From: a virus | Reading direction: 5' to 3' (one strand) | DNA length: 64,000 bases | IMG/VR virus record: IMGVR_UViG_3300025874_000006 | Coordinates: 1 to 64,000 of that record | Shown here: positions 1 through 64,000 of the stretch, piece by piece | Numbering within the stretch: the stretch's first letter is position 1 | Layout: the number at the start of each line of letters is the position of its first letter | Notes under the pieces: generated by a model | Told to the model about the DNA's origin: nothing | The model's input: the letters and a program-made list of their open reading frames with translations, nothing else | The model's database searches: none | Made by a program: the position numbers and the translations under genes

Positions 1-59
1 GAAGTTTTCTTTAACAAATGCAGTCATAATCTATCTCTCTATCAGTCAATTAGGTGTAC

Positions 60-88
60 ATTATCTCACACTTATTTCCAAAACGCAA
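60..88 (-). promoter_or_regulatory. sigma70-type early promoter (TTGCGT-N17-GATAAT)
   Basis: Hexamers with 17-nt spacing ahead of a gene that runs off the left edge; GTGACC-N14-GGTCAC palindrome upstream. Confidence 0.6.
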
Positions 89-97
89 GTAGTAAAC

Positions 98-123
98 GTG
101 ACCAATCAGCGATAGTTGGTCAC
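98..123. promoter_or_regulatory. Palindromic operator GTGACC-N14-GGTCAC, copy 1
   Basis: CGTGACCAA-N10-TTGGTCACG, 9 bp upstream of the -35; recurs at three other promoters. Confidence 0.75.
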
Positions 124-545
124 GATGTTACTAGAGTGTCAACTAAATTCATTAGTACCGCAGTGCCTGATATAGAACTTCCTATCATAATTGCTTTGTC
201 ATTCCAACAGTGACCGACATATACCCATGCAGTAGCGGCTGACGCATAACATATCTGTCCGGTGATACCAAACCCTGCGCTCATAGCGAATACTCCAACC
301 ACACCAAGTACAGTCGCTCCCCACTTAACATAACTGTCAATCGTACCCGTAGGTGTTGCAGGCTTTAAGTCTTCGACTTCTAATTGTAGTTCTTCCATCT
401 CTTGCTTGAGACGTTTGCGTTCGACATTAAGTTCCATAGCAAGTCTCCCTGCCTTGGACATCGTACTTCCGGAAAACTCCGATTGAATTTCGGGACTAAG
501 TTGACCCTCGACTCTTGCAACTCGTTCGTCTTCGTTCATAGTCAT
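120..545 (-). CDS. Membrane protein with N-terminal coiled coil; paralog of 41730..41987
   Basis: D.YVKW.AT...W.D.A motif shared with the 41730 ORF; about 3 hydrophobic segments. Confidence 0.7.
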   Translation of the reverse strand: MTMNEDERVARVEGQLSPEIQSEFSGSTMSKAGRLAMELNVERKRLKQEMEELQLEVEDLKPATPTGTIDSYVKWGATVLGVVGVFAMSAGFGITGQICYASAATAWVYVGHCWNDKAIMIGSSISGTAVLMNLVDTLVTS

Positions 546-736
546 TGGTCATCCCGAGCAACACTTCCGCTCATATCAATAAAGATTTTGAGTGTTCGAT
601 TATCGTCTTGTAGACTGTACCGCACACTTTCATTTTCACGTAAGTAACGAACGTAGGTACGGCCTTCGCAGTCTATCACTTCAAATCTATTGATGTTATT
701 CATTTCAGTAGTCATCATCTTAGTATCTCCTTCCAA
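542..736 (-). CDS. Hypothetical phage protein
   Basis: ORF with overlapping start/stop in operon. Confidence 0.6.
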   Translation of the reverse strand: MEGDTKMMTTEMNNINRFEVIDCEGRTYVRYLRENESVRYSLQDDNRTLKIFIDMSGSVARDDQ

Positions 737-1098
737 TCCTTACGAGTGGTTTCGTTATCAGGTTCCATTAGTTCGACTTTAACATCCCCTCCCGAAGCTT
801 CGGCAGCATCCTGTATTTGTTTCCATATACCGGCAGTATTCATTCTCAGACATTCCTGAGTCTTGTCGCATATGTATCGACTACCACTATGACCAATAAA
901 GATGAAAGAATCCATAGTCTCTTCAACGTCAACGATACCAGAGTTCATACGCCAACTATCACTACCCAGATATCCACCACTCCACCCCGCTAGGACTTTG
1001 TACAACACTTCTTCTGTTCGACCATACCCAGTATTACCACTTTTTTTAATGTCAGTAATTTTAAGAACGACCCAGTTGTCTGGCGTGTAGTCACTCAT
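715..1098 (-). CDS. Conserved hypothetical phage protein
   Basis: YTPDNWVV...YKVLAGWSGGYLGSDSWRMNSGI motif typical of large myoviruses; start moved to MSDY after GGAGAG. Confidence 0.75.
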   Translation of the reverse strand: MSDYTPDNWVVLKITDIKKSGNTGYGRTEEVLYKVLAGWSGGYLGSDSWRMNSGIVDVEETMDSFIFIGHSGSRYICDKTQECLRMNTAGIWKQIQDAAEASGGDVKVELMEPDNETTRKDWKEILR

Positions 1099-1315
1099 TG
1101 TTCTCTCCGAACCCACTATCCCATTCACCGAATACTTCTGGTGATTGTTCTGCTGCCTGTTCCATATAGTACTCGCCTGGATAATGTCTAAGACATCGGT
1201 ATGCTTCTTTGCGTACAGCTGATGGTACTCTTGGAGTCTTCTTGGGGTCTAGTAGGTCTACTAGAAACTGACGTGTATTGTTCACCGCCCACCGGCGTTC
1301 GTTCGGCATTGTCAT
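1091..1315 (-). CDS. Small conserved protein (BPSL0761-like)
   Basis: MTMP.ER..AV...R.FL...TPRVP..VR.EA..CLRHYP pattern. Confidence 0.7.
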   Translation of the reverse strand: MTMPNERRWAVNNTRQFLVDLLDPKKTPRVPSAVRKEAYRCLRHYPGEYYMEQAAEQSPEVFGEWDSGFGENNE

Positions 1316-1608
1316 CTTCGCATACTCGCTAAATCTTTCATCTGTTGTACATCAATCACAGGGATTGCATTGGACTTGTGCATTGTACCGATACCCTTGA
1401 CTAGGGTGCCGGTGTAGTTTAACTTTTCCTTGATTTGGGTATTGAGAGTACCCGAATCGCAAGATTTGTAAACCGGAGTCTCCCTTCGATAGGGTTCACT
1501 CTGTACTTCCATAGGTTGGAATTTGGGTGCGGGTTTCTTCTTGGTAGACCAAGCGTTGTAACTCTTCTTGCGACCAGTGGTAGTGTGGCGCATGGAACCG
1601 TGCATCAT
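1312..1608 (-). CDS. Hypothetical basic phage protein
   Basis: YTGTLVKGIGTMHKSNAIPV motif; GAGG RBS; early promoter upstream. Confidence 0.75.
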   Translation of the reverse strand: MMHGSMRHTTTGRKKSYNAWSTKKKPAPKFQPMEVQSEPYRRETPVYKSCDSGTLNTQIKEKLNYTGTLVKGIGTMHKSNAIPVIDVQQMKDLASMRR

Positions 1609-1789
1609 AATAAAACCTCAATATACATTATGTGTACATTATACGACACATTCTAGGGTGTTGTCAAGTGTACAATCTTCTTGCATTCGTTAAATCTTCG
1701 GATACTGGTGAGTACTCCGAACAGGTCATCGTCTGCCTTCTGGGAGAAACTCAACCAGATGATTAACATGACCCGTAGTGTCCAGAGTC

Positions 1790-2338
1790 CTACCTCTCTA
1801 GGAACCACTCCGGTACCTCACGGTTAGTCCACTTAGCAAAGGATTTCTTCTCTTCACGGTAGTACTTGCGATAACTCTCAGGTACACTATCTGTCTTACA
1901 GTGGTCAGGCATACACTCAGGCATCTTAGTTTCTTTCAATCGTATGTCGATATTCTTTGGTGAAAACCACAACATACCACCTAACTTATCATAGGTCATA
2001 TGGACACGGCCATAACGTTTGGTGTACTCCTTTGCAGTTGCCTGAAAGTGTTTGTACAACCATCGGTAGTTCTTGTCGTTCTCACGACACCAGATTGCTG
2101 ATGGGTGGTTCTTGTGGGCGACCTTATATAGTATGTTTTCACGAGCTTGTTCGGCGACTAAATAATGGTCTACCATGCGTTTTCCGGACTTGGAAGGTCG
2201 TCTCTCAACAGTGCCGTCAAGAACGCGATGCGCAGTAGAAAGTAACTGGCCGTATTCTGTGACCATCTTAACCACATGTTTGTCACACATCATCTGTGCT
2301 GATATGACTGGATCATCGTGTAATCTAAAAATATTCAT
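1790..2338 (-). CDS. Pyrimidine-dimer DNA glycosylase/endonuclease V-like family protein
   Basis: MNIF.L..DP...A...CDKHVVKM..E..QLLSTAH, H.NHP.AIW signature. Confidence 0.75.
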   Translation of the reverse strand: MNIFRLHDDPVISAQMMCDKHVVKMVTEYGQLLSTAHRVLDGTVERRPSKSGKRMVDHYLVAEQARENILYKVAHKNHPSAIWCRENDKNYRWLYKHFQATAKEYTKRYGRVHMTYDKLGGMLWFSPKNIDIRLKETKMPECMPDHCKTDSVPESYRKYYREEKKSFAKWTNREVPEWFLER

Positions 2339-2415
2339 GTATTATCCCCTCTCGGTAACAGAACTATATTGTAACAGAAAAATATGGCTTTGTCAATGGC
2401 TAACCATAAAAAAAG

Positions 2416-2423
2416 TATAAATA
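2416..2423 (+). promoter_or_regulatory. T4-type late promoter TATAAATA
   Basis: Exact gp55 consensus ahead of the plus-strand operon. Confidence 0.75.
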
Positions 2424-2428
2424 AACCT

Positions 2429-2683
2429 ATGAATACAGAATTATTTGACTTTGGTTTCACCGTAGTAGATGAATCGGAACTCGAAGCTGTCCAACAGTTA
2501 GAATCCGTATCTGATAGTGCAGATGATTACCAGACTCGACTTGAAAACTTGTACAACGCGATTCAACCGTTGTTAACCAACCTGAAGGTGAACCCTGAGA
2601 AAGAGTACATCCTCTGGCCGAATCGACTCGACAAGATAGAACAATTCGAAACACACATACAAAACATCTATAAGGGATCCTAA
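2429..2683 (+). CDS. Conserved hypothetical phage protein
   Basis: FDFGFT.VDE.EL...NPEKEYILWPNR motif; ATG 5 nt after late promoter. Confidence 0.8.
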   Translation: MNTELFDFGFTVVDESELEAVQQLESVSDSADDYQTRLENLYNAIQPLLTNLKVNPEKEYILWPNRLDKIEQFETHIQNIYKGS

Positions 2684-2686
2684 CCA

Positions 2687-3532
2687 ATGTTTTATAACAG
2701 TAAAGACGAAGTTATCTTAACCGATGGCACCAAACAAGAATTCGTGAGTGGCGAGTATAAAGAAGTATATGCCCGTTTCTTTAATAACGCACTAAAGGTA
2801 ACTACCACTAAATCTGGTAAGTATCTTCGTTATAAAAATGATGAAGTGAATATGGTAGAAGAATCTCTATCACGTGCACCTATGTTCTGTAACGCACTAA
2901 AGACCCGTGGATATAAAAATATCCTATTCGTTGGTCATTTCAATGATGCTCAGACACATTGGATGTTAGACCAGTTCGCTGGTCGTATGATTGACCTTCT
3001 ACCACCAGAACGTTCAGCAATGCAAACCTTTCCGGATATGAACATCGTAGCGCAGTTCATTCCATTGGTAATGAAGACCTTTAAATATGAAGGTGACTTC
3101 ACAATCGTACGTCCACCAGAAAATAAGTATCAGGGTGTCATGCACGAACTCTATATTATTAATGAAATGATGCCACAGACACAAACTTGTTCACAACAGT
3201 ACAAGCACGGTCAAGACGCTTGGACTCTAGAAGGTGAACACGAAAAATTTGATGCAGTAGTCTTCCTAGGTGTTCCTATGACAGACAAACAAGTTGGTTT
3301 CGAAGAGTCTCAAGTACGAGAAATCTTCGCTCCATACTGCACCCCAGAATTTGAAATGGTTGACATTTATTACGGAGCACCGTCTTCGGTTAAATGGTAC
3401 AATGGTGAAAAGAAAGAAAGTGACTCTATGGTCGACACAGCATTCTCGATTCGTTCCCAGTGGGACGAAGATACCGCTAAAGGCCGCCCGGAAGAATCAG
3501 ACATCATGAAAAGAATGATTTCTGTATTCTAA
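2687..3532 (+). CDS. Hypothetical protein (281 aa), late
   Basis: Long ORF followed by a terminator. Confidence 0.8.
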   Translation: MFYNSKDEVILTDGTKQEFVSGEYKEVYARFFNNALKVTTTKSGKYLRYKNDEVNMVEESLSRAPMFCNALKTRGYKNILFVGHFNDAQTHWMLDQFAGRMIDLLPPERSAMQTFPDMNIVAQFIPLVMKTFKYEGDFTIVRPPENKYQGVMHELYIINEMMPQTQTCSQQYKHGQDAWTLEGEHEKFDAVVFLGVPMTDKQVGFEESQVREIFAPYCTPEFEMVDIYYGAPSSVKWYNGEKKESDSMVDTAFSIRSQWDEDTAKGRPEESDIMKRMISVF

Positions 3533-3558
3533 GGAACTTACCCGACAGTAAGAATGAA

Positions 3559-3587
3559 GAAGGGACTCGAAAGAGTCCCTTTTTTTA
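3559..3587 (+). terminator. Rho-independent terminator
   Basis: aagggactc-gaaa-gagtccctt followed by a T run, between convergent genes. Confidence 0.85.
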
Positions 3588-3716
3588 TATCCAGAATAGT
3601 ACTACGCCAAAGATGAAGCACCAGATTAATACGTTGGGTCTAAAGTCCCATACGGACATGAAGTCATGTGCAGTATCTAATACAAAATCTTTTGTTACTT
3701 TAAGAAGCTTCTCCAT
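3585..3716 (-). CDS. Small membrane peptide (43 aa, not in ORF track)
   Basis: MEKLLKVTKDF...LIWCFIFGVVLFWI translated by hand. Confidence 0.5.
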   Translation of the reverse strand: MEKLLKVTKDFVLDTAHDFMSVWDFRPNVLIWCFIFGVVLFWI

Positions 3717-4356
3717 TTCCATCTTCTAACTCTCCTACCTCTATAGTTGCATTTTCAGGCAGACTTAATTTAATATTAGAATGCCCATGATGAATAACAA
3801 ATTTAACCTTACTGAACTCTCTGAAGAAACCAGACCATATAGGTCTCCAGTTACTTGCCATACGATGCACGTTTAGTGCAGTTCGGTTGGACTCTAAGAA
3901 GTTATCTGTATAACTGTCAATGGTCATATCGAACATAGAGTCGAACCCATACAGATGAACCTCAGTCGCCTTCATAATGCGACACGCATAGTCCACAGCC
4001 ATATGACCGCACGAATAGTTACTCGCTGCTTCGGACAGTTTGTGTCCCGGCAACTGCGCATATGGGGGTACGTATGTGTGGAACCCCTTAATGTTCTGTG
4101 AGTACTTTAAGTAGAACGCTGCGTTGACCTCCATCCATTTGCGAGGTCGTGTACCCAGAATCCAGTCGTACTCATCGAGGTGCACTTTACTTTCACTGAG
4201 CGCTTGCATCATCTTAAAGTCGACCATACAAGACGCGAATACATCTTCCTTGCTTAGTTCGATAGGAGGCATGTTACATACGACAAGTTCTCCCTCTGTA
4301 CCTTTCTTGTATAGGGTAGCATGGTCTCCGTTACCCATTACATTAACACGTCTCAT
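3700..4356 (-). CDS. Maf/sialyltransferase-like Rossmann glycosyltransferase-type protein
   Basis: V.V.GNG, SCGH.A, VHLYGFD motifs. Confidence 0.55.
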   Translation of the reverse strand: MRRVNVMGNGDHATLYKKGTEGELVVCNMPPIELSKEDVFASCMVDFKMMQALSESKVHLDEYDWILGTRPRKWMEVNAAFYLKYSQNIKGFHTYVPPYAQLPGHKLSEAASNYSCGHMAVDYACRIMKATEVHLYGFDSMFDMTIDSYTDNFLESNRTALNVHRMASNWRPIWSGFFREFSKVKFVIHHGHSNIKLSLPENATIEVGELEDGNGEAS

Positions 4357-4715
4357 TTTGGTTCCTTGTGGTATGTACCGTATATGCAGTGTGCTAGTTC
4401 ATGCCCCCAAGTCAGTGTATGTTCATCATCAACTTTACTTGGAGATACAACATGAATCTCACACCTTATCATTTCTCTGTTTTCTTTTTTCAGGAACCAC
4501 AGAGCTAGTCCTTCGACTCTTTGTCCTTTGGGCTTCTTACCTTCTACCGCCTTATTCAACTCTTCCCTACTATCATATGTATAGACGGTTATCGGGAACT
4601 GAACGCCAGTGTAATCTTGTGTCCCTGATAGTTTTTTATCTGGGGAAGGGTCACATGATACCAAAAACAACACCATGATGGCAAGTGTTATTTTAGATAG
4701 GATACTTTGTAGCAT
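4353..4715 (-). CDS. Lipoprotein with HExxH metallopeptidase motif
   Basis: Lipobox LVSC; GHELAHC. Confidence 0.65.
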   Translation of the reverse strand: MLQSILSKITLAIMVLFLVSCDPSPDKKLSGTQDYTGVQFPITVYTYDSREELNKAVEGKKPKGQRVEGLALWFLKKENREMIRCEIHVVSPSKVDDEHTLTWGHELAHCIYGTYHKEPK

Positions 4716-5043
4716 GACCTTCCTCTATTAGTAGATTATTTATACATGTCCACTCGTTGTAGTCGGTCTCGACAAATACCTCTGCGAGTATTCTACCGTA
4801 CTTACCTGTCTTGTGAGTAATTATGCTTACGGTTGTCCCTTCGGGGGCCATCTGGTTAACATACTCTTTCGCTTCTAGACCTTTCTTCTTTTCGTCAAGG
4901 TTTCTAGTACGAGACTCGTATGCATCAATACCGTAAAGACGGAGACGTTGGTTAGCGTAAACAAGACCAAATCCTAGATCAATGTCAACATCGACTGTGT
5001 CTCCGTCCACCCATCTGCGAACTATTGCTTGATAGTTATACAT
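4693..5043 (-). CDS. Thermonuclease (SNase-like)
   Basis: VDGDTVDVDIDLGF, RLYGIDA.E, GKYGRILA. Confidence 0.9.
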   Translation of the reverse strand: MYNYQAIVRRWVDGDTVDVDIDLGFGLVYANQRLRLYGIDAYESRTRNLDEKKKGLEAKEYVNQMAPEGTTVSIITHKTGKYGRILAEVFVETDYNEWTCINNLLIEEGHATKYPI

Positions 5044-5046
5044 ATA

Positions 5047-5529
5047 TTACTTTACTCTGGTGCTGTATGGGGTTTCTCTTGCCTTCTCGACCGCACGTGA
5101 ACCAAACCAGAAAGAGATAATCGCAGCGAATATCGCCTTAGTATCTTCGTCCCATAGGGTATCTAATGCACCTGAAAGGTCTGCTCCACTTGCAAGTGCT
5201 TGTTGCAACAAGTTTACTTCTATCACTGCGAATAGAATAAAGAAACAGTATGTGATTACAGGGCGTACCGACTTCTGTAGTCCGGCAATGAACCCTGTGC
5301 CTTTGTTGATTGAGATATCGTGTTCGATAAGTCGAGCATGTTCATCGTCTGCTGCCTTGGTCTCGAACATCTTCATATCATGGTCGAATCCAGCTGCCCG
5401 TAGTTCAGCCATCTTCTCCATCTTTTTTAATTCAAATTCGTTGTTTCGCTTTGACGCGAAATGATCTGTCACTGCTGGGACAAGGGAACCCCCGAATCCT
5501 AGTAGTGAACCTATTAATCCACTCAACAT
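5047..5529 (-). CDS. Holin-like 3-TM protein (GTA-holin type)
   Basis: SVRPVITY...IISFWFGSR motif. Confidence 0.65.
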   Translation of the reverse strand: MLSGLIGSLLGFGGSLVPAVTDHFASKRNNEFELKKMEKMAELRAAGFDHDMKMFETKAADDEHARLIEHDISINKGTGFIAGLQKSVRPVITYCFFILFAVIEVNLLQQALASGADLSGALDTLWDEDTKAIFAAIISFWFGSRAVEKARETPYSTRVK

Positions 5530-5546
5530 ATTATATTCTCCAGTAA

Positions 5547-6206
5547 CTAAAAGTTCATCTGTTGTCTAATCACATCATTACCTTTCTTACCTGTATGGTG
5601 TATAATGATAGGATTATCTACAGCTACATTATCTATGTAGTCCAAACGTAACGTATTATATTCGTGAGGGATAGGATATATCTTACTGAGTCTTTCTATG
5701 GGAGTGTGCATATGGTATAGGATGTACTGGTCAGACTCCGTCTGATCTTCCTCACATGAGCGCATCCAAGTCGTTAGGGTATGGTTGCGGTCACTTAGAA
5801 CGACCCCAGAGTTGTACCATTCCCCGTTGTCCGGTCTTCTCTTAGTCCAAGGGCGATCCACTACCATACCTAGTCTACCGCTCTCGAAGTGTTCCCATAT
5901 AGAATCTAGGTCTCCATCTATCTGACAGTCGGTATCTAACCAGCATACACTGAACCCATCATTGGTCGCATTGTATATCGCCCGAGGCTTCTTGAACCAA
6001 CCAGACAGTTTGTTTTCAAAACTAAGGATATAAATTTGTTTACCGAACCTAGGGTGATGCTCGATGAAGTCTATCATATCATCTGTCATACCAAAGTCTG
6101 CGACCTGTAGAATCCCTGTCGAGTGTTCGATGAAGTTCTCTATAAACCACGGCAGCTGCCATTCGGTATTATAGTCACATCCTGTCAAAAAACTTTTCTT
6201 AACCAT
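5547..6206 (-). CDS. Glycosyltransferase (GT-A, GT8-like)
   Basis: WF.KP, WLDTDC (DxD), YNSGVV, SDQ, YN, HHTG motifs. Confidence 0.8.
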   Translation of the reverse strand: MVKKSFLTGCDYNTEWQLPWFIENFIEHSTGILQVADFGMTDDMIDFIEHHPRFGKQIYILSFENKLSGWFKKPRAIYNATNDGFSVCWLDTDCQIDGDLDSIWEHFESGRLGMVVDRPWTKRRPDNGEWYNSGVVLSDRNHTLTTWMRSCEEDQTESDQYILYHMHTPIERLSKIYPIPHEYNTLRLDYIDNVAVDNPIIIHHTGKKGNDVIRQQMNF

Positions 6207-6220
6207 TATATTTCCAAAAC

Positions 6221-6255
6221 AAAAAAAAGACGGGAAAGTTTCCAATCCCGTCTTT
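6221..6255 (-). terminator. Rho-independent terminator
   Basis: aaagacggga/tcccgtcttt stem plus T run on the minus strand. Confidence 0.75.
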
Positions 6256-6279
6256 ATCTATCTTAAACTTAACTGAAGA

Positions 6280-6993
6280 TTATAGAGTTGATAGGAACTC
6301 ATCAACTTCTTCTGCTTGGGTTTTAGATATGAATTGTTTCCAAACACCAACACTTTCTAGTAGACCTTGTGACATTCCTTCGCGACATTCGCGGATCTTA
6401 GAATCTTGAACCACAGTGTCGATAACCAAAAGGTCGATATTCCTTTTCGCCTTACCAAAAGTGGCCAGTTCAGGATTGTCCTGACGTGGTAGTAGATGGT
6501 TTACTATAGAAGTGAGCTGACGATGTGGGTCGTTAACTAAATCTTCATAGGAGAGGACTAGACTATAGGTAAATTTCGCAGCATCCTTTTCAAAGGCTTC
6601 TACTGATGAGAACCCTTGAGGACTCGCGATGAATTCTTCCCAAGACATTTCTGGTTGCCAAAGCTGCCAAGTAGAAACAAGTACATCCTTATAGTCTCTA
6701 TTGATCTTTAACATCTGGTTAGTAGCAAGAGAACCCTCTTCTATAGAGATCATTAACCCTTCAACAGACACAGGGTCGTGTGTTGAAGTCCAACCTAACG
6801 ATGTCCATATCAAAGGTTTATATACCTTGTCGTGTGCTAGAACAGAGATTTCTAAATTAGTCTTTGAAGTCTGTAACTGTTGTTCATAACGGAGGTACAT
6901 ACCGTACATGTTTTGTACCATGTCATGACCCGATGTAGCACTACCAACCATAAAATGGTCGTTTAATGTTACAATACTGTATTGCGTTTCCAT
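6280..6993 (-). CDS. Sulfotransferase-fold protein (divergent)
   Basis: RDYKDVLVS, LSYEDLVNDP...L..I..HL, VG.WK motifs; canonical PAPS loop not obvious. Confidence 0.55.
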   Translation of the reverse strand: METQYSIVTLNDHFMVGSATSGHDMVQNMYGMYLRYEQQLQTSKTNLEISVLAHDKVYKPLIWTSLGWTSTHDPVSVEGLMISIEEGSLATNQMLKINRDYKDVLVSTWQLWQPEMSWEEFIASPQGFSSVEAFEKDAAKFTYSLVLSYEDLVNDPHRQLTSIVNHLLPRQDNPELATFGKAKRNIDLLVIDTVVQDSKIRECREGMSQGLLESVGVWKQFISKTQAEEVDEFLSTL

Positions 6994-7133
6994 TTTTATT
7001 ATTCCTCATTGGATTCTTTAAAGAGTTTCTTAACCCGCACGTGCGAAATGGAACTCGCTGGACTGGCCAGTCAAATACGGATAAGTGTTATTATTTATAA
7101 TAATCGAACTCTTCCAAGTCCGTTGGTCGACAT

Positions 7134-7337
7134 TTATTTTTGTTGTTGCCACATAGTCCATAGACCATATAGAATACCAGCGTATGCAGCTAGAGTAATA
7201 ATACCATCAAAGATAATGTAACTTGCACAGAGGGCGACAATAACTACGCCGTCATAAGTTGTGCGTTCGCCTAGTCGTGATTGAACCCACGTCTTTGCAA
7301 GTGTACCATAAAAAGAAAGTTTTTCTAAATTGAACAT
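7134..7337 (-). CDS. Small membrane protein
   Basis: RL.ERTT.DG plus two TM segments. Confidence 0.7.
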   Translation of the reverse strand: MFNLEKLSFYGTLAKTWVQSRLGERTTYDGVVIVALCASYIIFDGIITLAAYAGILYGLWTMWQQQK

Positions 7338-7338
7338 G

Positions 7339-8328
7339 TTAATCCCTATAATCGTTAAGTGTGAAATTGGTGCCGTGCATCTTCATCAAGTCTCTTTCGT
7401 GATTGGTGTATACCAATACTTCGGGGTCTTCGATTAAGAAATCACAGCTCTTACAAAAGTCTGGATATTCTTCGGTGCGGTGTTGCTCACGTAGAGTCTC
7501 ATACTCTTCACCAAAAAAGATGTCAAGTATGTTATCTTCTGAACAGTGTCCTAGTACAGCTTCTTCGTCACGTCCAAGGACTTGACAACATGGATGTACT
7601 GCGCCTGTCTTCTTCTCAAGTCCTCCCGCACGTATCACTACGTCCGGAGAGAACGGTCGACCACAGGTCTTCTTCTTACCCTCACGTACACCGGACTCCG
7701 ATATGTCTTGAACACCAGACCAGTTGTGCATCTTCCAAATCTCGGTCTTAGTTCCGAGTTCTTCTACCAATGCTTTGTACTTCTCTAGTTCTGTGTCGAG
7801 GTTATCATTGTCGGTGATTAGGTGGTATGTAGATACAACACAGTCCGAACCAGACTCTTCTACGTATGCAACCATCTCTTGGATGTTACGTTTGATTTGA
7901 GCAAAGTGTCCTCCTACTGCATTGTACATCCACTTGCTGTAGTCTTGTTCATCCGCACCGATGAACGAGAATCGATAGAAGTCCAGACCAGCGTCCACGC
8001 AGTCGCGCATGTACTGACCTTCCATCTTAAATCCATTAGAGAAGATGAATGCCTTCGCACCATACTTCTTCACTACCTTGATGTATTCGGGTAGATTCTT
8101 CGCCATTGTGGCTTCACCGGAACCGTCTAGGTTCACAACATTGAGACCATACTGTGCACAGTCCGCAACATACTTCTCGAACTCATCGAGTTTCATGATG
8201 CGGCGGAACCCTTTATGTCGTCCACCCTCACGTAAGTCTTGTGGACACATAGAACATGAGTAGTTACATCCACCCGCGACTTCAATTACTGCGCGGTCAA
8301 TCTGAAATGTTTCTCTAGTCATTTCCAT
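7339..8328 (-). CDS. Radical SAM enzyme with SPASM/twitch domain
   Basis: CNYSCSMC; GSGEA; C-terminal CGRPF...HPCC...CKSC. Confidence 0.9.
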   Translation of the reverse strand: MEMTRETFQIDRAVIEVAGGCNYSCSMCPQDLREGGRHKGFRRIMKLDEFEKYVADCAQYGLNVVNLDGSGEATMAKNLPEYIKVVKKYGAKAFIFSNGFKMEGQYMRDCVDAGLDFYRFSFIGADEQDYSKWMYNAVGGHFAQIKRNIQEMVAYVEESGSDCVVSTYHLITDNDNLDTELEKYKALVEELGTKTEIWKMHNWSGVQDISESGVREGKKKTCGRPFSPDVVIRAGGLEKKTGAVHPCCQVLGRDEEAVLGHCSEDNILDIFFGEEYETLREQHRTEEYPDFCKSCDFLIEDPEVLVYTNHERDLMKMHGTNFTLNDYRD

Positions 8329-9193
8329 AATAAATCTTCATCCTCTCTTCATATTCTACTGATTTTCTTTTAGTTTGTTGCAACAAGTCTTCGATATGTT
8401 CTATCCACCACCAGACACCTTGGTCTTCTTTTGACAACTCAGGATTTAACCTAAGCGCATTCGGTGTATGGTATTTAGTCACTCCTTCACCGGAGATTAC
8501 CGCGAGAGGTCTAGCGAAGTTCTTTGCAACATAATGCCAGATGCCATCGTAACAGATGACCATGCGAGACGTAGAGATTAATTGCATTGCTTCGGATGCG
8601 GGTGTACGGTAAGAAAGTTCGTGCATATTGAAACCCAGACCTTCGAAATGCGCTATCAACTTGTCCCAGTCCGCATTATCGAAAAGCCGTTTCCATGTAC
8701 GAGGTTTCTCTGCATTCCATGTTGGCCTCCAGAAGACTATACGGTTTGGGTCATAGTCTCTGAAAGCATCTTGTCGGAATATCCAGTCGTTGTCCGGAAT
8801 AACATTGCCAGGTGTATCGTCATATGCACCTGACTCGAAATAGAATCTGGATTTGTCTTTGTGTATTGCAGCTATCCTACGTTCACCGTTTGTTTCCAAA
8901 ACTACATCATCGTCAAACTTCCAGTCTCTATATCTACCATGCGCATTAAAGATATGGTGTATCTCCACACGTTCTTGTTGGTGATAGAAGTTGTGGATGT
9001 AGTTACACCGCTCGATGATAGTCTCAGGGTCTTCGAAATGATGGTAGTAGTCCTCACCGTGTTCCCAGTGAAGCTCTAGATTTATCTTTCGAATATTATG
9101 ATCCGCGGCATACTTGTGGCACGAATTCAACGCCCACATGAAATCACCAACGCCTGGCGTTCCTCGCCAAGTAACTAACTCAGATGGTTTCAT
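8315..9193 (-). CDS. Glycosyltransferase (GT-B, GT9-like)
   Basis: GVGD near N-terminus, KP..WK, ICYDGIWHYVA. Confidence 0.65.
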   Translation of the reverse strand: MKPSELVTWRGTPGVGDFMWALNSCHKYAADHNIRKINLELHWEHGEDYYHHFEDPETIIERCNYIHNFYHQQERVEIHHIFNAHGRYRDWKFDDDVVLETNGERRIAAIHKDKSRFYFESGAYDDTPGNVIPDNDWIFRQDAFRDYDPNRIVFWRPTWNAEKPRTWKRLFDNADWDKLIAHFEGLGFNMHELSYRTPASEAMQLISTSRMVICYDGIWHYVAKNFARPLAVISGEGVTKYHTPNALRLNPELSKEDQGVWWWIEHIEDLLQQTKRKSVEYEERMKIYYGND

Positions 9194-9540
9194 TTACTAG
9201 TCTTAATACTTTTGACCTGTCTACCAGAACCTGTAGACGTGTACAGACCGAACCACGCAGCACCAGCACCAACCACTACAGAGATGAGACCTGCTTGTGA
9301 TGCATTTGGTTCAGATATCGTCATGAACCATTGAGTGACTTCGATCAACAGGAACAAATACGTACCTATGAATGCTCGTGGGAAAATTCGAAACGCATCG
9401 ATTACATCCGCGAACTGTAACAAGGTACTGAACTTAGTTGGGGTAACTTCTTTCTGTGTTGTATCGAACTCTACTTCAAGTTCAATCTTTTGTTTGAGTG
9501 GTTTTGCTTCTGGGGTGTTTATTGATTGTTCTGAAAACAT
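9190..9540 (-). CDS. 2-TM membrane protein
   Basis: D.FRIFPR...AWFGLY. Confidence 0.75.
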   Translation of the reverse strand: MFSEQSINTPEAKPLKQKIELEVEFDTTQKEVTPTKFSTLLQFADVIDAFRIFPRAFIGTYLFLLIEVTQWFMTISEPNASQAGLISVVVGAGAAWFGLYTSTGSGRQVKSIKTSK

Positions 9541-9545
9541 GTTAA

Positions 9546-9869
9546 TTAACTAAACCTCTTTTGTATATATTTAAAAAGAGCGTATATGCTCAATCCATAA
9601 AATGCTAACACGCCCATAGGTAGAGCTATGTATGCTAACTCCCAAGGGGTTAAGAATAATACGTGCCATGTAAATTCAGCAATTGCTTCTGCGTCACCTT
9701 TGGGTTCAACTGTGTTGTTAATAGAATCCCATGCTAGTTGGTTTTCTTCTAATAGGGTATCCCATGTTTCTCTAGGAATACACATAAGGTCTGGTGGACA
9801 GATATCTTCTCTATATTCTGTCCCAATAGGATTGCCAAACATATCTAAGTTTGCGGACTCACTCGACAT
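9546..9869 (-). CDS. Hypothetical membrane protein
   Basis: ORF with C-terminal TM segment. Confidence 0.65.
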   Translation of the reverse strand: MSSESANLDMFGNPIGTEYREDICPPDLMCIPRETWDTLLEENQLAWDSINNTVEPKGDAEAIAEFTWHVLFLTPWELAYIALPMGVLAFYGLSIYALFKYIQKRFS

Positions 9870-10032
9870 CTTTCATCACCTTATAATCTTTTGGGTCACC
9901 GTTAATTATATCTTTCGCCTTATGTTCCCATATAGTAGGAAACAGACCATGCACTATACAAACAAATGCGAGTGACCACGCCCTGTACAGATGTTCGAAA
10001 TAGTTCAGTCCTATATCCCGTAGGTGTCCCAT
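9859..10032 (-). CDS. Small conserved protein (DUF6356-like)
   Basis: HL......YFEH...A......VHGLFP. Confidence 0.65.
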   Translation of the reverse strand: MGHLRDIGLNYFEHLYRAWSLAFVCIVHGLFPTIWEHKAKDIINGDPKDYKVMKDVE

Positions 10033-11537
10033 CAGAATACCTTTACACCGTATTTCTGTTCCCATAACTCAGCATCATGTTCGTCATTGACCATAGGTCT
10101 ACCGCGAATGTTGAGAGATGTGTTGAGTAACATCGGAACACCAGTTCTATCATGGTACTCTTCAATAACCTTACGGAAGATAGACTCACAGTCCTTCTTC
10201 ACGATTTGTACCCGTGCAGTCCCATCTACGTGGGTCACAGGTGCGTAGTCATGTAGTGCCTTAGAGGTGAACTGCATATGGTCATTCATAGGGCCACTGA
10301 AGTATTCTTCTGCGTACTCTTCCAGTACAGCAGGAGCAAACGGACGGTACTTCTGTCTACGTTTGATTCCGTTCACTGTATCCTGTACGTCATAACGCAC
10401 ATCTGCAATCAGGGATCTGTTACCTAATGCACGTGGCCCGAACTCTGCCTTACCGTTCGCGATACCACACACCTTGTGACTCAGTAGATGATCTACGATC
10501 TCACTAGGGTTAACCGGACGTTCGATATCGTACCCGCAGTATGGAGACCATACTAGTTTGTCTTTACCTGTTGCCTTTGCCCAAGACCTTGCAGCTGTAC
10601 CCAGACCGGAACCAGCATCCGTAGGTGAACATGCGATATGTACCTCATCGAACAGTTCGAACAGTCGTGAGTTGATTACTACATTTTGTGCACAACCACC
10701 GGAGTAACATAGTTTCTTACCATACTGCCGTGCAGTACCCATGATACCCATGATTGCATAGTCTGCAAAGTCTTGGGTCGCACGTGCGGCAACCTTATCT
10801 TCTACGGATAGAATTCTTTTCTTAAACTCTTTCCGGAACCTTAAACGATCCTGTTCTCTTTCAGACTCTGCACCCCCAATCGCAATACCCATTTCAACTT
10901 CAGGTGCGATATCTTCTAGGTCATTGTACCAACTAATTAACCAGTCAGTAATTGCTTTGGACTCTGGACATGTGTCGTGATAGGCAGACAGTCCCATTAC
11001 CACGTACTCATCTTCGAGAGGCCGTAGACCAAGGAACTTAGTAGTAAGGGTATAGACTAGACCTACCGACTTAGGGTAGTGCCATTCTTTGATTAGTTTG
11101 AAGTCGGAGTCGTAGATGACTGCTGTCTGTAACTCTCCAACTCCATCGATTGATACTAGGACAGTATCTTCCTTCGAGTCCCACGGGCGCGTGTAGAACG
11201 CAGCCGCACAGTGAGATTCGTGATGTTGGTGATGCGCATCATAAGTAGATGCTTCTGGATAAGGGAACTTTTCGAATGATTCTGAAGCTTGAATATGTTC
11301 AACTGACCGTCCAGTTGCTTCAATGCCACCACGCATATCAAACTTGATGACGTGGTCTTCGTAGAAAGACACATGGTCATCATCCCTTATCATGTCCCAT
11401 AATACATCAGGGATATTGGGGTCGTTCTTTTTCTTGGAGTATCGTTCTCCGTGCGTGGCAAAGTCTACAACACCGTCTTCGTTAATAATAGCAAGACCAG
11501 AGTCATGATAAAATTCACTGTATCCAACGTATCTCAT
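10032..11537 (-). CDS. Carbamoyltransferase (CmcH/NodU family)
   Basis: HDSG, ERYSKKK, HHESH, DGVGE, EFGPRALGNRS, RPFAP, HVDGTARVQ, NTSLN; late promoter at 11566-11573. Confidence 0.95.
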   Translation of the reverse strand: MRYVGYSEFYHDSGLAIINEDGVVDFATHGERYSKKKNDPNIPDVLWDMIRDDDHVSFYEDHVIKFDMRGGIEATGRSVEHIQASESFEKFPYPEASTYDAHHQHHESHCAAAFYTRPWDSKEDTVLVSIDGVGELQTAVIYDSDFKLIKEWHYPKSVGLVYTLTTKFLGLRPLEDEYVVMGLSAYHDTCPESKAITDWLISWYNDLEDIAPEVEMGIAIGGAESEREQDRLRFRKEFKKRILSVEDKVAARATQDFADYAIMGIMGTARQYGKKLCYSGGCAQNVVINSRLFELFDEVHIACSPTDAGSGLGTAARSWAKATGKDKLVWSPYCGYDIERPVNPSEIVDHLLSHKVCGIANGKAEFGPRALGNRSLIADVRYDVQDTVNGIKRRQKYRPFAPAVLEEYAEEYFSGPMNDHMQFTSKALHDYAPVTHVDGTARVQIVKKDCESIFRKVIEEYHDRTGVPMLLNTSLNIRGRPMVNDEHDAELWEQKYGVKVF

Positions 11538-11576
11538 TATCCACCTGTGTATCAGATTAAATTTATATTTATACCA

Positions 11577-11602
11577 AAAAAAAGGGAGTCCTAAGACTCC
11601 CA
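11577..11602 (-). terminator. Rho-independent terminator
   Basis: gggagtc-ttag-gactccc plus T run. Confidence 0.8.
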
Positions 11603-11624
11603 AAACACCACTGAACGAAACAAA

Positions 11625-12200
11625 TCACTGTCCTTTTACATAGTCGTAAATGTCTTTCCAGTTACGCATCAAAGGGAAATCTGATGTATCTTTGTTGTAT
11701 TCGTGTTGCATGACAACTGATTCAAGTCCGACCACAGCACCGGCTATAGCGTTCTCTACTTTATCTTCTACCCACAGACACCCAGTATCTTTATACTCTG
11801 CGAGTGCCTCGTCTTTGTCAGCACCAGTATCTAGGTAAACATATTTCTCAAAGACTGTAGGGCCAAACAGTTCGCACAGGTTCTTAGTACGTAGATGTTG
11901 TGCATACTCATCGTTACTCAAAGAAGTAATTGCATGGAATATATATCCTTCTTCTTCGTGTAACTTCTTAACGTACTTGATTGCATCTCTCAGAGGTGGA
12001 ACCTTACGAATCGTTGCACTCTCGTTGAACATACGACACAACTTACGTCCTTCACTTCTTTCTATTCCGAATATCTCGTTGATTTTGTACTTATCAACAT
12101 CAATCGCTTCATACCCATGACGTTTCATCCAAGCTTGGAATGAATACATCCAATCCAACAACACACCGTCACAGTCTACTAAAATTACTTTATCTTTCAC
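11625..12200 (-). CDS. HAD-family 5'(3')-deoxyribonucleotidase-like phosphatase
   Basis: LVDCDGVLLDW; WVEDK. Confidence 0.8.
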   Translation of the reverse strand: MKDKVILVDCDGVLLDWMYSFQAWMKRHGYEAIDVDKYKINEIFGIERSEGRKLCRMFNESATIRKVPPLRDAIKYVKKLHEEEGYIFHAITSLSNDEYAQHLRTKNLCELFGPTVFEKYVYLDTGADKDEALAEYKDTGCLWVEDKVENAIAGAVVGLESVVMQHEYNKDTSDFPLMRNWKDIYDYVKGQ

Positions 12201-12373
12201 GCAACCCCCTCTTCTCTAACTTTGTTCATTATAACATAAACTTCCTTGGAAGTAAACCCTTCATTTATCAGGGAGATCATTAATTCGCCCCAGTCGGGAT
12301 TCTCTAGTTGATAGATGTAGTGGTTAACTAGGTCGGTGGCCAACTCTATCTTGGTGGCATTTGAATCCTTCAT
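12197..12373 (-). CDS. Hypothetical protein
   Basis: ORF after GAGG and a TTGACA-N17-TATAAT promoter. Confidence 0.6.
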   Translation of the reverse strand: MKDSNATKIELATDLVNHYIYQLENPDWGELMISLINEGFTSKEVYVIMNKVREEGVA

Positions 12374-12447
12374 AAAAAAACCTCTCACATTTGAAGTATC
12401 ATTATACTACTATATGAGAGGTTTGTCAAGACTTATTTTGAAAATAT

Positions 12448-13299
12448 TTACGGTGGGCCCATACTTCTTTGCCAAGGGGTCGTCTTGAACCGGCGATCAC
12501 GCCAGTGACGTACCATATCAACCTTCCATTCACCACCCGTGTAGTGACAGAACCTTGCGTTCTCGAAGAACTCATGTTCGGCCGCATAGTGGGGGGAGTC
12601 GTTCCAAGTCGTATCGATAGTCTCTACATCGAAATCATGTTTCATCAACTGCGCAGAGATATAGGGTTGGTCATTCATGATAGACATGTGGAAGTCACCA
12701 GTATAACACCAGTCTTCCCAATTCATGAACTCATTACGTGCACGTAGACGTGCTTCCTTAGTCCAGAGAACAACTCCGGTATTCATTATCATTAGTTTGG
12801 ACTTTCGGTTAGGTGGCATTACAGGGACGATAGGACAGTCATGCAGTTCGAACTTTCGACAGAAGTTCATGTAATTCTCTTCGTTGCTGTCCCAAGAGTT
12901 GTACCCACCCCCATCAGCAGTAACGAAGTCCGACTCTAATACACCGTAGACTTCGGCACCCGATTCCATCACGTCAAAGATATTCTCTTCGGTATTGACC
13001 ACGATGTCTGTGTCTACGAATAGTAGGTTATCGTACTGGTCAAACATAGGGTCTAACCAGACACGTGCGCACTCGTGCAACAGTGAGGTTGAACATCCGT
13101 GACCTTTGGTAGCCACTCGTTCATCCGAGTAGATGTGAGTTGCACCAATCTTCTTTGCGTACTCTTCGAATGATGTGCGGGATATGTCCGCAACATCTTT
13201 GTACAAGGAAGAACGTGTACCGTCCCAACCTTTGATACCACCGCGAGCGTCTACTGCGTCACTCACAATCATATATTGGAATATTACATTATTCGACAT
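12448..13299 (-). CDS. Glycosyltransferase (GT-A, GT8/GT34-like)
   Basis: FVDTDI, NTGVVLW, NDQPY, WN, FCHY. Confidence 0.85.
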   Translation of the reverse strand: MSNNVIFQYMIVSDAVDARGGIKGWDGTRSSLYKDVADISRTSFEEYAKKIGATHIYSDERVATKGHGCSTSLLHECARVWLDPMFDQYDNLLFVDTDIVVNTEENIFDVMESGAEVYGVLESDFVTADGGGYNSWDSNEENYMNFCRKFELHDCPIVPVMPPNRKSKLMIMNTGVVLWTKEARLRARNEFMNWEDWCYTGDFHMSIMNDQPYISAQLMKHDFDVETIDTTWNDSPHYAAEHEFFENARFCHYTGGEWKVDMVRHWRDRRFKTTPWQRSMGPP

Positions 13300-13786
13300 T
13301 CTCTAACCTTCTCATTAGTCGTTCAGACCTAAGTCCTACTTGATGGTACCATCGCGAATCGCGTCCCTCAATAGCAGCTGTCTTCCAGTCACCTTCGAGT
13401 ACCGCAGCATACATGTTCTTGAACTTACTTAGTCTTGGTCTACCTAGGTTAAACATCATATTAACCAAGACTTGCTGTACCTCATCTGGGAAACAATCGA
13501 ACCGTTCTCCGTATAGTACACGACATTCGTTGATTGCGATGTCGAGGTCTTGTTGGAATGCCTCGCTAACTCTTTCGGGGGATATTTTCGTTCCGACTTT
13601 AGCGCCGAACTCTCCGTCACTTTCTTTAACGAGGTGTCCAACACCAAACGTTGGGTAGTTGAGGTGGTCGAGGTAAATCTCATAGACGACTCCTTCGTCA
13701 ATCTTGAGTTGGTCATATACTGCTTGTCTATTCATGGTTTGGTTCACTTTAGGTTTACACCATAGTTTACGAATTAGTTCTATCAT
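13289..13786 (-). CDS. Lysozyme/endolysin (GH24, T4 e-like)
   Basis: DEG...IYLDHLNYPTFGVGHL; NM.FNLG; DSRWYHQVG.R. Confidence 0.9.
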   Translation of the reverse strand: MIELIRKLWCKPKVNQTMNRQAVYDQLKIDEGVVYEIYLDHLNYPTFGVGHLVKESDGEFGAKVGTKISPERVSEAFQQDLDIAINECRVLYGERFDCFPDEVQQVLVNMMFNLGRPRLSKFKNMYAAVLEGDWKTAAIEGRDSRWYHQVGLRSERLMRRLENVE

Positions 13787-13986
13787 AACTTGATGGCAAG
13801 TACCACCAAGATAGACGCCAACAAAATGTTGGTCGTTAAAATTTCAAGAGCGAGTATAGTATGATACCACACCCACCTAGTCTTGTAAGCATTTTCTACT
13901 GTGATGTCATCGGGGTCTGGCCCTGAACTATCAACAATATTTTTCCCACCTGTAGGCCCTGACTTCAACCAATGTAAAAATTTCAT
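13783..13986 (-). CDS. Small membrane protein upstream of lysozyme
   Basis: C-terminal TM segment. Confidence 0.65.
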   Translation of the reverse strand: MKFLHWLKSGPTGGKNIVDSSGPDPDDITVENAYKTRWVWYHTILALEILTTNILLASILVVLAIKL

Positions 13987-13991
13987 ACAAC

Positions 13992-14234
13992 TTAAACCTT
14001 TATAGTATTGTCCTTACCAGAACCTTTTTTGATATTGCTAAGATGGTCTTGCCAATCCCTTCCGGCAAGTCTCATCGTAGACTTAACACCAGATACTATC
14101 TTAGGTGCTGAAGATGCAGGGAAATATCGTACCCATTCAGGGTTATCGACAATCCACTGGTCGTATTCGGAAATCCGGAGAAGCACTTCCGTGACCTCTC
14201 CGGTTTCTTTGTTTTTAAAATCATACTGTGGCAT
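13992..14234 (-). CDS. FmdB-like small protein
   Basis: MP.YDF.N..TGE pattern. Confidence 0.7.
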   Translation of the reverse strand: MPQYDFKNKETGEVTEVLLRISEYDQWIVDNPEWVRYFPASSAPKIVSGVKSTMRLAGRDWQDHLSNIKKGSGKDNTIKV

Positions 14235-14310
14235 TATAAGTCCATTCCAAATTATTTTCAATCACTACGACAGAAGTCTCACACACGCTTCTGAAGAGAT
14301 AATCACCTCC

Positions 14311-14481
14311 TTATCGAGAAAGTTGTTGAGTAGACGAATTCAGTATATTGTAATACTGGGCAATGGTTTCCGGTCGATAATTTCGATTACCTTGGGAATA
14401 TATTGCTTGGCGTCTGGTATCATGCACGAACTGTTGTAGTTCGGTAATATTTTGGTTCAACTGCTGTTCTTGACTCGACAT
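14311..14481 (-). CDS. Small protein (56 aa, not in ORF track)
   Basis: AAGGAG RBS; MSSQEQQLNQNITELQQFVHD...QQLSR. Confidence 0.6.
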   Translation of the reverse strand: MSSQEQQLNQNITELQQFVHDTRRQAIYSQGNRNYRPETIAQYYNILNSSTQQLSR

Positions 14482-14517
14482 AGGATTCTCCTTAGAAGTT
14501 AGTTAGTGTCGAAAAGA

Positions 14518-14949
14518 TTACTCGCGTATCAAATTTGGAAATGCCTCCTGTACTATTTTCTTGGTTATGTAACGACATGGTGGTTTCTTTGCCACCATTT
14601 TCAGAACGTACTCAGCATCCTCCGGATGAACGGATTCTAGAAGCTGGACGAATTGATTCTCTCTTTTGAATGATGGTGTTTGGTCACCTTGGCCACCCTT
14701 GATAAACTTACCGAACTGTTTATGTTGTTTGAGTAGAGTGGAAGGGGAAGACTCCGCTTTATTCGGAGTGAAAGGTGGGCGCCCTGCCGGAAGGTTGAAT
14801 TCCAGAGAATCATCGAAGGAACCTCGAAGGATATCCTTGAACGCCCAGTTGTCTTCATATTTTTTCAAAACATCTATCCGACTTTCTCTGGAACTTGCTT
14901 CTTTATATTCCTCGAAAACTTCAAAGACTTCTTTACGAAATGTTATCAT
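14518..14949 (-). CDS. Conserved T4-like myovirus protein
   Basis: F.LP.G.PP; KRE..F.QLLE..HP.DA. Confidence 0.8.
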   Translation of the reverse strand: MITFRKEVFEVFEEYKEASSRESRIDVLKKYEDNWAFKDILRGSFDDSLEFNLPAGRPPFTPNKAESSPSTLLKQHKQFGKFIKGGQGDQTPSFKRENQFVQLLESVHPEDAEYVLKMVAKKPPCRYITKKIVQEAFPNLIRE

Positions 14950-14951
14950 TA

Positions 14952-15221
14952 CTACACCTTATCAACTTTATGACACATGAAGGATTTATTGGATATGCGG
15001 ATCTCATACTTATCCACACATTTCCAAATAAACATTTTCAAGGTATCATCATATAAAATATTTAATTGTTTACTGCTATTAAGTTCTGACTTCAACATCA
15101 TAATATTAAAGTCTTTTGTTTGTACTACCTTTATATATTCATTAATTAAAAGTGCTGTGCAGCCAATCCAAAGTAAAGAGCACAGCAAGGCAGTTATTGC
15201 CACTGTGTTATACGTTTTCAT
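14952..15221 (-). CDS. Hypothetical membrane-anchored protein, late
   Basis: N-terminal TM; TATAAATA at 15245-15252. Confidence 0.6.
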   Translation of the reverse strand: MKTYNTVAITALLCSLLWIGCTALLINEYIKVVQTKDFNIMMLKSELNSSKQLNILYDDTLKMFIWKCVDKYEIRISNKSFMCHKVDKV

Positions 15222-15276
15222 TAGACTTCCCCCTTGTCTATTTTTATTTATAACCAAGGGGGTGTCTAGGGAGAAA

Positions 15277-15624
15277 TTATCTTAGACTATCCCAGTCCGA
15301 GGGGGTAGTATCATTTAAACGCAAACCAACTTGAGGAGAGTCATCGACATCCCAAGGCGGAGACAAATCTTCTTCGTCCTGTGCCCACACTGGACTTTCA
15401 AGATCAGGAATACAATCCTCTAAAGTTCTGAACAACTTGGCAAACTTAATCTCATATAGACTACGTATTCCAAGAAGCAGATTCGATATTTCGTCTGAAT
15501 GAGTAGAAGACATACCCCTAAAGAATACATCGTCCCCAACATATTCCATAATAGTATCTATGTCAGTGGTCACATTCCAACAGTTCATTATTTCTTGTTC
15601 TAAATCAAATCGGTCTTTTTTCAT
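15277..15624 (-). CDS. Hypothetical protein
   Basis: DRFDLEQ.IM.CW motif. Confidence 0.75.
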   Translation of the reverse strand: MKKDRFDLEQEIMNCWNVTTDIDTIMEYVGDDVFFRGMSSTHSDEISNLLLGIRSLYEIKFAKLFRTLEDCIPDLESPVWAQDEEDLSPPWDVDDSPQVGLRLNDTTPSDWDSLR

Positions 15625-15893
15625 TTCTCTGTCTCCAACATAATTACTTCTGAGTAAACTGAAATCTTGGTTATACTCTTATTATTAATTTTGGTTCCTA
15701 GCTCTACATAGGGGCCACCACTGGGGTCTACCATACCTAAATTTAGTAGGTCAACTCCCTCTACACCTTCCCTACCACCATACCTAAAGTGATTTAGGTC
15801 ACCTTCCAGAATGAACCTAGTGGGAGAGTCGGTGGAGACAAACTCGAATCTGTCCCCGTACCGATTTTTATATTCAGAGTTACTTTTATACAT
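15621..15893 (-). CDS. Hypothetical protein
   Basis: NRYGD...DPSGGPY motif. Confidence 0.75.
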   Translation of the reverse strand: MYKSNSEYKNRYGDRFEFVSTDSPTRFILEGDLNHFRYGGREGVEGVDLLNLGMVDPSGGPYVELGTKINNKSITKISVYSEVIMLETEK

Positions 15894-16849
15894 TATGCTA
15901 CCGCCATTTCAACTGCAAGTTCAGCTGCGCGCTTCTTCTTGACTTGGTTTGCGCCGTACCATGCAGAAGTCATTCGACCATCCGCAGTACGTCCTAATCG
16001 GTGGTCAGTTAGATACGTAACTGAGTTAAACGCCTGCCACCATGAACCACGACCATACTCAGCACCCGGCTGTGTCTCTAACAACTCATATGCCTTCTTG
16101 GCATTTGGTGCGAGGTCGTTGTATACCTTAACTTCTTCTTTCGGTGCCTGTGAAGGGAAAAGTGAGTTGTAGTATTGAATAAGAGTGTCAGCAGTGAACT
16201 GTCGTTTGGACAACAACTGAGCCATCTCTTTGTATTGGTCAAACTTCTCATGAGCAAGACCCATAGTAATCTTAACTTGGTCAGCATCAAACGCACGGCG
16301 ATGGTTAATCTTGGTTGAGTTAACCGAAGTTCCCTTTAGTGCAAGTGACAGACTGTTCATACAAGTTACACGAACCGGAGTGAATCGAACGTCAATTGAC
16401 TTACCATACTCGTGTGGATTAGAGAACAACAAGTATGAATCGACTTGGTCTCCACCAAGGATATCGAACGACTCCTTGATTTTTGCCATCGCGTAGACCA
16501 TCTTACCATCTTTCAGAGAACCCGCAGAACTCATCTCCATGTCACCGGCAGAGCAGTAATCATTGAAGAACTCGAAGGCTTGTTCGTTTTGAACGGGGTT
16601 CCAGTTACCACCGACCTGAGTCAGTACTTTGGAGTCAGTTGAACGGACGAGCGCTTCCATACCCGTAGCCACCTCTTCACCGTTGTGGTGTACGTAAGAT
16701 GGGATTTTATCTACAGTCCAATCGACACCCGCTTTCTGCATCATCTGGACAGGAGTTAGGTCATTGGACACTTCGGTACCAATACCCCAAGGACATCCAC
16801 CAACAACAGCGGAAGTTTCAATTTGCAAAATGTTATTTGATACAGTCAT
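15893..16849 (-). CDS. DUF932-family protein (phage/plasmid-like), early
   Basis: PW, AG.DW.V.K, PVQN..AF.FF, TPVRV.C.N.L, W.AFN.VT...DH. Confidence 0.85.
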   Translation of the reverse strand: MTVSNNILQIETSAVVGGCPWGIGTEVSNDLTPVQMMQKAGVDWTVDKIPSYVHHNGEEVATGMEALVRSTDSKVLTQVGGNWNPVQNEQAFEFFNDYCSAGDMEMSSAGSLKDGKMVYAMAKIKESFDILGGDQVDSYLLFSNPHEYGKSIDVRFTPVRVTCMNSLSLALKGTSVNSTKINHRRAFDADQVKITMGLAHEKFDQYKEMAQLLSKRQFTADTLIQYYNSLFPSQAPKEEVKVYNDLAPNAKKAYELLETQPGAEYGRGSWWQAFNSVTYLTDHRLGRTADGRMTSAWYGANQVKKKRAAELAVEMAVA

Positions 16850-16932
16850 AATATAGTTTCCTCATTGATTAAGTAGACATTATACACTTGTTTTCATTAC
16901 TTGTCAATACTTATTTCAAAAATAAATGAAAT

Positions 16933-17160
16933 TTATTCGGGGTGTACGTCACCACCACACCAATCCAACACCAACTCGAATGCTTCTATCTGTTTGATGA
17001 TGTACATAACATCCTGTTCAGGGTCTGAGTCAAAGATACCTATACCCTTACCCTGCCTACGTTCTTCCAAGTCGCGTTCGAAACATTCAATCATAAATCG
17101 CATTTCCGTTCGAATTATCTCATCGGTCTGGTCACTATCTAGCTCTATCGTCATAGACAT
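16933..17160 (-). CDS. Hypothetical protein
   Basis: GGAG RBS; operon context. Confidence 0.65.
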   Translation of the reverse strand: MSMTIELDSDQTDEIIRTEMRFMIECFERDLEERRQGKGIGIFDSDPEQDVMYIIKQIEAFELVLDWCGGDVHPE

Positions 17161-17338
17161 ATTTTATTCTCCATTAGAATATTAAATTAAGAAACATCTT
17201 TCTCGTATATTTCAATATTCTCTTCCGGAACATTGAGGGCAATGAGGTCACGCTTCATTTTTTCGGGGTTATCGACATTCCATACAATGTGTCTCTCCCC
17301 TAAACTGTCAATCCATTCTAGATTCATCACAGTCATGT

Positions 17339-17617
17339 TCATGCCGCAAACTCCGACTTAGGTGAGAACCGTGGGTACAATCGGAACCGTCCCTGACTAT
17401 TAATGGATTTCGTGTAGATAGTTGGTTCAGGAAGCCCTCTCTCATCTAACGCATCAAAGAACAACTGTGCATCACAGTCGCACTCTAACCATACGCTCTT
17501 GTCATTGAAGAAAGAATACTCCGAGATCTTGTTCATGAACCCTAGGTTCTCTACAGTGCGTACATCAACCTTCAGGTACGAATGGCTTGGATCAGAAATA
17601 TAAGTGATTGCTTTCAT
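17339..17617 (-). CDS. Hypothetical early protein
   Basis: SDP.H..LKV...IS.YS...LE.DCDA motif. Confidence 0.75.
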   Translation of the reverse strand: MKAITYISDPSHSYLKVDVRTVENLGFMNKISEYSFFNDKSVWLECDCDAQLFFDALDERGLPEPTIYTKSINSQGRFRLYPRFSPKSEFAA

Positions 17618-17895
17618 TACACTGACTCCTTTACTTTCATTTTAGAAGAACTATGGTCGATTATAAGGTCGCGAACACGTTCACGGTCAAGAGAGTCGCC
17701 GTGACCCCAAGACTCGTGACGAGTAGGACTAGAACAGATTTCTACATACTTAACGATAGCACGTTCAACGACTTCAACGTTCAGACCCTCAATTGGGTAT
17801 AGACCGTCATACGCATAGAACGACAGAACATAGTTGCGGAAGTTAGTGAACTCAGGGTTTTTTCTCAAACCGAAGTAATTACTAGACATAGTCAA
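17617..17895 (-). CDS. Hypothetical early protein
   Basis: GDSLDRERVRD motif; promoter upstream. Confidence 0.75.
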   Translation of the reverse strand: MTMSSNYFGLRKNPEFTNFRNYVLSFYAYDGLYPIEGLNVEVVERAIVKYVEICSSPTRHESWGHGDSLDRERVRDLIIDHSSSKMKVKESV

Positions 17896-17961
17896 ATCTC
17901 TCTATTCATTAATTTATGTACCCATTATACTAGTTTTGATAACATGATGCAAGCAGTAAAC

Positions 17962-17987
17962 GTGACCCAAACAAAGAAAATGGTCAC
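17962..17987. promoter_or_regulatory. Operator GTGACC-N14-GGTCAC, copy 2
   Basis: 9 bp upstream of -35 TTGCAT (17947-17952). Confidence 0.75.
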
Positions 17988-18215
17988 TTAGTCTACTTCT
18001 TCGATGGTGATACGGTACTTCTTACCGTTCATATCTACCACGTCCAGTCTCTTGGTAGTGGATATCATATAACCTTCTCTAGGGTCTAAGTCCATTTTCA
18101 CGTGACCTACTTCGCGGACAACACCCCCACATTCACTGTAACCATCTTCCAACATGGCTGGTCTAATAATTGTGTGTGCGATGTAATCGCAGTATGCCAT
18201 ACCATTCTTATTCAT
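17988..18215 (-). CDS. Hypothetical early protein
   Basis: ORF in coupled operon. Confidence 0.7.
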   Translation of the reverse strand: MNKNGMAYCDYIAHTIIRPAMLEDGYSECGGVVREVGHVKMDLDPREGYMISTTKRLDVVDMNGKKYRITIEEVD

Positions 18216-18718
18216 TATGCTACCTCTTTCATTTGGGAGTAATATTTAAGTGATTCTTGATAGTCCATCCAGTCGCCCTTACAGGTCTCTACCTGAGTTG
18301 AATAGTTTGACTGTTCACCGTCAAGGTGTTGTATCCAAGAAGATACCTTTCGTTTGAGAATGCCGTAAGCAGGCATGTACTCGGAATACTCGGTGGAGGA
18401 TTGTGCAACCCACTCACCTTCGGGGGTTCTCTCCATATAGATTGGAGTTTCCCAATGTTCGTGGTGGTTTGATGCATCGAAGTCGATGGCATCGATGAGG
18501 TCTTGGCTGATGATGTACTCGCCATAGTATTCATTGCTTTGGTTGATGAGTGTGGCCAACTCACTCCAGTAGGCATCATCTTGTGCCTCTGCTAGAGTAC
18601 AGTCGAAGAAGTAGGTGTTACCACCCTTCATCTTCCAATGTTGAGGGCACTGGCCCTGACCGTCCCACGCATGGGCACCATAGTTTTCACTACACTGTGT
18701 TTGAACAACAATCTTCAT
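18215..18718 (-). CDS. Hypothetical early protein
   Basis: TQ..ENYGAH.WDG.G.CPQ.WK.KGG motif. Confidence 0.8.
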   Translation of the reverse strand: MKIVVQTQCSENYGAHAWDGQGQCPQHWKMKGGNTYFFDCTLAEAQDDAYWSELATLINQSNEYYGEYIISQDLIDAIDFDASNHHEHWETPIYMERTPEGEWVAQSSTEYSEYMPAYGILKRKVSSWIQHLDGEQSNYSTQVETCKGDWMDYQESLKYYSQMKEVA

Positions 18719-18873
18719 TATACAATCTCCAAGTCAGATAAAGAGTAACCACATAGGGCAAAACCAGATACGCTATAGATAAGTGTCTCGGTAACAGTCA
18801 TAACGTTGGTTTCCAAAGAACCCACAGAAGCCATCACGAAGAAACCACCCAACAAACCTAACATCAATTTCAT
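18718..18873 (-). CDS. Small membrane early protein
   Basis: Start lies within the 39-bp repeated leader. Confidence 0.65.
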   Translation of the reverse strand: MKLMLGLLGGFFVMASVGSLETNVMTVTETLIYSVSGFALCGYSLSDLEIV

Positions 18874-19081
18874 AATTTTCTCTCTCAACTCAATTTGTAC
18901 AGACATTATACTTGTTTGTGAAACGAAAGTCAAGGTGTTTGATAGATTATTTGGTTATATAAAGCGGATAACTATGACATATTGATATAAAAACGGGGAT
19001 AATAATGCTATAAATGGCTTGTGTTTTCAAAAGAAGTATGAGATAATGTCTGTACAAATTGAGTTGAGAGAGAAAATTATG
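18871..19081. repeat. Perfect 39-bp inverted repeat (18871-18909 / 19043-19081) forming divergent early promoter and leader units
   Basis: ataatgtctgtacaaattgagttgagagagaaaattatg occurs on both strands. Confidence 0.9.
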
Positions 19082-19222
19082 TATATAGTCCGAAACATGA
19101 TCAATGACCAAAGAGTTAACAACATGACCTTTGAGACAATCACTGCCGCATTGCAGTGGAGAATGAGTATGGGACGCACCTTCATGGGTGAGACTTGGAT
19201 TGACTTTGCGGAGGCAAAATAA
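19079..19222 (+). CDS. Small early protein
   Basis: Start lies within the repeated leader. Confidence 0.6.
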   Translation: MYIVRNMINDQRVNNMTFETITAALQWRMSMGRTFMGETWIDFAEAK

Positions 19223-19359
19223 TGAACCACGAAATTGCTGATCTAATGAATGACCTTGTAATGCTAATCGAAGCACAAGAGTGTTACAATGAGACGTACT
19301 ACAACAGTGAGTACAATCGAATCACCAATCGTATTGCTGAGTTAGGAGGTATCAAATGA
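19222..19359 (+). CDS. Small early protein (45 aa, not in ORF track)
   Basis: GGAGG RBS; TAATG and ATGA coupling. Confidence 0.65.
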   Translation: MNHEIADLMNDLVMLIEAQECYNETYYNSEYNRITNRIAELGGIK

Positions 19360-19670
19360 ATAAAGTTACCGTGATACACCAAGCGTTCGAGAAGACCCCT
19401 GAGATGATTGCTTACGTTAATGTGGGTGACCGTACGGGTGACATCGCCCTTGAGTATGCATACTTTCGCACACAGAACATCCAAGGTTCGTGGAGTCGTG
19501 ACGACATTGAGAACAATCCGGACTACTCAGAAGATGTGACTGTGTTAGTTTCGTTACCTGTTTTCGACGGTCAAACGTATGGATTACGTTCAACGTCTAT
19601 GGGAGACCAGATGTTGTTTAGTGGTAAGACTTACGAGGTCGCGATGTGCGGCTTCAAGGAAGTGTCTTAG
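19356..19670 (+). CDS. Hypothetical early protein
   Basis: AGGAGGT RBS; TQN..GSWS...GLRSTSMGD. Confidence 0.8.
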   Translation: MNKVTVIHQAFEKTPEMIAYVNVGDRTGDIALEYAYFRTQNIQGSWSRDDIENNPDYSEDVTVLVSLPVFDGQTYGLRSTSMGDQMLFSGKTYEVAMCGFKEVS

Positions 19671-20083
19671 TCTTTAGGTAGATGCTTCGCGTGGATTTTG
19701 CAACCGATGAATGCGTTGTAGAATTCCTCGCGAAGTAGTACGTCATGTTCGAACTGCAACTTTGCTTCGTAGTATGAACATTCCCCTTTGGTGCGGCAGA
19801 GTTTCAGGATCTCTCTCTTGAAACTCTCTGCACCTTTCTCTTCAACTAGGGATTTCACTTGTTCGCTTGAACCAAAGTACTTCTTCCAGTCAGACACTAC
19901 TCGCGTCTTTACCTTACGCTTTCGTGTCTTCGTCACTGGCAGTGTTTTAGGTTTCCAAAAGAATTTCTTACCGATATACTTCTTGCCCGTGTCGAGCTCA
20001 GTAACCATGTAAACGAAACCCTGATAGTCTTCGAGAAAAGACTCATCAGGGTCAAAGGGGGTATTTTCGAATGTCCATTCCAT
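19667..20083 (-). CDS. GIY-YIG-like nuclease
   Basis: GFVY.VT...TGKKYIGKK; Y.GSS; F.REIL. Confidence 0.8.
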   Translation of the reverse strand: MEWTFENTPFDPDESFLEDYQGFVYMVTELDTGKKYIGKKFFWKPKTLPVTKTRKRKVKTRVVSDWKKYFGSSEQVKSLVEEKGAESFKREILKLCRTKGECSYYEAKLQFEHDVLLREEFYNAFIGCKIHAKHLPKD

Positions 20084-20107
20084 ACACTTACTTATATGGT
20101 GGTTAAC

Positions 20108-20248
20108 TCACTCTTCTTCGTATGTAGGTTCCGCATCCGCATCTGCACTACACATTGGGCAGTGTCGCGGTATCTCATCTTCGTAGGGTACCCTTACTAT
20201 TGATAGAATGTCGCATATAGGACACTCAATCAGATATTCGTTTTCCAT
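20108..20248 (-). CDS. Small zinc-ribbon protein (46 aa, not in ORF track)
   Basis: CPIC...CPMC; GAGGTG RBS. Confidence 0.65.
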   Translation of the reverse strand: MENEYLIECPICDILSIVRVPYEDEIPRHCPMCSADADAEPTYEEE

Positions 20249-21222
20249 TAGGCCACCTCTTGTTCCAACTCGTCCCAACCGTAGTCTTCGCCTTCCATAC
20301 CGACCACTGAATATTCGGTCACACGTTTCTCAAAGAAGTTGTCGTGTGATGCTCCGTTCAGTACCCAGTCCAACCACGGTAGTGGGTTATTCTTTTGTTT
20401 GAACAGTGGTTTCATACCCAACTGAAGTAGACGGCGGTCAGCAATGTGACGGATGTAGTCGCGAACTTCTTTCTTGGTTAGGCCCTGTACACTGTTACCT
20501 TTAAACGCAAGTTGGATGAACTTGTCTTCTAGTTTGACAGCGTTCTCTGCCATCTGGTAGATTTTAGACTTTAACTCATCATTAACAATACGTGGATGTT
20601 CATCTGTGAACTCACGGAACAACTTTGCGTTGCCCTGTACGTGAATGGTCTCATCTCGGATAGACCACTCAACAATCGTTGCCATACCCTTCATCTTTCC
20701 AAAACGTTGGAAGTTAAGTAACATGACGAATGATGCGAATACTGACATACCTTCGTTGAACACCGACTGTGCCAACGCAAGGGCAAGACCCATATGACTA
20801 GAGACGTTACCGTCCTTCATAAAGTCAATCTTATCTGCCATCTCAGAGTATTCCAAGAACGCGTGGTAGTCTTCGTCAGGTAGACCTAGAGTGTCATTTA
20901 ACAGGGCGTACGCACGTTGGTGCACCCCTTCACGGTTCGCAAACGATGCTAACATATTGCGGACTTCGTTATTCTTGAACTTCGGTATTAGAAGTTCGTG
21001 GTAGTTCTCTCCTACCTGTACGTCCGACTGTGTGAATAGTCGCAGTACGTGTGTGATGAATAATTTTTCATCTTCTGACAATTTAGTCTTCCAGTCTTGA
21101 ACATCTTCAGAGAGTTCTGCCTCATCTTCAATCCAGTGGATTTCTTCGTGCTTCTTTGTCAGTTCAACCGCCCAAGGGTACATGAACGGTTTGTAAGTTT
21201 CTGAAAGCTTTAGTAACGACAT
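20248..21222 (-). CDS. nrdB: Ribonucleotide reductase class Ia beta subunit
   Basis: EGVHQRAY, DETIH diiron motifs; NFFE.RVTEY. Confidence 0.97.
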   Translation of the reverse strand: MSLLKLSETYKPFMYPWAVELTKKHEEIHWIEDEAELSEDVQDWKTKLSEDEKLFITHVLRLFTQSDVQVGENYHELLIPKFKNNEVRNMLASFANREGVHQRAYALLNDTLGLPDEDYHAFLEYSEMADKIDFMKDGNVSSHMGLALALAQSVFNEGMSVFASFVMLLNFQRFGKMKGMATIVEWSIRDETIHVQGNAKLFREFTDEHPRIVNDELKSKIYQMAENAVKLEDKFIQLAFKGNSVQGLTKKEVRDYIRHIADRRLLQLGMKPLFKQKNNPLPWLDWVLNGASHDNFFEKRVTEYSVVGMEGEDYGWDELEQEVA

Positions 21223-21263
21223 AATAGACCTTTTATAATAATTTGTATGTAGGCAATCTGCCC

Positions 21264-23264
21264 CTATCCTTCACAAGCTCGACACTCATCTCCATCATTT
21301 CCAACAGCATTTAAACTGATATCTGTCTTCAACTGAATCATAAGGTCTTCATAACCACCAATATATCTACCTTCTATGTAAATCTGTGGAACTGTCTTAA
21401 CATCCTTTCGTCCAGTTACTTCTGCGGCAGTCTTCTTTATCACATCAAGGTCGATGTAATCAAAAACAACTCCCTGCAACTCTAACTCTTCGATTGCCTT
21501 GACACACCACGGGCAGTTAGATTTACCATAGATTATCGTCCGGTTGTCGTCTGCCAATGCAACTCGTTCGACTTTGTCGGATACCGTCTCCGCACGAGAA
21601 CTCGCCTCGGTACGCAAATAGTATAGACCTTTCAATCCGTTCTTCCACGCGCTGAAGTGCACCTTATTGACATATGCCTTAGGTGTGCCCGATGGGAAGA
21701 ATAGATTGACTGACTGACCTTGACAAATAAATGGTTGTCGTTCGGCCGCATGAGTCACCACCCAATTCTGGTCTAGTTCTTGCGCGGTCTTGTATATCGC
21801 CTTCTCCCCTTCGTTGAGGAAGGGTAGGTGTTGCACCGACCCCTTTTTGGTGATAATACTAGTCCACGTAGATTCGTTATCTTGACCCTTCTCTTTGAGG
21901 AGTTGGGTCAGATAAACGTTCTTCACTAGGAACGAACCAGCACGAGTTCTATGCGTATAAGCACATGCCTTCAGTGGTTCGATAGATGGTGATGTAGATA
22001 AAATGACTCCCGACGACGCGTTAGGTGCTATTGCTATTAAATGCGCATTACGCATTTCTGAACCTAAACCGTCTGAGTATTCACCTCGCTCTTTCGCAAG
22101 GAGCCGTGACTCTTCTACAGCTTGTCTATTGATGTTCTCAAAGACAACCTTATTTATCTCTCGGGCTTTATCAGATTCCCAAGCGACAGAGTGCTTTTGT
22201 AAGAGTGAATGGAATCCCATTGCACCCAAACCAATTGATCTTTCACGTTCCGCAGAGTATCTTGCTCTGGAGATGCTGTCCGGTGCGTTCTCAATAAAGT
22301 ACTCAAGAACGTTGTCCAACATGCGAATCAAGTCTCGCACAATGTTGGTATCCTTCCACTCATCGTAGTATTCTAGATTGAGTGAGGAGAGACAACATAC
22401 CGCAGTTCTATCTGGCCCTGTCGGTAAGTGAATTTCATTACATAAGTTTGACCCGTGAATCTTTAGTCCCTTATCCTTCAGAGGTTGGGGGAGCCCTCGA
22501 TTCGCGGCATCAATAAAGTTTAAGTACGGTTCACCCGTACGGAACCGAACCTCAAGGATTCGTTCCCATAACTTACGTGCATCTACAGAATCTTTAACTG
22601 CACCGTCCTTCGGGTCACGTAAGTCGAATTTTTTGTTGTTTATAACCGCAGTCATAAACTCATCGGATATATTTATAGCATTGTGAATGTTCAGAGCTTT
22701 CCGTTGAACATCACCTGTCGGTATACGGATATTTAGGAATTCTATAATGTCTGGATGGCTTATGTCTAGGTATGCTGCATATGACCCCTTACGCGTCTTA
22801 CCCTGACGATAAGCAATCATGTCGGCATCTACAGTGTGTAAGAACGGAATCGGGCCAGGCGCAATGTCAGAGACCGTACGAACGTCCGACCAATGGCCAC
22901 CTACACCACCACCCATAACGGACAACCATCGCAGTTCCGAAGAGTGCTCGATAAGTCCCTCTAGAGTATCTGGTACATAAGTAAGGAAACATGAAATGGG
23001 CAATCCCTTCCCCTTGCCTTCAGCTGAAGGTGCGTTTGACAGTACTGGTGATGCAAACATGAACCATTTCTTGGAAACATATTCGTACAGTCTTCGTGCT
23101 AGGACTTCATCCAGTTGTCCTTTGTACATCGACCATGCGGTTGATGCTCTTGCATATGCGTCTTGTGGCGAATCTTCACCTTCTACCATATAGAAGTCTT
23201 TTAACATACCTACTGCATAATCAGTAAGTAAGTCATCTCTATCATATTTCACTTCGACTGTCAT
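21264..23264 (-). CDS. nrdA: Ribonucleotide reductase class Ia alpha subunit with inserted glutaredoxin domain
   Basis: ISCF, SNLCNEI, APNASS, KGLYYLR; Grx CPWC...TVPQIYI.G.YIGG; terminal CRACEG. Confidence 0.97.
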   Translation of the reverse strand: MTVEVKYDRDDLLTDYAVGMLKDFYMVEGEDSPQDAYARASTAWSMYKGQLDEVLARRLYEYVSKKWFMFASPVLSNAPSAEGKGKGLPISCFLTYVPDTLEGLIEHSSELRWLSVMGGGVGGHWSDVRTVSDIAPGPIPFLHTVDADMIAYRQGKTRKGSYAAYLDISHPDIIEFLNIRIPTGDVQRKALNIHNAINISDEFMTAVINNKKFDLRDPKDGAVKDSVDARKLWERILEVRFRTGEPYLNFIDAANRGLPQPLKDKGLKIHGSNLCNEIHLPTGPDRTAVCCLSSLNLEYYDEWKDTNIVRDLIRMLDNVLEYFIENAPDSISRARYSAERERSIGLGAMGFHSLLQKHSVAWESDKAREINKVVFENINRQAVEESRLLAKERGEYSDGLGSEMRNAHLIAIAPNASSGVILSTSPSIEPLKACAYTHRTRAGSFLVKNVYLTQLLKEKGQDNESTWTSIITKKGSVQHLPFLNEGEKAIYKTAQELDQNWVVTHAAERQPFICQGQSVNLFFPSGTPKAYVNKVHFSAWKNGLKGLYYLRTEASSRAETVSDKVERVALADDNRTIIYGKSNCPWCVKAIEELELQGVVFDYIDLDVIKKTAAEVTGRKDVKTVPQIYIEGRYIGGYEDLMIQLKTDISLNAVGNDGDECRACEG

Positions 23265-23283
23265 TAGTATTCCAAAATTTGGA

Positions 23284-23601
23284 TTATCTTCCGTTTATAG
23301 AGAGATAACCACTTTCAAGTAATTTATAAGGGAACTTACCACGAACCCCTTTATTATATTCTTCATCAGTAACGATGATGTACTCTAACAGAACCTCCCT
23401 GTCTAAGCACCGAGATTTGATATCACTCCAGTACTTATCAATATGTTTGTCCGTACCATCTGACACCACCACCACGAAAATTTCTTTCTCTTCATATGTG
23501 CAATATCGTACATTATACGCAATAAATACCTTTCTGTCAATGTCTGAGAGAACTTTATACAAAAAAGTATTGTCCTTCATATGGTTGGATAGTCCTGACA
23601 T
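23284..23601 (-). CDS. Hypothetical protein
   Basis: ORF. Confidence 0.6.
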   Translation of the reverse strand: MSGLSNHMKDNTFLYKVLSDIDRKVFIAYNVRYCTYEEKEIFVVVVSDGTDKHIDKYWSDIKSRCLDREVLLEYIIVTDEEYNKGVRGKFPYKLLESGYLSINGR

Positions 23602-23607
23602 GGTTAC

Positions 23608-23958
23608 CTATTTGCTGTAGTCATAAAAGGGTTCATCTTCTTCGTACTCATAGTCTTCGATGAGCATCTGTTTACCTGTCTCCCAGAACTTCTTACAACA
23701 CTTCTCTATGTATTCTTCCTGTTTTTCGGAGTCAAAGAGGCCTTCCCACATCAGATGATTATCGAATGGGTTCTCTGGATTTTTTACTAGGAATCTTTCT
23801 TTGGACATTCTGTCAAAAACGGAGTAACCTTGCATAGCAACATAGATTACATTACTCTCACAGAATTGGTGTGGAACGAGTTCTTCGACAACTTCTTCGA
23901 CATCATTCATCTTTTCGAGAATGACTATCGTGTAGTCAGCATGGTGCAGTAATTTCAT
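23608..23958 (-). CDS. Hypothetical protein
   Basis: ORF with upstream promoter and AAGGA. Confidence 0.7.
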   Translation of the reverse strand: MKLLHHADYTIVILEKMNDVEEVVEELVPHQFCESNVIYVAMQGYSVFDRMSKERFLVKNPENPFDNHLMWEGLFDSEKQEEYIEKCCKKFWETGKQMLIEDYEYEEDEPFYDYSK

Positions 23959-24021
23959 AACATAATCCTTATCTAAGGTGTAGGATTATATAGTATTTAA
24001 ACTACTTTGTAAAGGGCTTAA

Positions 24022-24204
24022 TTAAAATTTATCTGGAAATATTCTTTTGAGTACTGCCGCAGCATCTTTGCGTTTCTTCTTGCGGTCATGTTTTTTACGT
24101 ACTATGACAGTCTGGTCTGGATTATCACCGGCACCAGCAACACCTTTGGTAGTATTGGCAATTTCTTCGTCAAACTGTTTCATGAATTCTTCGTATGTTT
24201 TCAT
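24022..24204 (-). CDS. Small putative internal head protein
   Basis: N-terminus MKTYEEFM resembles the T4 IP capsid-targeting sequence. Confidence 0.7.
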   Translation of the reverse strand: MKTYEEFMKQFDEEIANTTKGVAGAGDNPDQTVIVRKKHDRKKKRKDAAAVLKRIFPDKF

Positions 24205-24794
24205 TTCATTATCTCGTTGGCAGAGAATAGAACACGTCTGCCTGTTCGTAAGTGGGTTCCTTCGAAAATTGAGATGCCCAAGATGTCATGGGATAGACTG
24301 TCCTCTGCGATGCGGATTTGGTCACCCTTACGTACTAGTTCGTCCGCAGAGTCCGTCATAGAGTCATTACGCATACGATAGACCCCTTGACCAACAGACC
24401 CGTTCTCCAATACGTACCATTGGGAACTCTCCATGAGAACATCCAAGATGTCAATACCTGACGCCTCATGAATCTTCTGGATATTAGAATCGGAAAGGTC
24501 TCCGTGTTCCTTAATCAATGCAAGTGCGGCACCATATCGTGCGACTACCGAAGAACCACCAGGCGCCTTAGCCATAATCTTCTTGAGGTTAAATACTAGA
24601 CGATGGAACGATGTATAGTGGTCACGGTATGCTTCTCGGTCATCCATTTTGTCCATAGAGAAGTCTGGATTTTTCTTACCGTCCTTATCAATGATACCAG
24701 CTTTGAACGCACCTGTATCCTCGAACTTAGTAACGAGTAGTTTTAAAAATCTAATTGTGTAGACTACGTCTGCAGCTGACTTTAGGATGCCCAT
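24201..24794 (-). CDS. Conserved T4-like virion-cluster protein
   Basis: D..YT.RFLKLL...F....AF..GIID..G...FHRLVFNLK. Confidence 0.8.
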   Translation of the reverse strand: MGILKSAADVVYTIRFLKLLVTKFEDTGAFKAGIIDKDGKKNPDFSMDKMDDREAYRDHYTSFHRLVFNLKKIMAKAPGGSSVVARYGAALALIKEHGDLSDSNIQKIHEASGIDILDVLMESSQWYVLENGSVGQGVYRMRNDSMTDSADELVRKGDQIRIAEDSLSHDILGISIFEGTHLRTGRRVLFSANEIMK

Positions 24795-25150
24795 CTTATT
24801 TCTCTCAATTTCTCTACTACGTATTTATCCATTTCGATACCTGTAATGTCATCATTTTTTATCGCTTGAAGAAAAACAAGGAATGGTTTGATTGTTGGCC
24901 ACTGGTCTAGTGGTACTTTTAACGCTAACATCTCCACCCCCGCCTCATATCCGAACACATTGAATATCACAATTAGGTGGTTTAGGATGAGACGCTCAGC
25001 GAGGTCACCGCTTTGGTGGTACCTATTAATAAGTCTCTTCACATACTTGAATCGTTTGAGGTCGTCAAAAAACTCTTCCCCATCAATATGCGTAGGGTTG
25101 TAATAATGTTTTGCAGCGTACACAATAAGGTTATTTTTGTTCAACTTCAT
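24782..25150 (-). CDS. Conserved T4-like protein
   Basis: YA.KHY.NP...EEF.DDLKRFKY.KRL...ERLILNH. Confidence 0.85.
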   Translation of the reverse strand: MKLNKNNLIVYAAKHYYNPTHIDGEEFFDDLKRFKYVKRLINRYHQSGDLAERLILNHLIVIFNVFGYEAGVEMLALKVPLDQWPTIKPFLVFLQAIKNDDITGIEMDKYVVEKLREIRWAS

Positions 25151-26099
25151 AGTATGGGTCTTTAAACTCATTTAATGTAAAGTCCGGCAGTTCCGGTTCC
25201 ATCTTATTTAGTTCTTTGATAAGAGGTTCCATCCATTCCCAATCCGGCATTTCTTTTCGTGTAACACTATATTCGTTTGAGATGTATATGTAACTGTACT
25301 TAGGATTTTCATTACGTATCTGCATATCTAGTTTGCCTTCGTGGGCAAGCTTCTTTAATAGATGGAACTGTACGATATCTTCCCCGACAACAAGGTTTGG
25401 GTTGTAGTTCATCATAGTAGCAGCTTTACGAGAGAAGAACACTAAACGATTTAGAGTATTGCGTCGGTCACCATGACGTATCGCAAAGTCATGAAGATAT
25501 ACCTTGTTCTCTAACCAGCGCCGAGCATCCTCTTTAGATAATGTCCCCTCACAATATCTGACCAAACTATTAACCCCATCTTCCGTCACTCTGGATTTAT
25601 ATTTACGGACACCCTGTGCGTCTATCGCATGAGAAAACCCTGGCCGATAACTAGGAGGAATAAACATATGTTTCCTAACGACAGTTTGAGAATCTACTTG
25701 TTTTCTAAACAGGTCTAAGAAACCCTCTTGATAATTTTGGACGCATAACTGATTGTACAGACACACAACATCTGGAGGAGTTTCTTGATAGGCAGTGGTT
25801 CGGTAGAGGTTTCTACCATAGGGAGTGATGAGGTCATCTCCGTCGACATGTACCATATACTCGTTGTCACTCTCTAGAAAGAGTTTCAGTACAGAGTTCT
25901 TACCTGTAGCGGGAGTACCATCGGATTCGGTGATATGATATTCAATATCGTTAGACGCACAAAACCCCGCAGCCTCATCAGAGTACCCTTTATTCAAGGT
26001 ATTGATTACGACTACGGTTTCGTTAGATTTTAGAGTTTCAAATTGTCGAGCGAGAGCATTAAGAGACCCGCTCGTCAAGACATAATATTTAAAGGACAT
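25131..26099 (-). CDS. Glycosyltransferase (GT2-like)
   Basis: SDGTPATGKNS, VDGDD, VGED. Confidence 0.75.
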   Translation of the reverse strand: MSFKYYVLTSGSLNALARQFETLKSNETVVVINTLNKGYSDEAAGFCASNDIEYHITESDGTPATGKNSVLKLFLESDNEYMVHVDGDDLITPYGRNLYRTTAYQETPPDVVCLYNQLCVQNYQEGFLDLFRKQVDSQTVVRKHMFIPPSYRPGFSHAIDAQGVRKYKSRVTEDGVNSLVRYCEGTLSKEDARRWLENKVYLHDFAIRHGDRRNTLNRLVFFSRKAATMMNYNPNLVVGEDIVQFHLLKKLAHEGKLDMQIRNENPKYSYIYISNEYSVTRKEMPDWEWMEPLIKELNKMEPELPDFTLNEFKDPYYEVEQK

Positions 26100-26102
26100 G
26101 GG

Positions 26103-26324
26103 TTATCCGTGGTGGATTCCAGCTTCCTTCAGTTTCGCAACCAGTACGGACTTTCTGCGGCGGCGGTCTAATCGTACACCGTTCGCTGCACCTAGTTCAT
26201 CTAGTTCACGTTTAGTCATATCTTCTATCATCTGAAGTGGCGTTACTGCCGGAGACCTAACAACTTCGTTTGGAGGGTCTTGACGGAACAGGTTCATTAC
26301 GTAGTGAAAGATAGTAGACATCAT
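26103..26324 (-). CDS. Small protein with Rho-N-like helix
   Basis: MTK.EL.ELG...GV.LDRR..K..L. Confidence 0.7.
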   Translation of the reverse strand: MMSTIFHYVMNLFRQDPPNEVVRSPAVTPLQMIEDMTKRELDELGAANGVRLDRRRRKSVLVAKLKEAGIHHG

Positions 26325-26338
26325 AATTTAATCCTCAA

Positions 26339-27082
26339 TCATTTATTTTTTGGTGGAGTCTTATCACCGTTCTTTAGATTGTCAGCGCCACTTCGAGCAG
26401 GAGATTGTTTCATATCCTTACCGCCCGCTTTAAAAGTAACATCGTGACCTTCTTCTTCTTGGTCTTCGATCTTCTTATCAGACTTCTTGTGCATATCAAT
26501 GACTTTCTTATCGTGTTCAGAAGAATGGTCATCATACTTCTCACCATCTGCTGCGATTTTCTTAGGGTCATTTTTTGCTTCAACAATCTCAGTCCACATC
26601 TTTTCAAACGCAGAACGAGTGTCCACACTTTCAATCTTAGAGATCTCTGCTTTCTTATCAGCAGTCTTAGGATTCTTTTTGATATCAGAGTCACCATCAG
26701 CTTCTGGTTCTACTTCTGGTTCTTCTTCATCTTTTTTCTTAGGTGGGAAAGGTTTCTTCTTAGACTTCTCTTCGTCTTCGTCTTCGTCTTCTTCTTTCTC
26801 TTCCTTAACAGCAGGTTTCTTACCACCGTCAATAGCGTCATCAGTCGCCTTACGCTTCTTGTGAAGGTATTCATCCGAAGAATCTACGTCACCATCGTTG
26901 TCGATGTCCTTGTCCTTACGGTCTTTGAACTTCTTATCGTTCTCTGCATCGTTGACAGGGTCGAGTTTCTTCTCTTCAACTTCTTTTTTCTTCTTGTCAG
27001 TACCGCAAGATTCTGCGATTTGTTCCTGCTCGGAGACCTTCATCGACAAGTAAGCCTCCATGATTTTATTAATGTTTGACAT
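26339..27082 (-). CDS. Highly charged prohead/core-like protein
   Basis: K/E/D-rich; DKDIDNDGDVDSSDEYL EF-hand-like motif. Confidence 0.75.
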   Translation of the reverse strand: MSNINKIMEAYLSMKVSEQEQIAESCGTDKKKKEVEEKKLDPVNDAENDKKFKDRKDKDIDNDGDVDSSDEYLHKKRKATDDAIDGGKKPAVKEEKEEDEDEDEEKSKKKPFPPKKKDEEEPEVEPEADGDSDIKKNPKTADKKAEISKIESVDTRSAFEKMWTEIVEAKNDPKKIAADGEKYDDHSSEHDKKVIDMHKKSDKKIEDQEEEGHDVTFKAGGKDMKQSPARSGADNLKNGDKTPPKNK

Positions 27083-27103
27083 TATCAGTCTCCGTTAAAT
27101 AAT

Positions 27104-27412
27104 TTATGCGTCAAAGAAAATTTTGACGACTACACCAGCAAAGACGGTTGCGGACAATGTAATAATATATTGCATCACCTTAACTGTTTTACCTTGTTCT
27201 TGAAGAGAATCTTCCATATCATCCATTCGCATGGAGAAACGATTCATTCTCTCGAAATGTTGAGAATTTGCCTTCTCTATATTGATAAGTTTTTCTTCTG
27301 CCCGTGCAAGGTCAATCATTGCATCAGAAAGTTTATCGATCTTATCTTCGATTCTTGCGAGTCTTTGCTCTTCACGTTGCACATGGTCTATTAATGTTGA
27401 GTTATCTGCCAT
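27104..27412 (-). CDS. Coiled-coil protein with C-terminal TM segment
   Basis: RL.RIE.KIDKL; late promoter at 27502-27509. Confidence 0.75.
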   Translation of the reverse strand: MADNSTLIDHVQREEQRLARIEDKIDKLSDAMIDLARAEEKLINIEKANSQHFERMNRFSMRMDDMEDSLQEQGKTVKVMQYIITLSATVFAGVVVKIFFDA

Positions 27413-27517
27413 TTTCGATCATCCCATTAATGTGTATTATATAAGTCTTGTTTGATATAGTTATTATATACTGTTGACTTATTAGTTAGAAGTTACGGGT
27501 GTATTTATACGAATTAA

Positions 27518-27835
27518 TTACCATGCACGGCACGACCAATAACGCGCCTTCCACTTCGGGCCAGGGTCTGCACAATTGTGCCTCGCCCTGAAACTTTTTC
27601 TACGAGCAGGGTTGTCTTTCTTAATGGTCATATTCGGATCTCCGAATGAAACCTTGACGACATTACCTGACTCGTTCTTGGTATATACGTAGAACTTCTT
27701 AGAACCACCACGTACGGGTTTATTCAGAGTAACAGTATTACCCTGATATTCTGTTTCAGTTAGTTCGAGTTCTTCGTCAAGAGACGCACATGACTCGCAA
27801 CAACCTTCATCTATATACTTTTTAAATTTTTTCAT
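27518..27835 (-). CDS. Putative internal head protein (DUF6321-like)
   Basis: MKKFKKYIDE; KVSFGDPNM.IK...RRKSFRARH.C. Confidence 0.8.
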   Translation of the reverse strand: MKKFKKYIDEGCCESCASLDEELELTETEYQGNTVTLNKPVRGGSKKFYVYTKNESGNVVKVSFGDPNMTIKKDNPARRKSFRARHNCADPGPKWKARYWSCRAW

Positions 27836-28122
27836 CAGTGTTCCTTTATCCAACGTTCGACTTCTGCCTTAGCAGTAGCAACATTCCTATATCCAGTTAC
27901 GGGATATCTCGGAGTGTCTCCACTCTTATCGAAGACAGTGGGCAACACTTTCTGACTGCCATCTTTATTAAATTTCATAGAATCAGCACCAGATAAACGT
28001 ATTTCATACATACCATCAGAAGTAACGTGTTTGAACACTTTCTTTTTACCATCCCAACCGTCAGGAACTTTCTTCCATTTGATCTTGGTAGACTCTTCTA
28101 GATGTGTCTTAAAGGATTTCAT
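27835..28122 (-). CDS. Putative internal head protein
   Basis: MKSFKTHLEE. Confidence 0.75.
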   Translation of the reverse strand: MKSFKTHLEESTKIKWKKVPDGWDGKKKVFKHVTSDGMYEIRLSGADSMKFNKDGSQKVLPTVFDKSGDTPRYPVTGYRNVATAKAEVERWIKEH

Positions 28123-28135
28123 TTTTGTACTCAGT

Positions 28136-29206
28136 TCAGTAAGAATCTTTCTTTGCTCTCATGCGTTCTTGATGTTTTTCAATCGCTTTACGTCTAGCAA
28201 CTGCTTTCAAGTCTGTCTTGGCAGGCTGGGAAGCCATAGCGACTTTATCACGTCTGTGCTTAGGAGTAGTCTTAATTGCATGTGTAAGACGGCGATAATC
28301 ATCGTCCTTTGCTTCCGACAAGTCTGTAGATTCTTTTATATCGTCCATTAAAGCCTTTACGGTCTTCATGTCCAGACCCATCTTCTTAGCAATCCACTGT
28401 GCAGATTTACCTTGGTCAATATAGCCATGGAACTCTTTCATCCTACCTTCTTCAAGGTCTACAGACTCGTTACGCTTAGACTTCTGAAAAGCATTGTAAT
28501 CTTTACGTCTCTTAGCATCTGCTGCTTTCTCAGCAGGAGTCATCTGTGATACTGGTTTCTTACCTTCCTCAACAGACTCTTTCATCGAACCAAAGCCTGG
28601 GTCGAACCCAGTAATGTCACGAAGGTTGGCAGTTGCCGCAAGACGTAGGTAACGTAACTTAATACCCTTACTCTCGAACTCTGCATAATCGACTTCACCG
28701 TCACTTGACTTCTGTGACAGGTTATATAGAAGACCTTTCTTAACATCAATCTTAACTAAAGGAAAGATGTCACCTGCCATACTGTTGCGAGTAGCATAAC
28801 GGAATACTGTTTGACCAGTCTTAACCTTTGCTTCCTTGCCAACATATGACTTATCACCAGCATCAAGACCGAACAGTACGATACCGTCTACCCTACCGTG
28901 GCCACATACACCAATCACTTTGTAACCTTTCTTGGTTCCGTAAGCAACTACCTTTTCTTCACCCCAGTTACTAGGTGACTTATCTAAGAATTGTTGGTAT
29001 GCTTCGTCAAGTTCAACAGATTCTTTCATAAGATAAGCATCAACACCGCCAGTAGACTTTAGTTTCCATTTCTTAGCCGCTTTCTGTGCCGCATCATATG
29101 AAGTAGGTGCAGTAACTACTACCTTACCTTTCTTAGCATGAACTACAGTGTAGGTCAATTCCTTTGCTTCTACAAGACTTTCTCTTAACTCACTAAACTG
29201 TTTCAC
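28136..29206 (-). CDS. Putative internal head polyprotein
   Basis: MKQFSELRE; repeated ES(V/T)xLxE linkers. Confidence 0.75.
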   Translation of the reverse strand: MKQFSELRESLVEAKELTYTVVHAKKGKVVVTAPTSYDAAQKAAKKWKLKSTGGVDAYLMKESVELDEAYQQFLDKSPSNWGEEKVVAYGTKKGYKVIGVCGHGRVDGIVLFGLDAGDKSYVGKEAKVKTGQTVFRYATRNSMAGDIFPLVKIDVKKGLLYNLSQKSSDGEVDYAEFESKGIKLRYLRLAATANLRDITGFDPGFGSMKESVEEGKKPVSQMTPAEKAADAKRRKDYNAFQKSKRNESVDLEEGRMKEFHGYIDQGKSAQWIAKKMGLDMKTVKALMDDIKESTDLSEAKDDDYRRLTHAIKTTPKHRRDKVAMASQPAKTDLKAVARRKAIEKHQERMRAKKDSY

Positions 29207-29208
29207 GT

Positions 29209-29391
29209 TTAACTTCCTCTTGATGCGCCACGAATCATTTTCGTTGCTGCTCGGTTTGTATTATTTATTTTTAAATTGGGGCCTTGCGTCCCCATTGTAC
29301 TAAATTGGTTGTTTTCAAAACTAGTAGACTGTAACTTTTCCTTCTTGGCTTGTGACATCTTTTTGTTACGTGGTTTCTTAGTCTTGCTCAT
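29209..29391 (-). CDS. Small basic protein
   Basis: ORF in operon. Confidence 0.6.
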   Translation of the reverse strand: MSKTKKPRNKKMSQAKKEKLQSTSFENNQFSTMGTQGPNLKINNTNRAATKMIRGASRGS

Positions 29392-29400
29392 AACTAATCC

Positions 29401-29673
29401 TTATGCTAAATCTTTGTCGTGGTTAAGACCACCCTTCTTCTTTTTAACTATGAAGGCGTTTACTCGTGCGTGGCCCCATTGTTGTGGTGTCGTGCCTGGA
29501 CGGTGACCCGTCTTCCATGCTGCGACTCCACGGTTATAAACCTTTTTTAGAGTCTCTGGAGATATACCTGACTTCTTTGCCTTAGAAGCGATACCGTCTG
29601 GGCCTTCTTCCAGATCTAATGTATCATACACTGAATAACGACCTTCGTCAAGGTATTTCTTAAAATTAATCAT
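29401..29673 (-). CDS. Putative internal head protein
   Basis: MINFKKYLDE; KA.KSGI....L..VY.RG.AAW..GHRPG..P.QW..ARVN.F. Confidence 0.8.
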   Translation of the reverse strand: MINFKKYLDEGRYSVYDTLDLEEGPDGIASKAKKSGISPETLKKVYNRGVAAWKTGHRPGTTPQQWGHARVNAFIVKKKKGGLNHDKDLA

Positions 29674-31376
29674 GGTTTCCAATCTCCTAACATATCGTGA
29701 AGTACTTTATCGTCCATACCCGCATATGTCTTGGCGACCTTCTGTGCATAATACTGTGTACCATGACTCAGTTTACCTTGAGAGCCGTTGCTCTTACGGG
29801 TCAGAAGTTTCTTCAAGGTCATCAACGCATGTTGGTATTGTTTTTTGTTCAGGGTCTTAGACTTTATTTTATCCATGAACCCTTCATTAACACCTACGAT
29901 ATTCTCTTCTGCAACACAATCAGGAACTGTCTTATCACCTTTCTTTTTCATACCGACTTGCTTGTAACCGTCCCAACAATCTTCGTCATACATGTCTTTG
30001 AATGACTTGGTATACTTTGATGGTTTGGTCTTAGCGGCCGCATCGCCAGGTGCTGGTTTGTATGCAGAGGAATCGTCATCTGCTTTCTTACCATGCTTTT
30101 TGAAGTGTGCGTCACGTTTAGCTTTCGTGGACTTTGCAAGGCCTTTGTGATAACGAGCCGGTTGAGTACCTTCTCGGTCTTTTATATCGGGGTCTTGTCC
30201 TTCATACTGGATGACTGGACTAGTTGTCTTAAACCCTTTCTTACGCATTATAGTCTTGTTAACCATTTCGAACTCACCGTTCTTATAGTTTACAACGACA
30301 GGTAAATTTAGGTCTGACTGCATATCTTTCAATACCGCCTCAGCATCCCCATGCTGTTTTACACCTTTGCCCTTGTTCTTTGCAATCTTCTTGAACAACC
30401 GTTGAAGTTCCGTTACCTTAATAGCGGGTTTGTTACGGGTATCATTCATACGGTCTGCGAAGTGTCGCGTAAACTCGATGTCGATATTGAACTTCTTCAA
30501 TAGACGGTCACCGAACTTTTCTAAATCGTTAAGTTGCCCTTGGGTCACATCTTCGGAGATTAACTCCACAGATTCTAACCACTTGCGCATCTTCTTGCCT
30601 TCGTTAGTCTCAACGATGACATAGTTTGCACCTAGGATAGATATGGTAGCAATCTCATCACTTTCTTTGATTACTACCACATCCCCTACCTCGAACAATT
30701 CTCCTTGCACGAACTTCTCTCGTGCTTCGGATACTGTCTCAAGTTCTAGGTGATTACGGAATTCACTGGCTTCCTTTAGTCCCATACCCTTACGCACATC
30801 GTTAAACAACTTGCGTGTGTCTGGATTTGACATGGACTTAGGAACACCTTGCGAGAAAGAAACAAAATCATTATTCGTTGCGTTCTCTCTTTGTTTAGAA
30901 GCAGACATGCCTTCAACACCAGTAGCGTCTGGATCTCTCTTACCGGCAGATACCACCTTGATGTTCTTGAAGTTATAAAAACCATGTCTTGCTTTCTGTC
31001 CGTTGTACTTATTCAACAGGACATCAAATTCTGTAATTCTGTCGTCACCAACAACCATAGTTACTGACTTGTAACCTTGATCATATAGTGCGACCATGGC
31101 GTTGATAGCTGTTTTAACAGACTTATCCACCATGATATTCCGTGCATGTTTCGGAAACATTTTTCTTGTGTGTTTGATTTTATCAGAGTACGATAGCGGA
31201 TTCTTCTTTGCGTCTTGTGATTGTGACACAAATACTTTATAGTCCGTTTTACCGGACTTCTTCGCTAAAGTATCCATTACCTTGCCGTGACCAATCGTAG
31301 GAGGATTCATACGACCAAACGTGAAGTATACTTCGCGTTCTTCTTCGACAAGATATTGACTAAAATTCTTGATCAC
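29670..31376 (-). CDS. HIGH-family nucleotidyltransferase (cytidylyltransferase-like), multidomain
   Basis: FTFGRMNPPTIGH, NPL, VG.DR, SAG.RDPD, MSASK. Confidence 0.85.
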   Translation of the reverse strand: MIKNFSQYLVEEEREVYFTFGRMNPPTIGHGKVMDTLAKKSGKTDYKVFVSQSQDAKKNPLSYSDKIKHTRKMFPKHARNIMVDKSVKTAINAMVALYDQGYKSVTMVVGDDRITEFDVLLNKYNGQKARHGFYNFKNIKVVSAGKRDPDATGVEGMSASKQRENATNNDFVSFSQGVPKSMSNPDTRKLFNDVRKGMGLKEASEFRNHLELETVSEAREKFVQGELFEVGDVVVIKESDEIATISILGANYVIVETNEGKKMRKWLESVELISEDVTQGQLNDLEKFGDRLLKKFNIDIEFTRHFADRMNDTRNKPAIKVTELQRLFKKIAKNKGKGVKQHGDAEAVLKDMQSDLNLPVVVNYKNGEFEMVNKTIMRKKGFKTTSPVIQYEGQDPDIKDREGTQPARYHKGLAKSTKAKRDAHFKKHGKKADDDSSAYKPAPGDAAAKTKPSKYTKSFKDMYDEDCWDGYKQVGMKKKGDKTVPDCVAEENIVGVNEGFMDKIKSKTLNKKQYQHALMTLKKLLTRKSNGSQGKLSHGTQYYAQKVAKTYAGMDDKVLHDMLGDWKP

Positions 31377-31741
31377 TTGTTATCGCCTTTAGACCTGTTT
31401 CTTTTGCGTTCGATTTCTTGCTTACGAACAACCTTTACAAGTTTCTTAGCTTGGCGATCTATACGTGCTTGTACCGCAGGTTTTTCGAGTCTCTTCTCTA
31501 TACCCTTCTTACGAGCAACAGACATCTCACCTTTATCCTGACCCTTAGTGATCTTAGAGACCATAGCCTTACGCGCCTGTCGGCGAGCACGCTTCTTTAG
31601 GGTGTCCATAGAGGCGAACTTTCTCTCGGCACGCTTACGTGCCATTGCGATACGAGCTTTATTCTTTTTCATTCGCATCGCCATTTTGCGGCGTTGCTGC
31701 ATATCTAAAACTTCAGATATGAGATCTTTAAATGACAACAT
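31373..31741 (-). CDS. Very basic putative internal head protein
   Basis: MLSFKDLISE; R/K-rich. Confidence 0.75.
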   Translation of the reverse strand: MLSFKDLISEVLDMQQRRKMAMRMKKNKARIAMARKRAERKFASMDTLKKRARRQARKAMVSKITKGQDKGEMSVARKKGIEKRLEKPAVQARIDRQAKKLVKVVRKQEIERKRNRSKGDNK

Positions 31742-31774
31742 GTCATATAATCCTTCTGTTGGTTTATCCCATTA

Positions 31775-32995
31775 TTATCTTCGGGCTGAGTCCCAGCCCT
31801 TTAATATATTAGATGAAAAGTTGTTGTATGAAAATTCCATACGGTCAACCAGTTTCACCGCATCACCACCAAGTGTGTCAATTGCTACATAACCTTCTTC
31901 ACCAGTCACTTTGTAACCATCAGAAGTTTTCACGAAAGTATCAATCGATTTAAGTTTGTCTAAACTATTTATAAGTTTTAATTTGACTAAAACTATTAAT
32001 TTTTGCAATTCGAACATTTTAACTAAGTTTGCACGATTTGAAGCAGAAAAGAACTCCATTTCGTCCGCATACTTCTGTCTCCACGTCTCTTTACCACGTT
32101 CAGACTTCTTACTGTCAATCTCTTTTTTGTAGTAAGCTTGTCTATTACTTATCAATCCGTTAACATGCTTTTTTGAGTCGGGCAGTAATGCACCGGCACG
32201 AACGAAAGAGTTGTTGTATGTCTCAATCGACTGTGCGAGTTTAGGATTATTCTCTAATGCACGTAGAGTTGTTGCAGAGGTTTGTTTGAATAACTTACCA
32301 ATTTGAGTGAGAGTCTTATTAATGTCTTTGGTTTCTTTCTCTGACATGGTGGCTTTGGTCACATCTTTCAACATTGCGTCCTGAGACCATACGTTCCTAG
32401 ATTTTTTTAATTTAGAAACGTCCACTCCATAAGAGGCCTTCATCGATTCAAAGTCGCTCCCAGTATAGGTAGTGTGCCATACTATACCAATCTTTGCATC
32501 ACGAACTTCTTTCCCTTGGTCATACGGTACTGCATATGCAATAGTGTTCGGGTGGAACACACTATACTTTTGTCCATCGATAGTCTTAGTAGACACATCA
32601 CCTTTACCGAACAGGAAGTCTCCCTGAATAACACCCTTGATTCCCAACTCAGGAAGATACCGCAGAGCGTCCTTCAACTTAGCGTTCAGGTCTCCCGAAG
32701 TATCATCATCGATGTCGGCATCTGTCTTGTAGACCTTTGGGTTCTTATTGAAGATACCTTTCTTAGCAACAAAGAACTTACCGTCACTTGGATCAGTACC
32801 GCAGAAGACAGCAGGAGCGCCATCCCACTTTACGGACACACTCCCTTTAGAAGTACCAGCCAACATATCTCGCAGACCCCGAAGAGCAAAGATTGCCTCA
32901 CGGGTTCCTTGGACACCACCATAAAGGACTTTGTCCTCAATGTGAGTCATGTGAGTATTTTTACTCTCCGTTATGAAGTCTGCGAAGTTTTCCAT
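31775..32995 (-). CDS. DUF6267-like protein with ligase-type KxDG motif
   Basis: MENFADFITE; KNTH..H.ED; VKWDGAPA; QGDFLF; EGYV; KLVDR.EFS. Confidence 0.8.
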   Translation of the reverse strand: MENFADFITESKNTHMTHIEDKVLYGGVQGTREAIFALRGLRDMLAGTSKGSVSVKWDGAPAVFCGTDPSDGKFFVAKKGIFNKNPKVYKTDADIDDDTSGDLNAKLKDALRYLPELGIKGVIQGDFLFGKGDVSTKTIDGQKYSVFHPNTIAYAVPYDQGKEVRDAKIGIVWHTTYTGSDFESMKASYGVDVSKLKKSRNVWSQDAMLKDVTKATMSEKETKDINKTLTQIGKLFKQTSATTLRALENNPKLAQSIETYNNSFVRAGALLPDSKKHVNGLISNRQAYYKKEIDSKKSERGKETWRQKYADEMEFFSASNRANLVKMFELQKLIVLVKLKLINSLDKLKSIDTFVKTSDGYKVTGEEGYVAIDTLGGDAVKLVDRMEFSYNNFSSNILKGWDSARR

Positions 32996-33777
32996 TATAC
33001 GTTGTCTACCAAAATTATATCGAATGTTGCGGATACCTGAGTTGCTTGACCAGCAAGCACATCAATCTGGATGTCATGTTTTTCAGGGATTACTAAAGGT
33101 ACTGGATACGAGATATCCAAACTTTGTCCGCCTGCTGCGTTTAGATTCGCCTTGATTCTAAACACACCACCATTAAGAATTTCTCGGCAGAACAAACGAT
33201 ATGTCATTCGTGAGTTGGTCGATGCTTTGTCAGAACCCAAGTGAATACCTAACAAGTACGCGGTCTTTCCAGCCGGTACTGTGTAGATTGCCATCAATGT
33301 CTGACCAAGTCCAGCAATAATCTTTGCTGCGAGTACTGCACCTAAGTTAATCTCAATATCACTTTGGTTTGTGACGGTAGACATTTTAACACGGAACACA
33401 CGAGAGAATATGAGTGTGCCCGTAGCACCAATCTCAATCGTTTCGCTCTGTAGATTATAGTTCTCATCCAGACCGTCTACTATTACTTCTTCTCCGACTT
33501 CAGTTGCAGATGAAACTGAAACTAAACCGTTAGCTGGATATGGATATGCGATAGACCCATCATTACCGTCCCAGATAGTTCCGGCCGTTACGTCTCCATC
33601 GGTCGCACCAAACTTATTGATATGATTGTATCCTGTAAGAGCACCAGCTGCAAGTGGAATGTTACTTGCCGCACCAGAGGTGTTTAGGATGTTACCGTCT
33701 TTGTCCGCAAGCATCACCACTTCGTGGAGGTCTGCGTTGAATAAATTTTGTTGTCTTACTACACTAAATTGTGCCAT
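32995..33777 (-). CDS. Putative virion structural protein
   Basis: INKFG, GLD.NY, GQTLMAIYTVPAGKT; beta-rich. Confidence 0.7.
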   Translation of the reverse strand: MAQFSVVRQQNLFNADLHEVVMLADKDGNILNTSGAASNIPLAAGALTGYNHINKFGATDGDVTAGTIWDGNDGSIAYPYPANGLVSVSSATEVGEEVIVDGLDENYNLQSETIEIGATGTLIFSRVFRVKMSTVTNQSDIEINLGAVLAAKIIAGLGQTLMAIYTVPAGKTAYLLGIHLGSDKASTNSRMTYRLFCREILNGGVFRIKANLNAAGGQSLDISYPVPLVIPEKHDIQIDVLAGQATQVSATFDIILVDNV

Positions 33778-33787
33778 AATTGTTCCC

Positions 33788-34939
33788 CTATAATAGTTTT
33801 TTACCAGTTGCCGGTTTACTCTTATAATCACACATTATGTGCGATGGATAGATTCCACCCTGTTTGTTTCGTATATTTACCTTAAAGTCGAAGTATCGAT
33901 TACTGAATACAATGTCTATTCGCTTACCGTTGCCTTGTTTACCACCGTATTGTATCTCGACATCTCCAGTGATAGTGGCATACTGCGGGTTCTTAGAGTC
34001 AGACATTTCCCAGAAGTACACCTTACCGCCTTCCATGCCGTGAACCATCCAATAATTAGAACCAATACAAGTCTGTAAGAATTTCTTTAACTTTTGTTTA
34101 TCTAATTTTGCCTTGACGTTAGGGAATTTTTTTCTTCCGTAATTGTTAAATACATCACAGAATATATCATCCTCTATACCGAAGGTATCTAATATAGCCT
34201 TGCCCATAGTAGTCTGTATTGACCCAGACTTTATGTCAGACGGAGTAAATATCTGAACAACACCAGCGTTCATGAAAGTCAAAGTACTTGAGAACTTCAA
34301 TGAAAGGTAACTGAACTTTCCGTTAGCGTGTTTTAATGTAATGTCAGTTAACTTTTTACCGTGTTCTGCGTGATTATATGGAGCAATAATCAACTGGTTA
34401 CCTTGCATTTTAATGGGCCGACTTTGGTTCATACCACCTTCCGCAATAACTTCAGTTACCGGAGATCTCATCTCCTCAGCACATCTAACAAGTACCTTCT
34501 CGACTTCTTTTGAATACGTCTTATTACTTTTTAAACCAGACAGTTGTTCGTTCAATACTTCAACGAAGTCTTTCTCAAACTTAATCCCTTTGTTTACTCT
34601 GGTACCGCCAGCAGGTTGACCACCAAACTCTTCGGTCTTCTCCAATTTACCGAGAGACAGTTCGACTCTGGAACTCTGGCCTTGCATCTTACCACCAACT
34701 ATTACCTTCCGTTGATTGGTAGGTAATAGTTTCAGAGCAAGAATCTTGCCAGCAATGTCTACTGGTTCCCCACTAGAGTACTTCGTGTTGTTGATAACAA
34801 CATACTCAGCAACGAGAATGCCGTCATCCGTGACAAAGTTATTAGACTTACCATCCATCTGAAAAACTTTTTGCACGAGAACTTCGGAACGATATTCTCT
34901 ATTTTCTCTCGTTATCTCATTGTATGATAAATTTGCCAT
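33788..34939 (-). CDS. PD-(D/E)xK-like nuclease-fold protein, late
   Basis: G..FE, TDITL...YLSLK; late promoter at 34980-34987. Confidence 0.55.
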   Translation of the reverse strand: MANLSYNEITRENREYRSEVLVQKVFQMDGKSNNFVTDDGILVAEYVVINNTKYSSGEPVDIAGKILALKLLPTNQRKVIVGGKMQGQSSRVELSLGKLEKTEEFGGQPAGGTRVNKGIKFEKDFVEVLNEQLSGLKSNKTYSKEVEKVLVRCAEEMRSPVTEVIAEGGMNQSRPIKMQGNQLIIAPYNHAEHGKKLTDITLKHANGKFSYLSLKFSSTLTFMNAGVVQIFTPSDIKSGSIQTTMGKAILDTFGIEDDIFCDVFNNYGRKKFPNVKAKLDKQKLKKFLQTCIGSNYWMVHGMEGGKVYFWEMSDSKNPQYATITGDVEIQYGGKQGNGKRIDIVFSNRYFDFKVNIRNKQGGIYPSHIMCDYKSKPATGKKLL

Positions 34940-34982
34940 TAACCAGTCCTCTTTACTCTCTATAGAGTATAACAGATACTAT

Positions 34983-35702
34983 TTATATGTCAAGAACATT
35001 TGCACTATTTTCTTCATTATATTGGGCAATAGTGTCGCGAAGTGGACGTACCCAGTTGTCACGATGTTCAATAAACACTTGAGGTTCGTGATTATCAACG
35101 GAGATAATTGTAACGAGTTGAGTGATGGGCATTCCAGTGCGTTCTTCCCACATGATGGAATATGCAGACTCTTGCATGAAGTAGTTCTTAATCCAGTCAA
35201 GACGTTTGGGTTTCATAGAAGTCTTGTAGTCGATGATAGACAATTTACCATCGAAGACGCCTACGCAATCCACACGGCCGGCAACACCCAGATGGGTAGA
35301 GTACAGTGGTGCTTCTTGAGCATGAACGACAGAAAGACGTTCGTCAAGGATTGGTTTAATCTTTAGGAAGGAATCTATTAGGTCAGGAGTACGTTTGGTC
35401 AACTTCTGTTCACCAGTGTCGATATCCATAGCCATGTACTTGTCATAGTCTGGATCGTTGTTGACATACTGTTCACAGATTTCGTGAACCGCAGTACCAC
35501 GCGTAGATGCGCGATAGGAGACACGGTTCGCTTCTTTCTCACCAACACGAGCACGCCATTTAGCAATGGAGTCGCGAGAGAGAATAGAAAGAACAGTAGT
35601 GATAGAAGGTAAGGTGATACCTTCGGGGGTTTCGTATTGACGACCAGTGTCCGTAGTTACGGCAGTCATCTCAGTCAGTTCCACGGGAACATGTTTAAAC
35701 AT
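34983..35702 (-). CDS. PD-(D/E)xK exonuclease (Cas4/RecB-like)
   Basis: PSITTVL, RGT.VH, E, AGRVDC, IDYKTS, YF.Q..AY. Confidence 0.9.
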   Translation of the reverse strand: MFKHVPVELTEMTAVTTDTGRQYETPEGITLPSITTVLSILSRDSIAKWRARVGEKEANRVSYRASTRGTAVHEICEQYVNNDPDYDKYMAMDIDTGEQKLTKRTPDLIDSFLKIKPILDERLSVVHAQEAPLYSTHLGVAGRVDCVGVFDGKLSIIDYKTSMKPKRLDWIKNYFMQESAYSIMWEERTGMPITQLVTIISVDNHEPQVFIEHRDNWVRPLRDTIAQYNEENSANVLDI

Positions 35703-35771
35703 AATATAATCCAATTCAATTTAATATACCCCTATTATAAAGGATTTGAATGGATTTGTCAATAGGTAAAT

Positions 35772-35797
35772 GTGACTAATTTTACTATATTGGTCAA
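35772..35797. promoter_or_regulatory. Operator copy 3 (GTGACT-N14-GGTCAA)
   Basis: 9 bp upstream of TTGACA at 35757-35762. Confidence 0.65.
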
Positions 35798-35801
35798 ATA
35801 A

Positions 35802-35887
35802 GAATCCCCACGAATACGGGGGCTCTTGTAGGGTACTTTATGTCTTGGAGAACCTTAACTTACTGCTCTGGCATTTTTCTCATGCAC
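35802..35887 (-). pseudogene. 3'-half remnant of the structured RNA at 36179-36371
   Basis: Aligns with 36179-36281; lacks one hairpin and the 5' pairing partner. Confidence 0.65.
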
Positions 35888-35985
35888 AAAAAAACCGCCC
35901 AAAAGCGGTTTCTTCGATGTTACTTGTCGGCTAAGCTTTCTACAGCGTCGTGAGACTGGAGGCCGTCCCAGAACTCTCACCAGAT
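35888..35985 (-). ncRNA. Putative ~98-nt small RNA with its own promoter and terminator
   Basis: TTGACT(36020-36015)-N17-TATAAT(35997-35992); GUGAGA/UCUCAC hairpin; terminator AAACCGC-UUUUGG-GCGGUUUUUUU; no ORF. Confidence 0.65.
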
Positions 35986-36016
35986 GCCCTAATTATAGGC
36001 TTTGATAGCAGACGAG

Positions 36017-36079
36017 TCAATCACCGCTGAGAATAGCGGCAGTCATTTCAGTCAAAGGTATAGGGTCGTGTGTAAACAT
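36017..36079 (-). pseudogene. Truncated copy of the exonuclease N-terminus (20 codons)
   Basis: MFTHDPIPLTEMTA versus MFKHVPVELTEMTA. Confidence 0.8.
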
Positions 36080-36148
36080 AATATAATCCAATTCAATTTA
36101 ATATACCCCTATTATAAAGGATTTGAATGGATTTGTCAAGGGTGATAG

Positions 36149-36174
36149 GTGACCAATTTAGGACTGTTGGTCAC
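36149..36174. promoter_or_regulatory. Operator copy 4 (GTGACC-N14-GGTCAC)
   Basis: 9 bp upstream of TTGACA at 36134-36139. Confidence 0.75.
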
Positions 36175-36178
36175 GTAA

Positions 36179-36371
36179 GAATCCCCACGAGTACGGGGCT
36201 CTTTATGGTACTCTTATGGTTTGGTGAACCTTAACTTGCGAGAGGTTTAATTCTCTGCTGCTTGGCATTTTTAACATGCACGTTTTGAGAGATCGCAGTT
36301 ATCAAGTTAGTGCGCAATGTTAGGCGCAATGTTCATCTCTTTTAGTACCGAGCCCCGTACAGTGGGGAAAT
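36179..36371 (-). ncRNA. Putative ~190-nt structured RNA directly 3' of tRNA-Ala
   Basis: Closing helix CCCCAC-U-GUACGGGGCUC / GAGCCCCGUAC-UC-GUGGGG plus nested helices. Confidence 0.7.
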
Positions 36372-36445
36372 TGGTGGAGGAACGGGGAATCGAACCCCGA
36401 TCGACGCCGTGCAAGGGCGCAGTAATCCCGTTATACTATTCCCCC
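36372..36445 (-). tRNA. tRNA-Ala(UGC)
   Basis: Cloverleaf, G3:U70, encoded CCA. Confidence 0.9.
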
Positions 36446-36855
36446 AATAATGCTATTACTTCTTCCTTGTATTTACTATGAAACATTTCATGATGATTTG
36501 GACATAATGGTATAAGGTTATTTATATCATTGTTATGATGGTTCTCATCCATATGATGAACCACCACAATCTTATCAAAACCACATATCCTACATTCTTT
36601 AGGATTATGTCGAAAACATAGAGTTCTATAGTTAGTAGCGTTTTTATTCCAATAGTCTTGTCTATTATTGGCACAACTTCTACTACAGAATTTAGATTCT
36701 GTCACTTTCTTGGTGAGTGCTCTACCGAATACGGTATATGATTCTCCGCACCTAACACAGTCTTTACTATGTTCTTTTTCTTCACCAAATCTTTTATTGT
36801 AAGCAGCTGTTTGTTTTTGTTTATACTCTTCAGTATGATAACGACCATTATTCAT
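36436..36855 (-). CDS. HNH homing endonuclease with zinc finger
   Basis: CVRC, FCSRSC, CRICG...VHHMD.NH.NN...NL..LCPNHH; late promoter at 36883-36890. Confidence 0.9.
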   Translation of the reverse strand: MNNGRYHTEEYKQKQTAAYNKRFGEEKEHSKDCVRCGESYTVFGRALTKKVTESKFCSRSCANNRQDYWNKNATNYRTLCFRHNPKECRICGFDKIVVVHHMDENHHNNDINNLIPLCPNHHEMFHSKYKEEVIALLGE

Positions 36856-36919
36856 AATGCTCTCCTTTGTTAATCACACTAATATTTATAATAAATGCGA
36901 TTTACAAACACTCCTACCT

Positions 36920-37075
36920 CTATACTTTCTTATCTCTATTTATAACCTTCTCTTTCTTAACCGATTCCTCGGTCTTTTTCTTCTTACCAAAGATGTTGTC
37001 CCAGTTATCTCTTCCTTGTTTTGATAACGTCTTAGACTGTATGGCGTCTCCGGTTATATCGTTTCTGCTTACCAT
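36920..37075 (-). CDS. Small conserved phage peptide (51 aa, not in ORF track)
   Basis: MVSRNDITGDAIQSK...NWDNIFGKK. Confidence 0.65.
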   Translation of the reverse strand: MVSRNDITGDAIQSKTLSKQGRDNWDNIFGKKKKTEESVKKEKVINRDKKV

Positions 37076-37092
37076 TCATACACCTTTAGATT

Positions 37093-37168
37093 TGGAGCGG
37101 GTAGTCGGGTTTGAACCGACCGCCTCAACCTTGGCAAGGTTGCGCTCTACCAAATGAGCTATACCCGC
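37093..37168 (-). tRNA. tRNA-Gly(GCC)
   Basis: Cloverleaf, CCA. Confidence 0.95.
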
Positions 37169-37173
37169 AATAT

Positions 37174-37243
37174 TGGAGCGGAGTGTAGGAGTTTCACCTA
37201 CCTTCAATGGGGGGCACCCATAGACCCAATAACTGGCCTCCGC
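37174..37243 (-). ncRNA. Non-canonical tRNA-Gly-like RNA
   Basis: GCGGAG/CUCCGC-UCCA acceptor, GUAGG-UGAAACU-CCUAC T arm, GCC in anticodon loop, shrunken D arm. Confidence 0.65.
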
Positions 37244-37250
37244 AAATTCT

Positions 37251-37472
37251 TTACTCTACAGTCAACTGGTCGGCCCATTTCAATTCCTGAATGATTCTAT
37301 TATACCAATTAGAATCTTCTTCTGAATTGTTCGGATTATCCCTTTCTACAGTCAATTGTTCTATACGCACAGTTATATAGTCTGTTCGTCTAGACGCCTT
37401 ACGTGATATCCTATCTAATAACTTTTTCTTCGAACCTGTCAACACTTCTATATTATTATAATCCATTGTCAT
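37251..37472 (-). CDS. Hypothetical protein
   Basis: DYI..RIEQL...WYNR.IQEL.W. Confidence 0.65.
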   Translation of the reverse strand: MTMDYNNIEVLTGSKKKLLDRISRKASRRTDYITVRIEQLTVERDNPNNSEEDSNWYNRIIQELKWADQLTVE

Positions 37473-38880
37473 TACACCCCAAATCTCTACGCGAGTCTTC
37501 ATCATTGTTAGTTACACAATTACCACTTGGTAATTCTTCTGGTACATATCTCATCAAGTCTGAGTCGTATAGACCCTCTTCTAAGAAAGAAATTAAGTTG
37601 TCTGTCTCTTCATCAGTCAGACTGAGAGGAACAAACCGATAATCCAAATCAGTTATCTCTACCTGTGGATGTTCAGGAATACCTGCTACTTTATATCGTA
37701 CAACATCTGCTATAGATGACATAGAACCACCGTGACCGAATACAGTAGTATCTTTAAGATTGTATAGGGGTGGTACCTTAAAGGCAAAATCAGACATCTG
37801 GTCACCAGTAAATCCACCACGACCTTTTCGGTCGGCTTCTTTCACTTCACCAACAGTCTCTTCCCAGATATCCAAGTCATGGAAACCTAGAGTCATAAAC
37901 ACTTCACTCGCCAAAGAACCGACAGGTGAGGATAACGCGGGCCCATTATGACACCCTGCACAATTACCTTTACCGAAGAACACCTTCGCACCTTCGACTT
38001 GTTCTAGGGTCATAGCATTTTCATCACCTCGCAACAACCTCTGGAAGGGTGCGCGGTTTGCAAGTACAGTACGTTCATATGCTGCAATCGCAAGTGCAGC
38101 TGCTTCCAACATGTCGTCTGGTTGAGATGTACCGTATGCCGCTTCAAACATCATCTGATACTTCTCATTAGTGGTAAGGATAGAACCCTCTTCGCCAGGA
38201 TTAAGTCTATGCACTCCTAGTCCAGCAACCGCCTGAGTCTCCAGACCAGAGAAGTTACGTAAGTTAGCTTCCTTCGGAGTACCCTCGGTGAAGTGTCGTT
38301 CAGGATCTATACCAATATTGACAATACCACCAATCACATTACCGAATTGGCCATTCCATAACATAACTTCTTGGTATGCGGTATTCAATATAGTAGGCGA
38401 TGTTAAAGGTTGTACATCAGCAAACTCTTCCATACCTTCCGCGAAATTACGATGGTCAAATCCAATACCACCTTCACCAATACCTTGACGAATACCGGAC
38501 TTAAATCCGTTCTGACCATTATGACAAGATGCACAAGACCATGTGTTGTTCATATCGGTTTCATTGGTCTCGGTCGAAGTCATACCAGTTTCATGGAAAA
38601 GCAACTTGCCGAGTTCCACCTTATCCGAGGTAATAGGATTACTAGGGTCTTGTGGGATGTTTAAGAAGTCATCGCTCTCTGGTAGGATATAACCTTCATA
38701 GGAACCGGTCGGTGAGGTTACACTCAATATATCACGAAGTTCACCAATAGAAACTTCTAGAGCTGTGGGTTGTGGGGGCGGAGTAACCGTTATAGGTTCT
38801 ACCGGAGTAGTCTCAGAACCACCGGAACCACAGGCAGTTAGGAATATAGACGATGACAACAACGCAATTTTACTATTCAT
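37456..38880 (-). CDS. Di-haem cytochrome c peroxidase/MauG-family lipoprotein
   Basis: Lipobox LTAC; K.ELGK.LF; CASCH and CAGCH; W.G; FKVP.L.N; HGG. Confidence 0.9.
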   Translation of the reverse strand: MNSKIALLSSSIFLTACGSGGSETTPVEPITVTPPPQPTALEVSIGELRDILSVTSPTGSYEGYILPESDDFLNIPQDPSNPITSDKVELGKLLFHETGMTSTETNETDMNNTWSCASCHNGQNGFKSGIRQGIGEGGIGFDHRNFAEGMEEFADVQPLTSPTILNTAYQEVMLWNGQFGNVIGGIVNIGIDPERHFTEGTPKEANLRNFSGLETQAVAGLGVHRLNPGEEGSILTTNEKYQMMFEAAYGTSQPDDMLEAAALAIAAYERTVLANRAPFQRLLRGDENAMTLEQVEGAKVFFGKGNCAGCHNGPALSSPVGSLASEVFMTLGFHDLDIWEETVGEVKEADRKGRGGFTGDQMSDFAFKVPPLYNLKDTTVFGHGGSMSSIADVVRYKVAGIPEHPQVEITDLDYRFVPLSLTDEETDNLISFLEEGLYDSDLMRYVPEELPSGNCVTNNDEDSRRDLGCNDNGL

Positions 38881-38916
38881 AATATAAGAGCCTCTCATAA
38901 CTCTTTTCAATTGTAG

Positions 38917-39007
38917 TGGCGGAGAGGGTGGGATTTGAACCCACGATACGCTATTAACGTATGCCAGTTTTCAAGACTGGTGCATTCAACCGCTCTGCCA
39001 CCTCTCC
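38917..39007 (-). tRNA. tRNA-Ser(UGA)
   Basis: Cloverleaf with long variable arm, CCA. Confidence 0.95.
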
Positions 39008-39066
39008 ATTTACTACGTATGATACACTAATAATTACTGCTTGTCAACCCTTTTTATAAAAAAGTT

Positions 39067-39141
39067 TGGCTGGGGTGGGAGGATTCGAACCTCCGATATC
39101 GGGATCAAAACCCGAGGCCTTAACCGCTTGGCGACACCCCA
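39067..39141 (-). tRNA. tRNA-Gln(UUG)
   Basis: Cloverleaf, CCA. Confidence 0.95.
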
Positions 39142-39212
39142 AACCTGTTTGCTCTACTGGGCACCACTGATTCAGTTATTTTAAAAGGGGAATCAGACCC
39201 TTTATAATTAAG

Positions 39213-39289
39213 TGGTCGGAGATAAAGGATTCGAACCTTTGGCCCCTGCGTCCCAAACGCAGTGCTCTGCCAGACTGAGCTAATCTCCG
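39213..39289 (-). tRNA. tRNA-Pro(UGG)
   Basis: Cloverleaf, CCA. Confidence 0.95.
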
Positions 39290-39293
39290 TATA

Positions 39294-39381
39294 TGGAGAG
39301 CAGTTTACCTCTTACTCAGGAGACGGGCGTAACGACCAGCACAAGTTTAGAGTCATTTCGGGACTATAAATTAATCTTCTC
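39294..39381 (-). ncRNA. CCA-terminated non-tRNA stable RNA candidate
   Basis: Ends in CUCUCCA 4 nt before tRNA-Pro; hairpins AGUC-CCGAAAU-GACU and CUC-CUGAGUAA-GAG. Confidence 0.55.
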
Positions 39382-39454
39382 GAAAAAAAGCAAAGTAGAT
39401 GACTATGCAAGTCACTATACTTATTATTAAAATATCTATAAAACACATACGTTA

Positions 39455-39847
39455 TTAAAATACCTTATTAATTTGTATTTGGTTGTTGATTATTACTAAT
39501 GTAGTCGCAGTATTCATAATATTAAGAGATGTTTCGCGAGACATTAAGGTTGTATCGCCCCTAAGCGCGGCATATATTAACAGATTCGACAATAGTTTAA
39601 CCCCTACAAGTGTTTGAGGTGAGGGGTTATTTCCATATACAGGATTTCCTTCCTCTAGACACTCGTTAAGGGGCATATCACTGGTACATACATACTTTAA
39701 TGCTTTATAAGTTTGCAGTGTGTCCACTGTTTGCAACGCTAGAAAGTATTTGTATTTGGTCTGTTCCTTTTCTGTCCAATCATTATATCCAGTACCGGAA
39801 CAGCCGGTAAGAAAAACTAATAAAAGTATAGTTAAGATATTTTTCAT
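39455..39847 (-). CDS. Lipoprotein
   Basis: Lipobox LTGC; E.NP motif. Confidence 0.7.
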   Translation of the reverse strand: MKNILTILLLVFLTGCSGTGYNDWTEKEQTKYKYFLALQTVDTLQTYKALKYVCTSDMPLNECLEEGNPVYGNNPSPQTLVGVKLLSNLLIYAALRGDTTLMSRETSLNIMNTATTLVIINNQIQINKVF

Positions 39848-39867
39848 TATTGTACCTACAATATAGT

Positions 39868-39944
39868 TGGCGGACTGGACGGGACTCGAACCCGCGACCT
39901 CAGCAGTGACAGTGCTGTATTCTAACCAACTGAACTACCAGTCC
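39868..39944 (-). tRNA. tRNA-Asp(GUC)
   Basis: Cloverleaf, CCA. Confidence 0.95.
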
Positions 39945-40281
39945 TTTTATTAGGGTTTCCCCATGTTTCCGTTTGAGAATGACAATTAGGACATAACAGC
40001 CGCAGATTTTCTATGCGATTGTCTCTATTGTTACCGTTGATGTGGTCAACCTGTAATATTAGAGTCTTTCCGTTGTATTCTCTTCCCACTCCACATTCGG
40101 AGCATGAGTCATATAGTTCGTTGATATATCTCCTGATACCTTCTCTGTAGTTAGAATCTTCTACCAACTTCTTTTTGACTACGTCCTGTCCTTGACATTT
40201 ATTACTACAGTAGATGCCCTTAGATTGACTTGGGTAATACTGAAATTCAGTATCACAATTTTTACAGATACCTTGTGCCAT
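39922..40281 (-). CDS. HNH homing endonuclease
   Basis: CKNC, YCSNKC, CSECG...LQVDHING...DNR.ENLRLLCPNCHSQT; late promoter at 40311-40318. Confidence 0.92.
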   Translation of the reverse strand: MAQGICKNCDTEFQYYPSQSKGIYCSNKCQGQDVVKKKLVEDSNYREGIRRYINELYDSCSECGVGREYNGKTLILQVDHINGNNRDNRIENLRLLCPNCHSQTETWGNPNKRTGSSVG

Positions 40282-40350
40282 TATACTTCTCTTTATTAGA
40301 ATGATGTATTTATTTATACCATTCTAACTTTTAAGAAGCACTACCAGTCC
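39934..40350 (-). mobile_element. HNH cassette bounded by 11-bp direct repeats of the tRNA-Asp 5' end
   Basis: GGACTGGTAGT at 40350-40340 and 39944-39934. Confidence 0.7.
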
Positions 40351-40513
40351 AAATTCTTTTTAAATAAGTGTGGTCGTCTTCAGTCTTTGTCAGAACAAAC
40401 ACATCACCTTCTTTAAAGGGTAAGTTAGACAAATCCAAAGCCTCGTCATCGTGTTCACTCAACAACTCAAATCCGTTAGTATCTATCTTAAATTTATATC
40501 CGAGATATAGCAT
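40331..40513 (-). CDS. Hypothetical protein
   Basis: Coupled ORF. Confidence 0.65.
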   Translation of the reverse strand: MLYLGYKFKIDTNGFELLSEHDDEALDLSNLPFKEGDVFVLTKTEDDHTYLKRIWTGSAS

Positions 40514-41356
40514 TTAGAACCACTTTTTTCCTTTCTTCTTCTTGAAAGGATTTGTAGGTGTAGGAATCTTGTCGACGATAGTCTGTACCGGAGCAACAAC
40601 TTCTTTTACTGGAGCGACGACTGGAGCAACAATCTTATCTACAGTGTCCTTTACTGGTTGCACAACATCTTGCACTGGGGCGATACTGTCTTCTACAACA
40701 TCATATGCGGGGTCAACATCTACAGTGACAGTTCCTTCGGTCTTCACACCAACAATAAACGCGAGGTTTACTGACCCGCCAATCGTAATGGGTTTGCTGT
40801 CCTTGTTCCAATCTGGGACTTGATAACCACCACCGATAGTTCCACCTACCTGTGCACCAACTGATACAGAAGTGTCGTTCACTACAGCAAGACCTAGACT
40901 TTCATTAGTATAGTAAGTGCGGTTACCTACACCAGCCTTCGCTCCTGCGATTGCACCACCCTCAAACCAACAACCATCTGACCCTGCGTTTGCATCAACT
41001 CCTGCCCATGCGTAGAGTTCTGCATATGCATATAACTCTACACCTACTGCATGGTCACCATTCTGGTACTCTGCCTTCAATGCAGCTTCTGCACGGAGTT
41101 TCGCTTCCGCAACTGCTTCGAGATATAAGTTATCGTCTCGATAACCAACACCATATTTCGCAGACGCATTAGCCTCTGCATTCATTAATGCCTCACCTCT
41201 TAGGGTGTTGCCATCTGGATCTGTCCACTGACCACTTGCATTTACATAAATGCCAGCACCTGCTCGGTACTCTCCGTTTAAACTAGTGTCTGTGTTATCA
41301 GTTCCACCTTCTGCACCGGCATTAGCGCCTGCGCCTGCTGTTGTGTCGACCATCAA
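40514..41356 (-). CDS. Ala/Gly-rich repetitive protein
   Basis: AxAxAxAG strands; PV..V repeats; basic tail. Confidence 0.75.
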   Translation of the reverse strand: MMVDTTAGAGANAGAEGGTDNTDTSLNGEYRAGAGIYVNASGQWTDPDGNTLRGEALMNAEANASAKYGVGYRDDNLYLEAVAEAKLRAEAALKAEYQNGDHAVGVELYAYAELYAWAGVDANAGSDGCWFEGGAIAGAKAGVGNRTYYTNESLGLAVVNDTSVSVGAQVGGTIGGGYQVPDWNKDSKPITIGGSVNLAFIVGVKTEGTVTVDVDPAYDVVEDSIAPVQDVVQPVKDTVDKIVAPVVAPVKEVVAPVQTIVDKIPTPTNPFKKKKGKKWF

Positions 41357-41733
41357 TTATTCTCCAAATCATGTGTGTGTAATGCTAATAAAGCATAATG
41401 TAATACCTTTACAAGGTCTTTTCGGTGATCTGATACATCACCCTTGTTTCCATAACGTGCATTATACTTATCCACATTACCTAGAAAGAAACCCATACCA
41501 TGGCCGCGATCAATAATGACTTCACTGGATTGAATACCAGAAGTGCAATAGTGTGCATTGTAAGTAGAGTCAATGTAACTCTTAAACTCTTCTATAAGTT
41601 TACCTTCGTTAAATTTGTAATCAATGACACCTATGTCACCGGCTTCTCTCATTGATGTACCATTAGTATATTTTTCGAACTCCACCGTCTCATTGGTGTA
41701 AGGTGGAGTGTGTGCGTACATTAACTGACTCAT
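41353..41733 (-). CDS. DUF3310-like conserved protein
   Basis: YI..TY..HY; GF..GNV.KY..RYG.K; DL.K..HY. Confidence 0.8.
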   Translation of the reverse strand: MSQLMYAHTPPYTNETVEFEKYTNGTSMREAGDIGVIDYKFNEGKLIEEFKSYIDSTYNAHYCTSGIQSSEVIIDRGHGMGFFLGNVDKYNARYGNKGDVSDHRKDLVKVLHYALLALHTHDLENN

Positions 41734-41987
41734 ATAAATTCCCTCAAAAGTGCTGATCCCAGCATTACCATCATAACTGCGTTAAGTATAATCAGTGCAC
41801 GGTCTTCCCACATCACTGATACCCACGCCCAAAGACCCGTGCCGACTACTCCTACGGCAAGATCGTATAACCTATACTCAGGGCCTGCTTGTCTAAACAT
41901 TACCGATATTATGATACAAACAGTCGCAGCCCATTTCACATACCAGTCAAGATTATCAGGATACCATTTAGTATCAGGTTTACTCAT
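41730..41987 (-). CDS. 3-TM membrane protein (DUF6552-like)
   Basis: DWYVKW.AT...W.DRALIILN. Confidence 0.75.
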   Translation of the reverse strand: MSKPDTKWYPDNLDWYVKWAATVCIIISVMFRQAGPEYRLYDLAVGVVGTGLWAWVSVMWEDRALIILNAVMMVMLGSALLREFI

Positions 41988-42340
41988 TAGGACTTACTAC
42001 CAATAGTTCTTCTAACGATATCGTTGTGATTGAACTCTGCCCAATACAACTCAAACGCGACTCCGTCTTTGAGACCTTCGAACTGGTGGATCTTGCCTGG
42101 TTTGACTTGGGTGAACTCGCCCGCACGTAGTATGGTTTCGTCAACAAGACCATCTTGGTCATCTTGCCAAACACGCACAATCATCTCACCGGATTCTACG
42201 AAGAACCCGTTCCATTTGTGTTCGTGCAGATGTTCGGAACACTTGAAACCTTTTTTAAACTCGATACGATGAAACTCAAGAACACCGTTCGCGTGAACTA
42301 GTTCTGTCTGTCCCCAGATCTTTCCTGATTTCATTGTCAT
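41987..42340 (-). CDS. Cupin (mannose-6-phosphate isomerase-like)
   Basis: K.WG; SEH.H..K...F.V.SG; PG..H.F. Confidence 0.85.
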   Translation of the reverse strand: MTMKSGKIWGQTELVHANGVLEFHRIEFKKGFKCSEHLHEHKWNGFFVESGEMIVRVWQDDQDGLVDETILRAGEFTQVKPGKIHQFEGLKDGVAFELYWAEFNHNDIVRRTIGSKS

Positions 42341-42366
42341 ACTAGTCTCACTGGTTCATAATAATT

Positions 42367-42451
42367 TGGTACGAGTGAGAGGACTTGAACCTCCACTGAT
42401 TTCTCAACAAGAACCTAAATCTTGCGCGTCTACCAATTTCGCCACACTCGC
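42367..42451 (-). tRNA. tRNA-Leu(UAG)
   Basis: Cloverleaf, CCA. Confidence 0.95.
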
Positions 42452-42455
42452 ATTT

Positions 42456-42530
42456 TGGCTCCAAAGGTTGGGGTCGAACCAACGACCAATTGATTAACAG
42501 TCAACTGCTCTACCACTGAGCTACTTTGGA
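42456..42530 (-). tRNA. tRNA-Asn(GUU)
   Basis: Cloverleaf, CCA. Confidence 0.95.
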
Positions 42531-42583
42531 ATAATTTCTTCTTTACTACTAAGACGATATTATACTACAAAACCCTCTATGTG

Positions 42584-42796
42584 TCAAGAGGGTTGGTGTT
42601 CTAATATGTCTTGATTTGAAAACCCACGTTTCACTAGTTCATTACGAAATTTAACTTTTACTTTCGGGGTTCTGCACTTATCGAACTCTTCCCACAGAGA
42701 TTCGGTGGAAAGGGATTTTACAAAAAACCGTTGAGTTGTAATCTTTCCGGTCATGCGGTCTTTTACAATAGTATCTTCTTTGTACTTAGTTGGCAT
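42584..42796 (-). CDS. Hypothetical protein
   Basis: AAGGA RBS. Confidence 0.7.
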   Translation of the reverse strand: MPTKYKEDTIVKDRMTGKITTQRFFVKSLSTESLWEEFDKCRTPKVKVKFRNELVKRGFSNQDILEHQPS

Positions 42797-42838
42797 AATA
42801 TAGTTCCTTATTAAAGGGTTTAAGAGTTGTCGATTTTT

Positions 42839-43084
42839 TTAATCTTCGCTTAGTGATGCGTTGTATGCATCAACTACTTCGTCAGTATGCACAACAGCAC
42901 AGATAGCCTGCACCTCTGCTGACTCGTTGCTGTAGTCTTGACCAGCCGTGATGACGTGTCTGTGGTAGCCTGAAGATAGCTCTACGCCGTCTTCTAAGAC
43001 TTTGGTGCAGGTTCGTACTTGTACTGCTTTGAACTCACCTACGATTTCAATCTTGTCTTCTGATATTACTTTTTCTAAAGCCAT
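42839..43084 (-). CDS. Tail-fibre-associated small protein (chaperone-like)
   Basis: DKIEIVG....QVR......DG.E.S...HRHV; follows the fibre gene. Confidence 0.7.
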   Translation of the reverse strand: MALEKVISEDKIEIVGEFKAVQVRTCTKVLEDGVELSSGYHRHVITAGQDYSNESAEVQAICAVVHTDEVVDAYNASLSED

Positions 43085-43129
43085 TGTGTTGCTCCTGTCT
43101 GTGCCTACCGTCCGATAGGCGTATGGTTG

Positions 43130-44890
43130 TTATGCTGTTTGATATGATGCGGTTACATGGACGTATCTTGAGCTGCCTGCTGTCAAGTTTGCAACGACCC
43201 AATTACCGCCCTGTATCATACCCAGAAACTCTAGTTGTGAGGTGCTTCCCTGTACAATTCCGCCTACAGTTTCACAAGCAACATTAAATGTGTTTAAATA
43301 TGTTACAGGAAAAGAAGACCTTTTAGGCCCATTTGCAAAAGGTAAGCCTGTAATAATATGATTAGGAGCGCCCGTTATAGTTGAGGCCTCCAAAGCAAGA
43401 GTGACGGTAACTAAACGTCCAACTTTAGTGTATATACCAGTCATGTCTGTAGCTGTAGCTCCACCGCCTAAAGTAGGAGTCCAAGTACCCTCTTCATAAT
43501 CATCCAGCTTATTAGCAGCACCTGTGCCGCCTAAGTAGACACCGCCTCCTAAATATAAGTTCTTAAAGCCGTTGTTGTCATCGCCCAAAGATATCACGCC
43601 GTCAACTTGGGTTCCGTCTCCGTTTGTCGGTTGTATCTCTTGAGATGCGCCTGTCAGTCCTGCTCCGTTGGTTCTTGGGTCTAAGATAATTGTGGATACA
43701 AGCCCAGCGCGAGATTGAATACTACCTACGGTTGTGCCGTCTTTGCGGAGCAGCATAATGTCGCCATCAGTTGTTCTGCGGTTAAACACGGCAGAAACGT
43801 CTGGTCTACTCGCTGAAATAAAACCTGCACTAGAAAGCTGAATTCCCGTGGTTGTTAGGTCTGCAACAGTCTTACCCACAAGCAAATTACCTGCGCCATT
43901 TAGAGTCATCTTAGGCGTAGTGTTAGCGTTGGCATAGAAGTTTAAGTTGTTACTTGCGCCGCCAGTTGAGCCTATGTCCCAGTAGGACGAAGCGCCAGTG
44001 TTCTCAATGACTCGCAATGCTGAAGGCAGGTTAGTAGATACAGTCTTAGAGTAAGCGTTAAGAGTGGCAGCGTTGGTTGTTCCAGTGCCTGCTACAACTG
44101 AGCCAGTAAGTGAAACACTACCAGTAACGTCTATGCCTGTGTCGTCTGTTCTTATTTTTTCAGACCCATTATGGAAAAGTTTAACGAATCCGTCAGGCTC
44201 AGCAGTTATCATATTCTCATCATCAGCAACATTATTAACTGCAAAGTTTTGTGCTTGTATTTTTAAGTTTCCAGTACCTGCGTCAACAATTCTACTCTGA
44301 GTTCCATCATGATAAATCTGTAGGTCATCACCAGCACCAAACGTAGCCTTGTCATTGTCGCCAAAGTTAATGTCAGCAGAGGTAGTCAAAGGGCCGGTTA
44401 ACGTACCACCCGATACTGGTAAATATCCAGCAAACGAAGGTGGAGTATATGTGAAAACACCTGTCGTGTTATCGTATTCTAAATTTGCAACACCGACCGC
44501 ATTAACCGATACCGAAAGGTCTGTCAGCGATATACCTACTAAGTCAGGAATACCAATTAAAGTTGCACCAGTAAAGTCTACAGTACCGTCTGCTGTAATG
44601 TTAGCGATGTTTAGGTAACCGTCAGTACCATCAGTACCAGCATCCATTACCAGAGAAGCAACATCCAATGGATCATTAGGATTAAATCCTACTTGCGTAG
44701 CATAAGTACCACCAGCTGCTCCGCGACCAATAAAGTTGTCTGCATACACGTCACCTAAGACGAGCATATCAGTCTCTACTTTAAATACTTTTGTACTTGA
44801 CATATTAGGTAATCCACTCTGTTCTGCTAAATTTTCAGGAACGTTCTGTTCTCCAATATTGACGTTAGGTGTCTGGGTATCGTTAGACAT
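43130..44890 (-). CDS. Tail fibre / receptor-binding protein
   Basis: GGTLTG, FG.GDDLQIYHDG, GNLLVG, LDDYEEGTWTP, YTKVGRLV, GLPF; late promoter at 44929-44936. Confidence 0.85.
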   Translation of the reverse strand: MSNDTQTPNVNIGEQNVPENLAEQSGLPNMSSTKVFKVETDMLVLGDVYADNFIGRGAAGGTYATQVGFNPNDPLDVASLVMDAGTDGTDGYLNIANITADGTVDFTGATLIGIPDLVGISLTDLSVSVNAVGVANLEYDNTTGVFTYTPPSFAGYLPVSGGTLTGPLTTSADINFGDNDKATFGAGDDLQIYHDGTQSRIVDAGTGNLKIQAQNFAVNNVADDENMITAEPDGFVKLFHNGSEKIRTDDTGIDVTGSVSLTGSVVAGTGTTNAATLNAYSKTVSTNLPSALRVIENTGASSYWDIGSTGGASNNLNFYANANTTPKMTLNGAGNLLVGKTVADLTTTGIQLSSAGFISASRPDVSAVFNRRTTDGDIMLLRKDGTTVGSIQSRAGLVSTIILDPRTNGAGLTGASQEIQPTNGDGTQVDGVISLGDDNNGFKNLYLGGGVYLGGTGAANKLDDYEEGTWTPTLGGGATATDMTGIYTKVGRLVTVTLALEASTITGAPNHIITGLPFANGPKRSSFPVTYLNTFNVACETVGGIVQGSTSQLEFLGMIQGGNWVVANLTAGSSRYVHVTASYQTA

Positions 44891-44959
44891 AATATCATCT
44901 CACTATAAATTTGTAAATGTGTTTGTACTATTTATACAAAAAAAACATTTCATTCAATA

Positions 44960-45035
44960 TGGCGTCCCGTAGGGGAGTCGAACCCCTGTTACCGCCGTGA
45001 AAGGGCGGTGTCCTAGGCCTCTAGACGAACGGGAC
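44960..45035 (-). tRNA. tRNA-Glu(UUC)
   Basis: Cloverleaf, CCA; close to the gammaproteobacterial sequence as recalled. Confidence 0.95.
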
Positions 45036-45036
45036 A

Positions 45037-45294
45037 TTAATAAATTTTTTCTACTAAGATTGTGACTTCACCGATTTCACTGGAAACCATGATTGCCCAA
45101 TCAAAGACATCAACATGTACTGTGTCATACTGATAGTCTTTAGTGACCTCTTGGACTGCTCTTTCAATTGCACCGTCCGCATCACCATGAACGCATATCA
45201 GTCCACCCATGTGGTCGTATAGTATATATGCGTTATTTACCTCCGAATCTTCTGGAAATAGACCTGTTGGCATAGACTCGTAATCTATCGGCAT
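45037..45294 (-). CDS. Hypothetical protein
   Basis: GAGGAG RBS. Confidence 0.65.
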   Translation of the reverse strand: MPIDYESMPTGLFPEDSEVNNAYILYDHMGGLICVHGDADGAIERAVQEVTKDYQYDTVHVDVFDWAIMVSSEIGEVTILVEKIY

Positions 45295-45818
45295 TAGTAC
45301 TCCTCTTTATAGAAGATATGGTCACCAATCCTACCAATCAATCTCATACTTGAGTGAGAACTCCATTTAGGACTGACATAGTTTGCATGGTAGTGAGTAG
45401 ACCCTTCAGTTAGTCCTCGGTGTTTCTTAGTGAAAATCATGTCTCGTGCTATATCTTGTGCACGTAACCAAGAATATGTCTCTACTGGTTCATCTGCAAG
45501 ACCATCGCAGTACCAACTGAACTGACACATGTTCTTTCTCGGTATGGACATTCCTCGGTCTAATCCCCACTGACTCAGTACGGCTTGTTTAACAACTCCA
45601 CAAATGGTGGACGGGAATCTTCCGTGTTGTACACGGTTAAGAGTAACATCCGCAACTGCATACTGACCGGCGAGACTTTCACTTCTTGCCTCATGATATA
45701 TATTCAATGCAAGACAGTTGATTTCTTCGTTATCGCGCATATTTGGAGTTTCTGCATGGACTAGGCTAATGTAACCTAGAAAACCAAGCATAACAATCCC
45801 TATCGATAAGCGTACCAT
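45294..45818 (-). CDS. SleB/Hydrolase_2 cell wall hydrolase
   Basis: CLALNIYHEARSE; V.LNRV; CQFSWYCDG; THYHA.YV.P.W; IG.HIFY. Confidence 0.93.
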   Translation of the reverse strand: MVRLSIGIVMLGFLGYISLVHAETPNMRDNEEINCLALNIYHEARSESLAGQYAVADVTLNRVQHGRFPSTICGVVKQAVLSQWGLDRGMSIPRKNMCQFSWYCDGLADEPVETYSWLRAQDIARDMIFTKKHRGLTEGSTHYHANYVSPKWSSHSSMRLIGRIGDHIFYKEEY

Positions 45819-45869
45819 AAAATTCTCCTAATGAATAAAGAGTTATTATACAGGGTTTATAGAGGAATG

Positions 45870-45995
45870 TCAAACAGTTTTTCGTAAAAGTTTTAGAAGT
45901 TTATCTAATTTCTTTTGTTGTTTGGGGGTGGGACTGTCCCCTACCTTAGATAGTAGGAGAGCATATTCTTTAGCGAGATTTGACTGATAGTTCAT
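45870..45995 (-). CDS. Small peptide (41 aa, not in ORF track)
   Basis: GAGGA RBS and sigma70 promoter; MNYQSNLAKEY. Confidence 0.5.
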   Translation of the reverse strand: MNYQSNLAKEYALLLSKVGDSPTPKQQKKLDKLLKLLRKTV

Positions 45996-46048
45996 TATAG
46001 TTCCTCAAGTTGTTGAGTTATTATACTATAATGAACTATTCTTGTCAA

Positions 46049-46723
46049 TCATTTCTTTTTCTTTTCTCCGGCAATCCACTTCTTCGCTTTAGCATTTTCT
46101 ACTGGAGCTTGAGTGAACTTAGTAGCATCACGGTATGCGCGGACTGTCTCTTTCTGGTAGTCCTTACCTTCAGAGTTATCCACAACTAGAAAGTTCTTCT
46201 TACCGAACATCTGTTGGAACTTACCAATATTTTTTTGTACCGCTTTCCAGTACTCAGTAACACCTTTGGCACCTAGTGTACGTGCGCGTTGTGCATCACG
46301 AGAGATTGCAGTATCAAGGTCAGTATTCACGAAAATCATTGCGACATCGTAACCTAGTTTCTTGAGTTCTTTTGCTTGGTCTGCAATCTTACTTGGGTCT
46401 TTACCAGTACCATCGATGACAAGACCTAGACGACCTCTGATGTACATCGATTGTTTGATGTCAGTAAGGCTCTTTGCTTTACCGCGAAGTTCTTGACCCT
46501 TTACGGAGAAGATGTTATCTGGATTCATTTCCATAGATGCTTTCTTCATGGCGTTCTCAAACGCATCATCAGAGTTAACAACTTTATAACCCATAGAAGT
46601 CAGACCTGTCTTACCGACAATGAATGACTTACCAGAGCCTGGGCCGCCAGCGAGAAAGATTGCCTTGAAGATTGCTGGGTCGTTGACACCTTCGTTTAAG
46701 AAGGACTTAAATGATTTTACCAC
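46049..46723 (-). CDS. P-loop kinase (zeta-toxin/AAA_33-like) with capsid-targeting N-terminus
   Basis: KSFKSFLNE; LAGGPGSGKS; N.DD; IDGTG. Confidence 0.85.
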   Translation of the reverse strand: MVKSFKSFLNEGVNDPAIFKAIFLAGGPGSGKSFIVGKTGLTSMGYKVVNSDDAFENAMKKASMEMNPDNIFSVKGQELRGKAKSLTDIKQSMYIRGRLGLVIDGTGKDPSKIADQAKELKKLGYDVAMIFVNTDLDTAISRDAQRARTLGAKGVTEYWKAVQKNIGKFQQMFGKKNFLVVDNSEGKDYQKETVRAYRDATKFTQAPVENAKAKKWIAGEKKKK

Positions 46724-46998
46724 GGTTGTGCTCGCCATAGTTGGAGGGCAACTTCAACGATTTCCGCTTTACGAGAAGGAAGACGACCTGTTCTGCCTTT
46801 AGATGCGATATAAGTCTTCAGTTCCGCAATTGTCATAGCAAGGAACCTTTCGCGTTGTTCGTCAACGTCCATCTTCGCAGGGCCTGTAATAACAGTTCTA
46901 GTATTTTCGCCTCTCTTACTTAACCATATGCCAACAGCAATAGCAAGGACTAGAAAAAGACCAAGGGTAAATTGAGTATCATTCATAACGTTCTCCAC
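46717..46998 (-). CDS. Membrane-anchored protein with Rho-N-like domain
   Basis: TM segment; MT.AELK; late promoter at 47022-47029. Confidence 0.7.
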   Translation of the reverse strand: MENVMNDTQFTLGLFLVLAIAVGIWLSKRGENTRTVITGPAKMDVDEQRERFLAMTIAELKTYIASKGRTGRLPSRKAEIVEVALQLWRAQPW

Positions 46999-47024
46999 AA
47001 GTTAATGTTAGTTAGTGTGTTTAT

Positions 47025-47822
47025 TTATACTTCTTTTTGATTTGACTTTTCAAAAGTTTCAATCAAAAACTCTGCAAAGACCTCTTGGGTACGTTCGCCA
47101 GGATGTCCAAACTCTTTCATGTCTTTTAACTCCCTACAGAGAGTGTAAAGGTCTTTGCCCTTTCCTAGTCCGACTCTACTGTCAACGTCAAGAGATTCTA
47201 TAGAAGAAATTAACCATTTCTTGTAATCCGGTATAGAGTCTATTCTGAACGGTTTCTCCAAAATCTTCTTAGAAGAATCATCAGCAGGCATGTCCGTCAA
47301 TACCGACATAACATTAGACCAGTTTCTTTTATGAAACACACCTTGTATCAGTTTGATTCCAGCTGCATCACAATAAGACTCCATCATCTTCATCTTACTT
47401 AGGGTGTGCATAATATCGGTCTTAGAGTCATAAGCAGTATCAAACCAATCTTTCATCACACGTCTCTTGTCTCTATCCCATATCAATTCAGTGCGTAACT
47501 GAGAGAACTGCGTAGTGTCAGTTTGACGGCCAATCTTCACATCGCGGGCATCGGGCATATACTCTACAACTTCCGAACGTTGCCACGCAGACCACATCAC
47601 AACCATGTGCGTTACTTTGTTAGGGTTTTCATGAAGGTAGTCTGTGATCTCGCGGAATATCTTTTCATTACATGCACCACACACACCACGGTTCTCATAG
47701 TCCAATCCCAGTTTCCTAGCGACTATAGAAGTAAACGTGAATCCCCAATGTGTGGGTGGGTCTTGGTCAAACCCTTCTAGTTCATCACCCCAGACGAAAC
47801 TACAACCGGCAGTTAACAACAT
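47025..47822 (-). CDS. SGNH/GDSL-like protein
   Basis: GCSF..G, N.G..G..N, GHP. Confidence 0.7.
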   Translation of the reverse strand: MLLTAGCSFVWGDELEGFDQDPPTHWGFTFTSIVARKLGLDYENRGVCGACNEKIFREITDYLHENPNKVTHMVVMWSAWQRSEVVEYMPDARDVKIGRQTDTTQFSQLRTELIWDRDKRRVMKDWFDTAYDSKTDIMHTLSKMKMMESYCDAAGIKLIQGVFHKRNWSNVMSVLTDMPADDSSKKILEKPFRIDSIPDYKKWLISSIESLDVDSRVGLGKGKDLYTLCRELKDMKEFGHPGERTQEVFAEFLIETFEKSNQKEV

Positions 47823-48061
47823 TACTTAAACAGTTCCTCGTAAAGTTCATAAACTTCATTAGTTTCTGTTCGAGATTCTTCGAGGTTTCTCTTATGGAAG
47901 ATGTTAGCAATCTTTCGGAAGTGTTTCTTGTCCACACCGTATTTCTCGTTCGTGACATCAACGATGTCTTTCATCAACTCTTTCTCTGCATCAATACGTA
48001 ACATGCTGTCTGACATCTCTCGGATTGCCGCTGCAACCTTTTCTTTATCTGGGCCTATCAT
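47822..48061 (-). CDS. DsbA/GapR-like dsDNA-binding protein
   Basis: S..RI..EK..KD...GVD.K..R....H, E.Y pattern. Confidence 0.7.
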   Translation of the reverse strand: MIGPDKEKVAAAIREMSDSMLRIDAEKELMKDIVDVTNEKYGVDKKHFRKIANIFHKRNLEESRTETNEVYELYEELFK

Positions 48062-48333
48062 AATACTATTTTCACTCCACTAGTCGCTTCAGTCCATGCT
48101 GATGAGAAATCATCGTTAGTTTCGGTACATAGTACATACTGTTGAAACGTAATCTCTTCAGGGTTCTCTTTACTTGTCATGCAAACACCACGGGCGAAAC
48201 CAATACCTTGTTCACCATGAATCAACATGCGAGGGTCTTTAATAGTAATTGCACCATTGCTATTGGTATTCTTTAACCGGCCAACATACTCACCACTTAC
48301 TGTAACTACCGTAACTACTTCATTATTTTTCAT
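48058..48333 (-). CDS. Sm-like beta-barrel protein
   Basis: VV.V....GE.VG. Confidence 0.6.
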   Translation of the reverse strand: MKNNEVVTVVTVSGEYVGRLKNTNSNGAITIKDPRMLIHGEQGIGFARGVCMTSKENPEEITFQQYVLCTETNDDFSSAWTEATSGVKIVL

Positions 48334-49010
48334 TCTTCACTCTCAATTTCATCAATTAACATATCACGCATTGCTCTCGCTTGCGCATCTTCAGGGTTGT
48401 TCACACTACCATTATTAACAAACTTATACGCTAGTGTAATTCGTTGACATCCCGCGTAAGCAGCGTGCCAACAGTGTAAATCTTCTTCGTGTCCCGCACC
48501 AAAGTAATAGTGTCTACATTGCCAGCCAGGCACATCTTGGATACGAGTAATCTTATCAGTCTTCTTATCATAGTACTCAAAGAAACCATCTCCGGTCTCT
48601 GACCATGTAAATAAGACTTGATACGCGTTCGCATCATAGTTAGTGTGCCATCCGACAAAACCGCCTGGCGGGTAATAGGAGAGTAATGCGGACGTGTGCG
48701 CACCAATCTCCGCAGCGAAGTCATACTTGACCTTCTGCATAAAGTCTCCCCACATTTCCTTATCTTCACGAACCATCTTAGAGATAGGTTGAGCGAAGTA
48801 ACGGTCAGGCGGCCCTACTAACTCAGGATATCTAGACAAACATTCATCAAGATACTCGCGAGAGGTGTAGTACTCTCCCTTGTGGATATCATCATACTCA
48901 TGATATGTCCAATACTTCTCATCGTTATAAGAAGGTTTTGATAACATCTCATCAGAGAAACTGTCGAGCACTCCCAACAGTTCCTTATTACGAATAACAA
49001 CTTCACTCAT
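48330..49010 (-). CDS. Cupin/2OG-Fe(II)-like protein
   Basis: YPPGGFVGWHTN...WHAA...R.TL. Confidence 0.7.
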   Translation of the reverse strand: MSEVVIRNKELLGVLDSFSDEMLSKPSYNDEKYWTYHEYDDIHKGEYYTSREYLDECLSRYPELVGPPDRYFAQPISKMVREDKEMWGDFMQKVKYDFAAEIGAHTSALLSYYPPGGFVGWHTNYDANAYQVLFTWSETGDGFFEYYDKKTDKITRIQDVPGWQCRHYYFGAGHEEDLHCWHAAYAGCQRITLAYKFVNNGSVNNPEDAQARAMRDMLIDEIESEE

Positions 49011-49012
49011 TA

Positions 49013-49201
49013 CTAAACATCGTCCTCTTCTTCAGCAAATTTCTCATTCGCTCGTTGCAAATCTTCTTCTGTACAAGCACCCATTTCTATCATATAAGTT
49101 ACTGCCGCGCTTATTCCTTCCTGTCTTCCTATCTTCTTTCCCAAGAAATGTGAGGTAAAAAGTAACGCCAACGCAATAAAAGTATGCGCGTATGGATCCA
49201 T
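49013..49201 (-). CDS. Small membrane protein
   Basis: AAGGAG RBS; TM segment. Confidence 0.65.
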   Translation of the reverse strand: MDPYAHTFIALALLFTSHFLGKKIGRQEGISAAVTYMIEMGACTEEDLQRANEKFAEEEDDV

Positions 49202-49211
49202 AATGGACTCC

Positions 49212-50612
49212 TTATAGTGTGAAGCCTTCGAAGTTCATCTTCTCAGAAGAAATTCGTTGGCCTGAGTTAGAGTTATCAAAAACTGGGCCATGGTCTACTT
49301 CTTTATTTAGTGGAGAATCATTTTGGTCGACATCAAACAAACGCATTTTACTTCGGTCAATACCTACAACGAATCGTTGATTTTGGCCAGGGTCATTATA
49401 TCGGTTCTTTAACTGTTTCACCAATATCTGTCCCTGTGCATTCAGTTCATCATTACTAATCAGGGCAAACATCAAATCTGCCGTGGCGGGAAGACCGAAC
49501 GATTCGGACGTATCCTCAAGACCCACATCATCATTACTATAACCGGAACGGGTAGTCTGGGTTGCAGATACTACCGGAACATCAAACTCAACAGCAAGAC
49601 CACGCAACTCTTCTGCGATAGATTTGATATATGTATAGGAGTTGATAGCACCCCCCATAGACTTCATCCTAGAGGACGAACAGATGTTCAGGTAGTCGAT
49701 AAATATTATATCTGGGGTGAACTTCTTCTTTAGTTTCAACTCGTTCAGGAGCGCACGGAAGTGGTTTGAGTGCGCACTACCTGTCGGATATTCTTTGATA
49801 ATTAGTTTACCCGTGGTCTTATCTGCCACCTTCTTCACTCGGTCTGAGAACATATCCTTACTAAGATGTTCTAACTGGTCAATAGGGACGTTCAGTAAGT
49901 TAGCATCGATTCTTTCTGCGATACGTTCTTCGGACATCTCTAGAGTAATATACAGAACATTCTTATTCTGACTCATCGCAGCTGCCGCAGCGTGACACAT
50001 GAACAACGACTTACCGACACCAGTACCCGCAAGAGCGATATTCAAAGTCTTGTTAGGTAACCCACCTTTGGTGATACGGTTGAAGTAATCCAAGTCCCAA
50101 GGCATTCTCTCCTCGTCCATGTTGTAGAAGTCCCACCGAGAATCTACATTTTCTAGATAGTCGTGACCGATGTTAGTGTCAAAGGACACGGACAGTGCCT
50201 TGGACAATACATCAGGGATTGCATTCTTGGATAGTTCTTGGTGTTTACCATCGATGATAGAGATAGACTCCATCACTGCATTGAATACTGCACGGTCTTG
50301 ACACCACTTCTCAGTGCGTTCTACTAACCATGACAGGTCTTCTTCAGCATACTTGAAGATGTCGGGAAGAATGTCTATTGTGTGACGATAGTGTTCGTCT
50401 GACATTCTATCTTCCGAATCAATCTCAATCTTGAGAGCTTCTTTAGAGGGGAGGTTGTTATACTTGGCGATATACGCAGTGAACTCTTGGAAGATACTTT
50501 TGTAAGTACCTTCGAAGTATTCGGGGGAGAGGAAGGGGGCAACCTTCCTCATGTACGAATCGTTAGTCAGTAGATTCCGTAGAATCGTCTGTTGTAGATT
50601 GATGTCCGTCAT
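49212..50612 (-). CDS. 41: Replicative DNA helicase gp41
   Basis: AGTGVGKS, IKEYPT, IDYLNI, SESFGLPATAD, QLKNRY. Confidence 0.97.
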   Translation of the reverse strand: MTDINLQQTILRNLLTNDSYMRKVAPFLSPEYFEGTYKSIFQEFTAYIAKYNNLPSKEALKIEIDSEDRMSDEHYRHTIDILPDIFKYAEEDLSWLVERTEKWCQDRAVFNAVMESISIIDGKHQELSKNAIPDVLSKALSVSFDTNIGHDYLENVDSRWDFYNMDEERMPWDLDYFNRITKGGLPNKTLNIALAGTGVGKSLFMCHAAAAAMSQNKNVLYITLEMSEERIAERIDANLLNVPIDQLEHLSKDMFSDRVKKVADKTTGKLIIKEYPTGSAHSNHFRALLNELKLKKKFTPDIIFIDYLNICSSSRMKSMGGAINSYTYIKSIAEELRGLAVEFDVPVVSATQTTRSGYSNDDVGLEDTSESFGLPATADLMFALISNDELNAQGQILVKQLKNRYNDPGQNQRFVVGIDRSKMRLFDVDQNDSPLNKEVDHGPVFDNSNSGQRISSEKMNFEGFTL

Positions 50613-50925
50613 TTGAATCCTTTTTCTTTATTGAACCAGTCTCGATGGCTGCTTCTAAAATATCACCTAGTACTTCACCTACAAACCCTTGTAGGTCAAC
50701 ATTGTCTACATTATACACGGTTGGGTCTTCTGTGTCAACAACATCGAAGTCGAAAGTTATATTTTGTTCATCACCATTAATACGAACATTATTATAACGG
50801 ATGGTTACATCATTGTAGGGTGCGCGTAGTAAATCTACGTTCCACCCATCAACGCCCTCCGCAACTACAGGGACTAATTTATAATCTAGATTTTCTGACG
50901 GTTTATCTAAATCTAATTCTTTCAT
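50563..50925 (-). CDS. gp40-like protein
   Basis: Same position and size as T4 gp40, between uvsX and 41. Confidence 0.6.
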   Translation of the reverse strand: MKELDLDKPSENLDYKLVPVVAEGVDGWNVDLLRAPYNDVTIRYNNVRINGDEQNITFDFDVVDTEDPTVYNVDNVDLQGFVGEVLGDILEAAIETGSIKKKDSNDGHQSTTDDSTESTD

Positions 50926-51971
50926 GCTACGGTTTCCTCAACGAAGGTTTCGGGATTGATATCGCTCTTGTATCCGATCTGATAAGTCTGTTGAAGGAAT
51001 GTAGCGAAATCACTTGTTTCGAAAATAGGTGCCCAGAACTCATTGGACAGAGTATCCTTGGTACGGAACTTCTTATCTTCTGCTTCGGTTCCATGACAAC
51101 GAGAGTACCAACCATTACTTGGTTTGATAACATATCCACCAGCCAATGCAACTTCGAGGAGACCAGAGTTCTTCTCAACACCACCGTCCCAAGAGACTGA
51201 GATTGGAATCTTAGATTGTTCTTTCACGAATCGAGACTTCTCAACCTTGATGACAAAGTCGTAACCAGTAACTTCAGTACCAGTCTTGTTTTGTCTACGA
51301 CCGATAATCCAGATATTGTCGGCAGAGTAATAGATACCAGTACCACCACTAACTACATCTTTTGGAAACAGACCAATCTCTTTATAAGTGTGATTGATTG
51401 CAAGCATCGGAATGTTCTTCATCGCAAGATATGGAGTCGACATACGGAACAGACCTTTCAGTGCCTTCGCACGTGACATGTCCGCAACACCTTTCTCGTT
51501 CAACGCATCGTCTAGTTCTTTCTTAGACGCAAGATTACCGATAGAGTCGATAACGATAATAACCTCATCATCACGAGTCAGGTTCTCTAGTTGGCTGATA
51601 AGGTCAAACTTCAACTCTTCGACATTTGCAATAGGTGTGTGCAATACACGACTAGTGTCAATACCGAATTGTTCAAAGTATGATTGAGGAGAACCGAACT
51701 CGGAATCATAAAACAACATGACCGCATCAGGTTTCGCATTAAGATATGCGCCTGCCATGAGCAATGCGAATGATGTCTTAAAGTGTTTAGATGGCCCTGC
51801 AAGGACAGTAAGTCCTGGCGCAATACCACCATCTACGGAACCAGACAATGCAACATTCACCATCGGAACATCGGTTGGTACCATATCTTTCTCTGTGAAG
51901 AATTTACTCGTTGATAGGGTCGCTGTCTCCTTTATCTTCGAGTTCTTCTTTAGTTTGTCCATTATCGACAT
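50922..51971 (-). CDS. uvsX: UvsX recombinase
   Basis: AGPSKHFKT, YDSEFG, DSIGNLAS, DM.RAK. Confidence 0.97.
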   Translation of the reverse strand: MSIMDKLKKNSKIKETATLSTSKFFTEKDMVPTDVPMVNVALSGSVDGGIAPGLTVLAGPSKHFKTSFALLMAGAYLNAKPDAVMLFYDSEFGSPQSYFEQFGIDTSRVLHTPIANVEELKFDLISQLENLTRDDEVIIVIDSIGNLASKKELDDALNEKGVADMSRAKALKGLFRMSTPYLAMKNIPMLAINHTYKEIGLFPKDVVSGGTGIYYSADNIWIIGRRQNKTGTEVTGYDFVIKVEKSRFVKEQSKIPISVSWDGGVEKNSGLLEVALAGGYVIKPSNGWYSRCHGTEAEDKKFRTKDTLSNEFWAPIFETSDFATFLQQTYQIGYKSDINPETFVEETVA

Positions 51972-52890
51972 TTTTTCCTCCAAAATCTACAAATGTAATG
52001 TTATTAACTTTTTCACGTTCATCAAGGTCATATTGTACACGATAAGCACTATTGATGTCAAGTACTTTATGCAATAAATCGAAACTAGTTGTAGTCCCGT
52101 CAGCAAACTCATGTGTTGAGAAGTCTAAGAATGCTCTCGTGTCTTTTGGAAGACATGCGCCACCGAATCCACGTTTACCATCAAAGCCTGGCACACGGGT
52201 GTGACCCATACCTACTCTATCATCTTTACCTGCTGCTCGGACAATAGTATTATAGTTGCAACCATAAAGGTTGACTAGATCATATAGTTGATTAAAGAAT
52301 GTAATCTTCGTAGATAGGAATGAATTGATTGTGTACTTCACAAACGATGCTTCATACGCAGTCATACGATGATAGTCGTTAGACTCACACGCACCAAAGA
52401 TCTCATACACGTCAATGAGTTCTCGTGCGGCTACTGGCATACCGCCAATGACGTGGAACTTAGCACCAACGAAGTCTGCCTTAGCATTCTTCTCTGTCAA
52501 GAACTCAGGGTTATAAACGAAACGATCGACCTGTTCCCTACTCATAGTAGAGTAAAGACGGTCAATAGATTCGGGGGTGATTGTAGATTTAACTACGACA
52601 AGAGCGTCAGTATAGTTAAGACACTTAATCACTGACTCTTCTACTATAGAAGAATCTACCGAACCATCATCAGCAGATGGTGTAGGTGCACATATAAAGA
52701 AACACTTAGGATGACGGTCTGCTGAGAAATCTGTTAGGTCATCAAGGTCAGTTTCATATTTGGGGTCATAGTAGTTGAAGTCGACAAGCGGATGCATAAA
52801 CGCATACTCGACTGCCTGGCCAACAAATCCATGTCCAACGATTCCTATTCGAAATCGTGTGTTAACATCGTCTGCTGTTGCTCTAGTCAT
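51904..52890 (-). CDS. ugd: UDP-glucose 6-dehydrogenase (short phage type)
   Basis: G.GFVG, PTP, KSTI.P, NPEFL, GFGGACLPKD. Confidence 0.9.
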   Translation of the reverse strand: MTRATADDVNTRFRIGIVGHGFVGQAVEYAFMHPLVDFNYYDPKYETDLDDLTDFSADRHPKCFFICAPTPSADDGSVDSSIVEESVIKCLNYTDALVVVKSTITPESIDRLYSTMSREQVDRFVYNPEFLTEKNAKADFVGAKFHVIGGMPVAARELIDVYEIFGACESNDYHRMTAYEASFVKYTINSFLSTKITFFNQLYDLVNLYGCNYNTIVRAAGKDDRVGMGHTRVPGFDGKRGFGGACLPKDTRAFLDFSTHEFADGTTTSFDLLHKVLDINSAYRVQYDLDEREKVNNITFVDFGGKNVDNGQTKEELEDKGDSDPINE

Positions 52891-53831
52891 TATTTAATCC
52901 CATTATAAGTTTTATACCATTCGTAAAATTTTTCAACGCCCTCTGTAATACTAACCTTCGGTTCATAACCAAGTGCTTGTAGTTTGGAGGTGTTTGACCA
53001 AGTCTCTAGAGTATCAGCAGGGTGTTTAGGAGCAAGATTCTTAATTGCTTCCTTACCTGTGTTCTTCTCAATCTCGGAGATGAAGTCCATCAATCCGACT
53101 TGTTCACCACGACCTATATTGAAAATTTCTCCCGATGGGATATCATTGTTGCCTAGGACAACCTCAATACCATCAAGGATATCTTCCACATACGTAAAGT
53201 CACGTTTCATATCACCGTAATTATACACTGTTATTTCTTTTCCGTCAAGTATATTCTTAGTGAAGTCAAACAATGCCATATCAGGTCTACCCCAAGGCCC
53301 ATATACTGTGAAAAATCGTAGACCTGTAGTGTTCAGTCCAGATGACTGGAACTGACATTCATTTGCCCACTTGGTATAACCATATGCGTTCAACTGTTTA
53401 CCAGACTCTTGACCTTCAGTCCACGGAACCGGAGAACCCGCATACACGCACGAGGTTGATGCATAGACGATACGGGTATCAGGAAGATGTTGCTTACAGA
53501 TATCAATCAAGTTCTGTGTAGCATCTATGTTATTCTGGTGGTACGACTTCTCCTTTCCCATAGAATCCCGAACGCCCGCCATTGCAGCAAGGTGAATAAT
53601 AGTATCGGGTCGGAAGTCTCGCAATAGTGCTTCTAGTTTAATCTCGTCTTTTAGGTCACATCCCCAGATATCTAGATTGAAGTGTTTCATCCGATCTACT
53701 TTAAGCTTAGGTGTGTAAAGGTGGTCGTTGAAGTTGTCAACTCCCTTTACAGTAAGTCCGCGATCCATTAAACGTTTTGCGAGTTGGGAACCGATAAAAC
53801 CTGCGGCTCCTGTTACTAATACTTTATTCAT
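52890..53831 (-). CDS. UDP-glucuronate 4-epimerase-type NAD-dependent epimerase
   Basis: TGAAGFIG, HLAA.AGVR, YxxxK, RFFTVYGPWGRPDMA. Confidence 0.93.
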   Translation of the reverse strand: MNKVLVTGAAGFIGSQLAKRLMDRGLTVKGVDNFNDHLYTPKLKVDRMKHFNLDIWGCDLKDEIKLEALLRDFRPDTIIHLAAMAGVRDSMGKEKSYHQNNIDATQNLIDICKQHLPDTRIVYASTSCVYAGSPVPWTEGQESGKQLNAYGYTKWANECQFQSSGLNTTGLRFFTVYGPWGRPDMALFDFTKNILDGKEITVYNYGDMKRDFTYVEDILDGIEVVLGNNDIPSGEIFNIGRGEQVGLMDFISEIEKNTGKEAIKNLAPKHPADTLETWSNTSKLQALGYEPKVSITEGVEKFYEWYKTYNGIK

Positions 53832-54773
53832 TTAACTATTCCTGTAAATATATTCTAATGCCCTGTCTGCTTCTACAGTCAGGGGTCTGTTCTCATACCA
53901 ACTACCAGTCTCACGGTCAAACTCTCTACACATATCTGCAATCTGAGTTGCAGTGATGGGATATCCTTTCGCATAAGCATTACCCGCAATCGCAAGCATT
54001 ATCTTATACATCCCAGAATACCAACCAGTTTCGTTGATTGTTTGGTACTCGATGCCTAATCGTTTAGGCCAGAAAGGACAGTCGCGGTATGACGACCATC
54101 TGAAGTCGGTATTATTTAGACTGTCCTTACGGTGTTGAATTACCGCCTGTTGCATCTCTACTGGAAGCCTGTCTAGGAAGGTATTACCAGTCTTTTCATG
54201 GTATGGGTGTTTAGCAATCAGTTCAGAGGTGTTTAGAGAACCCCCTTGGTTAGTAATAAAGAAAGACTCAGCATCCGGATACTGTGCGGGGACATAATAC
54301 ATGCGAGCGAGGTCTTTGGTCTGTGGGTCACCCAGTTCACCCAACTCAGTATTCAGTGCATACCAGAATGCTTTGATGCGGTCATTATCAATATGTTCGT
54401 CTAATCGAAATACGATTCTAAACTTGAGATGGTCGTCTCTGCTTGATGCAGTGTTGTACACAACGTAGTCGTACTGCCCAAAGAGTTCGTGCAGCTGTTG
54501 GTTAAGGACTCGTACATTACTAGAGAAATCGTGATCATCAACATCAACGCAACACCAACCACCCCAATAGCGAGTAGATTTATTACTACGCGTAGTATCC
54601 ACTTCGAAAACAGCAGGACTAATAAGAGGACTAGAATTATTTCCACCTTTCTCTCCTTTCTCTCTATACATTTTTAGTAGGACATTTACGAACTTGTCCC
54701 AATCATCAAGAACCATATGGCGATGGGTCTTGTTATCGAACTGATTTTTAAATATAGTTAATTCGTAATTCAT
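53832..54773 (-). CDS. Primase-like (AEP/PrimPol-type) protein
   Basis: VDVD, Y.T.S, KFR.V, DP..KD..R.YY.P. Confidence 0.65.
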   Translation of the reverse strand: MNYELTIFKNQFDNKTHRHMVLDDWDKFVNVLLKMYREKGEKGGNNSSPLISPAVFEVDTTRSNKSTRYWGGWCCVDVDDHDFSSNVRVLNQQLHELFGQYDYVVYNTASSRDDHLKFRIVFRLDEHIDNDRIKAFWYALNTELGELGDPQTKDLARMYYVPAQYPDAESFFITNQGGSLNTSELIAKHPYHEKTGNTFLDRLPVEMQQAVIQHRKDSLNNTDFRWSSYRDCPFWPKRLGIEYQTINETGWYSGMYKIMLAIAGNAYAKGYPITATQIADMCREFDRETGSWYENRPLTVEADRALEYIYRNS

Positions 54774-54804
54774 GTGACCATTATATCATAAAGTTTGGTG
54801 TCTG

Positions 54805-57288
54805 TCAACCGAAGAAATCCTCAAGAGAGGCCTGAGGTTCTGCGTCCCATCCCACCGCATCCAAAATAGGAATCAGAGGGTCTAGGAAAGTCTTGTCAAA
54901 CATCAGGTCGTAATCAACATATTTGTGGAGACCAAGTTCCTCCGGCAAGTTGAGAGGATATGACACAACATTCTGACCCAGACGATTAGGCATTTTGAGA
55001 TAGACGAACTTTATCTTCTCGCCCTGTTTGACAGACTCGTATCGTCGATTGATATCATTCTCGACAATCGCATTGTTGTAACACAGGGCACCACGCACAT
55101 GGATGGGAGTTCCCTTCTTGAAGATAGTTTTGCGGTCTTTCCATTTGGCGAGATTAGAAACACCACGAGGGAAGGACACATCTTCGGGAGGAAGAGTCTT
55201 GAAGTGAGACCGGAAGTCACGAATATATCCTTGAGTGTCTATCTCAGTACCTTCTACTATAACACGGAAGATTTCCTTGAACTTATCACGGACAACTTGC
55301 GGAGTCGACGACTTGATTGCCTCGATACCCATCATCTTGAGTTTGGGAGTTTTGTACTGGACACCCTCGTTATTGTGCACGTTGAGAATGTATCGTTTCT
55401 TAGCCATCCAGATACCACGGTCTGCAATCACCTCACGTCCCATCTCCATGCGATTCTCATAGGCACCAGTTGCGTCTGCCATAGTCGCATAAGAGTCTGC
55501 CAGTACTTTCTCGAAGTGGTCTGCGCATATCTTGTCTAGGAACTTGACAGGGTTCTTCGGGGCAAACTTCTCGACCAAATCGCCCATGCGAATATACACG
55601 GAGTCGGTATCGATTGCGACGACATAGTCTTCATCTGTTTTCAGAACATCTTGCATCGCACCATTGACCGCACGTTCTGCCCACTTGATTGCCAACTGAC
55701 CCGCAAGAGTAATAGACTCTGCAACACGCTGATCGAAATATCTAAACCAACGATTGCCTAGGGCCCCATAAAGTGAATTCATGAGAATTTTAATGGCCAT
55801 CTGTTGGTTGTCGAGAGAGGATATCCGGTATTCCAATTCCTTGGACGGATTAATCTGCATCTCCTGTTGGGCCTTCAACATCTCAGTCTTTATTACACGA
55901 CGTTCGGAGTAGTACCGCTTAATCACCGTAGGAATAACACCCTCACGGTCATGGGTGAATCGAATACCAGTGGGAGCAACAGAGAACCCCCGTTGACCGA
56001 TATTGACCGAACCGTCGAGGAACTTATCGACAGACACCCCATTTTGGAAACCGTCCATAACAGTCTCGGGCGACATATTATATTGTACAATGATGTTTGG
56101 ATATAGAGAGTTCAAGTCAAACGACGTGACCCAATCATGAGAACCCACCTGTGGCTCCTTCACATAACCGCCGGGGTATGATGTCTTGGGTTTCTCAACT
56201 TTCTTAGGAACCGCAATCTTCTGCTTGTTCAACAGTCGATAGATGATAGTGTCCCAGATGGCAGTAGTACCCAGAGTGTCGTTGTAGTTCACACCCGCCT
56301 TATAGGCCATAGTGAAAATCAAATCAATGAGGTCGAGTTTGACATCTAGGTTATGTACTAACTCAACGTCCTTCACGTTATAGTCAATAAACTTCTGGTA
56401 ATCCTTCTCGTATAACGTGTGGAGATTTCCATGTTCAGCATACGAGAGTTTACGTTCACCCAACACAACGTGGGAGATATGGTCGAGTCGATATGATTCC
56501 TGTTGTCCTAGAGTATTGTAGGTGAACTTCTTGAAGACTTCCAAGTAGTCGAGTTGTTCGATGCCTTCGAGAATAAACTCTTGGTTCAATTTACCATTGA
56601 TAGTGGTGTTGCGTTCACGGATGAGTCCCCACGGAGACATGCGTTTTGCTAGAGTGTCGTCACCAAACAACTTTACCATTCGGTTATGAAGATAGGGAAT
56701 ATCAAAGAATCGTGTGTTCCATCCGGTAATCACGTTAGGCGCATACTCTTCCATACGACGAACGAACTTGCGTACAAGGTCAATCTCATTGTCGCACTTG
56801 ATGTATAGAATGTCCTCACGTGTGGTTGTGTAGTCACCACAACCCCAGACCCAGTAAGTGCCTGTGTTCTCTCGCATACAGATAGCGGTAATAGGATGTG
56901 CCGCATCTTCGGGGGCAGGGAAACCATCGGCCGAGAAGACCTCAATATCGATGTTAGCGGTCTTGATTAGACTGCGGTCATATTCGATACGATCGGGCCA
57001 CTCTTCCGCAATGAATTGTGCGACATAGTTAGTATTGCCTGCGATTTCGAAGTTAGAGACGTTCTCATAACGTTTGTTGAAATCTTTGGCGTCTGACATG
57101 GATTCGAAGATAACGGGTTGCATCGGAATACCGTCTAGGGTAGTCCAACCTTCCTCGCTTTCTCCGGACATGAATAGTGTGGGCTTGAATGGAATACGAG
57201 ATTTGGTCGCGAGACCGTTTTCGTCATATCCACGGTATAGTAGTTTGTCGCCATATCGGACGACAGATGTATAGAATTTATTAGACAT
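54805..57288 (-). CDS. 43: Family B DNA polymerase gp43
   Basis: DIE exo I; SFDLNSLYP; KILMNSLYG; DTDS; KKRY. Confidence 0.98.
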
Positions 57289-57325
57289 ATGTCAATTTCC
57301 CAATAGTAAGGACGTATTATAACTG

Positions 57326-57350
57326 AAAAGGGGGGTCTTGTCAACCCCCC
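57326..57350 (-). terminator. Terminator overlapping the -35 of the gene 43 promoter
   Basis: GGGGGG-TTGACAAGA-CCCCCC-TTTT. Confidence 0.65.
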
Positions 57351-57367
57351 TGTTTATAGAACTTAGA

Positions 57368-58399
57368 TCAAACCGTTTCGTCAATCAAATCATCTATTAA
57401 TACGATATCTTCTCTATTCAAATTCAGAGAATCGACAAGACCATTGGTGTCTTTTAAGACCCTTTTTGCAATAAGATACGCGATACTAGCCTTTGCGTTA
57501 CCAGCCAATCTACCTCGAATCACATCCGTTTGTTTAGGGTAAGTAACGGCATAGGTCTTAAATGCATCTATAATTTCTTCGGTATCATACGAGAAATCAC
57601 AATCATCGTTATGTTTGAGAAGATGTGCTAATCCTGTGAGAAAGTATCCTGATAAAACCCCAGTTGGGTAAACCGTTCTGATTATCGCCGAAGCAGTTAT
57701 GAAAGTATCAACGTTTCTTACCCACTCATCTGACATATAACTATGGACATTCGCCTCAGAGAAATAAACATTGCGAACTTCGACAAATCCACCAAACACT
57801 CTACCGCCAGGATTTAACCCCTCAATATCAAGTGCACAGTTCTTGATGAGTTCAAGAAATTCCAAAGCCTTTGGGTCGCCAAAGACAACTTCCGCAGTGA
57901 AAATTTCTTCCGCCTTCATATTTTCGTTATCCGCATTACGAGACTTGAAGTATCGTGCTTCTTGTTTCTGACAATCCCTAAGTGTAGAACTCATTGGGTG
58001 TATAAACTGAGATGACTTCACATGAGTCAATCCGCATAGTCCAGCCATGACGCAACGCCTTAGACCATCCCACACATAACTATTACCACAAGGTCGGATT
58101 GCTACATCAATAACCCCAGCTGAGTACATATCATATCCATTCATCTTCTTTAGTTTATTAACTAACTTTTTAAGACGAAGAATGCGTTGGTAAGTCATAT
58201 CGACATAAAGTTCCCTTAGAGGAACAACACCAACTTCATTGGGGTTATATTTAGCGTTGCTTACCATATTGGCCAATGTCTTTGACTTGAAGTTGTCGAT
58301 TTGCAGGATGGTGTCGATGATTTCCTGAACGGATACAACACCAGTGAGGGTTGAAAGTGCCCCAGACACTTCACTAAATTTAGTACTTTTACTGATCAT
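57368..58399 (-). CDS. ParB/Srx-like (DUF6551/DndB-like) protein
   Basis: L.VD..YQR; V.DG..R. Confidence 0.65.
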   Translation of the reverse strand: MISKSTKFSEVSGALSTLTGVVSVQEIIDTILQIDNFKSKTLANMVSNAKYNPNEVGVVPLRELYVDMTYQRILRLKKLVNKLKKMNGYDMYSAGVIDVAIRPCGNSYVWDGLRRCVMAGLCGLTHVKSSQFIHPMSSTLRDCQKQEARYFKSRNADNENMKAEEIFTAEVVFGDPKALEFLELIKNCALDIEGLNPGGRVFGGFVEVRNVYFSEANVHSYMSDEWVRNVDTFITASAIIRTVYPTGVLSGYFLTGLAHLLKHNDDCDFSYDTEEIIDAFKTYAVTYPKQTDVIRGRLAGNAKASIAYLIAKRVLKDTNGLVDSLNLNREDIVLIDDLIDETV

Positions 58400-58513
58400 A
58401 ATAATCTCCTAGATTATTTTATTTTTGACATCCGGTATGAATGCCTTACAAATGTATATAAACCTTTATATACCCGTTCATTATACAACAATTTTACCTT
58501 AATGGCAAGCGTT

Positions 58514-59650
58514 CTATCTGATTATATCAATATCATCAGCATTTACATTCCACGTCTCAACTGTTGTGCGTAGTCTGCCTTCGGACTTGAGAGTCTCATA
58601 TCGTTTAGACGCTTTGTTGCGCCACCACTCAATAACATTCTCAACTTCGAATCTGTCAAAGTTTTCTGATGGTTTGATTTCGTCGGTCTTCAAGTTCATG
58701 TAGTCCTTGACTGACTGGGCCTCATGACCATACGTACTATAATACGAACGCTTACGTTCTGTCAATCCTTTCGCATCTACAATTGTCTGACAGAACTTAT
58801 TATATGAATTATCATCCACACCCTTCAGTGACGCTTTGATGATAGATGCCATCTTTGTCTGAGTCTTGAGTTTACGTGACGACGCGTCAGCGGGAACAAG
58901 ATAGTCACCTTCGTTGCGTTGCTTGAACCAATCATTGAGAGACCGGAACTTTTCATCATTGATAAGTGGAGCAAAGTTAGAGTCTGTCAAACCACTATGA
59001 CGTAGGAACGGACGCATACCGTCATACATGGAAGAAGACTTAGTAGACCCATAGAGACTAGTTGTTTCGAAAAGACATATGTTCGCATCATACTTTTTGT
59101 TAAGCGCACGACGAACTTGATGAGAACAACAGATGGCCGCCAATAATTTTCCTCCCAAATAATTGAAACCCGCTGGTTGTACAGGAACGATATTGAATCC
59201 CATAATAGCGGACTTATTGAAACGACGCATCACGTCTGGATTTATGGTGTCGAGAGGTGCACCCAACCACTCATTGCGAGGACGAGAGTTGATGGTAGGA
59301 GAACCGAAACGAATCATACCGAATATCTGTCCGGTGTTCTTCTCCTTGACCATGTAAAGTAGTTGTTTGCCGGGGATTGACGACTCGACTGGAGCGGAAG
59401 TTGTTATCTCCATGTAGGTCATGAACTGGTCTTGTCGACACTCGAAGATAGAGAACTCCATGTCGTTTGGGTGGATGTTGAAATCATCGAAGACATCTGT
59501 CTCAGGGCCCATGCCCGGCAAAGAAGCAGGGAAAGTTTTCATCCTATCCATCTTTATGGAACGTTGGTATTCGTCAATACGATTGAAACTTCCGAAGAAC
59601 TCATCGAAGATGTTTGCAGCATATATTGCATCAGTTTGGTTTAGAATCAT
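58514..59650 (-). CDS. DUF4338 (DruA-like) protein
   Basis: IPG..L...V, G.I..GSP, R..W.G, GFNYLGGKLLA, TTSLYG. Confidence 0.75.
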   Translation of the reverse strand: MILNQTDAIYAANIFDEFFGSFNRIDEYQRSIKMDRMKTFPASLPGMGPETDVFDDFNIHPNDMEFSIFECRQDQFMTYMEITTSAPVESSIPGKQLLYMVKEKNTGQIFGMIRFGSPTINSRPRNEWLGAPLDTINPDVMRRFNKSAIMGFNIVPVQPAGFNYLGGKLLAAICCSHQVRRALNKKYDANICLFETTSLYGSTKSSSMYDGMRPFLRHSGLTDSNFAPLINDEKFRSLNDWFKQRNEGDYLVPADASSRKLKTQTKMASIIKASLKGVDDNSYNKFCQTIVDAKGLTERKRSYYSTYGHEAQSVKDYMNLKTDEIKPSENFDRFEVENVIEWWRNKASKRYETLKSEGRLRTTVETWNVNADDIDIIR

Positions 59651-59700
59651 AATAAATCTCTCATTCAGTTGACACATTATACACTAATATAACGCCCCTG

Positions 59701-60501
59701 TCAATCAATAACTTTAAAAAACTTGTGTCTAGTCCAAGGTTCATCTTGGTTTTTGTCACTGTATCCGTGATGCTCTTGGGTCACAGACAAACGTTTTGAA
59801 ATCAACTGAGTAGTTGGTGTCGGAATACCAGTCTTGTGTTTATCTCGTTTATTGAAGTAAACTCCAATGTCACGTCCTACGCCTATTGTATCACATTCAT
59901 TCCAAGGATGCAAGGATGTATTGCGAATTCCGTAATAATCTATTTCTGGTAGTTCTAGGTGTTTGGTGGTAAACGTTCTGAAAAGACGTTGGAGAACACA
60001 ATATGGGCCACAGTTGATAGGGAAATCCTTCTGTGTTAACATATAGTGACCCCAGTGCGCGAAACTCTTGTCCATGCAGTACATACCCATGAACAATCCT
60101 ATATTCGCGTAGAGTGTGTTCTCTGCGTACTCAGAGAGTAGTTTGAAGGACTCGTATCGTTCTTCGAGTAACCAAGTGTCATGTTCCATAATCCAGAACT
60201 TCTCGTCAGACTCTCCCTGCTGACGCATAAGTTCCCAGTGAGAACACATGCCCGCTTTCTCTGAAGGCGAGTGGTCGTCTTTGTCTTTACCTGAGTTTAG
60301 GTCTAGAGTCATAAGACTTTTAGACCATGTGTACTTATCCACATGTTCTTGAAAATCGGGAATTTCTGGTGTTATGGCATCGAAGGTTTCGATGGAGTCG
60401 ATGTAGCCATCATCGATGGCACGTTGAAAGGAACGTTGAGAGAGATAGGCATACTCTTCAGACCGTTCATTACCTTTCATAACAATTTGTATTGCTTTCA
60501 T
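59701..60501 (-). CDS. GT25-like glycosyltransferase
   Basis: FDAI, E.AG..SH..L, IMEHD. Confidence 0.75.
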   Translation of the reverse strand: MKAIQIVMKGNERSEEYAYLSQRSFQRAIDDGYIDSIETFDAITPEIPDFQEHVDKYTWSKSLMTLDLNSGKDKDDHSPSEKAGMCSHWELMRQQGESDEKFWIMEHDTWLLEERYESFKLLSEYAENTLYANIGLFMGMYCMDKSFAHWGHYMLTQKDFPINCGPYCVLQRLFRTFTTKHLELPEIDYYGIRNTSLHPWNECDTIGVGRDIGVYFNKRDKHKTGIPTPTTQLISKRLSVTQEHHGYSDKNQDEPWTRHKFFKVID

Positions 60502-60553
60502 TTTTTACCCATAAAAAAGGAGGAGACACATCGCGTGTACTCCTCCTATTTAT

Positions 60554-60676
60554 TTACATAATAGATGTTATGCAAAGTACTACAGTTACGGTACATACTA
60601 GATTGATACCCATAAAACCTAATCTTTCTAGGTCTTCGGAATCACGTCTAGCCATGTAGGCCTTTATCTGTTGCAT
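60554..60676 (-). CDS. Small membrane peptide (40 aa, not in ORF track)
   Basis: GAGGAG RBS; MQQIKAYMARR...CITSIM. Confidence 0.55.
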   Translation of the reverse strand: MQQIKAYMARRDSEDLERLGFMGINLVCTVTVVLCITSIM

Positions 60677-61130
60677 TAATTGTCTCCTCGTTTAATAGTT
60701 GCGAGTCTAATGTTTGAGACCCATTGATTTCAACTTTACGAGGCCGCTGACTTTCAGGTATTATGACTTCCAAATTAATGGCAAGTAGTCCTTGACTGAA
60801 ATCAGCTCCCATTACTTCAACATACTCCGACAGCCTAAATTGCCGCTCGAACTTCTTCGTTGAAATACCCTTGTGGATATATTCTCTTCCTGTATCTTTG
60901 TGCTGCCCTCGAATGGTCAGTGTTCGGTTCTTTACTTCGATTTCTAATTCATCCTCGCTGAAACCAGCGATCGCGAGTTCGATTAGGTATTGATCCTTCC
61001 CCGTCTTTAATATGTTATGCGGGGGGAATATATCACCCGAGCGCCTTGAGATACGGTCTAATTCATCGATCATGGTATCAAAACCGACAAATGCCGAACG
61101 CGGAAATAGTTGTTTTGCTGTTAATGTCAT
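60648..61130 (-). CDS. Small heat-shock protein Hsp20 (IbpA-like)
   Basis: VGFD, FPPHNI, IELA.AGF, YIHKGIS...F.R.F.L, GLL.I.L. Confidence 0.95.
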   Translation of the reverse strand: MTLTAKQLFPRSAFVGFDTMIDELDRISRRSGDIFPPHNILKTGKDQYLIELAIAGFSEDELEIEVKNRTLTIRGQHKDTGREYIHKGISTKKFERQFRLSEYVEVMGADFSQGLLAINLEVIIPESQRPRKVEINGSQTLDSQLLNEETINATDKGLHG

Positions 61131-61190
61131 GTTGTTAACTCCTAGATTATTTAGCAAGTTTAAAAGGATGCCCGACCATCGGCACATCCG
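61131..61190 (-). promoter_or_regulatory. ROSE-like RNA thermometer in the hsp20 leader
   Basis: 5' hairpin followed by CUUGCU-N9-AGGAG. Confidence 0.6.
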
Positions 61191-61319
61191 GTACTATATA
61201 TACAAATTATAAGAATGAAAAGTGAAATATTATCACTTTATTTAATTATCTTCGATATCTCTGTAAGATATCCAAGAAACAATCGTCGTGGTCTTCTTAT
61301 AATAAACCACAACGAGTGA

Positions 61320-61859
61320 TTAGTAATAGATTGAAGGGTCTGGGTCACCCTCTACACCAAATGAGAATGAAACACGAGACTCTCTTGGGAATACTTGGTG
61401 GTGAGTTCCACGGGGTAAGTATGCGTACATCCCTGGCTCGAAGTCGAAAGGTTCGTTATTGTCGATACCTTCCACCTTTAAACCAACCGTGCTGATAACC
61501 TGAACCAAAAACACATCCATAGAATCTTTGTGCCAAGGGTATGACCCACTTGCCCGGCCGAAACCACTGAACGCAATGTTCGTGATTTTGTTTTCGTGTA
61601 AAGCAAAGACTTCTTGCATCTCTTCATAAATTCTTCGTGCAAAGTCCGGTGCACTACCGCGACTGTGAAAAGAGTTTAGTCCAATACGCATTTTGTCCGA
61701 ATTACGGTCGTAAAGGTCGTTCGGGTGAGAATCCATCATAGTCATAAATTCATTCCAGTTATAAGTCGACCCCATATCAAATGGCAGCCGACCTATAAAT
61801 GGTGTTTTAGTTCGTATGTTTTCTTCTCTATCCTCAAATATTCCATAATTATCTGACAT
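61320..61859 (-). CDS. JmjC/cupin-like 2OG oxygenase
   Basis: H.D..DVF.VQ...YLPRG..H. Confidence 0.75.
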   Translation of the reverse strand: MSDNYGIFEDREENIRTKTPFIGRLPFDMGSTYNWNEFMTMMDSHPNDLYDRNSDKMRIGLNSFHSRGSAPDFARRIYEEMQEVFALHENKITNIAFSGFGRASGSYPWHKDSMDVFLVQVISTVGLKVEGIDNNEPFDFEPGMYAYLPRGTHHQVFPRESRVSFSFGVEGDPDPSIYY

Positions 61860-61864
61860 ACTAC

Positions 61865-62275
61865 TTAGCTATTCCCAATGTTATATTTTGGTTGTAGTGT
61901 CCATTCAGACTTATCTCGAAATGAGATAATTTTAATTTGTCTCATTGGAGCACAATCACGTGCTACTTCTTTATTCACGATTCCCACTAAACCCCAGTCT
62001 GCAAGCAGAGTGGCGATAGTGTTACGTCTTTCCATATCAGACGTTTCTAAGTTTGACTTCTTACCATCCAACAAGAATAGTTCTTTGAAATGGACGATAA
62101 AGTACCTACCCTGTTTATGCAAGATATGGCACGATTGGTATAGAGTATTGTCTCTTCGAGATGCTACACCTATACGAGTTAATGTTTCTCTGACTTTTAG
62201 AAAGTCGTCTGGTTCCGACAGGCTGATTTCCAGCATCATATCAGAGTTCCATTGGACAAGATTATTCTCTTCCAC
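61865..62275 (-). CDS. regA: Translational repressor RegA
   Basis: DDFLKVRETLTRIGVA; LYQSCHILHKQG.Y.IVHFKE. Confidence 0.97.
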   Translation of the reverse strand: MEENNLVQWNSDMMLEISLSEPDDFLKVRETLTRIGVASRRDNTLYQSCHILHKQGRYFIVHFKELFLLDGKKSNLETSDMERRNTIATLLADWGLVGIVNKEVARDCAPMRQIKIISFRDKSEWTLQPKYNIGNS

Positions 62276-62660
62276 CTTTTGCTACCTTTAGTTTGATAGT
62301 TTTTATTTGTGATTCCGTTAAGAGCCCTATGACTTGCTTCGCCTTTTGTTCACTGTAACCAAAATATTCCTTGATACATTCCATGTCGGCTCTTTGATCA
62401 GGTTTGTCCCATTTAGAGAATCGTTTCTTTTTCCTTACAATATTTATAAGAAAATCGTATTGCATCTTAGCATCTAAGTGATGTAATCTGTTCATTTCAT
62501 TGGACATGAATACCGTGTCCGGAAAATAAGACAGAGACCTATTAACGACAAACCCACTATAGTACTTGGTATTATCTTGGTCTTGGTCAATGAGATTGAC
62601 TTTAGTATCATTTATACTTTTCAGAAAGTCAAATGGACTTAGTCTACTATTAATATTCAT
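62262..62660 (-). CDS. 62: Clamp loader small subunit gp62
   Basis: F.VNR.LS.F.D...NEMN; RK.KRFSKW; synteny. Confidence 0.92.
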   Translation of the reverse strand: MNINSRLSPFDFLKSINDTKVNLIDQDQDNTKYYSGFVVNRSLSYFPDTVFMSNEMNRLHHLDAKMQYDFLINIVRKKKRFSKWDKPDQRADMECIKEYFGYSEQKAKQVIGLLTESQIKTIKLKVAKGGRE

Positions 62661-63303
62661 TTTTACACCACCCGCTTTCATAATCACGCCAGTATAGTTT
62701 CTTGATGCGGCGTATCTGCTGCTCGGTCAACACATCACCATACATTTTCAAGGAAGTCTTATTATCCCAAATATCCAACTGGTCGGGAGACAATCCAAGT
62801 CCTGAAGATTCGTTTAAGAATACCATAAGTTGAGAAAGTTCGTCAATATGAACAATCAGATTATAATCATGCGTACTGTTCATATACCAAGATTGAGTAT
62901 AAAAATGATTATTTTTAAATAATCCACCTTCAATCTTATCCAAAACAGTGTCCAACTCTTCATCTAAACTCGGTAGTTCATTCAAACGACCTGATTTAAT
63001 ATACTTCGCTTGGTTGGCCAAAATATATTCACATGCAGATTTAAAACGGTCTACAGGGTCACGTTTAACTGCTATCCGATAACTATTTTTTCTAAAGGGC
63101 ATTTCAAACTGACAACTATGGTTTTTAACGCTATCCATTCTATATTTGCGGCCTACGTACTCATTATGGCCCCGATAGATACGATAAAGTTCTTTGATAG
63201 AAGACATGCCGTTTTTAGGACACAGTCTAATATCAATGTTGTTAGGAAAATATAAAATATTATCAGCAGGAGTCATCTCATAATGACGTATGTGAGTTCC
63301 CAT
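62650..63303 (-). CDS. Sulfotransferase family 2-like protein
   Basis: PKNG.SS; RDP.DRF.SA; HF..Q; Y..D. Confidence 0.8.
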   Translation of the reverse strand: MGTHIRHYEMTPADNILYFPNNIDIRLCPKNGMSSIKELYRIYRGHNEYVGRKYRMDSVKNHSCQFEMPFRKNSYRIAVKRDPVDRFKSACEYILANQAKYIKSGRLNELPSLDEELDTVLDKIEGGLFKNNHFYTQSWYMNSTHDYNLIVHIDELSQLMVFLNESSGLGLSPDQLDIWDNKTSLKMYGDVLTEQQIRRIKKLYWRDYESGWCKNEY

Positions 63304-64000
63304 TTATTGTTTAATCTCCACGTTCGCCATGACTTCAGTCATACATGCGACAAGATTCAATTCGTGGTCTGCGACAAATGCATTCTTGTACTGGTAATCC
63401 GCGAGGATTAGTACCAGTTGAGGGATACTATTAGGCGCGACATAGTCGTACATCTTATCATAGACACTACGGAAGATTGACGCTGGTTCAACATCGATGT
63501 TGTTTACTACCCACGCTCGCATCTTCTTGAAGTTCTTATCACGGATTGCACCGAACAACTGAGAGTAGGTATCAGAGATATCTGCACTCGCGCTGTTAGG
63601 GACATTGAGTGTACCGGAGACAGAACCTTTCTGGCACTCATTCAGTACGCGCCTCCAATCTGGAGCATGTTTCATGATGATGTTAGCCAATACGTTTTTA
63701 TCGTACTCCACACCTTCTTGTTGCAAGATTCTTTGGAGACGCTGCATGAACCCGCCACATAGCGAGGTCATAGTTTTCTTGTTGAAGTTAAAGGCGTATT
63801 TGGAACACCTTGAATGCAGTGGTTCGATGATGCGGTTCTCGAAGTTACATGTCATAATAAAACGACAGTTGTTAGAGAACTCTTCAATAAACCCACGGAG
63901 AGCGGGTTGCGTTGACTGTGGATTCAGATAGTCTGCCTCATCAAGGATGACAACCTTATAACCACCAGATAATGACACCGATGACGCGAACTGTTTAATC
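63304..64000 (-). CDS. 44: Clamp loader large subunit gp44 (5' end outside the window)
   Basis: KVVILDEAD; Q.ALR.FIEEFS.NCRF; SRC. Confidence 0.96.
   Translation of the reverse strand, partial: IKQFASSVSLSGGYKVVILDEADYLNPQSTQPALRGFIEEFSNNCRFIMTCNFENRIIEPLHSRCSKYAFNFNKKTMTSLCGGFMQRLQRILQQEGVEYDKNVLANIIMKHAPDWRRVLNECQKGSVSGTLNVPNSASADISDTYSQLFGAIRDKNFKKMRAWVVNNIDVEPASIFRSVYDKMYDYVAPNSIPQLVLILADYQYKNAFVADHELNLVACMTEVMANVEIKQ

Follow-up and report, generated by a model that had tools for sequence, protein, structure and literature searches.

A structured small RNA of bacterial origin in marine phages as a candidate RNA antitoxin decoy

Results

Gene order around the insertion

The window analysed here comprises 64,000 nucleotides (positions 1 to 64,000) of the IMG/VR virus record IMGVR_UViG_3300025874_000006, a 151-kb marine T4-like phage genome that is rich in tRNA genes and has phage C48C1 as its closest GenBank relative. 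The feature of interest is carried on the minus strand of the record, and unless a contig is named all coordinates below are minus-strand positions of the window. Reading 5' to 3', the region starts with a tRNA-Ala (36445-36372), followed by a conserved unit of ~190 nt with a small hairpin at its end, a sigma70 promoter matching the consensus at 12 of 12 positions (36139-36111), a leader, an ATG at 36079, the RNA element, a second copy of the end of the unit with another 12/12 promoter (35762-35734), and an intact dexA (35702-34983), whose identity as a dexA-type exonuclease was assigned by tblastn. The ~190-nt unit (36179-36371) directly follows the tRNA-Ala, ends in a small GC hairpin and is shared by related phage contigs and, in part, by C48C1. 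Copy B repeats its final ~90 nt, and the unit may itself be processed from the tRNA transcript as a stable RNA. On the other side of the tRNA, a 139-aa ORF (36436-36855) terminates within the 5' end of tRNA-Ala.

The element thus sits inside a duplication, as a preliminary description made from the letters of the window had already stated. Copy A (36037-36281) holds the end of the unit that follows tRNA-Ala, the consensus early promoter at 36139-36111, the leader and the first dexA codons, while copy B (35660-35887) holds the promoter at 35762-35734, which drives the intact dexA; the two are 83% identical over the 162-nt core of the family. Each copy therefore has one of the two perfect sigma70 promoters (36111-36139 and 35734-35762), and these are followed by identical leaders. 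The upstream one now drives only a chimeric stub of 20 codons and reads into the captured RNA.

Between the two copies, a captured segment of 169 nt (35873-36041) contains the 3' end of a MazF-like toxin gene, a complete RNA gene, and 15 nt past its terminator. The RNA gene has its own sigma70-type promoter (35992-36020; TTGACT-N17-TATAAT, 11/12 match), with the -35 box at 36020-36015, which in the window overlaps the toxin stop codon, and the -10 box at 35997-35992. The predicted RNA of ~98 nt (35888-35985) runs from a +1 near 35985 through a 5' hairpin (35950-35980; fold prediction) to the end of the U-run of an intrinsic terminator (35888-35912; stem ~35910-35893, U7 at 35894-35888). Promoter, hairpin and terminator are all as first described, and the accompanying claim that no AUG-started ORF is present agrees with the ORF list, in which no ATG frame was found and only a GTG frame of 41 codons appears; variation in helix length among homologues rules out a coding role for the segment.

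Origin of the inserted segment

The segment from 36041 to 35873 is 99.4% identical over 169 nt to the bacterial or mobile-element metagenome contig L101, in which a complete toxin-like ORF of 339 aa lies directly upstream of the RNA gene. This match identifies the 20-codon stub (36017-36079) as a chimera, in which the ~13 N-terminal codons of a dexA allele are joined to the last seven codons of the toxin gene and its stop (..AILSGD*), the same C-terminus that ends the toxin ORFs of L101 and of a further contig, L106. Two other origins had been considered for this stretch: the 3' end of a deleted dexA was ruled out, as the dexA C-terminus is unrelated, and the view of a leftover coding piece from some unknown phage gene gave way to the toxin-gene 3' end after the matches to L101 and L106. 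The earlier view of the RNA as either captured or evolved within the phage can accordingly be narrowed: it is a captured, self-contained RNA gene, and the near-identity to the donor-type locus of L101, which includes the end of the toxin gene, speaks against evolution in the phage. A scan of bacterial genomes also located the hairpin in two MAGs, one of Pseudomonas and one of Alcanivorax, and both copies come with a promoter and a terminator of their own. The Alcanivorax RNA begins ~40 nt past the stop of a 344-aa ORF, and again the stop codon overlaps the -35 box. Searches of GenBank phages with the element and its surroundings gave no match.

Homology to the phage relatives ends at 36037 and restarts at 35887, and these end points place the junctions at microhomologies of 5 nt (36041-36037) and ~15 nt (13/15 identical). 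The duplication follows from the right-hand microhomology lying upstream of the left-hand one in the phage. Copies A and B are each ~84% identical to alleles in other phages, and the 17% divergence between the flanking copies indicates that the history of the capture was not simple: the block may have arisen by a join of two genotypes, or one of the copies may have been replaced later. When 80 loci with close dexA homologues were compared, nearly all had a single upstream copy and no insert, the insert being absent from 78 of the 80. One other phage contig (recorded as L005, L088 and L098) has the same block of copy A, insert and copy B, with the insert 100% identical; the arrangement, though rare, must thus have been inherited and is no assembly artefact.

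Since the element lies between repeated promoter units in a plastic early region, it might be thought a cis-acting regulatory cassette of the phage itself, of the PeSL type, in which a promoter and a stem-loop shuffle genes in T4-like genomes. We regard this as extremely improbable: the element is present once in the 151-kb genome, it originates from a bacterial toxin locus, it is the RNA body and not the promoter that is conserved, and no further copies flanking variable ORFs were seen in the 80 related loci.

A conserved pseudoknotted fold

The RNA is modelled as an outer stem P1 (35980-35975 pairing with 35955-35950), an internal loop, an inner stem P2 (35971-35968 with 35959-35956) closed by a loop at 35967-35960, a conserved GAC(G/A) junction (35949-35946; GACG in the window), a helix P3 of variable length (35935-35946; 3 bp in the window, 4-6 bp in other alleles), and a pseudoknot in which the P2 loop pairs with the stretch following P3; its 3' strand lies at 35928-35932, and loop bases 35965-35962 pair with 35931-35928. 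Folded as a single sequence, the window RNA is unexceptional (z = -1.38), so the case that the structure is not due to chance is a comparative one. A covariance model (R1) matches 35924-35984 at 77.2 bits (E ~1e-25), the sole copy in the 151-kb genome, and homology to the diverged phage and bacterial copies begins at or just before the +1.

When 21 distinct sequences are aligned with the covariance model, 83.6% of the cells pair, against at most 47% when the partners are slid. Cells with changes on both sides number 49, compared with 18.4 +/- 3.4 after shuffling (0 of 500 shuffles reach 49), and the covariation score of 0.369 exceeds both the shuffles (0.192) and the slid controls (0.13 or less). 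Double-sided changes affect five of the six P1 pairs and three of the four P2 pairs; P1 is recovered independently in every sequence, and the arms of P3 differ wholly between alleles while their complementarity is maintained. R1 alignments were used since a second model with a narrow seed (R2) missed the diverged alleles; in these alignments three to five rows are shifted by one column within P1, so that the pair counts err on the conservative side.

Having been built on the nested helices, the alignment is biased towards them, while the pseudoknot lies outside the model and its counts are independent. Here, column pair 22-71 is GC in 16 and AU in 5 of the 21 sequences, and column pair 24-69 is CG in 17, UA in 3 and GC in 1, with neither pair ever unpaired; the alleles of Raoultella and Serratia are one compensated pseudoknot pair apart. 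Tested sequence by sequence the pseudoknot is not significant, as expected for helices of just 4-7 bp. On the 3' side of the pseudoknot (35927-35913), many alleles contain a semi-conserved and apparently single-stranded (A/U)GUAA(A/C)-like motif, which could be a recognition site or a substrate mimic for the toxin.

The fold bears on the architecture that was originally suggested, namely that of an Hfq-dependent trans-acting sRNA with a hairpin, a single-stranded seed and a terminator, which would regulate host mRNAs. The RNA does have its own promoter and a U-tailed intrinsic terminator, as such sRNAs do. However, the ~35-nt stretch that was taken to be weakly structured falls into P3 and the pseudoknot in the comparative model, and the proposed seed is thus base-paired, with covariation, which favours a structured protein-binding RNA over a base-pairing regulator. 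Moreover, conservation follows one neighbouring protein gene and not host lineage, and no Rfam family was matched: in release 15 the best local scores for the element are 13-21 bits against thresholds of 47-56, no family reaches its gathering threshold there, and in the window only tRNAs reach gathering scores, with no further family emerging at permissive thresholds. An Hfq-dependent regulator is, in our view, very unlikely.

The RNA accompanies a MazF-like protein in bacteria

We examined 18 complete toxin loci, with protein identities from 100% down to ~30%, on gamma- and betaproteobacterial chromosomes, on plasmids and in a P2-like prophage; they come from Alcanivorax, Azoarcus, Vibrio, Shewanella and metagenomes, and from plasmids of Pectobacterium (among them a 7-kb plasmid of Pectobacterium versatile, L122), Acinetobacter, Raoultella and Serratia. 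In all 18 the RNA lies ~20-110 nt downstream of the toxin-like gene on the same strand, and whole records hold a single RNA gene and a single protein gene, side by side. A sigma70-type promoter precedes the conserved RNA start by 6-9 nt in 19 of 20 tabulated sequences (the window included) with differing spacer sequences, and every bacterial locus has a terminator whose stem sequence is locus-specific. Promoter and terminator are thus kept in position but not in sequence, which argues that the RNA is an independent transcription unit. Among the alternatives offered at the outset, mimicry of a host RNA antitoxin therefore fits best, given that the bacterial RNA always follows a gene for a MazF-fold, toxin-like protein and that the window still keeps the last seven codons of that gene.

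The protein family is of uniform length (~300-350 aa) and forms 54 clusters at 90% identity, with 212 representatives at 50% among 1.84 billion proteins. Pfam returns a weak match to PemK_toxin (E 4.8e-4, below the gathering score), and homologues are labelled 'PemK/MazF family toxin' by NCBI. In the AlphaFold model (pLDDT 81), an N-terminal beta domain and a central domain are followed by a long C-terminal coiled coil, and the top 50 PDB matches found with Foldseek are all MazF-family toxins (probability 1.0, TM (target) 0.61-0.74), with matches to MazF structures at TM 0.66-0.74; judged by this model, the core of the protein has a MazF/PemK fold. A profile search of PDB sequences gave no MazF match from which catalytic residues could be placed. 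No model in PADLOC (2.0) or NCBIfam matches the protein, and a role in defence or toxicity is hence proposed from its fold and its neighbourhood.

This neighbourhood includes CBASS E1-E2, an IetA ATPase, a PDC-M68A-like nuclease, HipBA, an ICE, conjugation genes, transposases and plasmids, and the loci often lie in defence islands; in the P2-like prophage, the module occupies the variable accessory region beside the portal gene. The gene tables of the loci show no conserved partner gene for the protein, and no neighbour of the MazE/PemI type. Small HTH/XRE genes adjoin the toxin gene upstream in three loci (L112, L118 and L120; two divergent, one co-directional), where they could be local regulators or protein antitoxins. 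In the Shewanella algae P2-like prophage (L111:4033-4115), four tandem repeats of ~19 nt lie between the toxin stop and the RNA promoter, a feature that the other loci did not show. An E. coli genome search that used a plasmid-borne module as the query gave no match. Antisense control of the toxin start was also considered, and is ruled against by the lack of excess complementarity between the RNA and the toxin translation start, where duplex energies are no better than those of shuffles (z -1.6 to +1.4).

A strict linkage and a conserved pseudoknot show that RNA and protein are partners, but do not give the direction of the partnership. The RNA might then be a functional partner of the MazF-like protein other than an antitoxin, such as a scaffold, sensor, guide or activator, and the phage copies would titrate the protein into unproductive complexes, act as a substrate decoy or serve the phage itself; the single-stranded motif 3' of the pseudoknot could be a substrate-like site in this sense. 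We consider such a role unlikely, because an RNA that activates a defence would hardly be expected to be captured by many phages without the protein, and because a MazF-fold toxin with no conserved protein antitoxin beside it needs another restraint.

RNA-only copies in phages

The window phage is one of several that carry this RNA. A 32-nt hairpin probe matched seven viral contigs exactly, including L005, and a 24-nt probe matched 14 metagenome contigs; a degenerate-pattern rescan of IMG/VR gave no further phage copies. Altogether, nested pieces of the RNA gene are found in at least eight contexts in different types of phages. The stretch that the phage copies have in common is 81-169 nt long and 99-100% identical, whereas the flanks are unrelated. 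The pieces range from 35982-35902 (the shortest) to 36041-35873 (the longest), and all contain the folded core at 35982-35907. The carriers encode a portal and terminase (L083 and L085), a tail fibre (L084), thymidylate synthase, ligase and DnaB helicase (L097), or a tail sheath and portal (L107). Three distinct phage alleles can be told apart, namely the window type, the type of L099, L102 and L104, and that of L107, the last with compensatory changes in the outer stem. A homologue of the toxin protein was found neither in the genome of the window phage nor in IMG/VR or GenBank phages; the temperate P2-like prophage in Shewanella carries the full module of protein and RNA as cargo.

In L083 (3480-3870) and L097 (6680-7095), the carrier's own flanks are duplicated around the RNA (spacing ~210-294 and 344 nt), with short microhomologies at the junctions, which suggests a common mechanism of capture such as template switching or the joining of two genomes. 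Some of the pieces break up a small ORF and are without their promoter and/or terminator; in L084 (4640-4730, minus strand), for instance, the RNA core lies within a small phage ORF with neither promoter nor terminator, and splits a conserved basic motif (..NIHA | KRKRIK..). Some of these copies may be inert.

These observations raise the question of whether the RNA does anything in phages, or is a neutral scar of host DNA that entered by illegitimate recombination and spread among co-occurring phages by homologous recombination. The microhomology junctions and untidy flank duplications are what such a process would leave behind, as are the copies that disrupt ORFs or have no promoter or terminator, and the near-identity of the copies fits a recent spread; the window-type copies are indeed so similar that they give no signal of purifying selection within phages. 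Against this, the same folded core of ~76 nt is kept in all of the at least eight contexts despite their differing end points, the presence of at least three RNA alleles (the window, L099 and L107 types) points to repeated capture of one locus, and the adjacent toxin gene was never captured. We thus find a functionless scar quite unlikely.

Discussion

Taken together, the data are best explained by an undescribed, type III-like module for toxin-antitoxin control or abortive infection, in which the RNA serves as the antitoxin and from which phages have captured this RNA as an anti-defence decoy, and we hold this to be probably, though by no means securely, correct. The simplest reading of a MazF-fold protein that has no protein antitoxin and always occurs, on mobile and defence-rich DNA, with a structured and independently transcribed RNA is that of a toxin restrained by an RNA antitoxin, which resembles type III systems in logic though not in architecture; and lytic phages that repeatedly take the RNA alone, always with its core, behave as expected if it is an anti-defence decoy. 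Toxicity, the binding of RNA to protein, the trigger and expression in the phage are inferred.

We envisage that, in the bacterium, a constitutive promoter of its own would supply the RNA, which would bind the MazF-like RNase and keep it inactive. Infection would stop host transcription, the labile RNA would decay and the toxin would be freed. The phage probably gained the RNA gene alone from an L101-type locus of a host or mobile element, by illegitimate recombination at microhomologies. It would make the RNA early, with transcripts that start at the RNA's own sigma70 promoter and others that read through from the consensus early promoter, which lies 120 nt upstream; dexA retains a promoter copy of its own. 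The phage RNA could then keep the toxin neutralised during infection, acting as an RNA antitoxin decoy.

A broader proposal, for which we see about an even chance, is that the MazF-fold protein of ~340 aa and the monomeric, pseudoknotted sRNA downstream of it form an undescribed class of protein-RNA toxin-antitoxin or abortive-infection system, type III-like but with an independently transcribed, non-repetitive antitoxin, and that several lineages of wild marine phages have time and again taken over its RNA, without the protein, to counter this defence. Novelty is meant here with respect to Rfam 15, PADLOC 2.0, NCBIfam and the literature searched, which are the resources covered: none of them gave a match, and in the literature searched we found no description of a module made up of a MazF-like protein and an RNA.

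If this is true, the module would represent a new RNA-antitoxin architecture, in which a MazF-fold toxin is held by one structured sRNA. The family (~212 representative clusters) is found on plasmids, ICEs and prophages and in defence islands of Proteobacteria, and its members are named by NCBI as orphan type II toxins. The phage copies would likewise be natural, rather than laboratory-selected, evidence that lytic phages take RNA antitoxins from their hosts by microhomology-mediated recombination and spread them; they would also help to show which bacteria of the sampled community carry the module, and offer a ready-made inhibitor for experiments.

Comparison with known systems

A three-helix, pseudoknotted body that has no conserved single-stranded seed and is tied to one protein gene sets the module RNA apart from Hfq-dependent sRNAs, which it resembles in its size, its own promoter and its U-tailed intrinsic terminator. 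With PeSL cassettes, which Arbiol et al. reportedly described in 2010 as multi-copy promoter/stem-loop motifs of T4-type phages, the element has in common an early sigma70 promoter and a stem-loop in a hyperplastic, recombination-associated early region; it differs in being single-copy and of bacterial origin. MazEF and PemIK share the MazF fold of the protein core, but the module has no MazE/PemI-like gene upstream, its protein is ~340 aa long instead of ~110 aa, and its sole conserved partner is an RNA.

The closer parallels are with the type III toxin-antitoxin systems ToxIN, CptIN and TenpIN, where a toxin with a Kid/MazF-related RNase fold occurs with a non-coding RNA that forms a pseudoknot; in the module, a toxin-like gene and an RNA with a covarying pseudoknot are linked, and binding and inhibition of the protein by the RNA are predicted. 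A location on plasmids and in defence islands is also shared, and the known type III systems are abortive-infection defences. Their antitoxin, however, consists of tandem repeats of ~34-40 nt upstream of the toxin, in one operon with it and processed by it, whereas in the module a single RNA of ~100 nt lies downstream with its own promoter and terminator in 18 of 18 loci, with one model match per record. The module toxin is in addition twice as long as type III toxins, owing to the extra N-terminal domain and the coiled coil, and matches PemK and not ToxN models; it stands outside the ToxN/AbiQ, CptN and TenpN sequence families (the Pfam match to PemK_toxin is weak, and PADLOC and NCBIfam give none).

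For the proposed decoy, there is a precedent in phage PhiTE, which escapes ToxIN either with mimics of the RNA antitoxin or by a recombination event that hijacks ToxI (Blower et al. 2012, PMC3475682). There, as in the reading favoured here, a lytic myovirus has acquired by recombination a mimic or copy of an RNA antitoxin that would neutralise an abortive-infection toxin (PMC3475682). The PhiTE escapes arose under laboratory selection against a known system, whereas the copies described here come from marine phages in the wild, where they recur in genomes unrelated to one another, and correspond to an uncharacterised module.

Follow-up and report, generated by a model that had tools for sequence, protein, structure and literature searches.

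A family of structured RNAs encoded directly behind tRNA genes in marine T4-like phages

On the minus strand of the window (the whole 64,000-nt stretch analysed here, taken from the start of a 151-kb IMG/VR virus record with an estimated completeness of 91%), the last gene of a tRNA array is followed by a 193-nt element that, as judged by comparative sequence analysis, is truly an RNA under structural constraint, with its ends paired, and belongs to a previously undescribed phage non-coding RNA family in marine T4-like phages. ARAGORN places nine tRNA genes in this array. The first base of the element adjoins the CCA of tRNA-Ala, and the minus strand reads from AUUU-CCCCAC at 36371 to GUGGGG-AUUC at 36179:

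36372..36445, minus strand: tRNA-Ala (anticodon UGC; tgc) with encoded CCA, the last tRNA of the array and the upstream partner in the transcription unit
36179..36371, minus strand: structured RNA (193 nt), matched by the covariance model over 36177-36371

An earlier note on this DNA had described a structured RNA of ~190 nt at this point, and the tRNA is indeed found at 36445..36372, with the sequence after its CCA as stated. The minimum free energy of the 193-nt RNA is -67.7 kcal/mol, against -39.7 +/- 3.9 kcal/mol for 200 dinucleotide shuffles, none of which folds as well (z = -7.1); together with compensatory changes in relatives, this bears out the claim of structure. At the gathering score, no Rfam family was matched in the window apart from the tRNAs, and 6S was not among the matches. 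With E values up to 10, nothing meaningful and no 6S model was found in the 1.2 kb around the element, and three divergent family members gave no match, 6S included. The absence of a known family fits the suggestion in the earlier note that the RNA may represent a new one; a published catalogue of 8,495 candidate RNAs from IMG/VR (PMC10690425) could contain a fragment of it. The element had also been said to hold no convincing gene, and this stands: no ORF is conserved over it, many of the indels between members are not multiples of three, and the members share no common reading frame.

Related viral contigs were fetched with a pattern derived from the two copies of the RNA in the window (one full-length, one partial) and with the protein encoded downstream, a PD-(D/E)XK exonuclease (Pfam PF12705). 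In about half of 80 exonuclease loci there is a tRNA-Ala gene (tRNA-Asp in one group), then 170-300 nt, then the exonuclease gene, and a covariance model, for which four close sequences and a comparatively derived structure were used, gives a full-length match in all of these tRNA-bearing loci. Moreover, all 17 further viral contigs that were found by a conserved-core motif match the model, as do 16 of 80 contigs from metagenomes, some of them from Tara Oceans and from other marine assemblies. In total, full-length matches were obtained in ~45 viral loci, which are marine phage contigs, in 16 metagenome contigs and in one isolate, Phage C48C1 (Kyanoviridae, 156 kb), the sole related isolate in the phage collection. 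The 151-kb genome from which the window is taken has one full-length copy, on its minus strand. Five relatives that have protein genes rather than a tRNA ahead of the exonuclease gene gave no match within their records, a complete genome of 149 kb among them; phages of this type can, therefore, do without the RNA. A core-motif scan of bacterial genomes yielded chance hits only, as none of 80 scored loci among the matches listed fits the model. In C48C1, the 3' half of the RNA is overlapped by an annotated 32-codon 'hypothetical protein' (OQ984149.1 59600-59695; L136 2758-2853), a call that is most likely spurious.

For 29 distinct sequences, standard pairs occupy 97.0% of cells, as against 30-47% once the 3' partners are displaced by 1-3 columns, and 38 of the 52 pairs show compensatory changes, on both sides, albeit in an alignment that was fitted to the model structure and is thus biased towards it, and over sequences that amount to perhaps eight lineages, such that cell counts overstate the number of independent events. 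None of 500 shuffles reaches any of the observed measures of pairing or covariation. The same architecture is reproduced by independent minimum free energy folds of ten divergent members, and compensatory changes are also visible in plain sequence alignments. When all members were aligned with MAFFT alone, RNAalifold recovered hardly any structure, as the strands of P1 had slipped out of register; the model-guided alignment solved this problem. In paired columns, 48 cells hold G-U or U-G, as against 8 with A-C or C-A, and the model scores 17-23 bits on the opposite strand, as against 130-230 on the tRNA strand. The constraint, therefore, lies on the RNA of the tRNA strand, and not on DNA or protein. 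One could still read the element as a DNA inverted repeat acting as a recombination or replication signal, or as a small protein gene, given the protein call over part of it in C48C1 and the existence of the weak opposite-strand matches, which any set of inverted repeats would produce; but with a six-to-one excess of G-U over A-C, so wide a gap in score between the strands and indels that respect no frame, we give this reading hardly any credence.

The RNA can be divided as follows:

36368..36371, minus strand: U-rich single-stranded linker AUUU, from CCA to P1; presumed endonuclease site, at which cleavage is inferred
36350..36367, minus strand: P1 5' strand, 6 + 11 bp with one bulged U; 14 of 17 pairs changed on both sides
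36183..36201, minus strand: P1 3' strand
36345..36349, minus strand: P2 5' strand (5 bp), partner 36207-36211
36336..36344, minus strand: purine-rich 5' side (9 nt) of the large internal loop, the 3' side (13 nt) being 36212-36224
36331..36335, minus strand: P3 5' strand, partner 36225-36229; every pair covaries
36311..36328, minus strand: P4 side hairpin; optional, whole subfamilies being without it
36303..36309, minus strand: P5 5' strand, partner 36232-36238; 7 of 7 pairs covary
36295..36298, minus strand: P6 5' strand, partner 36258-36261; 4 of 4 pairs covary
36282..36294, minus strand: asymmetric internal loop with the invariant AUCUCUC; presumed functional surface
36264..36281, minus strand: P7 hairpin; stem GCAU/AUGC invariant, and the GU that opens its loop conserved
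36241..36256, minus strand: P8 side hairpin, variable; missing from several lineages, covarying where present
36173..36182, minus strand: U-rich tail after P1, weak in the window, with a clear U run in most relatives; likely intrinsic termination point

The overall plan is that of a rod, and family members range in length from 150 to 210 nt, the tabulated extremes being 152 and 208 nt. P1 and P2 provide ~22 bp with two small interruptions and are followed by the 9/13-nt internal loop, and then by P3, P5 and P6; the last of these closes the asymmetric AUCUCUC loop, and the P7 hairpin forms the tip. The 17-bp helix that closes the two ends had been noted from the sequence alone; it is present as the 6 + 11 bp of P1 and is changed on both sides in relatives. 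Likewise, the nested helices GGUAC/GUACC, UGAAC/GUUCA and UAACUUG/CAAGUUA and the side hairpins are all in place, each helix with support from covariation. All pairs of inner P1, P3, P5 and P6 covary, whereas none does so in P7, and the invariant positions are concentrated in the distal loop and the P7 stem, not in the large internal loop. An invariant loop beside a stem that never covaries is the pattern expected of a sequence-specific contact surface, although the 7-nt pyrimidine stretch AUCUCUC, to which the consensus structure assigns no partner, might just as well pair with another RNA as a seed or make a tertiary contact. A pseudoknot between the purine-rich side of the internal loop and the invariant loop is possible, with 5-6 bp in the clade of the window and 3-4 bp in distant clades.

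The order of elements around the RNA is fixed across the family: a TATAAATA motif, tRNA-Ala (tRNA-Asp in one lineage), the U-rich linker, the RNA, the U-rich tail, a sigma70 promoter and the exonuclease gene. The corresponding signals in the window are these:

36937..36944, minus strand: TATAAATA motif, the ancestral site that directly precedes tRNA-Ala in relatives, here parted from the tRNA by an inserted HNH gene
36883..36890, minus strand: second TATAAATA motif, just upstream of the HNH ORF
36519..36526, minus strand: third TATAAATA motif, within the HNH ORF, 74 nt upstream of tRNA-Ala
36111..36139, minus strand: consensus sigma70 promoter, a perfect TTGACA-17-TATAAT (12 of 12 matches), which begins the next, separate transcription unit

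TATAAATA is a T4-type late-promoter word. It is found 16 times in the window, 15 of them on the coding strand, where 3.9 occurrences would be expected. It precedes the RNA in 29 of 33 members, and is 7-40 nt ahead of the 5' end of the tRNA in 25 of the 32 members tabulated; in most lineages, 7-10 nt separate its end from the mature 5' end of the tRNA, so that a late transcript would begin a few bases ahead of the tRNA. Late transcription, which the earlier note had proposed, is on this sequence evidence probable. The linker between CCA and the RNA is 4 nt in most members (purine-UUU) and 12-23 nt in some. At the other end, AUUCUU or AUCUUUUU comes after P1, and 5-11 of 14 nt are U; in the clade of the window the U tract is weak (AUUCUUA), and so termination at this point is uncertain. 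The sigma70-type promoter starts 0-37 nt beyond the U-rich tail across the family, and in many members P1 and the U tract abut its -35 box.

Several features of this region are recorded here for their own sake. The inserted HNH endonuclease ORF (36436-36855, minus strand) has a weak match to Pfam HNH_2, below the cut-off, and its stop codon falls within the first bases of tRNA-Ala; the tRNA-Ala of the window is a variant of the canonical tRNA-Ala seen in insertion-free relatives and has a lower Rfam score. Also in the tRNA region is a 484-residue ORF (37456-38910, minus strand) of the di-haem cytochrome c peroxidase/MauG family (Pfam PF03150, E = 1.6e-22). Between the tail of the RNA and the -35 box, at 36149-36174 on the minus strand, there is an inverted repeat with 8-bp arms and a 10-nt spacer; its TGAC...GTCA core is kept in the clade of the window, the outermost pair is changed on both sides in some relatives, and it may serve as one more hairpin, or as a site for protein binding ahead of the early promoter. 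In several relatives (L054 at ~2790-2960; L070, L071, L077, L081 and L085), a hydrophobic ORF of ~45 codons with its own promoter separates the RNA from the exonuclease gene.

Taken together, the sequence data tip the balance towards a reading in which the RNA is made at the end of a short transcription unit of the late class, is stable, and acts in trans as a protein-binding decoy or scaffold. Transcription of the gp55 type would start a few bases before the tRNA, which would be freed by RNase P and by a cut, of the RNase E type, in the U-rich linker; it would end at P1 and the U tract, and the resulting species, of ~165-195 nt, would persist, its proposed stability being due to the burial of both ends in a long G+C-rich helix. 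Late in infection, the RNA would then act in trans, its invariant loop and P7 offering a sequence-specific site to a host or phage protein. The retention of seven helices together with a helix of invariant sequence fits such a protein-binding or three-dimensional role better than it fits a seed-pairing small RNA or a bare terminator. A narrower version, in which a late decoy without sequence kinship to any known one uses its invariant loop and hairpin to capture a central machine or regulator of the host, seems to us rather unlikely in its specifics; its candidate targets would be the RNA polymerase holoenzyme (in the manner of 6S), a global RNA-binding protein, a defence protein that senses RNA, or a ribonuclease.

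The earlier note had likened the RNA to 6S RNA, which sequesters the sigma70 holoenzyme. The resemblance is real in outline: 6S measures ~180-200 nt and closes its ends in a long irregular helix, the RNA of the window has 193 nt and ~22 bp in P1-P2, both have a large internal loop within a rod, and they have in common a few terminal bases (AUUU.../...AUUC), E. coli 6S starting with AUUUC and finishing with GAUUC, as the earlier note had stated and as its sequence confirms. These bases are short single-stranded flanks of the closing helix; they are consistent with a similar way of forming the ends, and fit common processing as well as common function. A 6S-like decoy would use the rod and the 9/13-nt loop, set between ~22 bp and ~20 bp of helix, to mimic an open promoter and sequester sigma70 RNA polymerase late in infection, and the late-promoter motifs upstream, as well as the consensus sigma70 promoters of the early genes of the phage, suit this idea. 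However, no Rfam 6S model is matched at E values up to 10 in any of four family members, and the global similarity to E. coli 6S (52% with gaps) lies only ~3 standard deviations above shuffles. Moreover, where 6S is an unbranched rod with a conserved central bubble, this RNA carries the side hairpins P4 and P8, as the earlier note had itself remarked in calling the interior more branched than that of a classic 6S, and its conserved core is the distal asymmetric loop and hairpin rather than the bubble-like 9/13-nt loop. The logic is also weak, because a trapped sigma70 holoenzyme takes with it the core enzyme that gp55 needs for late transcription. We therefore see only a slim chance for 6S-like action.

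Similar in its anatomy is the 3'ETS-leuZ of E. coli, the trailer of the glyW-cysT-leuZ transcript, which acts as a sponge (bioRxiv 10.1101/2021.04.25.441314). Both run from the last tRNA of the operon to its intrinsic terminator and are presumably freed by a cut after CCA; throughout the phage family, a linker of 4-23 nt after CCA is followed by an RNA that ends in P1 and the U-rich tail, with a new promoter next. By analogy, the RNA might be a base-pairing regulator or sponge, an RNase E-released trailer whose AUCUCUC pairs with purine-rich sites in mRNAs or small RNAs, and the identical anatomy, the unpaired and invariant state of this stretch and the occurrence of its complement in several ribosome-binding regions of the phage all speak for it. 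Nevertheless, against start regions, the best duplexes of the loop do not surpass those obtained with shuffled loops, and the ribosome-binding motif is GAGGA, AGGA or GGAGA, the loop complement being merely one of many enriched purine words; a mimic of the anti-Shine-Dalgarno sequence was rejected on the same two observations. Furthermore, 3'ETS-leuZ comprises ~50 nt, with a seed and a terminator, and pairs with the assistance of Hfq, whereas the phage RNA is three to four times longer and has seven covarying helices of a kind rarely kept by base-pairing small RNAs, and pairing in trans leaves the invariant stem of the adjacent hairpin unexplained. Regulation by pairing is accordingly a minority reading to which we give some weight, but not much. 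Little likelihood, too, attaches to an end module that acts in cis, as a stable terminator or insulator before a strong early promoter and as a guide or guard in the maturation of tRNA-Ala, with no function once released. The conservation of P1 and the U tract, which often abut the -35 box of the next promoter, and the finding that the element goes with the last tRNA, and not with the exonuclease gene (whose tRNA-less relatives show no match), speak for this reading; yet a plain hairpin would terminate equally well, and the conservation of five further helices, of an invariant loop and of an invariant hairpin 80 nt from the point of termination is left without explanation. The compact multi-helix fold with its invariant core, and the possible pseudoknot in the clade of the window, might also be those of a catalytic or self-assembling RNA, namely, a new self-cleaving ribozyme with a part in releasing the tRNA, or a small assembly made of RNA alone, like ROOL and GOLLD, which are elaborate phage or prophage RNAs beside tRNA islands (one GOLLD lies downstream of tRNA-Met in a marine sample; bioRxiv 10.1101/2024.12.08.627333). 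No known ribozyme model is matched, however, and the Rfam models of ROOL and GOLLD find nothing in the window. With 4-23 nt between CCA and P1, depending on the member, a precise self-cut at the end of the tRNA is unlikely, and the pseudoknot shrinks in distant clades. ROOL and GOLLD, moreover, are RNAs of 500-800 nt with unrelated folds that form many-copy cages, and at 150-210 nt the tRNA-linked RNA is a third to a quarter of their size. We consider catalysis or assembly very improbable.

The nearest counterparts in position are two small structured RNAs of T4 that are late and stable, rnaD (species 2) and rnaC (species 1), the role of which is unknown (PMC3014915; PMC9697503). In T4, the order is segB homing endonuclease, tRNA-Arg, rnaD, rnaC, and in the window it is HNH, tRNA-Ala, RNA; the same position, on the same strand and after the last tRNA (directly 3' of it in the window and in all relatives examined), is thus occupied. 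The tRNA-linked RNA differs from both in being longer and in having its own ends closed by the 17-bp helix. When the family model was run without filters over the T4 tRNA region, the best score was 8.8 bits, elsewhere in the region, and nothing was found over rnaC or rnaD. In addition, the 3' end of rnaC bears a tRNA-like T arm, to which the tRNA-linked RNA has no counterpart. The T4 RNAs are, therefore, positional analogues rather than homologues.

Some further candidates were tried and rejected. Neither a Y RNA nor YrlA is matched in Rfam, and there is no TROVE domain, the mark of a Ro partner, in the 151-kb phage genome, although a Ro protein might be supplied by the host; ARAGORN reports no tmRNA, and there is no conserved tag frame. 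As to P7, the length of its loop, which ranges from 6 to 13 nt, is at odds with a mimic of an anticodon arm or T arm, and a T-box-like use of its GCA is countered by the pairing of these bases and by their being unchanged in the tRNA-Asp lineage.

Phages have repeatedly put elaborate RNAs beside tRNA genes, and the tRNA-linked family is an independent and much smaller example of this habit. To our knowledge, RNAs C and D of T4, ROOL and GOLLD are all without a known role. The new family is tractable: its structure covaries well, its invariant surface is clearly bounded, its unit of promoter, tRNA, RNA and terminator is simple, and C48C1 (the record of which gives no host) is a sequenced carrier. 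It thus offers an entry point to the role of such RNAs late in infection. If the decoy reading were true, it could hint at the role of T4 RNAs C and D, a question that is decades old. For annotation, the consequences are the correction of the spurious protein gene over the RNA in C48C1 and a candidate new RNA family for the databases.

Finally, the window contains a partial second copy of the RNA:

35802..35887, minus strand: truncated 3'-half remnant of a second, diverged RNA copy, from which the 5' partner strands are absent

The earlier note had taken this copy, which lacks a side hairpin, as a sign of structural constraint. That a diverged copy of the 3' half exists is upheld (87% identity over 59 nt), but the argument for constraint is not, as the nearest lineages lack the hairpin anyway: the copy aligns without a large gap, at 83% identity, and most closely with lineages that are naturally without P8. 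It gives no match to the covariance model, every 5' partner strand being missing. It is, therefore, what is left of an RNA resident in another lineage, truncated by a break at the conserved core; on this alignment, the missing hairpin is inherited and is not a sign of selection on the remnant. In the window, the order is the full RNA, its promoter, a 20-codon exonuclease stub, ~130 nt with their own promoter and terminator, the RNA 3' half (35887-35802), the same promoter again and the full gene, whereas single-copy relatives have simply tRNA-Ala, RNA, promoter and gene. The duplicated arrangement also occurs in a second viral contig, and a marine contig from ENA has the RNA with an identical model score, so the duplication is not an assembly error. 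The short unit between the stub and the remnant (36020-35886, minus strand) has a near-consensus promoter, TTGACT-17-TATAAT (11 of 12 matches), has at its end a G+C hairpin and then seven T, and is also present in the sister contig (L007/L006); from its sequence, it looks like a self-contained small RNA gene. Additionally, the promoter and 5' leader are near-identical between 36036-36139 and 35659-35762 (minus strand), within copies that have a mean identity of 81% over their whole alignment, and the part of the RNA upstream and the first codons downstream are far more diverged; a promoter and leader so alike within diverged flanks suggest gene conversion, or recombination inside the promoter.
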